From the NCBI GenBank assembly GCA_964036045.1, contig OZ038378.1, positions 29,388,001-29,452,000 on the forward strand: DNA of 64,000 bases. Direction: 5' to 3'. This DNA comes from Eutreptiella sp. 'Long Island Sound 2002' (Eukaryota; Protista; Euglenida). Shown here piece by piece: positions 1 through 64,000 of the stretch; within the stretch, counting starts at the first letter, position 1, and each line of letters starts with the position of its first letter. The position numbers were made by a program, and so were the translations under genes. The notes beneath the pieces were generated by a model. It did not search any database. It had not been told where the DNA came from and saw only the letters and a program-made list of their open reading frames with translations.

Positions 1-889
1 GATACCCCCCACTGTGGCTCCGATCCACAGGAAACTTGCCCAAAGTGGGGGGGGGCACCACACTTCCAGTTTTCCCTTCTCCCTCGGGTACTATGAGAAG
101 GAGCGCAAAGGGGGTGGGGTACGCCGGGGCGGCGGCCCATGGTGGCACTCATGTGCCTTTCTCTGGTTCTTGACTCGCCTTCCTACGAGTTGGCGAGGCT
201 GCCTCTATCCGGGTAGCGGATGTTCGGGGGGGAAGGGCCCTTGGGTTTTGAGCCACTAAGAGGGGGAAATCGGCCTCCGATGGCATAGTTGGTCTGAGTG
301 TGCCCGGTCCTCGGGGGGGGCGCCTTCGGGATTACACAAGGGGGTGGGATGGGGACGACAAGGTGGAGCCTGGGGGTCGTGGGTTTTTAAGATGGCCTTT
401 GCAGGCTTCCTCCGGGGGTCTGAATGGGAGGATGGGCGTTGGCACGGGCATCGGAGGGGGGGGGGGGGGGCGCAGCGGCATCGGCTCGCGGCCCGTCGGA
501 AGCCTAATTCTTGTTGTTTGGGTGTTGGGAAGATAAGCGTACGGCGATGGGGTACGCGAAAGACTTTCAAGACCCGAGGGTGTTGGGTGACCTCCTTTTG
601 CCGTGGCCTGGGGAGGGGGACCAACTGGAGTTCTGGGATGTGGCGGCTGGCCAGGTCGGCTGGCAGGGGTACATTTTGCGCCGTAATGACTCGGAGGAGG
701 AAAGGGAAAGGGTGGGGGGCGGACCTTAATTCACACGCCACTGCTCCCGCTAGGCGGTATCCATGCGCTGCCGGGTCAACGTGCGCGAACTCGGGCACGG
801 AAACCAGCAGGCGAAAGTGGCAGCGGTGGATCAGGGGGGGTCATCTTGTTCTGACGATGGATTGTTGTTGCCCCCCCCCCCCCCCCCCC

Positions 890-3800
890 GCGCAGAGTGC
901 CTCCGACTTGGGGATAGGGATGGCCCAAGGCGGAGCTCGATCTTTCTCTGTGCTTAGGGCCATATGCCCCCTAATCCCTCCGAGTGGGGAATGTTGACGG
1001 CCCTTGGCGGAGCTCTCTCCAAATGTCTAGCGGCAGATACACAACCCATGGTGGAGCTCTTTCACCATGCTCGGTGCCGGATACCCCCGAAACCCTCCGA
1101 GTGCGGGATAGGGACGTCCCGTGGCGGAGCTCCCTCCTTGTGCCTTCTGTTGAATACGCGTGACTCCCACCGAGTGGGGGATAGGGACGGCGGGTGGTGG
1201 ACCTCTTTCCTCGTGCCCATCGCCGCAACACCATGCGATCCTCTAATTGCCCATCGCCGCAACACCATGCGATCCTCTAATTGCGGGATAGGGATAACCC
1301 ATGGTGCGGCTGTCTCCCCACGCGCAGCTTTGGCTACACCCGACTCTCTCAAGTGGGGCATATCGAAGGCCCGTAGCAGAGCTCTCACCTCATGCCCGGT
1401 GCGGAATATAGCCGAGTGCCTCCGTGTGGCGGATAGGGACGGCCCTTGGCGGCGCTCTTTCCCCATGGCCAATGCCGTAGACCTTTGAGACCCTCCGGAT
1501 GTGAGATACGGACGACCCATGGTGGAGCTCTCTCCCCATGCCCAGCGCCGGATGCACCCGAGGCCCTCTCAATGTGGGGTAGGGACAACCCTTGGCGGAC
1601 TCTTCTTCCCAGGCCGAATGCTTGGTAGACCCGAGTCCCTCGGAGTGGGACATACAAATCGCTTGTGGCGGCGCTGTCTCCTCCATGCCTAGCGCCCAAT
1701 AGGCCCTACGTCCCTTCGATTGGTGGATACGGACGGCTTGTCGCAGTGCCTTCTCCCCATGCCTAGTGCCGGATACCCCCGGAACCCCCCGACTTGGACA
1801 GAGGGATGGCGTGTCGCGGTGCCCTTTCCCCATGCCCAGTGCCGGATACCCCGGGATCCCTCCGACTTGGAGAGAGGGTTGGTGTATCGGGGAGCTCTCA
1901 CCCCATGCCAAGCGCCCGACACCCCTGCGTCCCTCCAAGTGGGGATAGGGACGGCCGGCAGCGGTGCCCAACGGCGAATAATCATGAATCCCTCTTAGTG
2001 AGGGATATGGAGACACCCGAGTGCCTACGCGTGGAGGATAGGGACGGCCCGTGACGGAGCTCTCTCCTCATGTTGAGTGTTGGATACCCTTTAGTTTCTC
2101 TCGGTGCCCGATAGCCACGCCCCATGCCAAGCAGTGCTTTCCACCAAGTCCCTCCAAGTCCAGGATAGTGACGGCCCGTGGCGATGCTCTCTCCCCATGC
2201 CCTGTGCCGAATACCACTGAGTCCCTGTGATTGGGGGATAAGGACGGCTTGCGGTGAAGCTTTTGCCCCGTGCCCAGCGCTGGATACAACCAACTCCCTC
2301 CGAGTGGACGATATGGACGGCTCGTGGCGAAGCTCTCTACCCATGTCGAGCACCACATGTCCTAGAGTCCCTTCAAGTCGGGGACATGGATGGCCCATCA
2401 CGGAGGTCGCCCCTCATGCCCAAGGCCGGATACCCCTGAGTCCCTCCGAAGGCATGATAGGGATGGCCCACGGCGGAGCTCTCTCCCCATGGCCAGCGCC
2501 GGATACACCCAAGCCCCTCTCAGTCTGGGATGGTGGCGGCCCTTGGCGGACATTTCTTCCCATGCGCCGTGATGGATACACCCAAGTTCCTCCGATTGAG
2601 GCATAGGGACGGTCTGTGATGGTGCTCTCTCCCCATACCCCGTGCTGGATACCCCCGAGTCCCTCCAAGTGCGGGATAGCAATGGCCCTTGGCAAAGCTC
2701 TTTTCCAAAGCCCACGTGGATACACGTGAGTTCCTCCGATAGGGGGATAAAGACCCGCCGTGTAGGTGCTCTCTCCTCCCATGCCTAGCGGCGGATACGC
2801 CGGAGTCCGTTGTAGTGGGGGATAGGGACCGCCCGTCGTGGTGCCTTGTCCCCATGCCCAGTGCCAGATACCCCCGGGTCCCTCTGACTTGGAGAGAGAG
2901 GGTGGTCTGTCGGGGAGCTCTCACCCATGCGCGCTTGCCACCCCCGCGTCCCTTTGAGTGGGGATAGGGACAGCCCGCAGCGGAGCTCTTTCCCTTTGCC
3001 GGGCGCCGGATACTCCTATCTACCCTAAGTGAGTGATAGGGAAGGCTTATGGCGGAGCTTTCTCCTCATGCCTAGCCCCGGATGCACTCAGGTCCCTGTG
3101 AGATGGGGATATGGAAGGCCTATGGCAGAGCTCTCACCCCATGCTTGGTGTGGGATACCCCGAGGTCTCTCCAAGTGGGGGATAGGGATGACCCTTGGGG
3201 GAGGTCTTTGATCATACCTATCATTGCATACACCCGAGTGCCTCCGATTTGGGGATAGGGACAGCCCGTGGCGGAGCTCTCTCCCCTTGCCTAGCGCTAG
3301 ATACTCGAGAGTCCCTCCCGGCGGGGGATAGGGATTGCCCAAAGCGAGCTCTTTCCCCATGCCAAGTGCCGGGTATACCCGAGACCCTCTAAGTGTGGGG
3401 CAGGGATGGCCCTTGGGGGAGCTCTCTCCCCATTCGTAGCGCCGGATGCCCCCGAGCCCCTTAGAGTGGGGGATAGGGATGGTCTGTGGTGGAGCTCTTT
3501 CTCCATGACGGACGCTCGATACACACAAGGCCCTCTGAGTGGCGGCTAGGGACGTCTTGTGGCTGAGGTCCGTCCCCATGCCCAGTGCATGATAGCCCCA
3601 AGGCCCTTTGTGTTGGGGATAGGGACCGCCCATGGCGGAGCTCCTGCCCCTTGTCTAGCGCCGCATACACCCGAGTTCCTCCAAGTGCGGGATAGGGACA
3701 GCCCTTGGCGGAGCTCTTTCCCCATGCCCAACACTAGATACCACCCATTCCTTCTAAGTGGGGGATAGGAATGGCCTGTGGTGGAGCTCTTTCCCTGTCC

Positions 3801-3995
3801 TCAGCCCGGGACTCCCAGTCCCTTACGAGTGGGGGATACGGACGGCCCGTGGTGGAGCTCTTTCCCCGTCCTCAGCCCCGGACTCCCAGTCCCTCTAAGT
3901 GGGGGATAGGGACGGGCTGTGGCGGAGCTCTCTCCCCATGCCCAGCGCCGGATACACCCCGAGTCCCTCCGAGTGGGGGATAGGGACGGCCCGCC
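890..3995. repeat. ~73-bp tandem satellite, about 42 degenerate copies
   Basis: Recurrent unit CCCGAGTCCCTCCGAGTGGGGGATAGGGACGGCCCGTGGCGGAGCTCTCTCCCCATGCCCAGCGCCGGATAC. The G-core recurs at 3687, 3760, 3831, 3901 and 3975 (70-74 bp spacing). Many SacI (GAGCTC) sites. Confidence 0.9.
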
Positions 3996-4009
3996 ACGTT
4001 GCTCACGTA

Positions 4010-4095
4010 GGGTATTGTATGTAGGGTGTTGTTTGTACTGGTTTTGTATGTAGTGTGTTGTATGTAGTGTGTTGTATGTAGTGTGTTGTATGCTA
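4010..4095. repeat. 14-bp minisatellite (TAGTGTGTTGTATG)n at the end of the satellite
   Basis: Three to four direct copies read directly from the sequence. Confidence 0.8.
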
Positions 4096-5284
4096 GTGTA
4101 CATAGTACTTGGATTTCATTTTGGAAGCTGTGGCTAGGTGCCGCAAGTGCGCCTCAAGCGGGTCATTAGGGTGCATGCTTTGAGCGTTGTGAGGCCCTAC
4201 CCCTTTGGTTTCCGCAATTCTGATACCCTCAAGTGCCCCAATTGTTTCATGACGCACACACTGCGTCCAGTATGCCCCCCCAATTGGATGTAATAAATCG
4301 GACAAGGTTCTGGTGGAGTTACCGATTTGGCAAACATACCAGCTCGCCGGCTGGCGGGCCAACTGTCTGGTTCATTCTTGCAATGCTCCATACCAACAAC
4401 CCCCCGCTTCTGTTTAATTGTGCACACGAGAAAGGGTTCTGTAGTCTTTAGACACGGTCAACCACATGTAGACATGGCTTGCTAGTTATAGACAATGCCG
4501 GCATGTTGTAGACGCGAAGTGCCAATATTTGGGAAGGGGGGCCCCTTCCCCCCATAACAGTCTGTGTTTATCAGTCCTCACTTCCATGTCACTCAAGCAA
4601 GCAAAGCAAGCGAGGAAGGTGCATAGTTTTAGGTCTTGAGCCAGGGGCCCCCTTCCCCCAAATGGTCCGCTTAAAGTGTTTACCCGTTTAAACATCCATG
4701 TCTCTTGAGCGAATCAGGAAGATTGAGCAAGCAAAGCAAGCGAGGAAAGTGGACCCGAAGACCATGTCTAATCTAATCTAGTGAGCTCCCCCTGCACCCC
4801 CCCTCACACCCCACCCCCTCCCAAACCAAGTCAGATGGGCCTAGATAGGGGCCCTCCACCACCAAGGATGGCCACCCCAAGGCAAAGGTGCTGCTTGGAT
4901 TGCCACACCAGTGCAAGGCCAAATGGAAGAAATAGGGGATGCTAGTCACGGTCTCTGGGATGCCAGTCACGGTCTCCTGGATAGCTTGACTTCCACACGG
5001 CAGGGTGGGGGTCTCCTGCATGCTCGGCTCTGTCTCACGGAGGTATGCGTGGCCCAGAACCTGGTGTCTTAGCTCATTGAACTATGGCTGTGTATGAGTG
5101 GGATAGCCAAATCGGATGGTCCATGGAATTCATTATCATGAGAGGTCTTGTGGACTAGCACGGGTTACCCCTCAGAGTGCCCTAACATGCTTAGAGCTTG
5201 TGGATGCTGAAGAGGAGTATGTGGCCGGTGGGTCATCTGGTACACAAGCTGCCCCATTAACACCCTGCTCGCAAGGCATCCACC

Positions 5285-6565
5285 TTGGCAGTTATCAATG
5301 GAGCCCTTGCCCCGTTAGCGGCAACTGTGCGCTCAAAGAGCAAGTTGGTAAACAATGTTCACCTAATGTGTAGTGACGGTCCCTGCCCCGATGCCTCACG
5401 AATCCGAAGAGGCAGCCGCAACGCAGTGAGATGCGTCGTGGCGCTTGCCGGGTACTCGGTACAAGGACTTCATCCACACCCATACCCATACCCCTCCTAA
5501 ATGGCCTGAACGCTGGTAACAGCCAAGAAGAAACCAATAGTTGTGCTGCAAAAGGCGAGGTGGCCCGAAGAGGTGTTTGGAGACTAGTGTGTGTTGTGCC
5601 CTCGCTGTGAGCTGTGCGTAGGTTTGTCCACATTGGGGTTCGACTGTTGGGTTTCCCTCAAGTAGTGTGTGTGTGTGTGTGTGTGTTTGTGTGTCTGTGT
5701 GTGTGTGTGTTTGACCTGGGAGAAAATAATCGGTGCCGAGCAGTGGGCACTGTGTGGGTCCGTCAGGGTTGTATCCCCATGGGCGGCCCTTTCAGTGCCC
5801 AAGCTGCGGACCTCCACAGTTTGTGGAGGGTGTACCGGCATAGGCACTTATTCTGCAGGTTGGGGTCTCTGATTGTCTCGGATGCTGGGTTTCCAAACTG
5901 GGTGGGAAGGCACACTGTGGCAATGGTGCAGTTCAGGGACAATAAACTCGTGGCCATGGACCCCCCACCCCCCGCCACGAGTTTGCAGACGTGGTAGATT
6001 TGGTGCGGAGCATACTCCAAGAGGCATGGAGCCTCCTTGTGGTATGTGATTGTATCGCGGACACACAGGTCACATGCACTGGAGCCTGCTGTGGTCCCGT
6101 GTGTAAAGCCATGGGTGTGGTCCTAGTCCGATCGAGAACACGTTCAGGTATGGCTTTCATTGAACCCTCAAGTGTCACTAGCCTCCCCCCCCCCTTGCTG
6201 AGCCGGCACTCCAAATACACTGGGTACTTGGGGTCTATATCACGGGGGTCCTGAAGAATGGCCTTCCTTTTTCTGCCGCATGGGCCTCCCAGCTTATCAG
6301 CGCTGCCGCATGGCTCAATGTTGCCATGCTTTCTGGATATGGAAGGGGGGAAGCGATGCGGGCCATGCATAAAGGTGTGTACCGTGCGTATGCTATGACG
6401 CCGCATGATGTACAAGCGACAGTAAAAGCAGTGCATAGCCTGAGTTACCACCTCCCCACGTCCAGAGCCCGCGCGGCTCATGTGCTGGCTGGTTGGCTCC
6501 GTAAACACGCGTACCGGCTTGAGACTCAATATAGTAGCTGGTACCAGGCGCGGTCCGGGGGATAA
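5285..6565 (+). mobile_element. Degenerate Penelope-like retroelement reverse transcriptase
   Basis: GCIPMGGPFSAQAADL (~5767-5815) resembles the PLE G.PMGSP.S motif. QFRDN(K)LVA (~5929-5955) sits at the YxDD position. Thumb-like region follows (AWLNVAMLSGY...HLP). Frameshifted and interrupted by (GT)n at ~5664-5710. Confidence 0.65.
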
Positions 6566-7306
6566 CGGGGGTCTGGGACCGAGATTTTGCAGGCAGATTA
6601 TGCTTCATTGCAGGATTGGACGATGACAGGGCACTGGGGAAGGCGTGTGTGTGACGCCCCGGTCACGGGACGGTCTTGTTGCTCTGCATGTATCTCTCCT
6701 CCCCCTGAACAGAGATTTGGGTAAATCGTGGGTATGTCACTCGCCCGGGGCTGTAAGAGTTCATGGTTCTGCTGACATGAGGAAGTCCTGCCCTGGGACC
6801 GTGGTAGTAACAAGAACGGCAGAACCGGGCTCTTCTGTGGTGGTGCGAGGGATGGGCAGGGTCCTGACTCTCCCTGATACTCGGGTTTGGAGGGGCTGGG
6901 CAGCCTTGTTTTTTTGCCTGCAGGCCTCTGGCTGAGATCGCTGCCAGAGGCTGTACCCGACTTCAGGATGGAGGAATTGGACCGACTGCCTCTGCTCTTC
7001 GCACTACAGAAAGGCGCCTAGTGCAGGCGGGACATGACTGTGCTTTTGTTCTGCTTTGCACCTGACGAGATCTAGTACACTCAGGCCACCTTTTGCTGTG
7101 CCCTGTTTGTTGCGTCGGCCATGTGTGTGTGTGTGTGCGCGCGCGCTTGCGTGCAACGTCTGGCCGACCCCCTCCCCCTTGTTGTGACCTCGCCTCATGC
7201 TGCTTCGCAGCCCTGCGCTTGGTAAAATTGGGGTTCGGTGCCCTTGGAACTTGAGCCTGCCTCTGAATGGGGGCGTCACAGGGTCTGTTACGCTCTCTCA
7301 ATACAG

Positions 7307-7420
7307 GACCCTTTGCGCACTACACCTCTTCTAGTGCGCTCTGGCTGTCGTTGCTGTTGCTCGTTGTTGCCACAGCAGCTCGCCTGCTACCCTGGCGTTC
7401 GACTGCGGCGCTGAGCAACA
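7307..7420 (+). CDS. Host TraB/GumN-like gene, first recoverable exon (hydrophobic stop-transfer-like segment)
   Basis: ctctctcaatacAG acceptor and GTgagc donor; phase 1-1; encodes GPFAHYTSSSALWLSLLLLVVATAARLLPWRSTAALS and joins the 8362 exon in frame. An alternative acceptor at 7281 is possible. Confidence 0.6.
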
Positions 7421-8361
7421 GTGAGCTTTCATTGCCAGACTGGACCATGGCTGCCTTTGTGGGCCAGAATGGTGTGTATTGTGGATATGCGCCCATGTGC
7501 ATGCGGTTGTGCACAAGTCACTGAACCGACAGCCGATCCCTATGGTCCACCAGTGCAGCTTGCTGGCCTTGCTGTGTTTTGCACATATGACTGGCCACTG
7601 GACGGTGGAATACATTGCAATTGGGCCACAATGCCGACTCTCGCCCGAATGCGCTGAGGCACCACTTAGGCAGATGCCAAACCATCAGACACACAGCACA
7701 AGGTGCCCCCACAAACATGCTGGGCAGACCACCAAACGAGATTTGTAGTTGCATTCCAGGTCTGGTCTAGAGCAAAAACAGATGCACTAGGGTGGGCCCA
7801 TTTTGTGAGGTCTAGCCCTGCGTAGGGCTGGCTGTGGGCGCGGTGAACGCTGCAGATCGGGGAGAGCGGACAAATTGATGGAAGATGCAGCAGATCCAGA
7901 ACGGACAAAATGTGTGGCTCAATGTGAACAAGAATGGGGAATCAGCCCATGGGACACCTCATGGCAAGCGAATTCGAAGGAAGTGGGATTGGATAACTTC
8001 GAAGGGCTGTTACACCATTTTCCTTCGATGCGGTGGTGCATGACCGCCATGCTGTAGAATGGCTCTGTGTTATGGGGAATGACGTGCTTTGATCAAGAAA
8101 GTAGACATGTGCAGGCGTTGGAGTCCATGGTTTTTTTCCTGGGCTGTTCAGTAGTCTTCCCCTGGCTTCTCAGCTGAAATGCTCTCCCACGCCCTGCTGT
8201 GGAGTGCAATGTGATGTGCCACAGTGCATTGCGCTTCAATTGGGGCGTGTGAAGTCGGTATCGCCCCGTTATCAATTGTTGTTGACGTGTCCAATGATGC
8301 ATTTGCACACATTTGGCCGCATTCTCAGTCTCTGATGCCCCTGTGCTCCGGTTGTCCGCAG

Positions 8362-8489
8362 ATGAAGGGAAAGGCAAGTCGCAGGACTTGGGCTCAGACT
8401 ACCGCGAGCGGCTCGGCAAGCTCAATGCCAGGAAGGAGCAGATGAAGCGCACCCCTGAGGAAGTGAGGCGGGAGGTGCAGGAGCGGATG
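8362..8489 (+). CDS. Host TraB/GumN-like gene, exon (charged linker)
   Basis: ttgtccgcAG acceptor and GTatgt donor; phase 1-0; EGKGKSQDLGSDYRERLGKLNARKEQMKRTPEEVRREVQERM. Confidence 0.75.
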
Positions 8490-10279
8490 GTATGTGGAGC
8501 TGTGTGACGATCATATGCGTCATGGTCTACCCCAGGGAGTCTCAGTGGCAGAGGTCAAGGACGAAAGATGCCGGCAGGTACTTGAGAGTGCTTTTTGTTA
8601 TAGCTGCATCAGGCGGGTCCTTTAACGTCGCAATATTGTTGTAGTGTTCAGGAAGGGAAGTAAGTAAAGGACCGCCCCTTCAGGACACTCTCTGGGCAGG
8701 CGACCAGTGGAGTAACAGGTGTTTACTGCACAGGCTCCAACAAGTGCGTTTCTTACATCTACTTCGTACACCGGAGGCACACAAAGCGTGAAGCCAGCTC
8801 CATCCCCCAACTCGGACACGGAGGATTGCTGCTCCTGTCGCCTGCCCCGTGTGGCATGGTGGTGTACTACACGAGCCCCCACAGTAGTGTACAGAAGAAG
8901 CCCCACTGCCCACTGCCCCCTACAGTGTGGCAGTGGGGAGTGGGGCTCCTGAACACTGCCGCACGGGGCATTGGGCAATCGGGCTCCTTCCGTACCATGC
9001 TGCACTGCACCAGGTAATGGACCGTAGGGCTCCTTCCGTGCACTGCCGCACAGGGGCTAGCGGGAAGTGGGGCTCCTTTGGTGCACGCAGGGCGAGACAA
9101 GTACTGTTGCAGAAGTTCTGTGAGGGTTATGTCACAATTGTTTGCGGGCTGGTCAAGACTTTTGTGAGAGGTGTCTGAGGGGTGTCTGATGAGGGATGTG
9201 CCATGGTCAACGAAGCTTGTAAAATGCCTTGGATACGTTTCGGGTCGGGCGTTCTTCGAACCTTTGTAATCGCTTGCACCATCTTCAATCCTCATCTGTC
9301 TCATCCGAGTTGCCCCACTGTGGTTAGCCTCCCCATCCCCTCAGTGCTCAATCCATTCTGCTGATAGAAGCTGTGACAGAAGCACAGGTTGCTTTGTTCC
9401 TCGGTTACAGTTTCGGCTACAGTGAGATATGCGATGGCACTCAGTGGTAATTATGGTGCTCATAAGACTGGAATATGAATCTTCTCACACACGACCTAGT
9501 GGTGAATTATCTCTCTGCAAAGATGGTCTTTGATTCGGGCAGTGAGAATAATCATTTCATTTCAATACCCGGCGGTGTAGGCTTAAAGTGGCCGTTAGCT
9601 CATGCTGCATCCCGCGTTGCACAACATTTCAGTCGTGCATCTGCTGTGTGTGGGCTGTGCACAGACTTTGCAAAGCCTGTGTTGCGGTTGCGAAAGGGTT
9701 GCCAATGATTCTGTTCTGCAATAAACACATTGTGGCGGCCTTCTGCTCTAGCGCCTGCGCACGCTGCCAGGAGTTACCTGCAAAGCAGTCGGATGCTACT
9801 ACACAAGACGTTGAAAGGCACCGAGAGCCACTGGTGTGTGCACTGGTGTGTATGGGCATGTCTCTCCATGTTAATCAGCTGCCACTCACGTGGCTCTGGG
9901 GCACTTTGAATCATCTGCTACCGTACCAGGCATGTCGCCAATGGGCAGAAGCAACAGCTCAGTTCATATCTCAACGCCAGCGATGGCGGTTGACCGGGGG
10001 CCTTCAGCAGTTAACCGGCGGTGTTTGTGGCTGTCCATATAGGCCCTGTTTAGTGCGAGGATTTTCCGCATTTGTGTCCATGCTTTGGAAAGGCGTGGCT
10101 TGCAGACCGGTACCCAGTGATATTTGGCCACATCGTCATTGCCACAGCGGTGCTGTAGGGTAGCACTTCATGCATTTCAGCCGAGCCAGTTCTTGCAGGG
10201 GCCCTGGCAGCTACAGGCAGCGCCCAGAGTGAGACCCATGTCATTGGTATCAGAGGGCGTGTGTTTTTGTGTGTGCGTG

Positions 10280-10318
<39 letters not shown>

Positions 10319-10319
10319 C

Positions 10320-10800
10320 ACCACTACCCCCGATTCCCTCTCCCGCCAAATTGTGCAGATGGTGTGTGATATATTGAGCGAGGCCTGGCATCTGGATGTT
10401 CTCTGTGACTGTGACTGCATGCGCACACCACACGACCCCTGTCTTCAGTCCTAGTCCTGCCACACCGCGTCCGTCACAGTCCTGGGGTTCAACATCGTCA
10501 GAGGGGATTTGGGTTGAGGCCTCGCGTATTTACACCCCAGTGCCCTGTCCACAAGGTGGAACCTGCGCAGCGCCCGGCCCCTCCTCTCGCCTACCAGCAG
10601 CTTTCTAGCATATTTGCTTGGCATCCTGACAGGGGCCCTAAGTAATGCCCACCCCTGGGCCACCACATGGGGAGGGGAGTATTGCTGTCCGCATGGGTTC
10701 AAGTGGCCATGTTGAGTGGGTATTCCACACGCACCATCACATACCCATATAGCATTCACAATCACCTCCCCATGCCTCTTGTCTTTTTGCGCCGCTTGGC
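10320..10800 (+). mobile_element. Second, diverged Penelope-like RT C-terminal fragment
   Basis: PDSLSRQIVQMVCDILSEAWHLDVLCDC and WVQVAMLSGY...HLP parallel SILQEAWSLLVVCDC and WLNVAMLSGY...HLP of the 5285-6565 copy. Confidence 0.55.
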
Positions 10801-12012
10801 TAGTGAAACATGCCTACTAGATGAGACCATCCTACAGCAGCTGGCAATTGTCCCCGGAGGTCTCCCCAGATGGCACCACAGGGTTTTGGTGTGCCGATTG
10901 GTCGACCCTCGAAGCCCAGGGAAACGCAATGCACCAACGGTACCACGTTTGTCCCCAGTGGGAGTTTGTGTGTGTGTGAGCGGGTGTCTCCAATTCCTGT
11001 TAACAATACAGAGTAGACATGATAGCAGCGGTGTGTGCTTTAACATCTCTTACAATCATGGGCTAGGGAGGGTCTATCGTGACAAGTCTAATCGCACTGA
11101 GATGTTAGGGTAGCTGCTTCAGAAAGGACCTTGCCAACTTTTTCATCCATGGCTTGATGAATTTGTTTCGGTGACTAGTGCTTTTGCCATCGCGCTGTTT
11201 TGCCTTCATTGACGTTGTGCAACCGCATTTGGTGTTCCCGGTCTGTGTAGGCGCAGGGTGGCAAGCGCGTACTTTAGGGCCACTAGTGCCCCATGGCAAA
11301 AAGCAAAACGCATGAGGATAGGACCAAATTTCCTTTTGTGGATTTTTTCTCCGGTTGCAACCCCCTGACCGGCAACACAACAGAGGAGAACCCAACGAGA
11401 TGTGCACACGGGATCTGGGGCAAAGTCTCCCTGCAACCTGGGGGCCATGAACCCAAAGACAGCCAGTGAAATGGGACGGGCCAAAGCCGTCAACGTTGGC
11501 CTTGCCCTCCCTGCCTTGGCCCCACTCCCCTCCTGTCACCCCGTCACTATCCTGTCACCCTTCACCTGCCTCCCGGTCGAGTATTGGAACCCATCACCCC
11601 TGAGCCTTCAGGTTTTTATGTCAACCCCAAAATCTCTACGAGGTGCGCTGCACCCCGACTTACCGACAGGCAGCCAACGCCGCAGGTCAACAGGGAGACA
11701 GGACACCACCCAGTGGCCTCCCGCTAGACGGGCCCCACGTACCACATGCGCCTTTTCTCTGCCTTTGCTTTGCACCCCGCCTCTTGTGCTTTTGCCTGTG
11801 TCCTGAGTTGCCCGCTCTCGCCAGTGCTCATGCCCTCCTCACGGCGCAACTCAGGCCGCCCATTAAGTAGAAGGGACGTGATGCGCCATTTCGCAGCCCG
11901 GCCCCCAGTAAAATGGGGGTCCGTTGCATGCCTCTGCCCTGGATGGGAGTCCCGGAAATGGTTAGTGGCGATCGCAGGTGGTTTCCGTTGGCATTCGTGG
12001 CACTCTTGTGTG

Positions 12013-12060
<48 letters not shown>

Positions 12061-12562
12061 TGTGTGTGTGAAGGGGGGTAAAACGGAAGGGGAGTCCAGG
12101 AACACATTGACTATTGCAACACGTATTGCAATGTTGGCAGGAGAACAAGACACATGGGAGTACGTGGGGTTGGGTTGGGTTGAGCGACACGGGTGGTGTT
12201 GGCAGTCAAGGGCTCCCATGGTTCTGGCCCGGGACTGCCGGGCACGACCGGTGTTTGATTTTTGACAGCCCCTTGACACAGCCCAATGCGATCGAGCAGG
12301 GGACACTGTGTGCATGTGGACTCATGGGTGGTTGGGCTGTTCTTGTCAGGACATGGCCTAACCTGCAGGGTTGCGTGTTTCCAAGGTGGATCAGTAATTG
12401 TTCAACCCGCTGGACTGCAGGCGGGCAGACAAGCAGATAGACACAGAGACAACTGATCACGTTTTCGGGGGCTGTTGCTCCACTCCCCCCCCCCCCCAGC
12501 CTCAGCATTTATGATGCCCCCCTCCTCTGCTCTATGGTCGTCCATCTCTTCTTTCATGGCAG

Positions 12563-12684
12563 CAACAGACGCCGCCGAATGAAAAACGGAATGGCAATGC
12601 GTACAAAGGTACAGGCGATGATGAAGCGGATGTGTATGACGATGCAGTTGCTACTGCAGACACCCCGCAATCGCCAAAGAGCAG
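12563..12684 (+). CDS. Host TraB/GumN-like gene, exon (acidic low-complexity linker)
   Basis: ctcttctttcatggcAG acceptor and GTctgt donor; phase 0-2; QQTPPNEKRNGNAYKGTGDDEADVYDDAVATADTPQSPKS. It bridges the phases of the 8362 and 17075 exons exactly. Confidence 0.7.
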
Positions 12685-12849
12685 GTCTGTTCTCTGCCGC
12701 CGATTTAGTGGATGCTGACACAGGAGGATGTTACGTGCAGGGCTGGACCCCCCCCCCCCCCAGCCCCCCCCTTTAAACCCTCCGGCCTGCGCCGATGGGG
12801 AACGGCAGTTTTGCTAATGGAGAGAACAGTGGTTGTGTAAACACTTTGA

Positions 12850-13570
12850 TGCATTTTGGCTTTATGGAACCCAAGACGGCGGTGCCCATGTCCCAATTTT
12901 CTGTTGCCCCCGGGCTCTTCAGACCCCAAGATGGGTGGGGTTACGTTGCTACAAGGGTTATGGAGCCATTTCAGTTTTTCCCCTTCCCGATTTGAGGAGC
13001 TGAGAAGGTATGATTCATGTAGCCATTTCGATTCCTTCCTGCCTCAGGAATCCCCAACATGCCGGGTTACGTATCTATTTAGATTCCTTCTCATTTTGGG
13101 GGATTTCGAAGCAGGGGTAGGGTGTCTCTAGAATGATTGAAATTCATCTTGATTCCTTGTGGTAATGGGGCCCATGAGCAGGCGGTGTATGTAGACCTTT
13201 TTATTCTTGTTTTTGTTTGGAGCCCAAGAATGCAGTCTTTATGTAGCTATTTTGATTCCTCTCTCCATTTTGGGGAGCCCACAAAGGCAAAGGTTATGTG
13301 CCTATTTTGATTTCCCCTTGCATTGGGAATCGTGAGAGGGTAGGGTTGATTTAGCCCCCTTGATTCGTCCTCGTTGTGGGCACCCTGGTACGGCATATTG
13401 TCGCTTGTGGTTGTTGGGGTGAAGGCACATGACGTACCCTGTCTGGTTCCTTCCTATTGTGGGTAGCCCAACAAGGCAGGGATTATGTGGCCATTTTGAT
13501 TCTTATGCAATGTATGACCCCAAGCAAGCACTGGCCATTTTGATTCCTCTTTGCTGTCAGATATGTACCC
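12850..13570. repeat. Degenerate ~55-60-bp tandem repeat (GGTTATGTGGCCATTTTGATTCC core)
   Basis: Recurrent gggttatgtNgcNattttgattcc motif, related to the array at 34280-34780. Confidence 0.55.
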
Positions 13571-13829
13571 ATTTGGATTCCTCCTGTCTGCCACACAACA
13601 CCCACACAAAAGATAGCCTACAAATATGCAAAGAAAAGCTCTTTGCGACAGTTTGCTGCAAATCACCACAATCTTTGGAGTATGCGGAGGTTTGAACGAG
13701 TATCCATCAAACAGTGCTCATGGCTTTGTGTGTGTCTGAGCACCATGGGGGGACTTCGTTTCAATTCCAGACCGTGGCTCCAACGGTGTGTCACCCCGGG
13801 GAGTCCTAGGGTTTAGGCCCGATTTGTCC

Positions 13830-13866
<37 letters not shown>

Positions 13867-14689
13867 ACATGGAGGAGGGGGTGACTCCGCGGGTCCTAGG
13901 ACACCAACTACCCCCGCCCCCTTGGGGGCCTCTGGCCAACGGTTAGTGGGGGGGTAGTTGGCGTCCAACCTGAGGAGTCGCGCTCCCCCCAACGTGTGTG
14001 TGGGGGAAAAATTCGCACCGAGAAAATTTTTGTAGGGGGCTGGGGGCCAGGGCGTTGCTTTTGAAAAAAAAACTTTGCGCTAATTTTGTAGCATTTGGTA
14101 AATGCGACAAATTTAACGCGCAGTTTTCTTTTCAAGGTGTAGGCGAACAGAATTGTTTGCAACAAATATGTGAATGTGTTTGGATTGTGCTTTGCACATT
14201 GCACAAAATGAATTATTGGAACCTATTGATGTATAGTCTTGGGACCTTGTGCATCATTGCCTCGCACAGAGGAATTTTTTTTTAGAGGACAAAAGTTTTT
14301 TTGTCAAAAAATGATGCTCCTCCAATTGCTGCCAGTTATCTTCCGACGGCTGTCCGTTCCTTAGCTGCCATTGGTTACCATCCAACAGCTGTCGGTTACC
14401 ATCCAACCGGAGAAAGAAGCTACAATTCATGGATTTCTTTTTGAACACATGCCACCCTCTTTGCTTTCTTCTCCACTTAACATTGCATGGGTTTGGACAC
14501 CCCAAATTTCGCCATCTATTGCCAAGGCAAGAAACACTGGGCAAGTACATCCGTACCACAGAAACCCCAACGCCACTTGGCCATGATGCACTTTTTCTCA
14601 ACAGCACCCGCATGGGCTAGCGAGGCCGACGTGCCCCCTCCCCATGACAATGATCAGGTGGATAACATGAAACAAGTGCCATAGAGTCG

Positions 14690-15896
14690 TAGAGTAGCAA
14701 CCTCCACCCCCCCCCCCCCCCCCAATTCGGCGGCCGAATTTGGCCGAATTTGCCGAATTGGTCTGCCGAATTGTTCGGTTTCTGAATTTCGCCAATTTGT
14801 TTTGCCGAATCACTGGGTTTCTGGGACTTTGCCGCCTCGTTTTGCCGACCTGTTGGGGTTTATGGGTCACCTGAGTTGGAGGCATCCCTTACTTTGGGAC
14901 ACTGCATAACACCTTTTCTTTGTACATTGGTTGTTCAGATTGGCACCATGCAGTGTTTTTACTGTCCACAAAAGGACGTGTCTTTGGTCCCCTGGGATTC
15001 GTTGTCCTCCGCTGATCAAGCTTTGCTTCGGGACAAGTATCCTGATGCCGGTGAGGGGGCAGTTTGCGAATTTTGTGTTCGCTCTGCACGGCCCAGTGCG
15101 TTCTTCAGCCGCCGTTCTTCGGGCAGCTCACCAACAGGCCCCCAATCAGTGGATTCCGGGCTACTGGTGCCTGCAGTGGATTCTGTAGCTGTGTCTGGGG
15201 AATGCGAGGTTGCCGAGTCTTCCACAGTCTTCCACAGTCTTGCACAGTCTTGCCGTGCACATGAAAAAAAAAAGCGCCACAAACTGAAACTGTGGGACCA
15301 AGTTCCCCCCCCCCCCCCGACACCTCCAAAACCCCCTATTTGACTGTGGGCAGGTTTTGCCATTTTTCTGGGTGACCCCGCCTAAAAACGGTGCTGTTTT
15401 TCCAAAATGTCGTTGAAGCAATCGGCGCTTTTTGGATATTCAGAAAGTGCACAGCCTTCCCCGTGCACATGAAAAAAAAAAGCGCCACAAACTGAAACGG
15501 TGGGACCAATTTACCCCAAGTTACCCCCCGGACACTTCCAAAAACCTGTCTTTGACTCTGGGTCCAGGTCACAAAATTACCCTCAACAGGGTTTGAACCC
15601 AGGTACCCGAATTTTCGGTGTCTTATAGCCCAACACTATAAACAGTCAACCACTCATTTTCGCTGTGCAAAACCATTTTTCGTCTTATAGAACCTGCACG
15701 ATGCAAAAAATTTTTCAGCTTACAAGGGTTTCCACATGTCTCTGACAACACAGCAACCAAAGGGACAGTGTGTTTGGGGGGCCAGGGCCATAATCCTGGT
15801 GACTGGAAAGCATTTCGCCGAAAAATAGGCCCGCCGAATTGTCCTGCCGAATTGTTGGGATTTCTTCGCCGAATTGGGGGGGGTGGTTGCAACCTT
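14690..15896 (+). mobile_element. Non-autonomous TIR DNA transposon with GCCGAATT subterminal repeats
   Basis: Left end gcaacc(t)ccaCnAATTCGGCG versus right end CGCCGAATTGnTGGTTGCAACC. Multiple GCCGAATT copies at both ends. Cys-containing ORF remnant MQCFYC...CEFC at ~14948-15230 and an internal ~210-bp duplication. TSD not clean. Confidence 0.6.
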
Positions 15897-15935
15897 GCCA
15901 TAAGTCCTACAATAAAATGCAACAAAGCACCCCCG

Positions 15936-16530
15936 CTAGGTGTTCCAAACACCAATGCGGTACGTGGCAAATATCCGGTTGTGCACCATGCACACGAGAA
16001 GGTCCATTGGATGTATGTAGACGGGATCGTGGTTAAGTGAGTGGACCCCCCTTACACCAGAACGGCCCGCATTGATGATTCTAGGGGAAGGCCAAGAGGC
16101 AGTAGGCAGAAAACAAGCAACGACACAACCCGAAATGCGAATTGTCTCAAAATGATTACCTCTAGGGAAGTGGCACCCCACAAGGTAGGGGAGGCACTCC
16201 ACCCTTGTGCCTACCCCAAACTGAAACGCAAAATGACTCAAAATGACTACCTCCGGGGATTGCACTCCAGCATTGTGCTTACCCCAACCAGAGAAGGATA
16301 TAGGAGCTACTGGCGAATACACTTTGGGGATGTAGGGCTTGTGCACAAAAGTTGTAACGACAGCACGGCCGGGCCTCTTGAGTACGTTGGAGAGACGGCC
16401 ACGATACCTAACCCCCACCACTGTTGACTTGATATTGAGGCTGGGGCAACCCTTTGTGCCTTGGCACGTTGGGAAATCCTCCAGCAACCTTGAGATAACA
16501 AATTATTATGGATAAACCACCCATCCACCC
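15936..16530 (-). mobile_element. Possible degenerate non-LTR retrotransposon fragment
   Basis: Broken reading frame including WWGLGIVAVSP (GGLG-like RT C-terminal motif); weak. Confidence 0.25.
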
Positions 16531-17074
16531 TGAAACAACTTCGTTTGAAGGGGGGTTTGGGGGAATGTGTAAGGAAAACAATTCACAGGGGTTGGGGGGT
16601 CCTGGGCCTTGCCTGTGAAAATAACATTGTAGCCTAGTATGAGGAATTTTTTCCTACCCCACCTCCCTGTTGGATTTGTCGTATTTGGGCATCATGTGGA
16701 GGGCAGCAGACTTACTTTGGGGGTTGAAAGCCGACCAAACCAACGGTGGGGGTCTTTGTTCATGAACCCTCCTCCATTCCTTGTCCTCGATAGCATTTGC
16801 CCAAGGGGGAGGCCGTCGATCCGCACTAATAGACCGCCATGCCCACGATAGCTATGCAACCCCCTTGACCTTACTACCCCCCCCCCCCCCCCACCTCTAA
16901 GCCCCCTCCTTGGGCAAAAATAGTGTCAAATTATAAAGAGCCATCATGGGCACAAAGCACCCAAACCAGGCATTTTTCTAGAAACCTATAACCCCCAGGG
17001 GGTATATAGGTAGGGGGCGGGGTTTAGGCGCTGGCCCTTGCTCTGAAGCCACGCCCCCTCCTGCACCTTCGTAG

Positions 17075-17380
17075 AGTGACCCCACAGACTGTGTGGACGG
17101 ACATCGAGATACCCGATGCCGAAAGGATCCAGGTTGAGGGCTTCTTGCGGATCACCCAGAACCGCCGTGGCGCCAAACTGCAAAGCCGCAGGGTTACGCT
17201 CCGGGACCGCACCGGGCAGAAGGTGACCCTGTTGGCGTGCGTGCACGTGGGCAGTCAGGAGTATTATGATGAGTTGGTAGCGGTTGCCAGCAACCATCAC
17301 AATTGCAGTCTGTACGAACTGATCACGGCGGAGGAGAACATCGTGACCGACGATGCCGGGCGTCGCCGATTGGCTCGCAG
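17075..17380 (+). CDS. Host TraB/GumN-like gene, exon with N-terminal conserved His motif
   Basis: caccttcgtAG acceptor and GTctgt donor; phase 2-2; ...VTLRDRTGQKVTLLACVHVGSQEYYDELV...LYELI matches the V.L.G.VH.G...YY..L...VLYEL pattern of TraB/GumN-like plant/algal/planctomycete proteins. GC-rich codons. Confidence 0.85.
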
Positions 17381-17629
17381 GTCTGTGCCTACCTCCATCA
17401 CCGTCACCGTCCCGGTCACTGTGCTTGTCAAATACCTCTTCCTCATCTCCCTGTTGCTAGCCTACCACTGCTGGCCCCACCTTGGCCGTCCGTCCGTCGG
17501 CCCGTCGGCGCTGTCCTGCATGAATGGTGCGCCAGTCCGTGTCCACACTGTAGTGGTGGAGGCAGTGGCAGTGATAGGGATACTGGCAGTGGCGCAGGCG
17601 GGGGCAGTAAAAGTGACTGAGACAATGAC

Positions 17630-17810
17630 AGAGACATTGGCAGTGACAGTAATAGCAATGTAGGCAGTGGCAGTGGTAGTGACACTGACAGCAACACAGG
17701 CAGAGGCCATGACAGTGACTGTGACTGTGAGAATGATCGTGACAGTGACCGTGACGGTGACCATGGCAGTGACAGTGACGGTGACAGTGACGGTGACAGC
17801 TGGGGAGCAG
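17630..17810. repeat. (CAGTGA/CGGTGA)-type hexamer microsatellite within an intron
   Basis: Direct reading; it generates the spurious VTVTVT ORFs. Confidence 0.8.
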
Positions 17811-18319
17811 CAACGGTGGCAACTCGTCCTCGTATCCTCGCTGCCATGATCGTCGCACTGCCTGAGGAAGCAGACACGGCCACCGATGCACGTGATGCTG
17901 CCGGCGATTGTGCCGCTGTAGTTGGGCTCGGCCCTGGCGCTGAGTGAAGATGTGGTGGTGACCGAGGGGCATATTATGTGCCAGCCATGCAACACAGCTC
18001 CCGTCCCGGATACAGTGCACACAGGCCATGCGGCACCATCTGCCGACAGATGGATCTCACCACTGCACTACAGCACCACAGGGCGTGTTTGCCAAACGCT
18101 TAGACAGCCGCTGGAGGCAACCACGGCCCCCACAGTTCTTCACGGATTGCCAGGCAGGCCGTTGTTTCCATTTAATCCGCATCTGCGGCGGCATTTTGTT
18201 TGACATGTCCTTTTGCTTGTGATCTGCGCATGGAATGCCGCACAAAACGGTGCCACGCCCTTTTGCTATAAATCTGTGGCTCACGCTTGGACGGCCGCAG
18301 GAGGCAAACAATGCAGGGC

Positions 18320-18470
18320 TGTAGATATACACGTATTTGTATATGCGCATATACCCGTATACATGCATATATCTATACATGTATACGTCGCGTATGTGTA
18401 TACATGCGTATGCGCATACACATATACGTGTCCGCATATACACGTATATGCGTATGCGTACATATCTGAC
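18320..18470. repeat. Alternating purine-pyrimidine (TA/CA/CG) tract
   Basis: tatacacgtatttgtatatgcgcatatacccgtatacatgcat... about 150 bp, almost strictly alternating. Confidence 0.8.
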
Positions 18471-19364
18471 AAAAGGCCGCTGCCCCGCCAACAGTCGTGC
18501 AGGGCATGTCGTCCACTGCACTTCAGGGCAGGGAGGGCGTTTGAGCCCATTTCCCAGATCCTCACACTCATTGGGCCCAAAGGGCGGGGCCTACATAGAG
18601 CATTGCAGGACGCCTGACAATTGTTCAAAACATTGATTTGGCACACAATGTAGGCAAATCTGGTTCACACCCATCCCCCCCCCCCCCACATATGTTCTAA
18701 ACCGATGCCACTGGAAAAACATGAGGTCTGGCCCACCGAGCCTGTTTTCCAGACCCCCCACCCCTCCAATTCATACCAGCTCGAAGGGCCCCCCTCCCCC
18801 AGAGTTGCAGTGGACCGCAGGCCGGTGACAAAACGCCGCATGCCCTGCAGTCTGGATGTGATTGGGGTGCAGGCGTTCCGCGTATTGTCCTGGGCCCCAG
18901 TGCCCCCCCCCCCCCCCCCCACTGCACCTTGGGCGCCGGAGGAGGAGGCTTGAGGACTGTGCATCTCAAGGTCGTCTGAGAACCGTTGACTGTAGGGGGA
19001 TCCCTGGCCTCTTTCCTGTCACTCACCCCCGTACTGCATGATGGCCGACAGGCATGCTTTGTTCCAGGTGTGCAGAGCTGGTGTCTCCCCTCTGGCGGTT
19101 ACTTGCCGCCAGGGAATGGGTGAGGGAATCGGTTCCTGAGGCTCTTGGGGTGCGGACACAAATGCGGACAATCTTCGCAGTACAAAGGGCCCGTCTGGAC
19201 AGCCTCAAACCGCTGTTGGTGACAGCCGCCGGTCAACCACTGTTGCTGGATGAGCTAACGTAATGAAATATGAACAGCGATTTGCCCCCAGCCACTGTCA
19301 ATGAATTGCCACCCGACGGCTGTTGTTGCTCTGTGCATTGGCAACATTCCTGGTAAAGTAGCAG

Positions 19365-20180
19365 ATTATTCGAAGTGCACCCATTTGGCAAATGGACCCC
19401 AGAGGCACGTCAGTGCCAACTGATTGACACGGAGAGATATTCTTTTCTCTACATGGCCCACTTGTAGATACATGGGGGTCTGGGTACACATTTTACCACT
19501 ATATTTCCCTTCAAGAAACACTACCTTTTCTGCGGTTGGCTGTATAACCACTTGTTCCACGTTGTGTAACAGGGTGTGCAACCCCGGCGCACTTGTGTCA
19601 CCAGCACTTAAATGTGTAACTGGACGTGTAACGGTGACACGTTTTGTGCAACCACCCCCATCCCACCACACAAACACCACTTGTTGTCCCCCCCCCCCCC
19701 CTTGTGACCGCATGTGTAACCGGTGACACATTTCGTGTACCCGCCCCTCCCACCACAGAAACAGAGACAATGCACAACACCAAGGAAGGGACATCAACCT
19801 TCTACTTACCGTGCGCTTTGAGAGGTTTTTTTTTGTGCCAATCGCCGAAACATTCAGATTTATGGAGTGGCACTCCACAGGCGGAGCGCACAAACAAGGT
19901 GCGCCCACAACAATGGACACCAAAGCAATGTGTAACCGCTGCTGTAACCGGTGACACATATGTGTAACTGCCCTGATGGAAGAAAAAATGAGTAAACATG
20001 CACACCATGGGGTTCGCCCGGGGTGACACATGTGTCGGCCCAAAAAAATACCTGAAACAAAAAACCCTTCTTGACCTACACGAAGTGGGTGTGTCAGCGG
20101 CAGGGGCATTTGCAAAATGCCTCTATTCAACTCAACTCAAAAATTTGCAGGTGTGGCCCAAAATTTGATGTGTAACCCCG
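19365..20180. mobile_element. MITE-like element with TGTAACCGGTGACACA internal repeats
   Basis: CATTTGGCAAATG (~19383) and CATTTGCAAAATG (~20107) near-inverted ends, with five or more tgtaac...gtgacac motifs between them. Confidence 0.4.
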
Positions 20181-21342
20181 GTAGAGAAAGGAATATGCAC
20201 GGCACACACCGGCTGCTCTGGGTGCTTGTCAACGTCTTGTGCAGTGGCATCCGACTGTCTCAAAGAGTAGCCGGATTCGACTGATCGCAAGGGACAGCCT
20301 TTAGAGCAGTGGTTCTGAGCCCTCTTTTCACTGAGAATTGAACCTGCCCCCTTCCTCCTGCTCAGCCGAGCCTTGATGATCTGCAAGTCCTGCAAACAAG
20401 CCGTCCCAGGTTCAATTCCCACTCTTCACAGTATTATTGAGGCTCCTCTCACACTGCCTGCCCACTGGATATTGCTGTACAGGTGCATCTTCCTGGTTTC
20501 CCCTGATGCGCTTGTTGATGCCACCCCCCCACACGTGCCCCGCAGGGGCTTGAGGATAGGGAGTAGCTTCTGACAAACGCAGTTTCAACACTTGCACATC
20601 AGGTGTGCACTGTGTGTCTGGTGGCTTGGCTCGGACCTCCTGCATTATGACTGGGCCATGCGCCTCTGACGTGTGGTCTGCTTTTGTTGGTGAGCCACTG
20701 ACTGCGTAGGGCCTCCCGTGCCGCTAGTCAGGCCATGAAGTGACAAGTGGCGCTGTCAGTGTGCCCAGGTGGGTATGGGTGCCGCATGGCAATCTATTGA
20801 GGCGACCCAGTCAGGGCCGGGATGGACGGGATGGGAGTATGCTGAGCTAATGCGATCGGGAGCGCTCCCAGTGACCTCAAGAGGTGTTGCAGGCAGACGT
20901 GCCATTGGCGTCTGGGACATCAGACACCATCACATGGTATTCCATCGTGCTGACTGGCGCACTGAAAGCAGCTAGTTTCCTACGAAGTGCTGGTTTTGAC
21001 GGGAGCGGGGATTGCTGAGTGGCATGGCACATGGTGCGGGACTGATTCCGAACAGCACTCTCAGAACGTCTGGTCGCAGGCACATCACAGCTCCAGCGAC
21101 AGTGACCCTTGTGCTTTGTAGACACGTACCCCCCCGGGAGGGTACTGCAGCACCCCATTACCCTTTCCGTTCCCTTGCAACACCTGCTTAACCACCATCG
21201 ATTATACTTCAGCCGCCGTTGGTTACCGCCCGAAAATGGCTGCGTGTGTGACCACCCCCTTTCTTCCCTTTTGTTGCTCTTTTGAGTTCGGCGGCGCCCT
21301 GCCCGCAGCCCTCCACATGCACCCCCCTCCTCCTCCGCGCAG

Positions 21343-21961
21343 GCTCTACCCCACGCCCGAGGCCCAGCGCCTCGCCGCCACCCACGCCCTCGTGACCCAA
21401 ACCGGGGCCTTCCCCGTCAACCCCAAGGGCTGGTGGGTCGCCGACGTGTCCTCTGATCAGCTGCGGGCGTGGCAGCAGAAGGCCGGCGAGAGCCCTGCGC
21501 TGCCGCCCCTCCTTGAGGCCCTGCGCGTCATCGTCCTGGGCCGTGCCCCCAGCCCCCGACAGTGGCTGCTGCGCGCATTTTGGTGGGTTGCCCCGTGCCC
21601 CGAGCCCACGCTGCTGCTCCTGGACTGGCTGTGGGTCGGGGGCCGCCCGGCGCCGGTGCTCGGGGCGCTGGTGGACCGCTTGAGCGCCTTCGACGTCCTC
21701 GGGGCCCGGCGGCTGGCGTTCGCACAGATCATCGTCAGCAGCCAGCCCACCCCCGAGGCCGGGACCGGCCTTCCCCCGCCGCCCCCGGTGCTCATCACGC
21801 GGCGCAACACCGTCGCGCTGGAGGCGCTGCGCCAGGCCTTCGCGGCGGGGGACAACCGCGTCGCGCTGCTGTACGGGGTCCAGCATGTCCCCGACCTCCT
21901 GCAGCGGCTGCTGGCGGACGGGATGCAGGTGGTGGGGTCGCAGTGGATGACGGTGTGGCAG
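21343..21961 (+). CDS. Host TraB/GumN-like gene, main catalytic-domain exon
   Basis: cctcctccgcgcAG acceptor and GTctct donor; phase 2-0. Contains WWVADVSSDQL, LITRRNTVALEAL and VALLYGVQHVPDLLQRL...SQWMTVW (the RN and LYGxxH motifs of the TraB/GumN/Tiki-like family). Very high GC3. Confidence 0.9.
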
Positions 21962-22983
21962 GTCTCTGCACTGGGCCATACTGCTCCGGGTGTCGCGGCC
22001 TCGGGTGCTGCGTCTGTCTTTGCCTGAGCCACTGCCCGTGCCACTGCGCCGACCTCTGGTCGTTGCTTCTATCTTCTGCCGCTGTGCGTCCCACTGCCCG
22101 GTGCTGCCCTGTACCAGGCCAGTGCCTCAACCGTTGCCTTGACCACTGCCCACTGCCCCTGTCCGCACCACTGTCCCTACCATTGCCACTAACTCTGCCC
22201 CCACCATCGACGACGACGATAGCATCGTTTGGCCACGGCAGTCAAGGCAGAGGGTGTGAGGGTTGGGGTAGTGATGCATCACGGGGTAAGTGTCACACGA
22301 GCGTTGAGGAGTGCCTTTTTGGAGTGTTGATGTGGCACTCCCGTCTTTTTTTGAGCACTTTACTTGCGGCTGTTGATCTCTGTGTATTGTGGAAGCGCAC
22401 GGGGGATGCTCAAGGAGGCGCCCCCGGTTGTTTGGGGAGTTCAAACATTCACTAAGGCAGTTGCCTACTACCCGCCACTCCCCTGGTCACTGCCCTTTGC
22501 CACCTTGCTCTGGACCTGTTTCTATGCCCGGGCCAGCGCCTGTTTGGCCCCGCGAGTCTCGTTGCGCGCTATGTCTGGTTAGTAGGTTGTGCATGGCGCA
22601 TGTCCTCCTGGTGCCGGTCAGGGGCGTCGAGGGCTCTTGCTCGTATTGCACAGTATCGCCGCTTGTGGCTGCGTACCTGTACCTGCTCCAACACGCTGCA
22701 CGTTCTGCTTGGGGCTAGGGCTGTGTGTTGTCCTGTGGCGACCACAGCCGGTACCACGGCTGCCGTGAGAGGGAAGTGGGGGAAGTTGTTGAAATAGATG
22801 TTGAGGAGACGGAGGACGAGGTGGGTTATGTCGCACGTGGCGCTGTGGACGCCAACCCAGAGCCTGATGGAGAGGCAGTCTGTGTGACGGTTGGAGTTGG
22901 GGTTGGAGTTGCGCACCGCAGCCAGTCCCCGACACACTTGCCCCATGCGACTGCTGCCGCGGCCACCCCTATGGCTCATGCAG

Positions 22984-23271
22984 GTGGATAACCCCCGGGA
23001 GCCACTGTTGGAGAAGCTGCCCCTCCCGCTGCGTGGGGCGGCAGGCGCAGTGCGGACGCTGGCGATCCCATTCTGGTTTTTCTTTGGAGGCTACGATTGG
23101 GTGGTGACGCTGACGCAGGTGGTGGGCATCCAGGACAGCGCAGTGCAGGTGCTGCCGGACGCCCCGGAGGCGCTGCTGCTGTACTTCGTGCGGCACGGGG
23201 CGCTTTATTACGCCCTGAGCAAGTGGGTCCTGGAGTGGAACCGGCAGCTGTTTTCGGAATCGGATATGTGA
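22984..23271 (+). CDS. Host TraB/GumN-like gene, last exon (membrane-anchored C-terminus)
   Basis: ctcatgcAG acceptor, phase 0; hydrophobic LAIPFWFFFGGYDW and LLLYFVRHGALYYALSKWVLEW; TGA at 23269-23271. The six exons total 1577 nt = 2 nt + 525 codons. Confidence 0.85.
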   Translation: MDNPREPLLEKLPLPLRGAAGAVRTLAIPFWFFFGGYDWVVTLTQVVGIQDSAVQVLPDAPEALLLYFVRHGALYYALSKWVLEWNRQLFSESDM

Positions 23272-24110
23272 GTGGATGAGGACAGGGGGCATGCAGCCCC
23301 GCAGTTGTGTAAGTGAGAGTGGAATGCTGGCATGATTGCCGCCGTGGCGTCCACTCCCGCCGATCGCAAAGGCGTCACGTTCAGTCATTCCTATGATTGT
23401 GCATCTTCAAGGGTGCTCTCCACCGCTGATAGTGCCGGTTTGGGGGGGGTTGCCACCAAGGCCAAAGTTTAGCAGGGGAGGGGGGGCAGCACCCCCGTCT
23501 GGGACGCTCCATGCGGCGTTGATAGACTAGCTTACTCATTGGGCCATGGCAGCCCCCCCCCCCCCCACTTCAATGGACTCGGGACTGCAGGCAACCGCTA
23601 CCCCGTCCGACACAGACGCCCTCCCTTTTAATCAAATTAACTGTTGAACAGCTCTAACAACGGCCGCAATTTGGTCCTGCGGCTCGGGGGCCATTCCGAA
23701 CCTCCGCCTCCCAACGCTTTCCTCGGGCTTTGGTCCCAATTGTCGTGTTCAGGAGTCATGTCGAGGGTAACAGACCCAGTGAAGCCTAGTACAACACGTG
23801 CAGGCGCATTGTCAATTGATGGTCTGCTGGACGCAATGTTCGGGTCACTTCGGACGCGGCTTGCCGATGCAGTGGGACTACTTGCCGGAGCATTGTGCCT
23901 CAGAGTGCCTGCCACTGGCACCAGGCTGAGGGGATGAGGGGATACCGTGTATGTGTGTGTGTGTGCGCTCGCGTGCGTCACGTGCGCCAGATCTGTGATG
24001 GCAAGGTGGTGCCCTACTGATACAGGGATTGCATGTTCGTTTCGGGTTAGATTTCAGGGCCCACGGTACAACATCCTGGCAATTTGCTTTTTGGTAACGG
24101 CGCCTTAGGC

Positions 24111-24145
<35 letters not shown>

Positions 24146-24203
24146 CACACACACACAACGTTTAGCCCAGTGCACTCCTTGCTGCTCCGCCTGCTGGTCG
24201 AGC

Positions 24204-24244
<41 letters not shown>

Positions 24245-25138
24245 ATGAACATCCAACCTGCTCCCCGTGCCCCCATCCTTGCTACAGAAAGGCGCCTAGC
24301 CACATGATTTTCCCTGTTTTGATGGCGTGATGAGGTGTTTTGAAGCCAGAGCCTTTTGACTGCCTGCCTGTGCTCGTCCACATTGGTCGTCGGTTCGTTG
24401 GTTTCTCTCACAAAGTGTGTGTGTGTGTGGGTGGGTGGGTGTGGGTGTGGGTGTGTCTGTATGCATGTGTTGTGTGTGTATTTGTGTGTGTGTGCTGATG
24501 ACATTTTTACCAAAAGACAATGGCTAGGACGTTGTACCAATGGGATTTGGTAGACAATTGGGCCCTCAAGCTTACTCTGAGCATATGCCTTAAATATTCG
24601 GCAACAGGGCACACCCCTACGCAGATCTGTTTGCCTTCGTGACTCATTGCTCAATTGAAGGTGGTCATGGGCACTCCCTGTTGGTGGAGCCACAGCTCCT
24701 GTAGGGCCCGCCACTATACCCTGAGGCCCTGCCTAGGCATGAAGGAGCGTTGCATGTGCTTGGGGCATTGGGTAGTGGAATTTAGGCAATGCACTGCCGC
24801 ACTGGAATGGTGAAAAGTTTGCTTTGGGCTGGGTGGGTGGGAGGGTGGGTGTGGGGGGGCTTTGATTGTGATTGGACTTTGAAAAAATTGAGGGGTCAAG
24901 AAAAGGGGCTTAAAAGGTCGCAACTTTGTTTCTTCAATACAAGGGATCCAAGGGGCAATTAGATGTTTCTTAGCCAGAATGCAGCAAAATAGGGGTGATG
25001 GTGAGGTTGAGGGTTAGTGTTTGGGCTCAAGTGATGAGGGTGATAGGGGGGCTAGTAGCCTTTTGGTGCAATTGTTTCCCCTCAGCATATCATCTCTCAT
25101 GACTCATCCAGTTCTTTCCTCGAAATGCCCAATACGAG

Positions 25139-27302
25139 TAGTTCTAGAACAACCCCTCATTAACCACTATTCTAGTCACTAGTCAAATGGAAAATAAACA
25201 CGTTTATACGTTTATTTTCGAAAAAATGTCCGTTTTGCGGAGAGAATCGCTGTTTATTGATGTTTATTGATGTTTATGTGTGTTTTCACATATTGTTGCA
25301 TGGATTGGGGAAGGTTTTGGGTTGCCTCGTTGTGCCATTCGCTTGATAGTTGTCATTTCGGGTATGTGTCACTTACACAGGGTTCCGTAAAGCATTGCAT
25401 TCGTAGGTCTACATTTGAACAAAAAGCTTTCACCCGAAATAAATGAAGTTCTCGCTTGTAATTCGGTGCATGCCCGTGAGTAGTAGCATCAATAAACAGA
25501 CAAAACCTCAATTTCGGTAGTTCCTATGTTTCTCCATTCTTCAAGAAGAATTGTCATCTCTCGTCTTCTTGTTTGTTCACCCTTCAGACCCTGTTTTCCT
25601 GTCTCGCGTCTCGGGATGGGTGGTGATGTATGGATGTGCTGCCTCGGTCCGGTTGCACCCGAGGGTGCCAATTGGATGCACTTCGGCAATGCCTCGGCTG
25701 CCCTCAGGTACTTGCACTCCCCGGATGGTGGGGCGTTGACGGAGTTGGCACACACCCAGGTCATGCAAGCCGCCAAGACGGATGGCACGCGGGATGGCTG
25801 GGCGTTCACCATGAAGAAGCCGTCGTCTAGTGCAGGTGCGCCGGCTGTCCCACCACCATCGTCCTCACGCGCCACCCCCTCCCTAAGTCCTTTTTCTCTT
25901 GTTCCTGTACGGTGTGCATGTTGTGGCGCAAACATTTGTGGCACCAAGTATTCATGTCAGAGGTGCCACAAGGTGGTTGATGAGGCGTGCATGGCCATGG
26001 TTGGATCAAATGTGCACTGCTTTGTGTGCACTTGCCGTGCATGTGGACAGGAAATGTCCTCCCTCGACTTGGAATGTCACAAGTGTCATTTCCGTGTGCA
26101 TCCAGGGTGCACCACAGATGGTATTTGCACCTTTTGTGCCGAGAGGCACCGGCCGTTTACCCCCCCCCCCCCCCCCCAGAAGCGGCAGTTCAAAAAAGAG
26201 TGGCTCCTTACCCGGTGTTGGCTAAGGTATGGTGCTAGCAGGGACAAGATGTGGTGCATTGCATGTCAGCAATACCCTCAATGTGGCCACTCTGTTCCCT
26301 TCGTCCAAGGTACTTCGAACTTCATGTTGTGCTCCCTTAAGTATCTGTAACTAGGTAATTTTCTACATATGTGGTTCTGGGTCTGTGTCTTTTGGTTCCG
26401 TAGAACCCAGTAACATGCAACATGCTGCTGCATATCTCGGGCTCGTGGGTCTGCAGGTTTTTTGCTTTTGCTTTTCAGACCCCCGGGCAGCGCAATGTCT
26501 GGCGGCAGCAAACAATGACTTGGTGGACCAATGTGCGGCAAAATCAGCAGCAGCCCCGATGAACGTCGTCGATGTGGACGGTGACGAACAGGAGGAGGAG
26601 GAGGAGGAGGGGCGCTTATGCCTCGGGCAGGAGCACGACTGCAAGGCAGCCAGGGAGCGGGAGGGGAGTGAGTAGCCACCGGACTACTAAAGCAACTGCA
26701 GTGGGGCAGTGGAGCCCGCACACCGAAAAACGTAGAAGCATTCGAAAGTAACATGTTCCCTCTGCTTATGTTGTGCCGTTGTTTCATGTGCAGGGTATGG
26801 ATTACAGGAAGGGATTAACCGAGACCAGCAGGAAGTATTAGCATGCAAGCGCAAACACCGGGAAAGAAAAGCAATGCACAGAGGAAAAATCATTTTCAGT
26901 TGAATGAAGGTCCCGAAAATAAACAGTGATTGGCAACATCCAAGAATAAACAGCATGGGATTAGATTTGTACCAAAATTGAACAATAATATCGTGCAAGG
27001 AACCATGAATAAACCACACCCAGGAAAACATGTCTAATAAACATACAGACATATCTGAACATGTACTAGAGAATTATACATAGCTCAATGGCACCAGCCA
27101 CATGGAACAAAGTTGTGTCCTATGAACCCGCAATGGAAGGATTAGGAAAAAGGAGGCAAGCATCGGCAAAAATGGCCATTTTGATAGACAATTTGTGAAA
27201 CAAAAGGTAAAAAAACAAAAGGTTTTCGCCAAAATAAACAAGTTGCGAGTCACTAGTCAAATGGCCGTTGACTAGTATTTAATTAGAGTTTGTTCTAGAA
27301 TA
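25139..27302 (+). mobile_element. Internally deleted hAT-like DNA transposon
   Basis: ~30-bp imperfect TIRs (TAGTTCTAGAACAAcccctcattaa / ttaattagagtTTGTTCTAGAATA). GTCACTAGTCAAATGG subterminal repeat at both ends. Carries a TTF-type Zn-finger ORF but no DDE domain. No TSD recognised. Confidence 0.6.
25616..26350 (+). pseudogene. Transposase N-terminal remnant: two PHD-like Cys clusters plus TTF-type Zn finger
   Basis: CACC...CQRCHKVVDEAC...CFVC; CRAC...CHKCHFRVHPGC...CTFC; RQFKKEWLLTRCWLRYGASRDKMWCIACQQY...FVQGTSNF (ZnF_TTF pattern of hAT transposases). Truncated at 26350. Confidence 0.65.
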
Positions 27303-27428
27303 GTGCGTCGCCCTGTGTGTGGGTGGTTTGCGCCTGAGGGACAAGTGCTGAGTAGAATCATATTGTATTTACTATGTTGTAAGATGCATTCGGTTGTTGT
27401 GGAGAATTAGTAGCCCAAAAACGACAAG

Positions 27429-27600
27429 GTGTGGACCACCATGCAAGCGCTATCAAAGGCGTGCAAAGTAGCAAGCTGTTTGTGTTGCATGATCGGATGG
27501 TGCTATGTGGAGAGAAAGGGAGAAATATCTGCCATGTATCACCAATCAGGAAGTGTGCAACATGGATGTCCATTAGCAACAGACTTCGGACAAGATGATG
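27429..27600 (+). mobile_element. Non-LTR (LINE) RT fragment
   Basis: SGSVQHGCPLA resembles the RGVRQGCPLS motif of LINE RT; short and degenerate. Confidence 0.45.
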
Positions 27601-28876
27601 TCGGACATGCAAAGCCCAATGCAACATCCCGGGCTTGCACAGCGCGTGTCCTGGAGACTGTTGAAACGAATACTAAGCTACTTTTGGCCAGCTCCTTTTT
27701 GTAACCCTCCCCCCCTTCGCCATCATGGAGGGCTCTAAAAGCAGCGTGCATTTGGCGGTTGTTTTCCCACCCCCCTCTTCTCATGGGTCCTTGAGGTCTG
27801 GAGAAAAAAACTGGCCTTGGCGTTGGTACGTGCTAGAAAGTTCACACTACCTCCCCCTACCCAAAGAAAAATTTAGGAGCCCCGCCCCCCCCTCCGGATC
27901 CTCTAGTGGAGGGCCATGCCCCTCACATGCAACAAAAAGGAAAAGATGAGGCCACTTAAGGGGGGGGGGGGCATGGACCACATACCACGCTTCAACCAGT
28001 CCCCAATTGGCGACGTTGGTGTTGTCCTGGCTTGCTAGGCCTAGTGTTCTTGTTTGAGGTGGGTTAGGGGCAGAGGGGGCTTCTACAGTGGACCGGAGGG
28101 GGGAGGGTTCTTGTTTCTTTGGTACTAAGGCCATTTGGTTGCAGTGAATGCCGCATAAAGGTGCCGCATTCGAGGTCAATTGGCCGGGTGCATACCAACC
28201 GTGCCCTCGAGTAGTACACCACCGTTTTGGTTGTGGGGATGGGGTGGATGTCCTAATGCCTGCTACGCACGCTCGTGGGGGGTTCACGGGGCAAGCCGGC
28301 CATGGGGTGGGGGCGCTAGTGCTCCGAGTGAGGCATGGCTTGTACCATGCCTTGCCCAACCTTCCATGCGGAGTGGTAGTTCCCCATATTTTTGGGCAAA
28401 AATTGGGTGCTGTGGTTCGTCTGTTTACGTGCCCCCATGTTTTCTTTCTAGGGGCTCGGGATAGAGGGTTCAATGCAGGAGGTGGGGTCATGTGTTGTAG
28501 GCACACCTGGTCACATCCCTACCAGGGCTCTTCGTTGCCGTGCCTCATGGGGGGGGGGGGTCAGCAAGTCTTTTCTTCCAACTAGGCTGGGCCAATCCTA
28601 GATAGATCGCCCGGGCGGCCATTCGATTTAATTTCGGCACAGGGAACTCTAGTTAGTCTCTACTACCCATTGGGCCGGTTGTAGATGCCAGCTACTCCAC
28701 ACAAGTGGGGGGTTGAGGGGGCGAATCACACGCTATGTGCGTTTTGCACAAAGTTTGTATAAGAACATACCCAAGTTGGATAGTATTGCCCAACACCCCT
28801 AACTATCACCTTGGTGTTGTATTTATATGCATTGGTATGAGCCGCATGTATGTTTCTCCCTCAGTTCGGGTACATT

Positions 28877-29009
<133 letters not shown>

Positions 29010-29417
29010 ATGTGCATGCCATTCAAAAAGGTACAGCGTTTTGGTAACATGGTGATACGTTCGGGTACTTTGTTTAGGCTTCTCTGCTACCATGCCATCT
29101 CTCAAAACATCATCTTCACATCAATGGAAAGGGAGTACTACGTACGATCACATTCCCCACAAGCATCTCCCATCAACCTAGCAGAACCAGGAGTACTTGA
29201 TACATTCTTTAGCATGACCCCGTCACATCATCAACACCACAATGTACAACCAAAAAAAAAACAGGTGCGGTCCAAACTCCAAATGGCAATTCGTCATTCC
29301 ATGCCCCACTAAACAAATGGGGGAGCACCTGACGTGGCGCGTCCATGCCACGCGGAGATTAGGCAGTTTGGTCCAACCAAGCACCCCTTGCCTCACCTTG
29401 TATCCACGCCAAACATT

Positions 29418-29630
29418 CCACAAATTGAGTGGCCCCTTGAGTTGGGGATATGGAGTCCCAACCCACAAATTTGTGTGGCCCCTTGACTTCGGGATATGGA
29501 CTCACAATCCACAAATTGAGTAGCCCCTAGAGTCGGGGATATGGACTCACAATCCACGAGTTTGTGTGGCCCATTGAGACAGGGACATGGAATCGCAATC
29601 TACCAATTTGTCTGGCCCCTTGAGTTGGTG
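29418..29630. repeat. 45-bp tandem repeat, about 5 copies
   Basis: CCACAAATTGAGTGGCCCCTTGAGTTGGGGATATGGAGTCCCAAC unit at 29418, 29463, 29509 and 29554. Confidence 0.85.
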
Positions 29631-32600
29631 CTTGTGCAATGTCTGCGGGAAGGAGGGAATTTTACACAAGCCGAGGGTTCGCTCTCCCTCGGGGGCATTT
29701 TGGGAGGGGGCAAAAGCCAACCCATTTCTAGGAAAACCCACAGTAAAAAGTAAAAGTAGCAGGGGGCACACACACGGCGCGGATACTCTCCCATAGTATG
29801 TGTATGTAATTGCTGATTTTGGTCGTTGGCAGTGTAGGCAGAAGTTCGGGGGGTTGAAATATGTGGTTTAGGGGTGTATTATAGTTTGCATAGGGAGAAA
29901 TATTGCTAATTACCATAAAATACCCCAGTTTTACCCTGTAAACTGGGTGGGTGCCGTGTGTGCGCCGTGCACAAACATCCCCTGAGACCTTTCACCAGTC
30001 GCAACACCCCCTAGAGTTGGTCCGGGGTGCTATTCGGTCTGATCGACCATCTACCTCCCATTTAGCCCACGGGCCAGCTTCGTGGTTTGTTCCCCCCCCC
30101 CCCCCCCTGCACCTTCTCACCGGGCCTTGTAGTCCTTGGTAGGTTTGGCGACTTTTAATGTCCTAGCCACTCTTGCGATGGGAGGGTTAGGGGTTAGCGG
30201 GTTAGAGCCTGCCTGTGGCCTGCCCTTTCCCACCCCTGGCCCCCGGGTATGTCGCAACACGGCGGAAGGACGTCCGCCATGGGCTGTGTGCCCCCTCGGA
30301 GGCCCTCCCATGGCTGTGCTGCGGCCCCTGCGAGCCTCCATGGTGCAGCACCGCTGCTCCCGGCCCCGCTGGACCCCCCCCCCCTCCCCTAGACAAGGGA
30401 GCCGGTGCTCGCACCGGCCCTGCGAAGGGCATAGTGCCCAGCTGCAGCTGCAGCCCCCCCCCCCCTCCCCCTGGACCCGCAGACACCGTTGACCCCCTCC
30501 CATCACCCTGCGATGCCCCTCGCGATGGCAGCTGCAGCAGTGCCGCACCCCCCTGTGCCCCTTGCATGACTTGCATGCTGCGGCCCTGTGCTCGTCGCAC
30601 AGGGTTTGCATGGGGCACCGCGGCTGCCCCCCTCTCTTTCCCCCCACCTGCTGCACCCGCCACTGCGGGGGAGAGGAGGGGATTGCCCTCCCCCCCCTTG
30701 TGGTTGCTGCACCCCCCCTGGGGCAGGATCTGGGTCCGCCTGTGCTGCTGGGACTGCTGCCCCTGCCCCTCCCTCGCTGTCCCTCGGGGGCTGAGGGGGG
30801 TAGTCCTTGATAGGGGCCCGCTTTGGGCCTGGCTCCTTGCTAGGTGGTATCCCTCACCTTTCTCACTGGGACCTGCAAAGAGAGAGCATGGGGATGGGGG
30901 TGGTTTAGAACCTGTTGTGGGCCCAGTGGTGCAGAGGTGTAGGGATCCGACGGTAAGGGTAGGTTTTATGCACACAGCCCATTGATCAGCCGCCGGGGGC
31001 GGGGTGGCGGAGAGAGGGCCCCTCAGCGTAACCAGCATTTGGCCGCCTGTGCACAGGGTTTTGGGTGTGTGTGGTGGCGGGGGGATGCGCGCGTGCGTGT
31101 GCGTGCGAGTGTGGCGCGCTGTGGCGTGATGGATGGGTGGGTGAGTGGGTGTGTGGGTGTGTAATGGGTGTGTTTCTGGTTCTCCGAGTGAACAGTATGC
31201 ATCAGAGGTCGCTTGTCCAAGCCTGACCTTCAGCTCAACCGGTCAGTGCCTCATCTCAGGGAGAAGCCGTCCGGGGATGTTTGAAGGGCCTTGCTGATCC
31301 ACAAAATGTCCCACCCGTGGGCACCCAATGAAGGACAAGCGCCGTAACACATTGAACACAGGTTGCACAAGCACATGTCGAGTGGTCTAACGGGGAGCAC
31401 TGCACAGCACACCGTTTGGCACTTCTGTGGTCCAGACGCGGAATGCGTCGGAGTAATTCCACCCACCCCTTCTCCACATTGGGCGCTCTGCTGTCATGTC
31501 ACATTGACAGGTCTGCAGTGCAATTGTGACCGCCAGTTTGGCAGCTTTTGTTTGGGCACGGGATGACAACTCCTTCCAATACGATTGAGTCATACCAGGC
31601 GAAAACGTCGCAGGGCGCGCAGGGCATGCAAACACTCCCTCCACCAAGACTCAAACACTCCCTCCACCTGGTTGTTCACTGCACACCCAGGACCAACACA
31701 GGGATCCCGTGAGGGCGATGGCTATCGTTCCTATAACACAGTGAATGCCGTGACCCTTCAAGTGGGTTTGGCCCGTCGGATTCTGTCAACCGTCCACTGA
31801 CCTCTGACCGTCATTCCCTCGAAGAGCTCTTACTGTCCCTCTGACCGCCCGCCGGAAATCTTGCGGATGCCCTGTTTTTGCACACTGCCGTCACTCTTCA
31901 GCCTCCAGCCGCCCCGCACAGTGCCCAACTACTTAAACTGCTGTGCCAGCACTGAACCGTCGGTGGTTTGCCCCCGCCCCCTTTCCCCCCACAGCAACAG
32001 TTGACCTTTCACTGAGCACGGTGACCCCATCCAACAGTCGTTTTTCCGACCACAGTCTTGTGGTCAAAGAATATGCGATGACATGTTTGTGAGCCATTTG
32101 CAATAGGAACAGGGGCTGGGCCATGCCTGTGAAGCGTTGCTGTGCTTGAGACTGTAACCCGATTCTAATTTTTTTCCGGCGATCATGAGCAACTGTTGGT
32201 ATGATTGGGCCCAAATCCCTCATGAACCGCCTGCCTGTGGGTCACCAAGCACGGTCCTGTTTGCTTAAGCATCGGATCCCCCTTCTGGCTGTCGTTTTTG
32301 CTGAGTTCAGCAACATCATCGGTATCCGCATAGCAGCAGCAGCAGCAGCAGTGGGATGGTTTTACCCCAAGTGCAACCGGCTGTGGTTGCTACAAGCCCC
32401 CCAATACTCCCCCCTGTCCCACCGATTTTTTGACAGATAGTTGTGGGGTGGTTTGCAGCAGGCGGGCCCAGCCAACCCCCCCCCCCCCCTGTGGCAATCG
32501 CTGGTTACAGCTCCGAGGCGCAGGGTTTTAGCGAGTGTTTGCGAGCGGTGCGAGCAACACTCGTTTAAGACATCGTTTGTACACTCAGAATCTGTTTTTT

Positions 32601-33909
32601 TGTTGAGTTGTCCGCCCAGGACCAACAACTCCACCCACCCATCCCACATCTGTCTATTCCAAGCAGCCTTGTTTGGCTGCACTGCCTTGTACTGTATCAT
32701 GTAGGAGACAGGACATGGCAGTGGCGAATTGATTTTGTGGTTTGATTGCAGCAGACTGGGATTGCCGTAACTGCTCTGTCAGGCTCTGCCAGGCGCCTGG
32801 AACGTGTCTGTGACCCGACATTCCATGTACACTGAACTGGAATCCAATGGGTCAGTACCCGTAACGAATCGAAGGACCGTCTCCGGCGTCGGTGCGCGGT
32901 GCTCGGTGCGAGTGCACTGAGTGTCATGGGATTTTGGGCGGAGGTCATCTAAGCCATCATCAGAATAATATGCTATCTTCTGTTTTGCAGTGCGTTGCGA
33001 GCTCAGAAGACCACACAGACAAGACCACTCAAGGGCAGAGGCACATCTAACAACTCAGGAATACTGAGGGCTGGGCTGGCGTGTGGGACAAGATGATGGG
33101 CATGTTTTCGCATATCATCTCATGGGTCTGCTTCAATGATGACAGTGAGGTGAACGGGGACAACGACGCTGGGGTGCTGGAAGTGTGGCAAAAGAGCAGG
33201 ACAATCGTTGGTGGGGAGGGGTGCCTCAATTGTGCGACCACCTGCGATTTCCAGGCATTTTGTTGGACGTTTGTCCTCATTGGCCGATTGTCCAGCCCAG
33301 TTGCCTAGGGATGCTTTTTGCATTGGAAGGGGAGGGGGCCAAGAGCAGAGTATCAGGATTGGTTAGAAAGGCCGTCGGAGAGTGTTGCCCACGTGGGAAC
33401 GGTTACTGTCGCTTACCAAATCCCGTTGGCAGGTGCTGTTGGGGCAGAAAGTGATGGAGTGCCTGGGTTGCAGGTGTGGCCCACCCACAGCATCCCTCTC
33501 CTTGTCCTGGGGTGTTGAGGGGCTTGGGGGGCCAGACCCATACACAGCATATGGAGGCCTCAGAGCAAGTCCATCTTCATATCCATCGTTTCCAGGTACG
33601 CCCAGCCCTTTCATCCCCAACCCCAACAGCCACCGGCACCCGAGCCATGATACAATCGCCCACCGGAGCTGCCTCACAGTCATGCAGTGGCAGTGGGACA
33701 GGCACTGCGACACCGACGGGAAGGCATGGTGCAGCTATCAGGGCAATTCCGGGGCAACTCCTGACAGGATACTGTAGTACAGGAGTGGGAAGATCTTCAA
33801 GTCTTTCATTTCTTATCTCTCTTGGCATGTTAATGTGGCTCCCCAAACCTTCGCCCATGATGGGGAGCAGCAGTTTGGGTCTGTGGTTAAACTTATTGAA
33901 AAAATTTTG

Positions 33910-34160
33910 TAAGTGAAAAATACTTTGTTACTAAGTTTTTCCTCTGTGGGTGGGTTTTTTACTAAGTTCCAAAGGTTAGTAAATTTTTTTTTCTACTGAC
34001 TAGAAATATTTTTTGTACTTGGTCTTTTACTTGGTAAAAAATTGTTCACTAAATAGAAATTTTTTTTTCGCTTAAGTAGAAAAAAATTACTAACTTTGGG
34101 AACTTAGTAAGAAACCCACCCACAGAGGAAAACTTGATAACAAAGCAATTTTTTTACTTA
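33910..34160. mobile_element. AT-rich foldback MITE with ~88-bp inverted arms
   Basis: 33910-33997 (taagtgaaaaatactttgttactaagttttt cctctgtgggtgggttt...) is the reverse complement of 34075-34160. Confidence 0.8.
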
Positions 34161-34279
34161 GTTCCAAAACTGAATTAAAATTTTTACAAATTATTTTAAT
34201 TTTCTGTAATTAAGTAGATTTTTTTTACTATAGTCTTTTCCTTAATAAAAAAAGTAATTTCGACAAAGTTTTTCCCCAA

Positions 34280-34780
34280 GACGACAGGGGTTATGTAGCC
34301 ACTTCGCCCACATGTGGGCCCCCAAAGGGTTATGGAGCCGCTTTTGAGTCTGTCCTCGCTTACGGGACCCCCGAGACGGCAAGGGTTCTGTTGGCATGTT
34401 TTGATGTTGTCCCCGATTAGCCCCCCCCCCCCCCCCCAAAGATGGCAGGGGACACCTTGCCCACTTTTGGGCCCGCGAGATGGCAAGGGTTAAGTAGCCA
34501 CTTCAGATTCTGTCTCCGCACTGAGTAGTGATGACCCCCGAGATGGTCAGCGTTATGTAGCAACTGTGCCCACTTTTGGGCCCGTGCCGGCAGGGGTTCT
34601 GTTGCCACTTCTCGTTCTATCTCTGTGTTGAGTGTTGGGTACCCCCTAGAAGGCATGGGTTATGAGGCCACTTTGCCCACTTTTGGGCCCCCAAGACAAC
34701 AGGGGTTGGGTGGCCACTTTTAATTCTCTCCCCGCGTTGAGCATTGGGGAATCCCGAGACGGCAGGGTCACCGATAGCGA
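34280..34780. repeat. Degenerate 40-60-bp satellite (GCCCACTTTTGGGCCC...GGCAAGGGTTATGTAGCC)
   Basis: Eight or more recurrences of gggttNtgtNgcc and gcccacttttgggccc. Confidence 0.7.
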
Positions 34781-35410
34781 TGGCTCATTTCCACAATCCT
34801 TACTAGAGGTTGAGGCACTATTTGGTTACAATTGGGAGCCACTACATGTCACGGTTCCAGGCTCATCGCCTCAGCGATATGAGCAGGAGGCACGCCATTT
34901 CAGGGACCTAATGTCAAACAACTATTTCACACATTGTGTTGAGATTGTGGTACATCACTGGTGGACAGCCTAGAACGCTCAATGCAGATGGGGACACAAC
35001 GGGTGTGGCAAGGGTTGTCCATAATTCGTTGTGGGATGTGTTGTGTGCCGGTCAACAACATAGAAAGGAGTTGGTTGAATCATGGGTGCACCACACTTTG
35101 CAAGCCGTGTCCATTGATATGTCGTTTGCACCACCCTTGATTGTGGTGCAAGCATATAATTTGGCCAATTGACATTCGCAGTGACCCACTGTAATTATCA
35201 AGGGTCCTTGCGGCTAATTGTAAGGTGAGGGGTGTAAACGATCTCAGTGGTGGAAGTCCTCTCTTTGTCATCTTCAGAGCGATCTATGCCATTTTGGCAG
35301 CTCGCATGTATCGTTGGTGCTGATTGTCGAGGCGGTTCGCTTTGGAGCTGGTGACATGTAGTCGTTGCTGCCGTCCACATTGAGGTTGTGCATTGCCTAT
35401 CAGCCGTGGA

Positions 35411-35548
35411 ATGGCCCCCAAGCGTAAAGGGGGAACAAAGTTGCCGAAGATCGCCTCCAAAGGCAAACCTGCGCCAAAGCAAACAAACAAGGCGCCAGCA
35501 AAGATGGAGTCCTCACCCAAATCGTCATCATCGGTCACACCCGTGCAG
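35411..35548 (+). other. Candidate first coding exon of an unassigned gene or TE ORF (MAPKRK... NLS-like, K/S/P-rich)
   Basis: CAG 7 nt upstream of the ATG, 46 open codons, CAG|GTgcat donor. Possible downstream phase-0 exons at 35732 and 36840-36899. Confidence 0.3.
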
Positions 35549-35951
35549 GTGCATACCGCTGCTTACCTCCTGTCGTTCCCATCCCTTGCCTTGGGGGCAC
35601 AGCCCTGAACCCTCAAGAGTAGAGGGGAGTCTGCTGCATATTGTCACGTACCCCCCCTCCCTCACATACGCACGGCCAAGTGGATGCACGGGGACCCCGT
35701 GTTGCCGACGGTTTTTCTTTTTTTACCACAGTTTTGCGGTCAAGAATGTACGGTGACGTGGTCGTGCACCGATTGTAGAAGGGACCAACTGCATTGGGTG
35801 ATACACAGACGAAGAGGGCCTAAAGCATGCTTCACATGTGATAAGACATTATGAGGGGTCACAATATCACAAAACTCAGTTTTCGGATTGAGCTTTTGTA
35901 CCCCACGGAAGAGTTTGGGCCACTTTACACCAAACCTCCCTTAGCCCCCGC

Positions 35952-35988
<37 letters not shown>

Positions 35989-38424
35989 CGTGCGTTTGTG
36001 CGTGTGTGTGCGCGCGTTTGTGTGTAGTTCAGCACGCATCAGCAGCACACTCGCTGTTCACGGCAAATGAAAATTGCTCTAGAACCTAGAACTGCCACAG
36101 GCAACAAAGAGCTGCCATAGAATCGAAGAAGTGAAATGAGAGAGACGAAAACTCCCGGCGGGGCAATTGGCACACACGCACACTCGCGCGCGCACATACA
36201 CACACGGACAGTCGCCGCCAGCTCAACAATGGCCCTGTAAGCTGCAGCACAGGGGCCAGGGATGCAGGTGCAGAGAACCCATGCAGGGGGGCCAAGCGCG
36301 CTTCCGCGTCTCAGGGCACCAAGACGAGGACCCTCCGAGAGCAACGGCTCCACCATCTGGGGGTGAGGCCAGGAAAGCAAGGGCCACCCTCTGCAGACCG
36401 TCGCCGCAAGGGCAGACAGGTCAACTCAGGAAGCAGCCCTGCCGCAAGGCTTGGTTCAGGGTGAGGTACGGGGCTCATCTTTCTGCACTTCCAGTGGGCA
36501 CGACATCCCGGCAATTGCCTTCTGGTAACAGCGCCTTTGGCATGCGCACGTGCACAAACACACCTGCCTTTGATATATCTGGCCAGAAAAGCTTACCGAC
36601 ATCCGGCAAGATACCCCTTTTTACATGTCCCCAAGGGCATCCAGCATTGCATTATACTTGTAGATGAGAACATTTGCTGTTCCCACTCAACTCAATTTGT
36701 CTCAAATCAATTCGTAATTTCATTTATATTGCTTTGTTGCCTGCCGTTCATGGCCTTTGTTGGTCTCGATTGTCTCCATTTGTCTCTAATGGATCGATAT
36801 TAACCCGATTGTGCCGCAGCTGTTTTTTGTGCATTTCAGGCACCATCGGCGCAGGTGTTACCTGCTGTTCCAAGTCCTACACAAGAAGCTTCCTCGAAGG
36901 TTGCAACCCTGCTGGTCTGCAGATGCTGCATTGGGTACCCCCCCTGCCCCAAACGTAAACCCCCCCCCCCTCACGGTTTTGTGGATTACTATAAGATTCT
37001 ATTAGCACCAAAGAAGCACAAAAGAAGAACCGGAGCAGGTCCAGAACCACCGGACCCCCTTCAAATGCGCCAAAGGGATCCGAATTGGATGTTGAAAGCA
37101 TCTGCACAACTCACAAAAGGCAAACGTCAAAGGCTTTTCTGAGGGTTTTGAACGAAAGTCATGTTATTGCTGCTCCCCCCGCGGCCATGCCAATGTACGC
37201 CTTCGGAAGGAAGAGACACGGCTGTGTTTCGTTTGCCAACGGACCAACCTTTCGGGAAAAAAAATCATCGCCCAGGCCAATGGCATGGGGCGGGCAGGGG
37301 GCGGGGCAGGGAGGGGGGGGGGATAAAGTCATAGGCAGTCATGGGTCGATCATGGGTAGAGTACTGATTGCTGCTTTGGGGAAGTGCGAACGGTTGCCAG
37401 GTTGTCCGAGAGGAACACAGAGTGCTCATCCCGGGTTCTGTGATGACCTCTGTTTGGGGGCTGCGGGGTCACTGGCACTTTGCCCTCCATCACAAGAACA
37501 TACAGGCGCCGGTATCAAGACCTGCGCTCAGCATTGAAGAGGGGCATGTGGAGTCGTTCACTTCCACTGATGTGCCCGGTCGCGTATTGTCATGGGACGC
37601 ACGGGCGGTCGAGTCTGTGGAGAGGGTGCACAGAGTGCGGACAAGGGTAATCCTGTGCTTTGGGCGCCCCCCTCACACGACCCTTTTGGTCAGATTATGT
37701 TTGATCGTTGAGAGTGGGACTGCCGTCCCTCTGCTCACAGGTGCTGCGTCTGCCCCTTGGCGTCCCTCCCACGCCGGGGCCGGCCCTGCTTGGCACAAAA
37801 TCTTGTCTGGAATGCGCGCACGGGAGGTGGGGGATAGAGCCTCAAAAAACTAATGGGAGGGGGGCGGGCAGGGGCCTCAATTAATCAGGGCCATGAACCC
37901 GTGACCATGAAGTCCGAACGCGCTGCAGAAGATTTTGTGGGGGGCAAAAATTGTCAAAACATTTTCACCGCGTCGCAGACCAGTGATGATGTTGCCAGAG
38001 CCCCTCGTCGCGCTAATTCCACAGATGCGGTGTTCACTTTGTCTGACATTTGGGGTCGCTGAGGGGCTTTAAGGGGGTGCGATCAATGCGCATGTGCACG
38101 GCAGACACATGTTTTGACGACGACATGACACCGCTTTCCATGAGGGCCACAACATGCGGAGGGGTGTGGCACGGGTGATATGGCGCGCAGTGCTGGGGGA
38201 TGGGGGGGGGGGGGCGGCACTGGCAAGGGCTGCACACAACACAAGGCACCGCAGATTTGGTCGCCCTGTTGGTGTGCAAAAGAGGCTTGAAAATTTCCCA
38301 GCCTCTCTGGTGTTTCACGCCTGCGGGGCACTTACATGCGACTCCATTTACATGTGACTCTGTTCGGCCAGGGGGAGATTGCTCCGGGGGGGGGGGGGGG
38401 GTTTGTATGAACCCCTTTTCAACC

Positions 38425-38520
38425 CTTCTGTCTGGGCTCTTCTGTCTGGGCTCTTCTGTCCGGGCTCTTCTGTCTGGGCTCTTCTGTCTGGGCTCTTCTG
38501 TCTGGGCTCTTCTGTCTGGG
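38425..38520. repeat. 14-bp minisatellite (CTTCTGTCTGGGCT) x ~7
   Basis: Direct reading. Confidence 0.9.
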
Positions 38521-39471
38521 CCAACGTCCACAAACGTGGCTTGTAGTGGTACTTGTGCTTCAGGGCACGTTGGTCCCCAGTCATGTACAGCTCTCAGTGA
38601 CAGTGCCCCACCAAAGCCTTCCATTGCCACATAATGAAAAATCAGGCTACTCAGAATCTGTCTCAGAGTCCAAGGACCCGCAGGAACCTTGTAAATGTGA
38701 TCATGTAGATCAGTTACCTGCGACATGCTGACGGCCATAAAAATCTGGTTTTCCAGAAAAAGATATTTTGTTCCCAATGGTGTGGAAACCACTGGAGGTC
38801 ACTTCACCTGGCAAGGGTTCTGAGTGCGTGTTTTGCTTAGCCCGGTTTGTATGGGGGATGGGCATCATATCGTGGCTCGTGATGAGGAACCCCAGGCGTC
38901 CCTGGTCATCAATTTTTCCTTTTGCCCCCCCTCCCCTTGTCACAATAGTGAAAAGGAGGTTGAAGCCAACCAGAACAGCACATCAAGTGTAGTTGGACTA
39001 CCAGTCCCCAGCATGTTGTACATGCCACATCCCTACTATCGGCTCAACCATCAGTGGCAGTATCATGCCAGTCCACGACGCTTGGTGTTGCTGGCACATT
39101 TGTCAAAAAAAGAAAAAGACAGCACTGCCACCCTCCCCAAAAGGTGTCCCAAAGTCCCAAAGTCACCTGACAGAAGAGCCCCTTGTTGGTAACCCCACCC
39201 CCCCTGCCCAGGGTTCGGGGGCTCATATGAACCCCCCCTCCCCAATTGGAACAAATTCTCCACCCACCTTCCCATGTCTCAAAGAGGCACCCAGGCCCAA
39301 TCGTGGGGGCTCTGCACCTGGATTATCCCAGCCCTAGTGTCCCTCCAGCCCTCCAGCCTCCAACTCTTTTAAAATTCCGGGGGGGGGGGGCAGGGGTCCA
39401 GCAGTAGGGGATATAGGCTGCTGGGGGAGGGGGGCTGAGCACTGGACAGGCCATGGGGGAGGAGGGGCGAG

Positions 39472-39490
39472 TTCTGAGTGTCTATTTTCG
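39472..39490 (+). other. Relic of the euglenid spliced-leader (SL) sequence
   Basis: TTCTGAGTGTCTATTTTCG versus the Euglena SL ACTTTCTGAGTGTCTATTTTTTTTCG (recalled): 17-nt exact match plus terminal CG, with a shortened T-run. Confidence 0.6.
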
Positions 39491-40199
39491 TGAAAGGCGT
39501 GTATGACATCTCACTGATGACCTTTCTCCATTGACTTGTGTCTTGCTCCCATTCTGTGTTCCATCTGCTTCCCACAGCAGTGGGGTTGTAGGGGGCGAGG
39601 TGCGCGATGAGAGGAGTGGTGTGTGCAACAGATTGCTGTTTGCTCATCTGTAGGACAGCACCACCGGCACCATCAGCGTCAAGTTCAGTGCGTATGAGGG
39701 CGAATTCTCCCTGAAGGATGGCAAGGTGTGGTGACGGGTGTGATGTCTGAGGCTTGCCTGCTGGCTCGGTATCCTGGAGGAAACCCCCCATTCGGCATCT
39801 TCGCTGTGTGTGGGTGTTGGTGTGTGTATGTGCGCATGTGTGTGTGTGGGGGGGGGGGGGTTCAGCAGGTGCTGCATTCTATGCCCGTGCCTCTGCGGGC
39901 TTTTATAGGGTGCCTGCCAGCTCAGGTCCCGACGTAACCTCAGAACTAGAGGTGGGACAGGATGTGTTATTTGGTGTATGTCACCTGAGGATTCCGTGGT
40001 TGGTTGGTGCAGAACACCGTGTTACAGACCATGCTAGGCTATCAGTTTCTTAAGCAAAAATTGGGTTAGTAATTGTCATTTTACAACTAACCAGGGAATA
40101 TATATCTGATACATACACACACCTGCACAGTCCCATCAAGTGCGCACACACGAGTGATCGCTCGCCAACACACAGATGCAGTACATGGCGCTTCTTCAT

Positions 40200-42165
40200 C
40201 ACGGGGGGGCGGCCGGGCCCGGTCCTTGTATGCGACCCCACCCAGCCCCCCCCCCCCCCCAGGGTTTTGAAAGATAGTGGTGCCGGGTCGGCCACCAACA
40301 AGTGTCTCTAGAGAAAACTGTCCGGCGCCGAAGGCGCCAAATTTTTTTTTCATACTATGTGTTTATACTCAAAATACTCAAAATTTTGTAGAGAATTCAT
40401 ATTTGTGTTAAAACAACAAGAAGTAGGGCCACGGGGGGGCTGCAGGCCCTAGCAGCAACCAGAACCCTAGCCCTAACTCTAACCCTAGCCCTAATCAAGA
40501 CTGAATATTGGGACCGAGCTGGTGGGGGAGGGAACATTAGATATGAATGGTGATGGACACCAATGAGTCACACATTGAAGGCCGTTGACAGAGTGGAATC
40601 AGCTTGCAAGTGATCCCCTTCACCACAAGGCCCACTTTCAAGGCTTTTGTGGACTTGTGATTGGCCAAAATGCCCCAAAATGGGCTCAAAATGGGCTCAT
40701 TTCACCCGTTTGTGCACCCCAAATGGTCTAGTATGAGTTTTGGAAACATGCGTTTTTGACCCATTTTTGACCCATTTTTGGTCCCAAAACAGCCCATTTT
40801 CAAGGCATTTTGGGATTTTCGGAGGACCAAAATGGCCCACCACAAGCTCAAAACGGTCCAAAAACACTTGTTTTAGCATCACACATGGTGTAGGATCATT
40901 TTTGAGAAAAGTCATCTTTTTGCCCCTATGGGACCCTGTTGACCCATTTGGACACCCACCTGTTTGAGTTTGAGCTTGCAGCTTGCCGCAGCCTACCGGG
41001 CCTAGGTACGCGGGTCTAGGCGTCTGTTTCGGCAATTCTGAGGGGTATAAAACACAAAAAGTGGGGGATTGCGGGTGGATTAGGTGCCCTCGGAATCGCA
41101 TTTTGAGCCATGTAGCCAAAGATATGGCCTGTTCTTGGTTTGTGGCTGTCGCCAGCTATGAATGGTGAGGGACACCAATGAGTCACACATTGAAGGCCGT
41201 TGACAGAGTGGAATCGGCTTGCAAGTGATCCCCTTCACCAAGGCCCACTTCAAGGCTTTTTTGGACTTTTGAGGGGCCAAAATGCCCCCAAAATGGGCTC
41301 AAAATGGGCTCATTTCGCCCGTTGGTGCACCCCAAATGGTCTGGGATGATTTTTGGAAACATGCGTTTTTGACCCATTTTTGACCCATTTTTGGTCCCAA
41401 AACAGCCCATTTCCAAGGCATTTTGGGATTCTCGGAGGACCAAAATGGACCACCACAAGCTCAAAACAGTCCAAAAACACTTGTTTTAGCATCACACATG
41501 GTCTAAGATCATTTTTTAGAAAAGTCATCTTTTTGCCCCTATGGGACCCTGCTGACCCATTTGGGCACCCACGTGTTTCGGTTTGAGCTTGCAGCTTGCC
41601 GCAGCCTACCGGGCCTAGGTACGGGGGTCTAGGCGTCCGTTTAGGCAATTCTGAGGGGTGGAAACCATAAAAAGTGGGGGATTGTGGGTGGATTAGGTGC
41701 CCTCGGAATCGCATTTTGAGCCATGTAGCCAAAGATATGGCCTGTTCTTGGTTTGTGGCTGTTGCCAGCCAGTCTACACAAAATTTGGGGCTTTTGGGGG
41801 CCTTTTTGGGCCGTTTCCGGGACATATGGTGGAGTTAGAGGGCCGCAAAGGGCTCGTTGACAGGGGAAAGTCAAGCTGCACATAGAGTGTACGCACCCTT
41901 TCCCTTCGTTTGGCCGTTTTGAAAGGGTTCTAGGGCTGTTTTGGCCCAAAAATGGCTGTGGTTGGCCCTAAATTGCAGTTTTTGAAACCGAGGTCCGCCA
42001 CTTGCGACAATTGTTCCCGGCCGCCACCGTTGAGTTTCTTGCTCAAACTTTGTGTGGTCGTCCCTCACACCCACAGGTATCATGCACCAAAATTTCAACC
42101 AAATCCGAAGCACCACGACGGAGTTCTGATTTTTCCCCGTTTCGCGCGTGCTGCTTGCTGCTGGC

Positions 42166-42198
<33 letters not shown>

Positions 42199-43668
42199 TA
42201 AACCTGGTAGGTCCACCCTAGACCCTAAAAAGGGTTATAAAACCAAGACTGGTTCCACCAGCTCGGTGACCCTAACCCTAATCAAGACTGAATATTGGGA
42301 CCGAGCTAGTGGGGGAGGGAACATCAGCTATGACTGGTGAGGGACATCAAGATTGATTCACACATTCATGGCTCTTGACAAAGTGAAATCAGCTTGCAAG
42401 TGAGCCCCATCACCACAAGGCCCACTTTCAAGGCTTTTTGGACTTCTGGGGGGCCAAAATGCCCCAAAATGGGCTCAAAATGGGCTCATTTCACCCGTTT
42501 GTGCACCCCAAATGGTTCAAGATGAGGTTTGGAAACATGCGTTTTTGACCCATTTTGGACCCTTTTTTGGTCACAAAACAGCCCCATTTTCAAGGCATTT
42601 TGGGATTTTCGGAAGACCAAAATGGCCCACCACAAGCTCATAACGGTGCAAAATCACTTGTTTTAGCGTCGCACATGGTCTAGGATCATTTTTGAGAAAG
42701 TCATCTTTTTGCCCCTATGGGACCCTGTTGACCCATTTGGGCACCCACTTGTTTGGGCTTGAGCTTGCAGCTTGCTGCAGCCTAGTGGGCCCAGGTATTG
42801 GGGTCTAGGCGTCCGTTTGGGCAATTCTGAGGGGTGGAAACCACAAAAAGTGGGGGGTTGCGGGTGGACTAGGTGCCCTCGGAATCACATTTTGAGCCGT
42901 GTAGCCAAAGATATGGCCTATTCTTGGTTTGTGGTTGTCAGCATTTGGAGCTTGTGGGGGCCTTTTTGGGCCGTTTCCGGGACATATCATGGAGTTAGAG
43001 GGCCGCAAAGAACTCGTTGACACGGGGAAGTCAAGCCGCACGTGCAGTGTACCCTCCGTTTCCCTTCGTTTGGCTGTTTTGAATGTGTTCCAGGGTTATT
43101 TTGGCCCGAAAATGGCTGCTTTTGGCCCTAAACTGCAGTTTTTGAAACTGAGGTCCGCCACTTGCGAATCATGTTCCTGGCCGCCACCGCTGAGTTTCTT
43201 GCTCAAACTTTGTGTGATTGTACTTCACACCCATAGGTATCATCCACCAAAATTTCACGTGAATCTGAAGCACCACGACGGAGTTTCGATTTTTGCCCAT
43301 TTCGCGCGTGCTGCTTGGTTGCTTGCTGCTTGCTGCTAAACGTGGTAGGTCCACCCTAGATACTAAAAAGGGTTATAAAACCAAGACTGGTTCCACCAGC
43401 TCGGTGACTCTAACCCTGGGGCTAACCCTAACCCTCACCCGAACCCCAACCCTAACGCACCCCCCCCCCCCCTCACCCCTGGCTGGACGCCCCCATGACC
43501 CCCCCCGACCCCCGGCCAGACCCCCCCCCGCGACCCCCGGGAGGAACACCTCCCCCCTCCCGACCCCCGGCTGGACCCCCCCCCAACTGCCCCCCCCCCA
43601 TGTTTTGAAAGATAGTTGGGGGGTGGCTCGCATCAGGACCGGTTGTAGTCGCCCCCCCCCCCCCCGTG
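40200..43668. mobile_element. Non-autonomous hAT-type element (3469 bp)
   Basis: Perfect 8-bp TSD TTCTTCAT (40192-40199 and 43669-43676). ~45-bp imperfect TIRs starting CACGGGGGGG...CCGGTCCT.ATGCGA.CCACCC. No ORF with transposase motifs. Confidence 0.85.
40495..43407. repeat. Two tandem ~1.15-kb units (the first with an internal ~610-bp duplication) separated by CCCTAA-like repeats
   Basis: Units 40495-42269 and 42282-43407. Telomere-like tracts at ~40464-40494, 42270-42281 and ~43410-43455. A 13-bp IR ACCGAGCTGGTGG/CCACCAGCTCGGT lies near each unit end. Confidence 0.85.
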
Positions 43669-44069
43669 TTCTTCATGTGGAAAGGTCATTCCTCACTGTT
43701 GGGAAGACATAGAATCATCGCGGTGACCATGAAATAACAGTTGCAGTGAAGACGGACAACAAAAGCCTGAGATGTATACGACTACGGGAGAGTGGGACCA
43801 ATGCCACACAACATGCTAGCAAGCTCCTAATGACAAACGTAGCCCCTAGACAAACTCAACAAGCACAAGAAAGGAGCAATACCATCATTTGCAAAATTCG
43901 GAACCTCTTCATCCGGTCTTTGTGGCTTGTTCCGGTGGTGTTCCCGTAGGAAATGTTTCGGACCAATGTTTTCCCCATTTGGAATGCTTTCACTGGCACA
44001 ACATTTATGTTCAAACGTGTACCAAGGGCGAGGGGACTCGGGGGTATACGCCGACAACGTTGGAGGGCA

Positions 44070-45830
44070 AGACCGCACACACTTGCTCCATCATACCATG
44101 GGGCGCCCCTATCCCCACACAATTCACCTCGGACCGAGGGAACTCGGGTCTAGCCGCCGACGGCCCAGTAGGAGCGGGGGGGGGGGGGGCTGCGTACACC
44201 TGCTATACCCTCCCACTGGGCGTCCCTATCCCAAAGTCGTGTGCACAAGACCAAGGGGACTCGGGCGTAGCCGCGAACTGCGAGGGAAGGGGGGATGCAC
44301 ACACCTGCTCCCTTCCACCGGGTGCCCCTATCCCCACACACCCTGCACCGGACCGAGGGGACTCAGGTGTCGCCGCTGACTGCGTGGCACGGGGTCGCTG
44401 CAACAACTTGCTCCCCGCTCCCACTAGGCGTCCCTATCCCCACATGGGCTGCCCAAGACCGCGGGGGAATGGGTGTAGCCGCCGGCCGCGCAGGACAGGG
44501 TGTCTGCATGCACCTACTCCCCTCTCCCAACGGGCATCTCTATCCCCAAACGGCCTGCACCGCACCGAGGGGAATAGGGTGCTGCCGCCTAAGGTGCAAG
44601 GCGGGAGGGTGCACGCACCTCCTCCCCCTTGCCATTTGGCGTCCTTATCGACACACGGCCCAACCAAGACCGAGACGACTCGGGTGTAGCCGCAGATAGC
44701 GTGAGAGGGGGGCTGCTACACACACCTTCTGCCCCCTCCCACTGGGCATCTCTATCAACACATGGCCCGCCAAGGACCCAGGGGACTCGGGTGAAGCCCC
44801 CTACGGCACCCCGGGGGGGGGGGGGGGGGGCACACGCTTGATGCATCCTCCCACGGGGCCCCCCTCAACCCACATGGTGCACCAGGGACCGAGGGGACTC
44901 GGGTTTATCCGCCGCTGTGTGGGGGTTGAGGGACTGTACACACTTGCACCATCCCCCGATCGGGCATCCCTATCCCCACCCAGTCGGTCTAGGACCAGTG
45001 GACTTTGGTGTATCCGCCGCTCCGTGGTGGGGGGAGGGGGGACTGGAGACACCTGCTCGACCCTCCCACTAGGCGTCCCCACCACCATATGGTACGCCAC
45101 GGACCGAAAGGGCTCGGGTATAGCTATGGACGGCAGTGGAGAGAGGCATTAGCATACACCCGACACACGTTCCCACCGGGAATCCCCATCCCCACACGGT
45201 AAGCCCAAGACCGAGGGGAGTCGGGTGTTTCCCCATATAGCGTGGGAGGGCAGAGACCACACAAACCTGCTGCACCCTCCCAGAAGGCGCCCCTATCACC
45301 ACACATTTCACCTAGGGCCGAGGGGACTTGGGTGTAGCCGCTGACAGCCCGCTCGGGGGAGGGGGGGTTGTGTACACTTGCCCTACCGTCCTACCAAGCA
45401 TCCCTATCCAAAAGCAGTCTGCATGAGACCGAGGGGACTCGGGCGTAGCGGCCAACTGCGTGGGAAGGGGGGACATGCACGCACTTGCTCCTCCTTTCCA
45501 CCGGGTGCCCCTATCCCCACACCCCCTATGCCGGAACCCTCTAACTCAGGTATCGGTGCTGACTCCGTGGGAGAGGGGGCTGCATCAACTTGCTCCTACC
45601 GGGCGTCCCTATCCCCACACCACGGTCCGCCCAAGACCGAGGGGACTCGTGTGTAGTCACCGATTGCGCGGGGGGGTGTTCGCATGCACCTGCTCCCCTG
45701 TTCTAGCGGGCATCTCTATCCCCACAAGCGACAAGGCCTCCATCAGACCGAGGGGAGTAGGGTGCAGCCGCCTACCCCGCGGAAGGGGAAGCTGTAGGCA
45801 ACTCTCGCCCCTTCCCAACGGGCCCGACCA
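44070..45830. repeat. ~105-bp tandem repeat, about 17 degenerate copies
   Basis: CCCTATCCCCAC at 44107, 44224, 44326, 44432, 44537...; second conserved block GACCGAGGGGACTCGGGTGTAGCCGCC. Confidence 0.85.
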
Positions 45831-45999
45831 AGACTGAAAATCATTTGTTCTCTGCACCCATCACGACAAAATATTTTACCACCACAATACCACCGTACTC
45901 TTCTACCTTACAAGATAAGGCGTACCCCCCCCCCGCCCGCAACAACAACGGCATTGGGGATGGGGGCTACTCCACATACTGCTGCAATGGTGCCCGTGC

Positions 46000-47784
46000 C
46001 AGGCTTTTGCTTAGTGTCCATCCTACCCCAAGAGGGGGGGGGGTGGGTGGGTCTGGCAGAATTTCAGGGTGGGTGGGTGTCCAACCATCCCCCCCCCCCC
46101 CCGGGGTGGGTTGGGACTTTGTGGGGGCCCTTGGGTGCTGTGTCTGCCCCACGCCCCTGACAGAAAAAGAGCAAAGGGGGAAGAAACGGAAGCACTCCGA
46201 TGTCATCCACATCCATGTTTAAGACAGTGACGCTTCAGCCTCGTCCTCCAGCTCTGATCTGGTGTCATCCTCTGAGTCGAGCAGTGATTAGACTGACATG
46301 ATGGTTGTTCACCTCTGTGAAAAACTTGGTCTTCTGTATTGCATGTCTTAGTTGGGTACGTGGGTGGGTGGGTGGGTGGGTGGGTGTCAGACCCCCCCCC
46401 CCCCCAGGGGCCCAGTCGGCCCAAATTTCAGCCACCACAAAGCGAGGGTGCAGGCCGTGGGCTGGTTCCCCTTGGGGACCAGGAAATAGGGGAGCAGACC
46501 TTTTGCTGCCCCTACCCCCCCCCAACAGAAATGGGGCCGGACCGAAAGCAGGCCCAGCACCCCCCCCCCCCCCAGCATGCCCTCGCCCCCTCACTGCAGG
46601 CCGTCACATGGTGATCGAGGTCCCACCCCTCACGGACAGGGAGCGGACGCCGAACGACGAGTATGTTGGGATCTGGGACCCGCATGGTAACCTAGCAGGT
46701 GGTCCTCCTCTCCCAAACAAGTGAGCAGGTAGACCCATCCACCACTAACCCCCCCCCCCCCAGCCTGCGCCCCCGACGGGAGGGGTGCACGGAGTCGGCG
46801 CCCTCAGGGCCTAAAAAGTGGAGGCTGTGAAGGGCTCACAGCTTGACCGCTGTGGGTATCCCTTGAGCGACCTGCACAGGGAACCTCCAGGTGTGCGCGT
46901 GCCCCTCCAACTTCATCACGGACGCCTAGGCCAGCACAGCCCCGTGCACTCCAGTGCAGTTGCGGGCGACCCCTGGAGGCCAGACAGCCACCTGCCGACC
47001 CCTGCCCCCCCCCCCCTTCCTCAACGGAGAGGCCATTCGGGTGTGGTGCCCTCTGGGCCCCCTCGTCTACGCGGGCTGTAGCGCCGCAGCCAGTGCAGCC
47101 AGCACCGGTGGCACCCAGGGCAGGGAAGCACTCTTTGCGCCCTGGTGCCCCTCCACCTGCCCGCGGTACGCCCTCGGCCGTGGGGAGCCGGACCCAGCCC
47201 GCGTGGCAGCACCACCTGTGCCTAAGGCAGTCAGGGAGTGCGGGTCTGACCCCAGTCGTGCCACGTACCACCGCCTTCCCGTGCCAACAGGCAGTCGTGG
47301 AGTGGTTGGGTAGCATGTCCTAGTGACGTGGAGGTTGCGAGCCCAGGCCCACATCTCCCCCGGCGGGCTCAGAGTTAGGCTCTCCAGCCTCCCTGCCGGG
47401 GCCTGGAGCACCAGGCACACACTTCCCCGCACCATGTGCGCCAACGCCGAACAACAATGGAGCAAGCAGGTGTGCCACAGCCCCCCCCCCCCCTCCACAA
47501 ACACACAAGGGCACATACACACAGGCACGGCGGCATCTCCCGCCCGCGAGCGCCACCGCGGGGTCTGGGGGCGGTCAGCAGTCCGGTAGGCCTTGTGACC
47601 GGACACCCTGGTACAGCCGCCCGGTCGGGTCCGGCAGGGAAGGCGGCGCGGACCGTGGGTAGGCGACCAGGTGAGGCCCAACCCCCCCCAGGGGGGGGGG
47701 ACTTCCGTCGGTCTGTGGGTACGCCAAAATTCTGGGTGGGTGGGTCCCTGAATTAACCCCCCCCCGTGGTTAAGCAAAACCCTG
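46000..47784. mobile_element. Non-autonomous hAT-type element (1785 bp)
   Basis: TIR CAGGCTTTTGCTTAG / TTAAGCAAAACCCTG. 8-bp TSD GCCCGTGC / GCCGGTGC (7 of 8 match). GGGTGGGTGGGT subterminal motifs. Confidence 0.75.
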
Positions 47785-48899
47785 GCCGGTGCTGGGTGTG
47801 CCGACTCCTCTTCCCGGCCGCTTGCATTTTTGTGCGTCGTGTCACCCCCACGCGACGTGGTGGCCCCCCATAGGGGTTGGGGTTTTGGACGGGGAGTGGT
47901 TCAGGGTACAATGGATGGAGCCACTCCTCAATTGCGCCTGTGTGGCATGAAAGAACCCCCCCCCCCCCCAGTGTGCCTCGGGCGCTGTTGGAGGTCCAAC
48001 TAGAGGGCGTTGCCTTTGGCTTTGCTATGGTCCATTTGTTGGCCCGGCCCCGGTATACTTGGACATCCGCGCAATGCACCCGAAACCGTTCACCTCCATG
48101 ACATCCCTGCAAATGGTACATCCTCATCCCCAAGACTCCAAAAGCGGGGCCCGTTGTCAAAGTTGCCCCCCATGGACGTGCAGGGCAAGACCAGTAACTC
48201 CCCTGGACAACAAACTCCTACAGGCAGGGGGGTGAGTAGAGCCCAGTACCTACAAATAGTGTTTGGTTAAATGTTTTGTGTTCACTTGGGATGATAAGAT
48301 TGGGCCGAGCTGGGGTGCGCGGCGGAATGCGCCTCCAGGCAAACATATAAAGAATGCAACACACATACAAAGAGCAATGTGAAGCAAAACACTAAATAAA
48401 CAGTCACATGTGGTTCATCACCGCGCGTCGGCTCTCCCACCTCTGTGCGTGAAATGGAAACAGGGCAAGCACCCCCCCCCCCCCCCCCGCCTCCCCAAGT
48501 ACCAGACTACCCCAGTGAACACCGATTATCCACGTGTAGCTAGCCATCAATAGCTCACAAGCCTGGGGATGCCCCACCACCTCCCAAAGCTACTCGGGGG
48601 TGGGTTGCCGGTAACCCACTGTGAAGCGATCACCCCCATGCCCTGCCCCAACGTGGGCAGAATAGCGGGGCCACCAAGGGGACCAGGTAAGCACAAATTC
48701 CAAACTTTTTTTTTAACCGAAACGCTTGCCCCCCAACAATGTTTTTTCCCCAACTTTTCCGGTGATTCTTTCTTCAACCATGACACTTGTCCCCCCCCTA
48801 CATGGTGAAATTTTGCCTCCCGCGGGACACTTTTTCCTGCTCCCTCCCCCTCCGCCCCTTGCAATTGCCTATAGGGATGTGTTGACAGAAAAATTGTCT

Positions 48900-49600
48900 G
48901 TGTATTTGAGAGCAACATCCAAGTTGTCAAAATCCTAGAGGTTGTGTACGTATTGAGGTATGACCACCAACATGTGCCGTGCAAGACCCAACTTCTGTGA
49001 AATATAGTGCACCGACAGCTCATTGGAGAGAACGGCATCTTGAATGCCGGAGGGAGAGTCATAATCGTGTATTGGGGCGGTGCAGCGCAAGAATGCCATG
49101 GACCACGTATCCTCCTTTGGTGCTACATGTTTAGGTGGGTAAACACACGAAGTGGCGTGCGAGCGCCCTGAAGGATCGCATATAATCCATTCCGTTTGGT
49201 AGGTGCCGTAGCAGAGCGAGCTAGGTCATTGTTTGTGGAGGCTAGTTCCAAGGTTGCATGATGGCTCATCCACTATTGCAACTGCGTATCCATGTGACAT
49301 GTCCACACGCCTAGCAGATCCGACAATTGCCACACACACACACACACATAAACACAAACACACATGATAGATGCGACAAATGTATAGCACCCGAGACAAG
49401 CAGGCGGCCAGGAGGACGGCCTAAGTGCATTGATGCTTGTCAAGTGCAGGGTCAAAACAAATGCATGTCCGAACATGGCAATATGTGCGTTTCTGCAACG
49501 AAAGAAGGATGTGGTGCTGCAGCACCACGTTGCACACTGAGCTGGTTTGAAGGGGTGTGATCTGTCCAAAATGGCCTGAAACTGTTGGTGAGCCACAGTC
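48900..49600 (-). mobile_element. Possible Kyakuja-Dileera-Zisupton (KDZ)-like transposase relic
   Basis: Across frameshifts: NGLYAILQGARTPLRVFTHLNM, KGGYVVHGIL, HDYD, MLVVIPQYVH. This is a loose match to the GL.G.C.H..PL...NM..GE.Y ... YD ... FH order of KDZ transposases. Confidence 0.3.
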
Positions 49601-49949
49601 CCCTCCCCCGCTGTCTAGGTTACCATTTGGTGTTTGTTGATGTTTAAATACCTATTTGCTGTGGTTGAATCATTGGTGTTATTCGTCTGGTGGAGGTAAG
49701 TTTTGCGCTCATTATTGCAAGAAAGTTGCTCACTGGTGTTGTGGGCACCATGAAACATTTTTTTCTTCCCTTGCGTGTGTCAGCTATCACTTGCTCTGCA
49801 TCCTCCACATCCCCTGACGCCCCCGCTCAAGCCCAAGCCCCTTACAATATTGATTCACAGTGGCGGGAATGGAACATAGCCGATGAGAAGTGGGGATGCC
49901 CTTGTGGCAAGGTTTTGCCACATTGGCAGACACACGGTAGATCAACACG

Positions 49950-52813
49950 GGAAATGTCCAAATTGGCAGTCTAATGCCCAGGGCGTGCCCGGTCCACTGA
50001 CATGAAGCGCGACCGCTTCAAGTTCAAAGTAGGTTGATGTACGCATATGGTGGCTACAACAGGAGGTGGCGACAGCCGAACATCGTACTCGGCAATGGAG
50101 CAGTGGCAACCAACTACTCTTGTGCGGACACGGGAAATACGTCCTCCTACTAGTGGTTATGGCCTAGGGAGGGGTAAAGGTGGTTCGGACCAGATCCCTG
50201 CCACGCAAGCCTCCGCAGGCAGGCGGCAATGACCAAAAAGGCCTGCATCGTATGTAGAAAGTGCAACTACCAAGCATTCTGGAATGGCGGATAGCACAGG
50301 TGCACGAGGTAAACAATCTACCCCGCCTCCCAAATGTGACGCAAACCAATAGTGGGAGGATGCGTTGCGTTGCAGATGCCATATAGGAATTGGGCATATG
50401 TTGTGCCCAATACTATGCGGTTTCGGTGTACATGGGTTAACGAGGGGGGGACGAGCAGGGCGTAGCTGAGGAAGCCAGCCTCCCCAATTGGAGCTAGAGC
50501 CTTGAGGAGGTCAAACGGCTTCCACTTCCTGCTTATCCTCGGGATATGGAGGCAAGTCCGCCTTGGGTTCTAGGCAATACTTCTGAAGCTCGTGTGCCAC
50601 CCCATAGGACGCCATTCAGTCTACCGCATGGGCCACCCTTTTCAAAAGGTGGAGGGGGTTAAAATTCACACGCAATCACAAGTGAGCAGTCTGCATTGGA
50701 TTGTGGGCAATATGTGGCATCCATGCCTCGGTAATAGCTGCCCCCGCATACAAGGCATCCTGCAACTCAAAGGAGCGCCGCGAGTCCCCGTCTATGTCGG
50801 GCGACAGGAGGATGCCATGGTCATCACGAAAGGCGGCATTGCTACACAACTACATCATGTGGTGCCGCATTACGCAGCAATGGTCACCCGTGAACTTGTC
50901 ATATGTGACAATCACCCAGACAGGGATTACTGCAGAGGGCTCTGCAGCATGGGGGCCAAAGAAGATGACCGTGGCTGGTGTGGCCGCATGGTACCGGGCG
51001 CAAACCGGGTCCAGCCAATGCCGGGTTGCCTCAACGTCTTCACCGTTGAACGGTGTCACCGCCTCTGTGATGCATGTGGCGCAAAGACCAACGGCTCGAG
51101 TCTCACCCGAGACGCCAATAACGTCCTCCACGTGAAGTTTGTCAATGAAGAGGAGCCACTAGTGCACTCCCTCGGCATGCTTGACGATGGACGGCAGTGA
51201 TTGCACGGTGCAGGGCTCGTTGGGGACCACCGGAGGTGATCCTGCAACGGGTCACCTCCCCGTGTCATAGCTTGGTAGGTACCCAGCCTCGTTATACGCC
51301 TGCAACAGCTTGGGCCCTCCTACACCCAATGCTGCCAAGGCTGCAGCACCTCTGTCCTGCGCATGGGAGGACTGCACAGACCAGGCATCCCTCAGGTGCG
51401 CCAACACCTTCCACGGCGTCTAGCCGGGTTGCAGCAAACGGGCTGCACGGTAGCCTGCTACCGGCCGTTCATCCACGGCCAACGCTATGGCGAAAGCGTT
51501 GTTAGGCTAGCATCGCTGCCGGAACTGGTGAAGGTCCGCATAGGCGTCCCAATGCCTCCTACGCCACCCCCTTGTTGTCGTTCGCCTCATTGAGGTCGTT
51601 GACTAGCACCGCCGGAGCGATCAGGTAGTGCAGCTCGGTGGCGGTGGGCGGCATGCCAGCATCTATCCACCCCTTTGGCTTGTGCGCCCACTTGCTGGTT
51701 CCGAGGTCCAAGCAGGAGAGGGAGGGATCATATGTGCCCATGATCTCATCCCCACATACTCGGCCTCAACACCCTAGCCAGAAAAATCTCCCGGAAAGGC
51801 GAAAGTGCCACCGGGGTTGTTCGTAGGTGCTGCGCATGATGGGGTACATCCTCCCAAGCTAAGGCATGGTGGTCACTTGCATGGGAAGGACACTGGGGCA
51901 ATTTTGGCCCCTGGGGCAATTTTGGCCCCTGTCAAGGCGGGACCAAATTGCAATTTGGCGTCCAGCCCCTCATTCCTTTCATGTGGCTGAAGGTCGGGCC
52001 TCCGGTTGGCAATGGCCATAGTGGTTGCTGACCACGCTGCCCCCGCCGGTGGTGGCCCACAGAAGCGACCTTTCGTTCACGCTAATCATCATGGCCGGTA
52101 GGGTTGTGGAGCCCGCAGGGGCGACCCGAAGGAAAAACTCCGGCACCCACTTCCCGTACTACAGCCAGTCTTTGTGTTGCTCCCCCTTGCAGTGGACGTC
52201 CGCGAAAGCCTTGCTAGTAGTGCCCGTGCTAAGGGGAAAATGGTGGCCGGAGGCGGCTTACCCCGACTCCCCGGCCCGTAAGATGCTACAGTCATTCAGG
52301 GAATCATTGTCACATGTCGACCCGGATTATGTGTGGTCCATTCCCGGTGACAAGGGGGGGAGGCCAAGGGCTATGATGTTGATACGCGTGTTGAGCTTTT
52401 TTGGGAGGCACAGGGGCAACATATTACATTTAGGGGCTATGACATGCACATCGGTAGTGCTGCCAACACGCCTATCGACGGGCAACACATCAAGGTCTGC
52501 AAACCGTCTAGCCTACATTTACCTGTGTTCTAGGATCCCAGCAACCATTTGTTTTCCCTTGGCAAACGTGGAATGGATGACCCTTTTTCTCTATTCTTCG
52601 CTTGCCTTGCAAGCCGGCCCAAAGTGCACCCTTCTTGCTGTCTTTCGCTTCCACTCTCTGGGAGGGGGGGGGGGGCTAGTGTAACAGTCCCGCACTCCAA
52701 CGGCTTTTCACAGGGGCAGCCTTTATGTTCGGAATGCCACAGAGTTTCACATTGCGGGGGGGGGGGGGGGGGGCTAGTGTGGCAAAGGGCAACAGCGAAA
52801 TTGGTACAGGAGG
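49950..52813 (-). mobile_element. Degenerate retroelement-like coding sequence (family unassigned); host of the piggyBac insertion
   Basis: Fragmented protein-like frames (RRFADLDVLPVDRRVG..., GEDVEATRHWLD). A homologous ATRYWLD motif recurs at ~56880 on the other side of the piggyBac. Confidence 0.3.
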
Positions 52814-52819
52814 AATATT

Positions 52820-55800
52820 CCTTTGTCTATGGCTCTCGGGAGCCGATTTTGTCGTGCATGTCTCCGCCGAGGTTTGGTTGGCTGTAGGGGTTTTTGAGGG
52901 CGAGGAACGCACTAGAATTGTCCGTTTTTTGTAATTACATCATTTTTGGGTGTAGAGCCACTTTGCTGACCGTGGCTCCGCTGTCATACATGTCCTACAT
53001 GTCCTGCATGACCCCATACCAGTAGGTAAAAACGTCGCGCATGTCCCGCGCGTGCCGCGCGCTTCTCACGTCTGGCTCCACAACTGTCCCTGGCGCCAAT
53101 TACTTTGTGAAGTATGTTTTACGTGTTTTGCAGCACTTGTGCACGCCTTGCAATGCATGTGTGAGGCCCATGGCCGCCCGCCAAGCAAGCTCCCCACTGG
53201 GCAGACAAGGCAGGAGAAGTTCACCGGATCGGCGCACCATGTCCGATCCATCGAGATCGTGAAGAGCTTCTTCACCAACGAGTACGGGTACTCGCTGGGC
53301 ACGTTCGTGCACCATTACAAGAACTGCTGCGCACAGCTGAAGGCGGCAACTGGGGCTGAAGGTATGCGTGTGCACTACGTTCAGACTGCTGTGCATGGAG
53401 GCTTTCCTTGCGTCCCCGGGGACCGTCGCTCGTGTTCCGCGCGTCCAATTCGCTGCGCACGTCGTCTCCGCATGTGTCCCTGGAGACATGCATGTCGTTG
53501 ACCGCGTGTTTCGTGTCCTGCAGTGCGTCAAGATCTGGGCCTCGCCGCGACCATGCTGAGCCGCGCTGAGCCGCGGACGATCCAAGTTGTGCTGTCCTGT
53601 GGAACGAAGAACTGCAGTTCGGTCACGAAGGCAGTGGAGCATTTCCAGACGCCGTACCCAACCGCCGGGGCAGAGGGCGCCGCAAAGAGTATTCTCCGTC
53701 GTGTTGGCGATTGCGTTAGTGGTTGCGCGGAGGCCGGGGAATTCGAGGCGGAGGACCCAAAGCCGAAACCCGGGGGTATCCCGCTGGCAAGCCTTTCTGG
53801 ACGAGAGGCTCGGGGAGTCCTCGGCACTGGAGGCCGGCCTCGAGGGCCGCGGTCGGAGATGTCGGACGTCTCAGGCTTCCACGTCAAGGATGTGATGGAC
53901 ATGGATCTGGACGAGTTGATCCAGAAGTACAATCGAACCGTGCGGGCAGCTGGACTGTTGAGGTACATGCTCGAGGCCGACCACGGGCTGACTGAGGAGC
54001 CGGAGCAGAAGACGTGGACTCTGGTGCGGCAGGCAGAGTACCAAGAATTTCAAGCATGGAAGCGCCACAAGGTGTGGTGCTGTTTGCGTGATGCACGTGA
54101 TACACGCTGTCTCTTGCACTGTCCCTAGCGGCCTCCTTGTTTGTTCTGCGCGCTCCAGACGTTGCGCGTGCTGTCTCCGGATTCGGCTCTGGTGACAATA
54201 ACTGTGTTCGCCGCGCTTAATGTGCGTTCCCTGTCACAGGCCATGCCCCCGCAGCTGCCGCCGCCGCAATATCCCCCGCAGTACCCGATGCCGTACCAAC
54301 CGCCGCATTACGGGCAAAAGTATGGGCAGTATGGGCAGCGGTACAGCCAGATGTACGGGCAGCACCCGCAGTACCAGGATGAGGAGTGGGAAGAACCGGG
54401 TATGAAGGCGGAGTGGGAGCCGGGTCGCATCCCGGCACCACCGCCGCAATACTACCAGCAGCACCACCCACCACCACCGCCGCCCCAGCCACAGCAGCTG
54501 CACCCACCGCCACCACCGCCCCAAGAACAGCTCCAACAACCGCCAACCCCGTCGCCGCAAGATGCCCCCGTGGTGCCTGAGGAAGCCGGCCCGATGGACG
54601 ACCTGCCGATCAAGCAGGAGGAGGTGGAAGAACCAAAGATGGACACTGGCGAACCAGGTCATAGGTGCCTGCGCGCGTCCTATTCGTTCCGCGTGTTGTC
54701 TCCCGATGTGTCCCTGGCGCCATCGCTTCGTGTTCCATACGTTTTGCACGCTCTTCGCGCCGTCCCCCGGCATGTCCTTGGTGACCGCCTGCATGTGCTG
54801 CATGTCCTGCGTGTTCTCCACAACTGCTGAGGACGACCCCGACACGTGGGATGCCAGCAACGTGGACATGCAGAACGTGTCTCTAGGCCCCAGGGGCAAT
54901 GGTAGAGGCAGCACTGTACACACGTACGACATGTGCAATGTGTCGTACGTGTGCTACAGCACTAGCACCTGCATCCCACTCTGCAGGTACAATGATTTCC
55001 TAATCTGCTTGGGAATGGTACGTCCTATGCAGGTAGACGGGATCTGGGACAAGCGCCACCTTGCGTACAACAAGGATATGGCGTCCCTACTCCCCCGGGA
55101 AATCTACTACCGTCTACAACGGTTATTACGGACCGATGTGACGGACTTGATTGAGGAGTGCAACGCAACATGGAGCGCTGCATGGGAAATTGGAGGGGCG
55201 GTTTGTGGGGACGAGGCTGTCGTTCCCCATAGTGATGGCCGATGCCTGGGGCTACGGCAATACATTGCCCGTAAGCCCCATTCTACGGGCATCAAATTAT
55301 ACGTCCTCGCGGACAATGGGGGGGGGTTACGTGTTCGACGTCTACCTCTACACGGGGCGTCGCGGCAAGGTCCGCCGCTTTGGGTCATGTTGCGGCAAGT
55401 ACGACGCTAAGGGTATCATGCGTCTATGGGCGAGGATGATCCCACAGTCCACCGTCCTTTGTGCGGACAGCTTATTCGGAAGTCATGGGCTTGCCAAGGA
55501 ATTCGCGGCCCAACGTCGGCCGTTTCTCATGCTTTCAAAGCATGATAAGCGAGATGCCGGCCTTACAAGGGCGGCCGCCCTTACCCACGAGGGCGACATG
55601 GCACGGGCAATTGTGGCCGACAAGAACTATGAACTTGCCGTGTACAAGAACCCGAAGGTGGGGCACAAACCCCCACGCTTGGTCCTCTTCCTTACCAATT
55701 GTTGGTATGGGGAGGAGGTGCCCAAAGACCGGAGAGGGAACCCTCTCCCTCCGGTGGTAGCGTGCTACCGGGAGTTCTCCCGTGCCGTAGATGGGGCCAA

Positions 55801-56515
55801 CCAAATGGCGCTGCAAATGCGCCAACTGGGGAGGCAAATGACCTGGAGCAACGTTGTGCTTGCGTTCATGGTGCGGTACGCGGCCGGCAATGCCTTTGCC
55901 ACCGCCAAGGCATTGGGATTGGTGGACGACAAGACCACCATGTGGGAATTCCAATGGGACATCCTCAAGCAGCGGTACTTTAGCGGCGCGGAGTTCAACA
56001 ACACAACGCCAACCGCTGCGGTCCCTACGGTGCATGCACCGAAGCGCTTTGCGAGCCGCCTCTTGTGCACGCATTGCCGCAACGGGAGTACGCGTTGGGC
56101 GTATGGAGCGTGCGGGAAGCACATGCACATCAAGTGCTTCGGGGACGCCCACGACGTGTAGTCTGTCATGGGCGTGGTGGGGCGGAACGAGACGGTCATG
56201 GAGGCGGAGCCTCTGCCATCCGTACCCATGGGACCATTGCGAACCCTGGTGGAACAACCGCGTAGGCTGGATACCCAACCGTGAGGACGCCCCCCCCCCC
56301 CCAACAGCGGTACCTTGTTCCACAACACGTCGTGCGCGTCGTACGCGTTGGGCTGTATTCCACGCGTGGCTCTCCATGTGTCCCCGGAGCCACACCAATT
56401 CGTTCGGCGCGTTCCGGACGTTGTGCGCGTCGTAGAACCTTTTTTCCAATTCGTCCAGAACGCCTAGAACATTTCATGTGTCTCTCGTCACAAATGATGT
56501 CCCCGTAGACAAAGG
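52820..56515 (+). mobile_element. Full-length piggyBac-family DNA transposon (3696 bp) with AATATT/ATAT target site
   Basis: 13-bp TIRs CCTTTGTCTATGG (52820-52832) / CCGTAGACAAAGG (56503-56515), 1 mismatch. AATATT on both flanks (52814-52819 and 56516-56521). Asymmetric internal IR ACATCATTT (52937) / AAATGATGT (56492). Encodes a piggyBac transposase. Confidence 0.9.
53157..56161 (+). pseudogene. Intron-containing piggyBac transposase (~835 aa reconstructed; DDE_Tnp_1_7-like core plus C-terminal Cys-rich domain), probably inactivated
   Basis: Exons 53157-53361, 53524-54071, 54240-54657 and 54824-56161 are phase-consistent. Catalytic GDEAVV, CADSLFG and AVDGANQM; RQYIARKPHSTGIKLYVLAD; CRD CTHC...(Y)GAC..H.H..CF..H. 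Lesions: CAA instead of CAG at the intron-3 acceptor, +1 G in a G9 run (55318-55326), and a probable C-to-Y change in the CRD. The start codon is inferred. Confidence 0.85.
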
Positions 56516-56521
56516 AATATT

Positions 56522-57590
56522 GGGCATGCGAATTCGTGAATCCGGACTTAGAGGTGGGGCTATCGGTGCTACACCCTGATTCCCTGAACACGTGTGCCAC
56601 AAAGCTGCAGCCCACGACGGGTGCGGCACCGGTGTTGGCGGGCAGGGTGGTCGCACATGATGGCGTTGCTCTGCTGCCGCCCATGGTGCGCCGGTGTGCG
56701 GGGGAGGTTACCTATTGTGTCCCAAGGTGTGGTAAGACAATGCCATTAGAGTAGATGTGTTTCCACATTGCCTTCAACGTGCACACAAGGGATCTGTAGG
56801 CCCCTAGCTGCGGATTTTGTAGGGACTCTGGCTCTGTGCTTGGCATGCGTAAGGCAAAGGGCAGGGAACCGCAAGTCGAGCCAATATCGTGTCGCAACAA
56901 GATCTTTTGTAAAATTAGCATGAAGGCAGCTAGGAAGTATTCAGTGGAGGTGTCCCCTTGGGAATGCCGTATGACTGCTTGCGGGTGGCATTGGCGCCAA
57001 AACATGTGGCACCACTGCCAGATGCACTATTCCAGCTTTCCCGTTGCTGAGGAGCGGTTTGCCGCTTAGGATTGGAGGATGGGGGGGCTCATTGCTTTTG
57101 AGGAGGAGGAGGCCACATTTTGCGAGGAGAAACGAAAGTTGTGATGGACGGATAAGGGGGTTCGGGCAAGGCGCAAAAAGGTGCGGCAGTCCATTAGTGC
57201 TGCCCTCCTAACCCTCCGCCCAAAGCACCAGAATCCTAACCCTAGTCAGCGGCCTAACGCGGATGACCCTTCGGAGGCAAGGTCACGGCAAGGGCATAGA
57301 GATCTGCATCGGATTGAGCACGGGGATGCAGACATCCTTCCCAACGGGTCTGATAGCTCCGCACCTGATTCCAATTCAAATTCAAACAGCTCCTCATCTG
57401 GCTCCACCTCCTCGGGACCGCCCGCATTGATAGCTCTCTTAGTGGCGGCATCCAAGGCGTCCCTTGCTTGCTCATAGTTCTCTACGTCGGGACGTGGGCT
57501 GTTGGTCCCAATGCCAAGCCTCCCTTCACCACCACCTATGTCTATGCGGTCAGTGCGGAGATGGGAGTCTTCCCCCACCGCCACATCCCA
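56522..57590 (-). mobile_element. Degenerate retroelement-like coding sequence (continuation or second copy of 49950-52813)
   Basis: FTKDLVATRYWLD motif and acidic ORF 57246-57584. Removing the piggyBac joins DSRIRMPNI to PPVPISLLP in frame. Confidence 0.3.
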
Positions 57591-57639
57591 AAGTAAACCC
57601 CCCTCCTAAAACTAAAGTAAAGCGGTTTGCCAAAGGACT

Positions 57640-58090
57640 GACGTTGTGAGGACTACATCTCTGACTGGGTGACGCGGTCGCTCTTGCTTTCTTGTGCATG
57701 TCGTGTGGCACCTTTCATCCTTTGCTGAACACATCCGCTTATCCATGAGCTTATCGGGTCGACGGCGTAACGGTTTTTAGCCCAACGGAAAGAATGGCAG
57801 CTCACATTTACGGGAAAAACAAGCAAGGTGGAAATGAGTCATTGCCAAACTATAGCTAGAATGACCAATAAAATGAGGACTACATCTATGACTGGGTGAC
57901 ACCGTCGGTCTCGCTTTCTTTTGCATGTCATGCGGCGCCTCTCAGCCTTTGCGGAACCCATAAGGTTGCCCATCAGCTTACCCAGACGACAGTGTGATGC
58001 TTCTTGGCGCGACGGAAAGCACCATAGGGCATTTTCCCCGGCTATTTTTCTTTTACAGTGCCTAAGCTGGCATGGTACCATGTTGTCTCA
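57640..58090. repeat. ~227-bp repeat, 2 copies (same family as 59690-61360)
   Basis: GAGGACTACATCT...GCATGTC.TG.GGC.CCT at 57648 and 57875. Confidence 0.75.
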
Positions 58091-59689
58091 AGTGTCCGCG
58101 GACAAATAATTTAGTGCAATTTCCTTGTATCCATCTCCATCTGGAACATTGCGTCCCACAACACCGCCCGCCTCGCCTCTTTCGCCAGTGTCACCACCTC
58201 TCTTCCCTAATCATCGTGCCAAATCCTCTGCCACAGACGAGCTACATGAGGCCTTGTTGTTCAGCGGCCGACCCCCCCATCCCAATTTGACCAGCAAAAC
58301 TAGTTCCCAAGAAATCCCCTAACCCACTAAAGGACACCCTCCGAGACCCCATGATGTCCAAGACCGTTGCGTTGATCAAAGAAAACCAGCGTTGCCATGC
58401 TACTCAACGGGGTCTACGGGGAGCATGCGCGCTACCGGTTTGCGTTGGTCAACCCCCAACGCAACCGTCTACAAACGTGGAGGTTCGGATTGCGCATCAC
58501 GCTTAGTCACTTTGTGATGCACCGTGAGGAGCGGGCGGCACCTGTGCAAGACCCGCTCCGGCTGGTGCCCACTATCACCGCCGCGAGGAGACCACACCCC
58601 AAGCTAGAGCATCGCCTCCCACCGCCTGCCCGTGGTGCAGACAAACACACCCTAAGCCAATTTTGGAGGCATCCTCTGACGCCGCTGCCTCCACCACAAC
58701 AAGTAGTGCCCCTGAAGCAACGCTATTGGACCACCACAGGACGGCCACGGCAGCCGGCGGAATCCAACTTGGCCACGCTCACACAAGCTCCCCAAGTATA
58801 GGAGACCTCCGCCATGTTTCGGTCTAATGTGGATATCCCTTCTCCCGGATGCTCCTATGCCACCCCTCCCCCCCCCATGCCTCCCCTCATGCAGCATGAT
58901 CACACTTCCTCCCCCATGCTTCCAACTAACACTCACTCCTTCCCTAGGCTCCCAACACCGCATGTGCCCTCCTCCCCCTTGCTCACAGGAGCCGGCACTC
59001 CCTCTTTCCTCGAGCCTCAAGCACCAGGCACACCCTCCTCCCCCCAACCCCGAGCACCCGCAACTCCCTCCTCCCCACCACCCATCTCTCTATGCATTCG
59101 CCGAATTCAACGCCTTACAAGCGTTGAAGGACCCGGTGAAGAGACACTTCCACAAATGCCGCCTTAGAGGTCCAATGCCGGTGGTTGGTGGTTGGTGGTT
59201 GGTCAGCCCCTCCCTTCAGCCCCTCCCCTCAGCCTCTCCCTTTATGCTACCACACAAGCTAGCAAGAGAATGCCTGGAAACGAAAACATGAAGATTGTGG
59301 CGTACCAAGGGAAGGAGGAGAAGGAAAAGATGAAGGCACAAAAGAAGGAGGAGAAGGAAAAGGAGGACAAGGAGGAGATTGAAGGGTGTTTCACCTTCGC
59401 CGCCCTAATGGAGGAGCGGATACTGGGACGCATGCCCAACGATGACGTCGATATCGCTCCGCAAGCCCCGCCGCCCCTCCTTTCTGCCTACCGACAATCC
59501 GACCTGGCGCCCGTTCCAGGCGTGAGCCTCACGGCGCCACGGTGCCACAGCAGTATTTTTCAACACCACGATTCTCCTCTCCGCACTGTTTCGCTTTTCA
59601 GGCATTTCTCTTGTAGTGTGGACCCGGGTTTTGCCTCATTTTGTGCTTGGTGGTTAGACCGCAGCTGTGTTCTTTGCCGAAAACAGGGC

Positions 59690-61360
59690 CAAAATGACAA
59701 TGTGAGTCCGACAGACCAATGTTGTGTCGACTGCAACCTTGGATTGCGGACACCGTTGGTGTTCAAAAATTTTTTTATGTCGTGCAGTACCTCCCAGCCC
59801 TTCTAGACGACGCATCTTTGCCAAGGAGCTCATTGGAGGGATGACACAATCTTCCACGGCCCAACGGAAAGGACCGTGGCTCATTTTACTGAAAAAAAAA
59901 CAAGCGAAAACAGGATCAAAATGACAATATGAAGCCAGAGGTACCAATGTGGTCCGGCCTACATCTCCAAACTAGGCACATCAATAGTCTTGAATTGGTG
60001 TGCATGTCGCAGGGCGCCTCCCGGCGTTTCCATAACACGTGTGATTGCCTAGTAGCTCACCAGGGCGACGACACAATGTTTTGTGGCCGAACGGAGAGAA
60101 CCATGGCCCATTTTTCCGAACAAATGCAAGTCAGACAAGGCAAAAATGCCAATTTGAATGGGAAGTGATGAATGATGTGTGGACTACATAACTTAAATGG
60201 GCGCATCGTTGGTCTTGAAATGTTTTGCATGTCATGGGGCGCCTCCCATTTCTTCTGGAATATGTTTCATTGCCAAGCAGCTGGCTGTGGGGACGTCACA
60301 ATGTTTCGCCAATGAACGGAAGGGGCTGCGGCGTATATATTCGACAACAACAACTGAAAATGGGGCACAAATGACACTATCAAGCCGGAGGGACGAATGT
60401 TGCGAGGATTGCATCTCTGAACGGGGCACAGCGTTGGTCTTGAATTGTTGCGCATGTCGAGCGGCGCCTCTCAGCCTTTCCAGAATACGTTTCCTTGCCC
60501 AATAGGTCACCAGGGGGGCGACACAATGTTTCGCGACGCAACAGAAAGGAGCGCAGCTCATTTTCCCGGAGAAAAAAAAGTGAAAGCAACGCCAAAATGA
60601 CAATATGGAGCCCGAGGGACCAATGTTGTGAGGACTACATCTCTGAGCTGCGGACACCGTTCGTCTCGAACCCTTCCGCACGCCGTGTGGTGCCTCCCAG
60701 CCTTTACGGAATACGTTTCCCTGCCCAGCACCTCACCGGGGGAACGACACAATAGTTCATGGCCCAAAGGACACAACCCCGGCTTCTTTTTTCGGGGACA
60801 CATGTAAAACTGGGGCACAAATGACGTTACGAAGCCGGAGGGGGCAATGTTGTGAGGACTACATCTGTGATCTGGGGAAACCGTTGGTCTTGGCGCCTGT
60901 TGCATGTCGTGCGGTGCCTCCTAGTCTTTCCGGAACATGTTTGTTTGCCCAGTACCTCCCTAGGGGAACGACACAATGGTTCACGGCCAAACGGAAAGGC
61001 TCACAGCTCCTCTTTCTAGAAAAAAAAACAGATGTGAAAACCACGTAAAAATGACACTATAAAGCTAGTGGCACCAATGTTGTGAGGAGCACATCTATGG
61101 AGTGGTGACACCGTTGGTCTTGAAAGGTTTTCCATTCAGCACTTGTAGTGTCCCCAGTGGTTCACATTTTGCTTAATATTGATATTTTTGCCCTGTTTTC
61201 ACTTTTTTAAAATAACTGAGCCGCGGTCCCTTCCTTTCAGCCGTTACCCATTGTGTTGTGCCACCGGTAAGTAACTGGGCAAGCAAACGTGTTCCGGAAA
61301 GGCTAGGAGGCGCCGCACAACCCTTGTGCAATTTGTGCCGGGCATCGCCGCCTCTTCTTG
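59690..61360. repeat. ~227-bp tandem array (~7 copies) ending in an inverted copy
   Basis: CAATGTTGTGAGGACTACATC block at ~59720, 59950, 60180, 60404, 60630, 60854 and 61084. 61150-61360 is a reverse-complement unit (ccggaaaggctaggaggcgccgcac). Confidence 0.85.
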
Positions 61361-63129
61361 AAAACGTTTGCCCGCCCAGCAGCTCATGGGGCATGGGGTG
61401 GGGGGGGGGTTCCGGGGCGGGGGGGGGGGGGGGGGCGACGACGAGCTCACCGGAGGGGCAAAAATAGCAAATCTGTCTGTTCGACCGCTACCATTACACG
61501 TCGTTTTTTGACAATTGCCAATCTTTTAAATGGCGGAGGGCTTGCATATTAGCCGGCTGAAGCCAGTCTCAGCATCAAGACAAACTTGGTCACGATCCGA
61601 TGCAACGATAAGCTGCGGATGAGCGTCCTGACGGTGGCCATTGCGGTGAGTTCTCAGAAGCGGGAATTCAGGAGATGCTGCCGCGTGAAGGCGTTGCCTA
61701 TTAGGCTTCCGGAACGCCACCACAACATAGTGCCCAGAAGTGGGCCCTCCGGCGCGCTGTTGTGGCCCTTGTGGGGCGCAGCTGGATGGACAAGCAGTAC
61801 CTGGGGAACTTGCGCACCGAGTGGCGGCATGCGGCAAAGAAGGTCACATGAAAATCCAATGGCCAAGCAGTGGACTTAATTGTGAGCACGGACAAAGGGA
61901 TGCCGCGCACGTAGTATTGGTTTGAAGAGGAGGGCCCCTATGGAGAGCACCACCGGGGTTGATCGACGCGCAACAATGGGTTGGTACACAAGAGAAGGAG
62001 AAGAAAGAGAAAGCGCCAGCATGAAAGCACCAAGCACGAAAGCGCCAACGCACAATAAGAGAGCAGGGCACAAGAAAGCGCCAAGGACGAGCCAAGGGCA
62101 GCCCCTGTGTGAAGCGCCACTAGCGGGGCCGCCTGTGTAGGAAGAGGAGCAACAGGGCGAAAGGAGGAAGAGGGGGAAGAGGAGGAAGAGGAGGAGGACG
62201 ACAGAGTGAGAAGAATGTATGGGAGGGACTGCTGCCAGGGTATAGCAAAGCCGGGACTACTGGGACCCCGGAGCAAGGCGGCAGTAGACGCAACCAGCAA
62301 CCAGAGAGACCAAAAAGGAAGCCCGGCTGGAGCGAGCCACTGACGGCAAGCTGATGGTGCATGAGAACATGACCGTTGGCACCAAGTGCAGGAAGATAGA
62401 TACGGACCACGAATTGGTGAAGAGGTTATGGGAGAGGCGAAGGAGCATATGGAAACCGCATGGGACGGGTGGGTGGGCTAGGTGGCACAACTGGTGGCCC
62501 CCTCAGGGGCACGCCGCACGCGGCAAGAGACGAAGCGCAACAATGCATTGAAGGAGTATGACAGCGATCGATCCAAGCTGCAAGACATGCCAGCCCTTTT
62601 AAGGCGTAGACAGAATCTTCCGACCGGAGGTGTAGGCACGATGCCATAGCGACCTCAAGCATACCATTGGCACGGGAGGAGGGGCCCGTGGATGTTGTGG
62701 ACAGGCATGTGTATGTTTTCGCCGTGGACCGGCCCTGGGCTGATGTTTTTGTGACCGATCTCCTCCGCTTGCAGCCGTCGGCTCATGTGGCGGCACAATT
62801 TGCAACGATGGATGAGGAGGTGCACTAGTTCTAGGAGGCTTGGCCCGCATTTGTCGCACAGTGCGGAAATGGTTCGTATCTAGCGGTGGCTCCGGGGACA
62901 TGGCTCCTGTACAACAAAAGCTGCCACGGCAGGGAGGCCAACAGGCTAAGTGACCGTGACCGTGAACCACAACAGGGAGGAAGGGAGGCAAGATGGGTGG
63001 TAGGGAGAAGGGGAGGCAATAGGGAGGGGGGCGGTAGGAGAGAGGGCTCGACCACCGCCAAGGACACGGGGCAGAGGGTGGAGAAGATGGTGGACTAAGG
63101 GACAAGAGGGAAAGGGGAATGGCGGCGGC

Positions 63130-63550
63130 TAGGGGGGAACCCGGTGGTTTGTGAGTCGGCTCCACGATCAGGGGCATTTGATTGGCTACGCGTGGCCATG
63201 GTAGCCGAGGCTGCCTCCACAAAAGTTCAGTAAATGTCCGTGCAAGTGGCGGAGCATAGGGGGCGGGGGGCGGGGGGGGCGGGGGGGGGCAAGGGGGGTT
63301 GGTGGGCCTCGGGGGTACAGAGTGGCAGTGGGGCTAGGGGCGAACCCGGCGCTCCATGAGCGGCCCCGCGATCGGGGGCATGCGATTGGCCACGCGTGTC
63401 CCTGGTAGTCGGGGCCGCCTGCCTGCACAGAAGTTCAGTGCATTTTTGTGGAGGTGGCGGAGCACAAGTTGGGGGGGGGGAGGGGGGGGGGGGGGGTTGG
63501 TGGGCCCAGTGGGTAGAGGGGGGGTAAAGGTAGAGAAAGTCCCCCGCAGG
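63130..63550. repeat. ~210-bp G-rich tandem duplication
   Basis: ACA.AAGTTCAGT...GTGGCGGAGCA...Gn TTGGTGGGCC at ~63218 and ~63427. Confidence 0.7.
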
Positions 63551-64000
63551 TAGAATGGTAGTGGGTAGTCCCCCGCGGGTTTTGTATACGGGGTTGGGGG
63601 GGGACAAGTGTGGCGGCTCAAAAAAAATTCACCTCCGCTATCCCCCCCCTGCCCCCACAAAGGTAAATGCATTGAGCCACAGTGGCACGCAAACAACTGA
63701 GCGACAGTTAACAGACCCGCGCGCCGCGGACACTATCCGTGGTTCCCCCCGTGTTGGTATTCACCTGCCGCCAATGCATCCATCAGTTTTAGTACATCAC
63801 GTAATTCTAGCTTGGCTAGACAGGCAAGTAGCACACATTGGGGCTAGCCACGGTATGGCATCGTCCGCACATGTGGCTGACAGACCAGCACCATTGTCTC
63901 TCACGTCCAGAGCTGTCCTGTCCAGCGGCGGCACGTCACGGGATTGGAAACTGGTATGACTTACGGCTAGTATGGCCCAGTCAAAGTGATTAGATACACT

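Follow-up and report, generated by a model that had tools for sequence, protein, structure and literature searches.

A broken piggyBac-superfamily element in a euglenid genome belongs to a family flanked by ATAT rather than TTAA

Results

The window analyzed here, a 64,000-nucleotide stretch of euglenid DNA, contains an element of 3,698 bp at positions 52819-56516 (plus strand) that is bounded by a 14-bp terminal inverted repeat, TCCTTTGTCTA(T/C)GG. The left copy of the repeat, TCCTTTGTCTATGG (52819-52832, plus strand), and the right copy (56503-56516, minus strand; reverse complement TCCTTTGTCTACGG) differ by one T/C mismatch. Sequence comparison places AATATT next to both ends, as the initial annotation had described, and with it the symmetry extends to a 19-nt inverted repeat, AATATT-CCTTTGTCTATGG (52814-52832) versus CCGTAGACAAAGG-AATATT (56503-56521), that is 95% complementary. 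Matches to ATATTCCTTTGTCTAC with up to three mismatches number four in the window, versus 0.13 expected. The T and A beside CC and GG lie within the terminal repeat, and in this copy the element proper runs from the T of TCC to the A of GGA. In the register that assigns 4 bp to the target, the repeat starts with T followed by CCTTT, and the target-site duplications, identified from flank reads and a genome-wide census, are ATAT at 52815-52818 on the left and ATAT at 56517-56520 on the right.

Alignment to L031, a full-length sister copy, reveals an internally deleted derivative of a family that is approximately 6.1 kb in length. This piggyBac-type family is a many-copy one, with about 300 intact ends in the 2.3-Gb euglenid-like genome and copies that are 91-98% alike, and the window copy is one broken, internally deleted member of it. 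Three blocks align at 95-97% identity (reference positions 1-348, 1782-3484, and 4463-6116). At the first deletion junction (53159-53166), 1,433 bp present in the family reference are missing, and 8 nt of microhomology show up as an overlap of the aligned blocks; at the second (54865-54870), with 6 nt of microhomology, 978 bp are gone, including transposase exon 1 (reference positions 4138-4428). Comparison with the sister further shows a single extra base in a G-run at 55318 (plus strand), which shifts the frame and could conceivably be a homopolymer assembly error. Both deletions truncate a second, upstream coding region, of which a remnant with long open reading frames and a P/Q-rich part persists at 53159-54870 (plus strand) and matches no Pfam family. 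With its two internal deletions and 1-nt insertion, the window copy is a non-autonomous, dead derivative and, as such, has no special value in itself. At other loci, the same internal deletion is common to copies with different flanks (L037 and L038; L041 and L042), which supports mobility in trans.

The main transposase exon occupies 54985-56161 (plus strand; stop codon at 56159-56161), encodes a DDE_Tnp_1_7 core followed by a C-terminal Cys-rich domain, and is 97.5% identical to the intact sister open reading frame. The latter matches PF13843 with 63.4 bits (E 2.9e-17; cut-off 22.4), and the two transposase pieces in the window match it with 24.5 and 27.3 bits (E 2e-5 and 2.8e-6). Exon 1 and the main exon were searched separately, and exon 1 alone matched no Pfam family. 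A profile built from 18 relatives matches the piggyBac transposase of T. ni (6x67) at E 1.7e-18 and piggyBat (9c0f) at E 7.9e-14. In this profile, conservation is complete at D119 and reaches at least 90% at D204 and D312, and these residues align to D268, D346, and D447 of T. ni piggyBac; by the same alignment, the corresponding codons of the window copy lie at 55210-55212, 55466-55468, and 55790-55792 (all plus strand). The Cys/His-rich domain (56066-56152, plus strand) aligns with the corresponding Cys-rich tails in 6x67 and 9c0f, with C404 and C407 invariant and C416, C419, H424, and H432 nearly invariant. Judged by its PF13843 match, DDD triad, and C-terminal Cys-rich domain, the predicted protein is a divergent yet clear piggyBac transposase. 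A metagenome scan with the protein profile returned 108 pattern matches, none of them relatives.

Genome-wide, 358 exact termini were found, versus 39 for a reversed-pattern control. ATAT precedes the terminus in 312 of the 358 and in none of the control. Reading of 38 independent ends gave ATAT at 36 and ATGT and ACAT at the remaining two; TTAA-flanked copies were not seen among these 38. Across non-chance termini the flank is exactly ATAT in approximately 98%, in a genome region of about 55% G+C; insertions are frequent in (AT)n runs, and the flanks beyond the four target bases are mostly not A/T-rich. The base before ATAT at the 312 ends is C in 137, T in about 89, A in 62, and G in 24, which makes AATATT a 20% minority. 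Among the families and subfamilies with related termini whose flanks were read, at least five more are likewise bordered by ATAT. The non-TTAA target is therefore supported as a property of the lineage.

One of these related elements lies in the window itself. It is a second, older non-autonomous relative of 752 bp at 19441-20192 (19437-20196 with its flanks, plus strand), with termini TCTTTTCTCTAC and TCCTTTCTCTAC and ATAT on both sides. Elsewhere in the window, a spliced-leader-like word, one of the pointers to a euglenid origin, occurs at 39472-39490, with a T-run shorter than that of the Euglena leader; a search for the Euglena leader with up to three mismatches gave no match.

The initial annotation had proposed a piggyBac-superfamily element with a target other than TTAA, and this assignment is borne out by the PF13843 match, the DDD triad, and the ATAT census. 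Its more specific claim, insertion at AATATT, is contradicted by the flanks of other copies, which it had itself named as the decisive observation: they read N-ATAT, with A as the preceding base at no more than 62 of 312 ends. The target is ATAT with a Y-ATAT-R preference, and the AATATT of the window copy is a coincidence of the bases that happen to adjoin its target, A before it and T after it.

Sites without an insertion provide a measure of the duplication. L031 sits in a young repeat, and 33 paralogous places pair its two flanks across a gap of exactly 4 nt. The 20-mer composed of flank, ATAT, and flank has 32 exact matches at these places, which are other copies of the repeat carrying the expected empty site with ATAT present once, and none in the control. 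A second sister, L041, sits in a 72-bp satellite, and TC-ATAT-A is read six times among the neighboring units. Where elements abut, a single ATAT serves both (L032). Based on the 33 paired sites, the net gain per insertion is the element plus 4 nt. A local search for paralogues of the window-copy flanks returned none; genome-wide, these flanks stand side by side at least 10 more times with exactly 6 nt between them, for instance around C13:25915704-25915709, C6:117500539-117500544, C7:61256860-61256865, and C1:95884896-95884901. The empty site GGAGG-AATATT-GGGCA predicted by the initial annotation thus agrees in its spacing, which is what these places report. Its alternative of a 4-bp ATAT duplication is sustained by the single-ATAT empty sites of L031 and L041.

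The asymmetric internal inverted repeats that had been likened to those of T. ni piggyBac gain no support beyond chance level. The sole inverted subterminal word shared by the two ends is the 9-mer ACATCATTT, which lies immediately internal to the right repeat and approximately 105 nt internal to the left repeat (300 x 300 nt comparison, E 0.26), and a counterpart of the asymmetric 19-bp internal repeats of T. ni piggyBac is not demonstrated in the euglenid element. Close to each end, the full-length sisters carry a module of approximately 67 nt; the two copies are in direct orientation and 72% identical, and the module recurs inside the element. No 11-mer is repeated four or more times within the element.

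Discussion

The best explanation of the locus is a non-autonomous cut-and-paste copy of the piggyBac superfamily, whose family integrates at and duplicates ATAT with a preference for Y-ATAT-R; we assign this reading a probability of roughly 0.9. It draws on what is observed here, namely the termini, the ATAT flank, the single-ATAT empty sites, the 4-nt net gain, the protein family with its catalytic residues, and the defects of the copy. Three other accounts of the flanks fare poorly. Were the target and duplication the 6-bp palindrome AATATT, and the element delimited by CC and GG, the AATATT on both sides of the window copy and the 6 nt between GGAGG and GGGCA at paralogues of its flanks would follow directly. 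However, A is the base before ATAT in just 62 of 312 ends and C is the commonest, the hexamers of L031 differ between its two sides (CATATT left, AATATG right), and the empty sites of L031 measure 4 nt rather than 6; the census and these empty sites refute this account. The notion that the terminal repeat instead extends outward to include ATAT, with no duplication or a variable one, has in its favor that the four bases are as invariant as the repeat itself. Empty sites nevertheless retain one ATAT, both in the 32 exact matches for L031 and in the satellite units; a pair of abutting elements has one ATAT between its members, not two; and no further duplication occurs outside ATAT. The empty sites refute this notion. 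It is similarly far-fetched that an enzyme of ordinary or loose specificity acquired its ATAT flanks through retention bias or local composition. Several insertions in (AT)n runs would fit such an origin, but not the near-uniformity of the non-chance termini in a region of this G+C content, the surroundings that are mostly not A/T-rich, or the lack of TTAA at all 38 ends.

The remaining alternative concerns the register of the cut. As the palindrome extends into the termini (GGA-ATAT-TCC), a 4-bp duplication, a 2-nt stagger at the center of ATAT that duplicates TA (element TTCC...GGAA), and a blunt cut that duplicates nothing (ATTCC...GGAAT) predict the same filled and empty sites, and the data fit them equally. 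The empty sites support a duplication of 4-bp ATAT, with a stagger length that sequence alone would not fix; the preference for 4 bp comes from elsewhere. The position of the active sites in the T. ni piggyBac dimer is reported to mandate a 4-bp offset (PMC7351741), and the euglenid protein aligns over that core. In addition, the 4-bp register aligns the terminus xCCTTT with the CCCTTT of coral piggyBac-like elements (PMC2872659). A shorter stagger or a blunt cut thus appears improbable.

The canonical piggyBac target and duplication is TTAA, and in its place the euglenid family has ATAT flanks and single-ATAT empty sites. In other respects it resembles T. ni piggyBac (IFP2; 6x67/6x68), with a DDE_Tnp_1_7 core containing the equivalents of D268, D346, and D447, a C-terminal Cys-rich domain, short terminal inverted repeats, and a net duplication of a 4-bp palindromic tetranucleotide made of A and T only. 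Unlike T. ni piggyBac, the element is 6.1 kb long with introns and a second coding region, its first repeat base is T rather than C, and the similarity between the proteins is remote (E 4.7e-4 for a single sequence; about 63 bits against Pfam). PiggyBat of Myotis lucifugus (9c0f) belongs to the same fold family by profile and its Cys-rich tail aligns, yet it is a member of the TTAA superfamily (PMC5381638). Among piggyBac-like elements, terminal repeats measure 12-19 bp and the C at the first position is highly conserved (PMC5381638); the 14-bp euglenid repeat falls within this range, but in the 4-bp register its first base, T, departs from the conserved C. In a survey of 157 elements, Bouallegue et al. 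(2017) found non-TTAA flanks, ATAT included, as single sequences and ascribed them to mutation (PMC5381638), in contrast to the present case, in which ATAT is the rule at about 300 ends and in several families. A search of a library of papers found neither an ATAT-duplicating piggyBac group, which the initial annotation had mentioned, nor subgroups named piggyBacA or piggyBacX, nor piggyBac in Euglena. The mentions of ATAT in PMC2872659, PMC4625184, PMC3627910, and PMC9004415 concern primers, a mutant end, Sola2 elements, and simple sequence.

Which residues would confer the specificity can be approached by homology with T. ni piggyBac. An invariant Tyr-Arg pair, whose Arg codon lies at 55769-55771 (plus strand) in the window copy, replaces the Tyr-Asn of T. 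ni piggyBac (Y439-N440) and of piggyBat, and K290 of T. ni piggyBac corresponds to Ser. N440 contacts the A at position -2 (PMC7351741). The exchange of N440 for Arg is a weaker candidate for the source of the new specificity than it first seems, the A at -2 being identical in TTAA and ATAT.

By the same homology, the DDD active sites would make a 4-nt staggered attack, excision would proceed via hairpins bearing the flanking tetranucleotide, and pairing of the donor overhangs would restore a single ATAT. Such seamless excision is conceivable, since both ATAT and TTAA consist of A and T only and are self-complementary. The central TA is common to the two tetranucleotides, and the outer T...A of TTAA is exchanged for A...T, so that seamless excision should survive the change. 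In the structural model of piggyBac, recognition of an unpaired tetranucleotide explains both TTAA targeting and footprint-free excision (PMC7351741); recognition of a single-stranded target could be kept with the outer pair swapped. More broadly, a whole clade of euglenid piggyBac transposases, comprising several families with 40-90% mutual identity, may have switched from TTAA to ATAT, keeping the central TA, swapping the outer pair, changing the first transposon base from C to T, and retaining the 4-nt stagger and seamless excision, a proposal for which we see the odds as even. If true, a clade-wide switch would offer a natural test of the single-stranded-target model and a source of orthogonal seamless vectors.

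Two properties, the targeting of TTAA and footprint-free excision, define piggyBac and account for its use as a genome-engineering tool. A family with hundreds of copies at ATAT indicates that the specificity is able to shift to a different A/T tetranucleotide that is self-complementary, and it supplies natural sequences in which determinants can be sought: Tyr-Arg for Tyr-Asn, Ser for K290, and T for C at the transposon tip. A transposase that is ATAT-specific and still seamless would reach sites closed to piggyBac and might serve beside it. Within the host, ATAT targeting explains the accumulation of insertions in (AT)n runs and in the flanks of copies already present.

The Target of the Family Is ATAT

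Around the ends of the element at 52819–56516, the window reads AATATT-CCTTTGTCTATGG on the left (52814–52832) and CCGTAGACAAAGG-AATATT on the right (56503–56521). The termini with AATATT on both sides are genuine, as judged by a 19-nt inverted pair, 95% complementary with arms 3,670 nt apart, that was returned by the repeat finder in the window, and by the 16-mer ATATTCCTTTGTCTAC, which occurs there 4 times with up to 3 mismatches compared to 0.13 expected. The ends of many copies were then compared. ATAT directly precedes the terminus in 36 of 38 independent ends read from the DNA, a sample that includes five ends from other families with different subterminal sequence; the remaining two are preceded by ATGT and ACAT. 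In a genome-wide census of exact patterns, each counted against a reversed-pattern control, the terminus TCCTTTGTCTAYGG occurs 358 times (control, 39) and ATAT followed by this terminus 312 times (control, 0). The base before ATAT is C in 137 cases, A in 62, and G in 24 (control, 0 for each), and T in about 89, by difference. AATATT is therefore a 20% minority, and the target is ATAT rather than the hexamer that headed the initial annotation, which had named the tetranucleotide as its fallback. The T adjoining CC is part of the terminal repeat, and the extended target preference is Y-ATAT-R, the outer-side base being a pyrimidine in 72%.

The same tetranucleotide flanks, on both sides, a second, nonautonomous element of 752 bp in the window (19441–20192; 19437–20196 with flanks), which has the termini TCTTTTCTCTAC / TCCTTTCTCTAC and contributes one of these five ends. 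Its ends (about 200 and 270 bp) have matches of 71%–87% identity in longer elements elsewhere, which makes it a member of an older related family.

Empty Sites Contain a Single ATAT

The flanks of the full-length sister copy L031, trimmed exactly outside the ATATs, each have more than 30 matches at 96%–97% identity; in 33 cases the two matches lie side by side with a gap of exactly 4 nt. Of the 20-mer predicted for the empty site (ATAT with 8 nt of flank on either side), 32 occurrences were counted at these loci, compared to 0 for the reversed control. At L041, another sister locus, the element interrupts a 72-bp satellite: six nearby units have TC-ATAT-A at the position where the occupied unit has TC-ATAT-[element]-ATAT-A. 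These data demonstrate the termini, the target, and a net gain of 4 nt per insertion. Both a 6-bp target and an assignment of ATAT to the terminal repeat are excluded by the empty-site results. The window copy is flanked by an older dispersed repeat (52200–52813 and 56522–57120) with about 30 paralogues of 65%–78% identity, in which, at 10 or more places, the flanks adjoin and GGAGG and GGGCA are exactly 6 nt apart; this result concerns spacing only and would fit one A-ATAT-T.

At L032, members of two families with common termini abut across a single ATAT (L032:1389–1394; contig C14, about 54.305 Mb), as expected if an element inserts into the ATAT duplicated beside a resident copy; another abutment lies at L034:7501–7508. 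The separator between end-to-end elements is a single ATAT or ATATAT.

L031 is inserted in a young repeat (L031:858–1457 and 7582–8001; contig C2, about 168.96 Mb) that exceeds 1 kb and is present in at least 33 copies of 96%–97% identity spread over many chromosomes. The L041 satellite (L041:2–1679 and 6767–7501; contig C1, about 91.85 Mb) has higher-order periods of 145 bp and 360 bp. Its TC-ATAT-A units alternate with a CCC-TAT-A form, and the transposon lies within an ATAT-bearing unit.

Family Structure and Mobility

Searching the genome from which the window comes (2.28 Gb, 2,317 contigs) with the window copy yielded many family members of 90%–97% identity (1,737 first-look candidates, at least 52 matches). 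The query is broken at two points in nearly all genomic matches listed because the full-length family measures ~6.1 kb (L031, 6,116 bp; L032, 6,131 bp; L034, 6,121 bp) and the window copy is internally deleted, lacking positions 349–1781 and 3485–4462 of the L031 reference. Both deletion junctions contain 6–8 nt of microhomology, which abortive gap repair would be expected to leave. Different internal deletions occur in other copies, and in two pairs, L037/L038 and L041/L042, an identical deletion is common to loci with different flanks; deleted derivatives have therefore moved in trans.

The internal inverted repeats described in the initial annotation are unconvincing, the sole inverted subterminal word common to both ends being a 9-mer at chance level. 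Full-length sisters have a ~67-nt module near both ends, in direct orientation and with 72% identity, and further copies inside the element. A GC-rich module of ~35–77 nt (…CCAGGGACAC…GGAGACAACGCGCG…) is repeated 5–6 times within L032:4124–6325 and is found in both subterminal regions (L032:1518–1584 and 7245–7311). It coincides with the stretches that break the long ORFs, presumably introns.

Around reference position 3930, the copies contain an (AT)n microsatellite of 6 to more than 100 bp (for example, L012:3730–3846, L041:2752–2838, and L022:3661–3735), a built-in target for an ATAT-seeking family. Short-allele copies (L031, L032) also lack the adjoining 10-nt word TCGTCGCCAA. In several copies (L023:230–1040; also L005, L007, L008, L016, and L020), the run is occupied at reference position 3930/3931 by a different transposon of ~800 bp with the ends TACTACACCCCTCTCCC... 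and ...GGGAGAGGGGTGTAGATTGGAGGA, reflecting either a single nested insertion that was inherited or repeated insertion into the microsatellite.

A piggyBac Transposase with an Unusual Target

Within the window copy, the two longest plus-strand ORFs (54562–55410 and 55151–56161) each match PF13843 (DDE_Tnp_1_7, the piggyBac transposase family). The sister L032 has an unbroken frame of 434 codons (L032:1755–3056, minus strand; PF13843, 63.4 bits, E = 2.9e-17). A word-based protein search returned 88 relatives, nearly all in one large ENA assembly, which group into families 40%–96% identical to the query; a metagenome scan for relatives found nothing. A profile from 18 of the 88 (alignment A1) matches the solved transposases of T. 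ni piggyBac (6x67; E = 1.7e-18) and piggyBat (9c0f; E = 7.9e-14). The catalytic triad is present, with D268 aligned to D119 (invariant) and D346 and D447 to D204 and D312 (both at least 90% conserved), as is a C-terminal Cys/His-rich domain that likewise aligns with these transposases.

Comparison with relatives indicates that ~60 transposase residues are encoded by an upstream exon (exon 1; reference positions 4138–4428), which falls within the second deletion of the window copy. Pfam was searched with the exons apart, and exon 1 alone matched no family; nor did the long ORFs upstream of the transposase. The main exon (about 54985–56161) shares 97.5% identity with the intact sister and has no premature stop, but one extra base at 55318, within a G run. 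A homopolymer error in the assembly could account for this frameshift but not for the loss of exon 1; the window copy is a dead derivative.

By analogy with piggyBac, the 3′ ends would be nicked, hairpins would form that include the tetranucleotide beside the element, insertion would proceed with a 4-nt stagger, and the donor would be repaired seamlessly; such repair requires self-complementary overhangs, a property that ATAT shares with TTAA. Since the termini continue the palindrome, a 2-bp or blunt duplication would give the same sites, with the same flank and empty-site results expected. It is less favored than a 4-bp duplication, to which homology to T. ni piggyBac points, where the 4-bp offset is reported as mandated by active-site geometry (PMC7351741).

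Its transposase places the family in the piggyBac superfamily, but its target departs from TTAA, which reviews give as a general characteristic of superfamily members. TTAA of T. ni piggyBac and ATAT have the central TA in common, whereas the outer pair is swapped. The strictness of TTAA has been ascribed to a hydrogen bond that links the first T with the last A when the target is unpaired (PMC7351741), for which the A...T pair of ATAT, in swapped order, would be a natural candidate replacement. Of the T. ni piggyBac residues in contact with the tetranucleotide, K290 corresponds to Ser and R275 to Lys or Ser, and Y439-N440 is replaced by an invariant Tyr-Arg in 18/18 relatives. The base contacted by N440, the A at position −2 (PMC7351741), is the same in TTAA and ATAT; Arg at this position may therefore serve as a lead to the cause of specificity, not as an explanation.

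Among the 157 piggyBac-like elements of a published survey, flanks other than TTAA, ATAT included, appeared in single sequences only and were ascribed to mutation (PMC5381638). Our literature search found no ATAT-duplicating piggyBac group, no trace of the “piggyBacA” named in the initial annotation, and nothing on piggyBac in Euglena; the group may already be catalogued in Repbase or Dfam.

The spliced leader of euglenids (Euglena) has no match in the window within 3 mismatches. The word GTTCTGAGTGTCTATTTTCG at 39472–39490 resembles this leader, with a shorter T-run.
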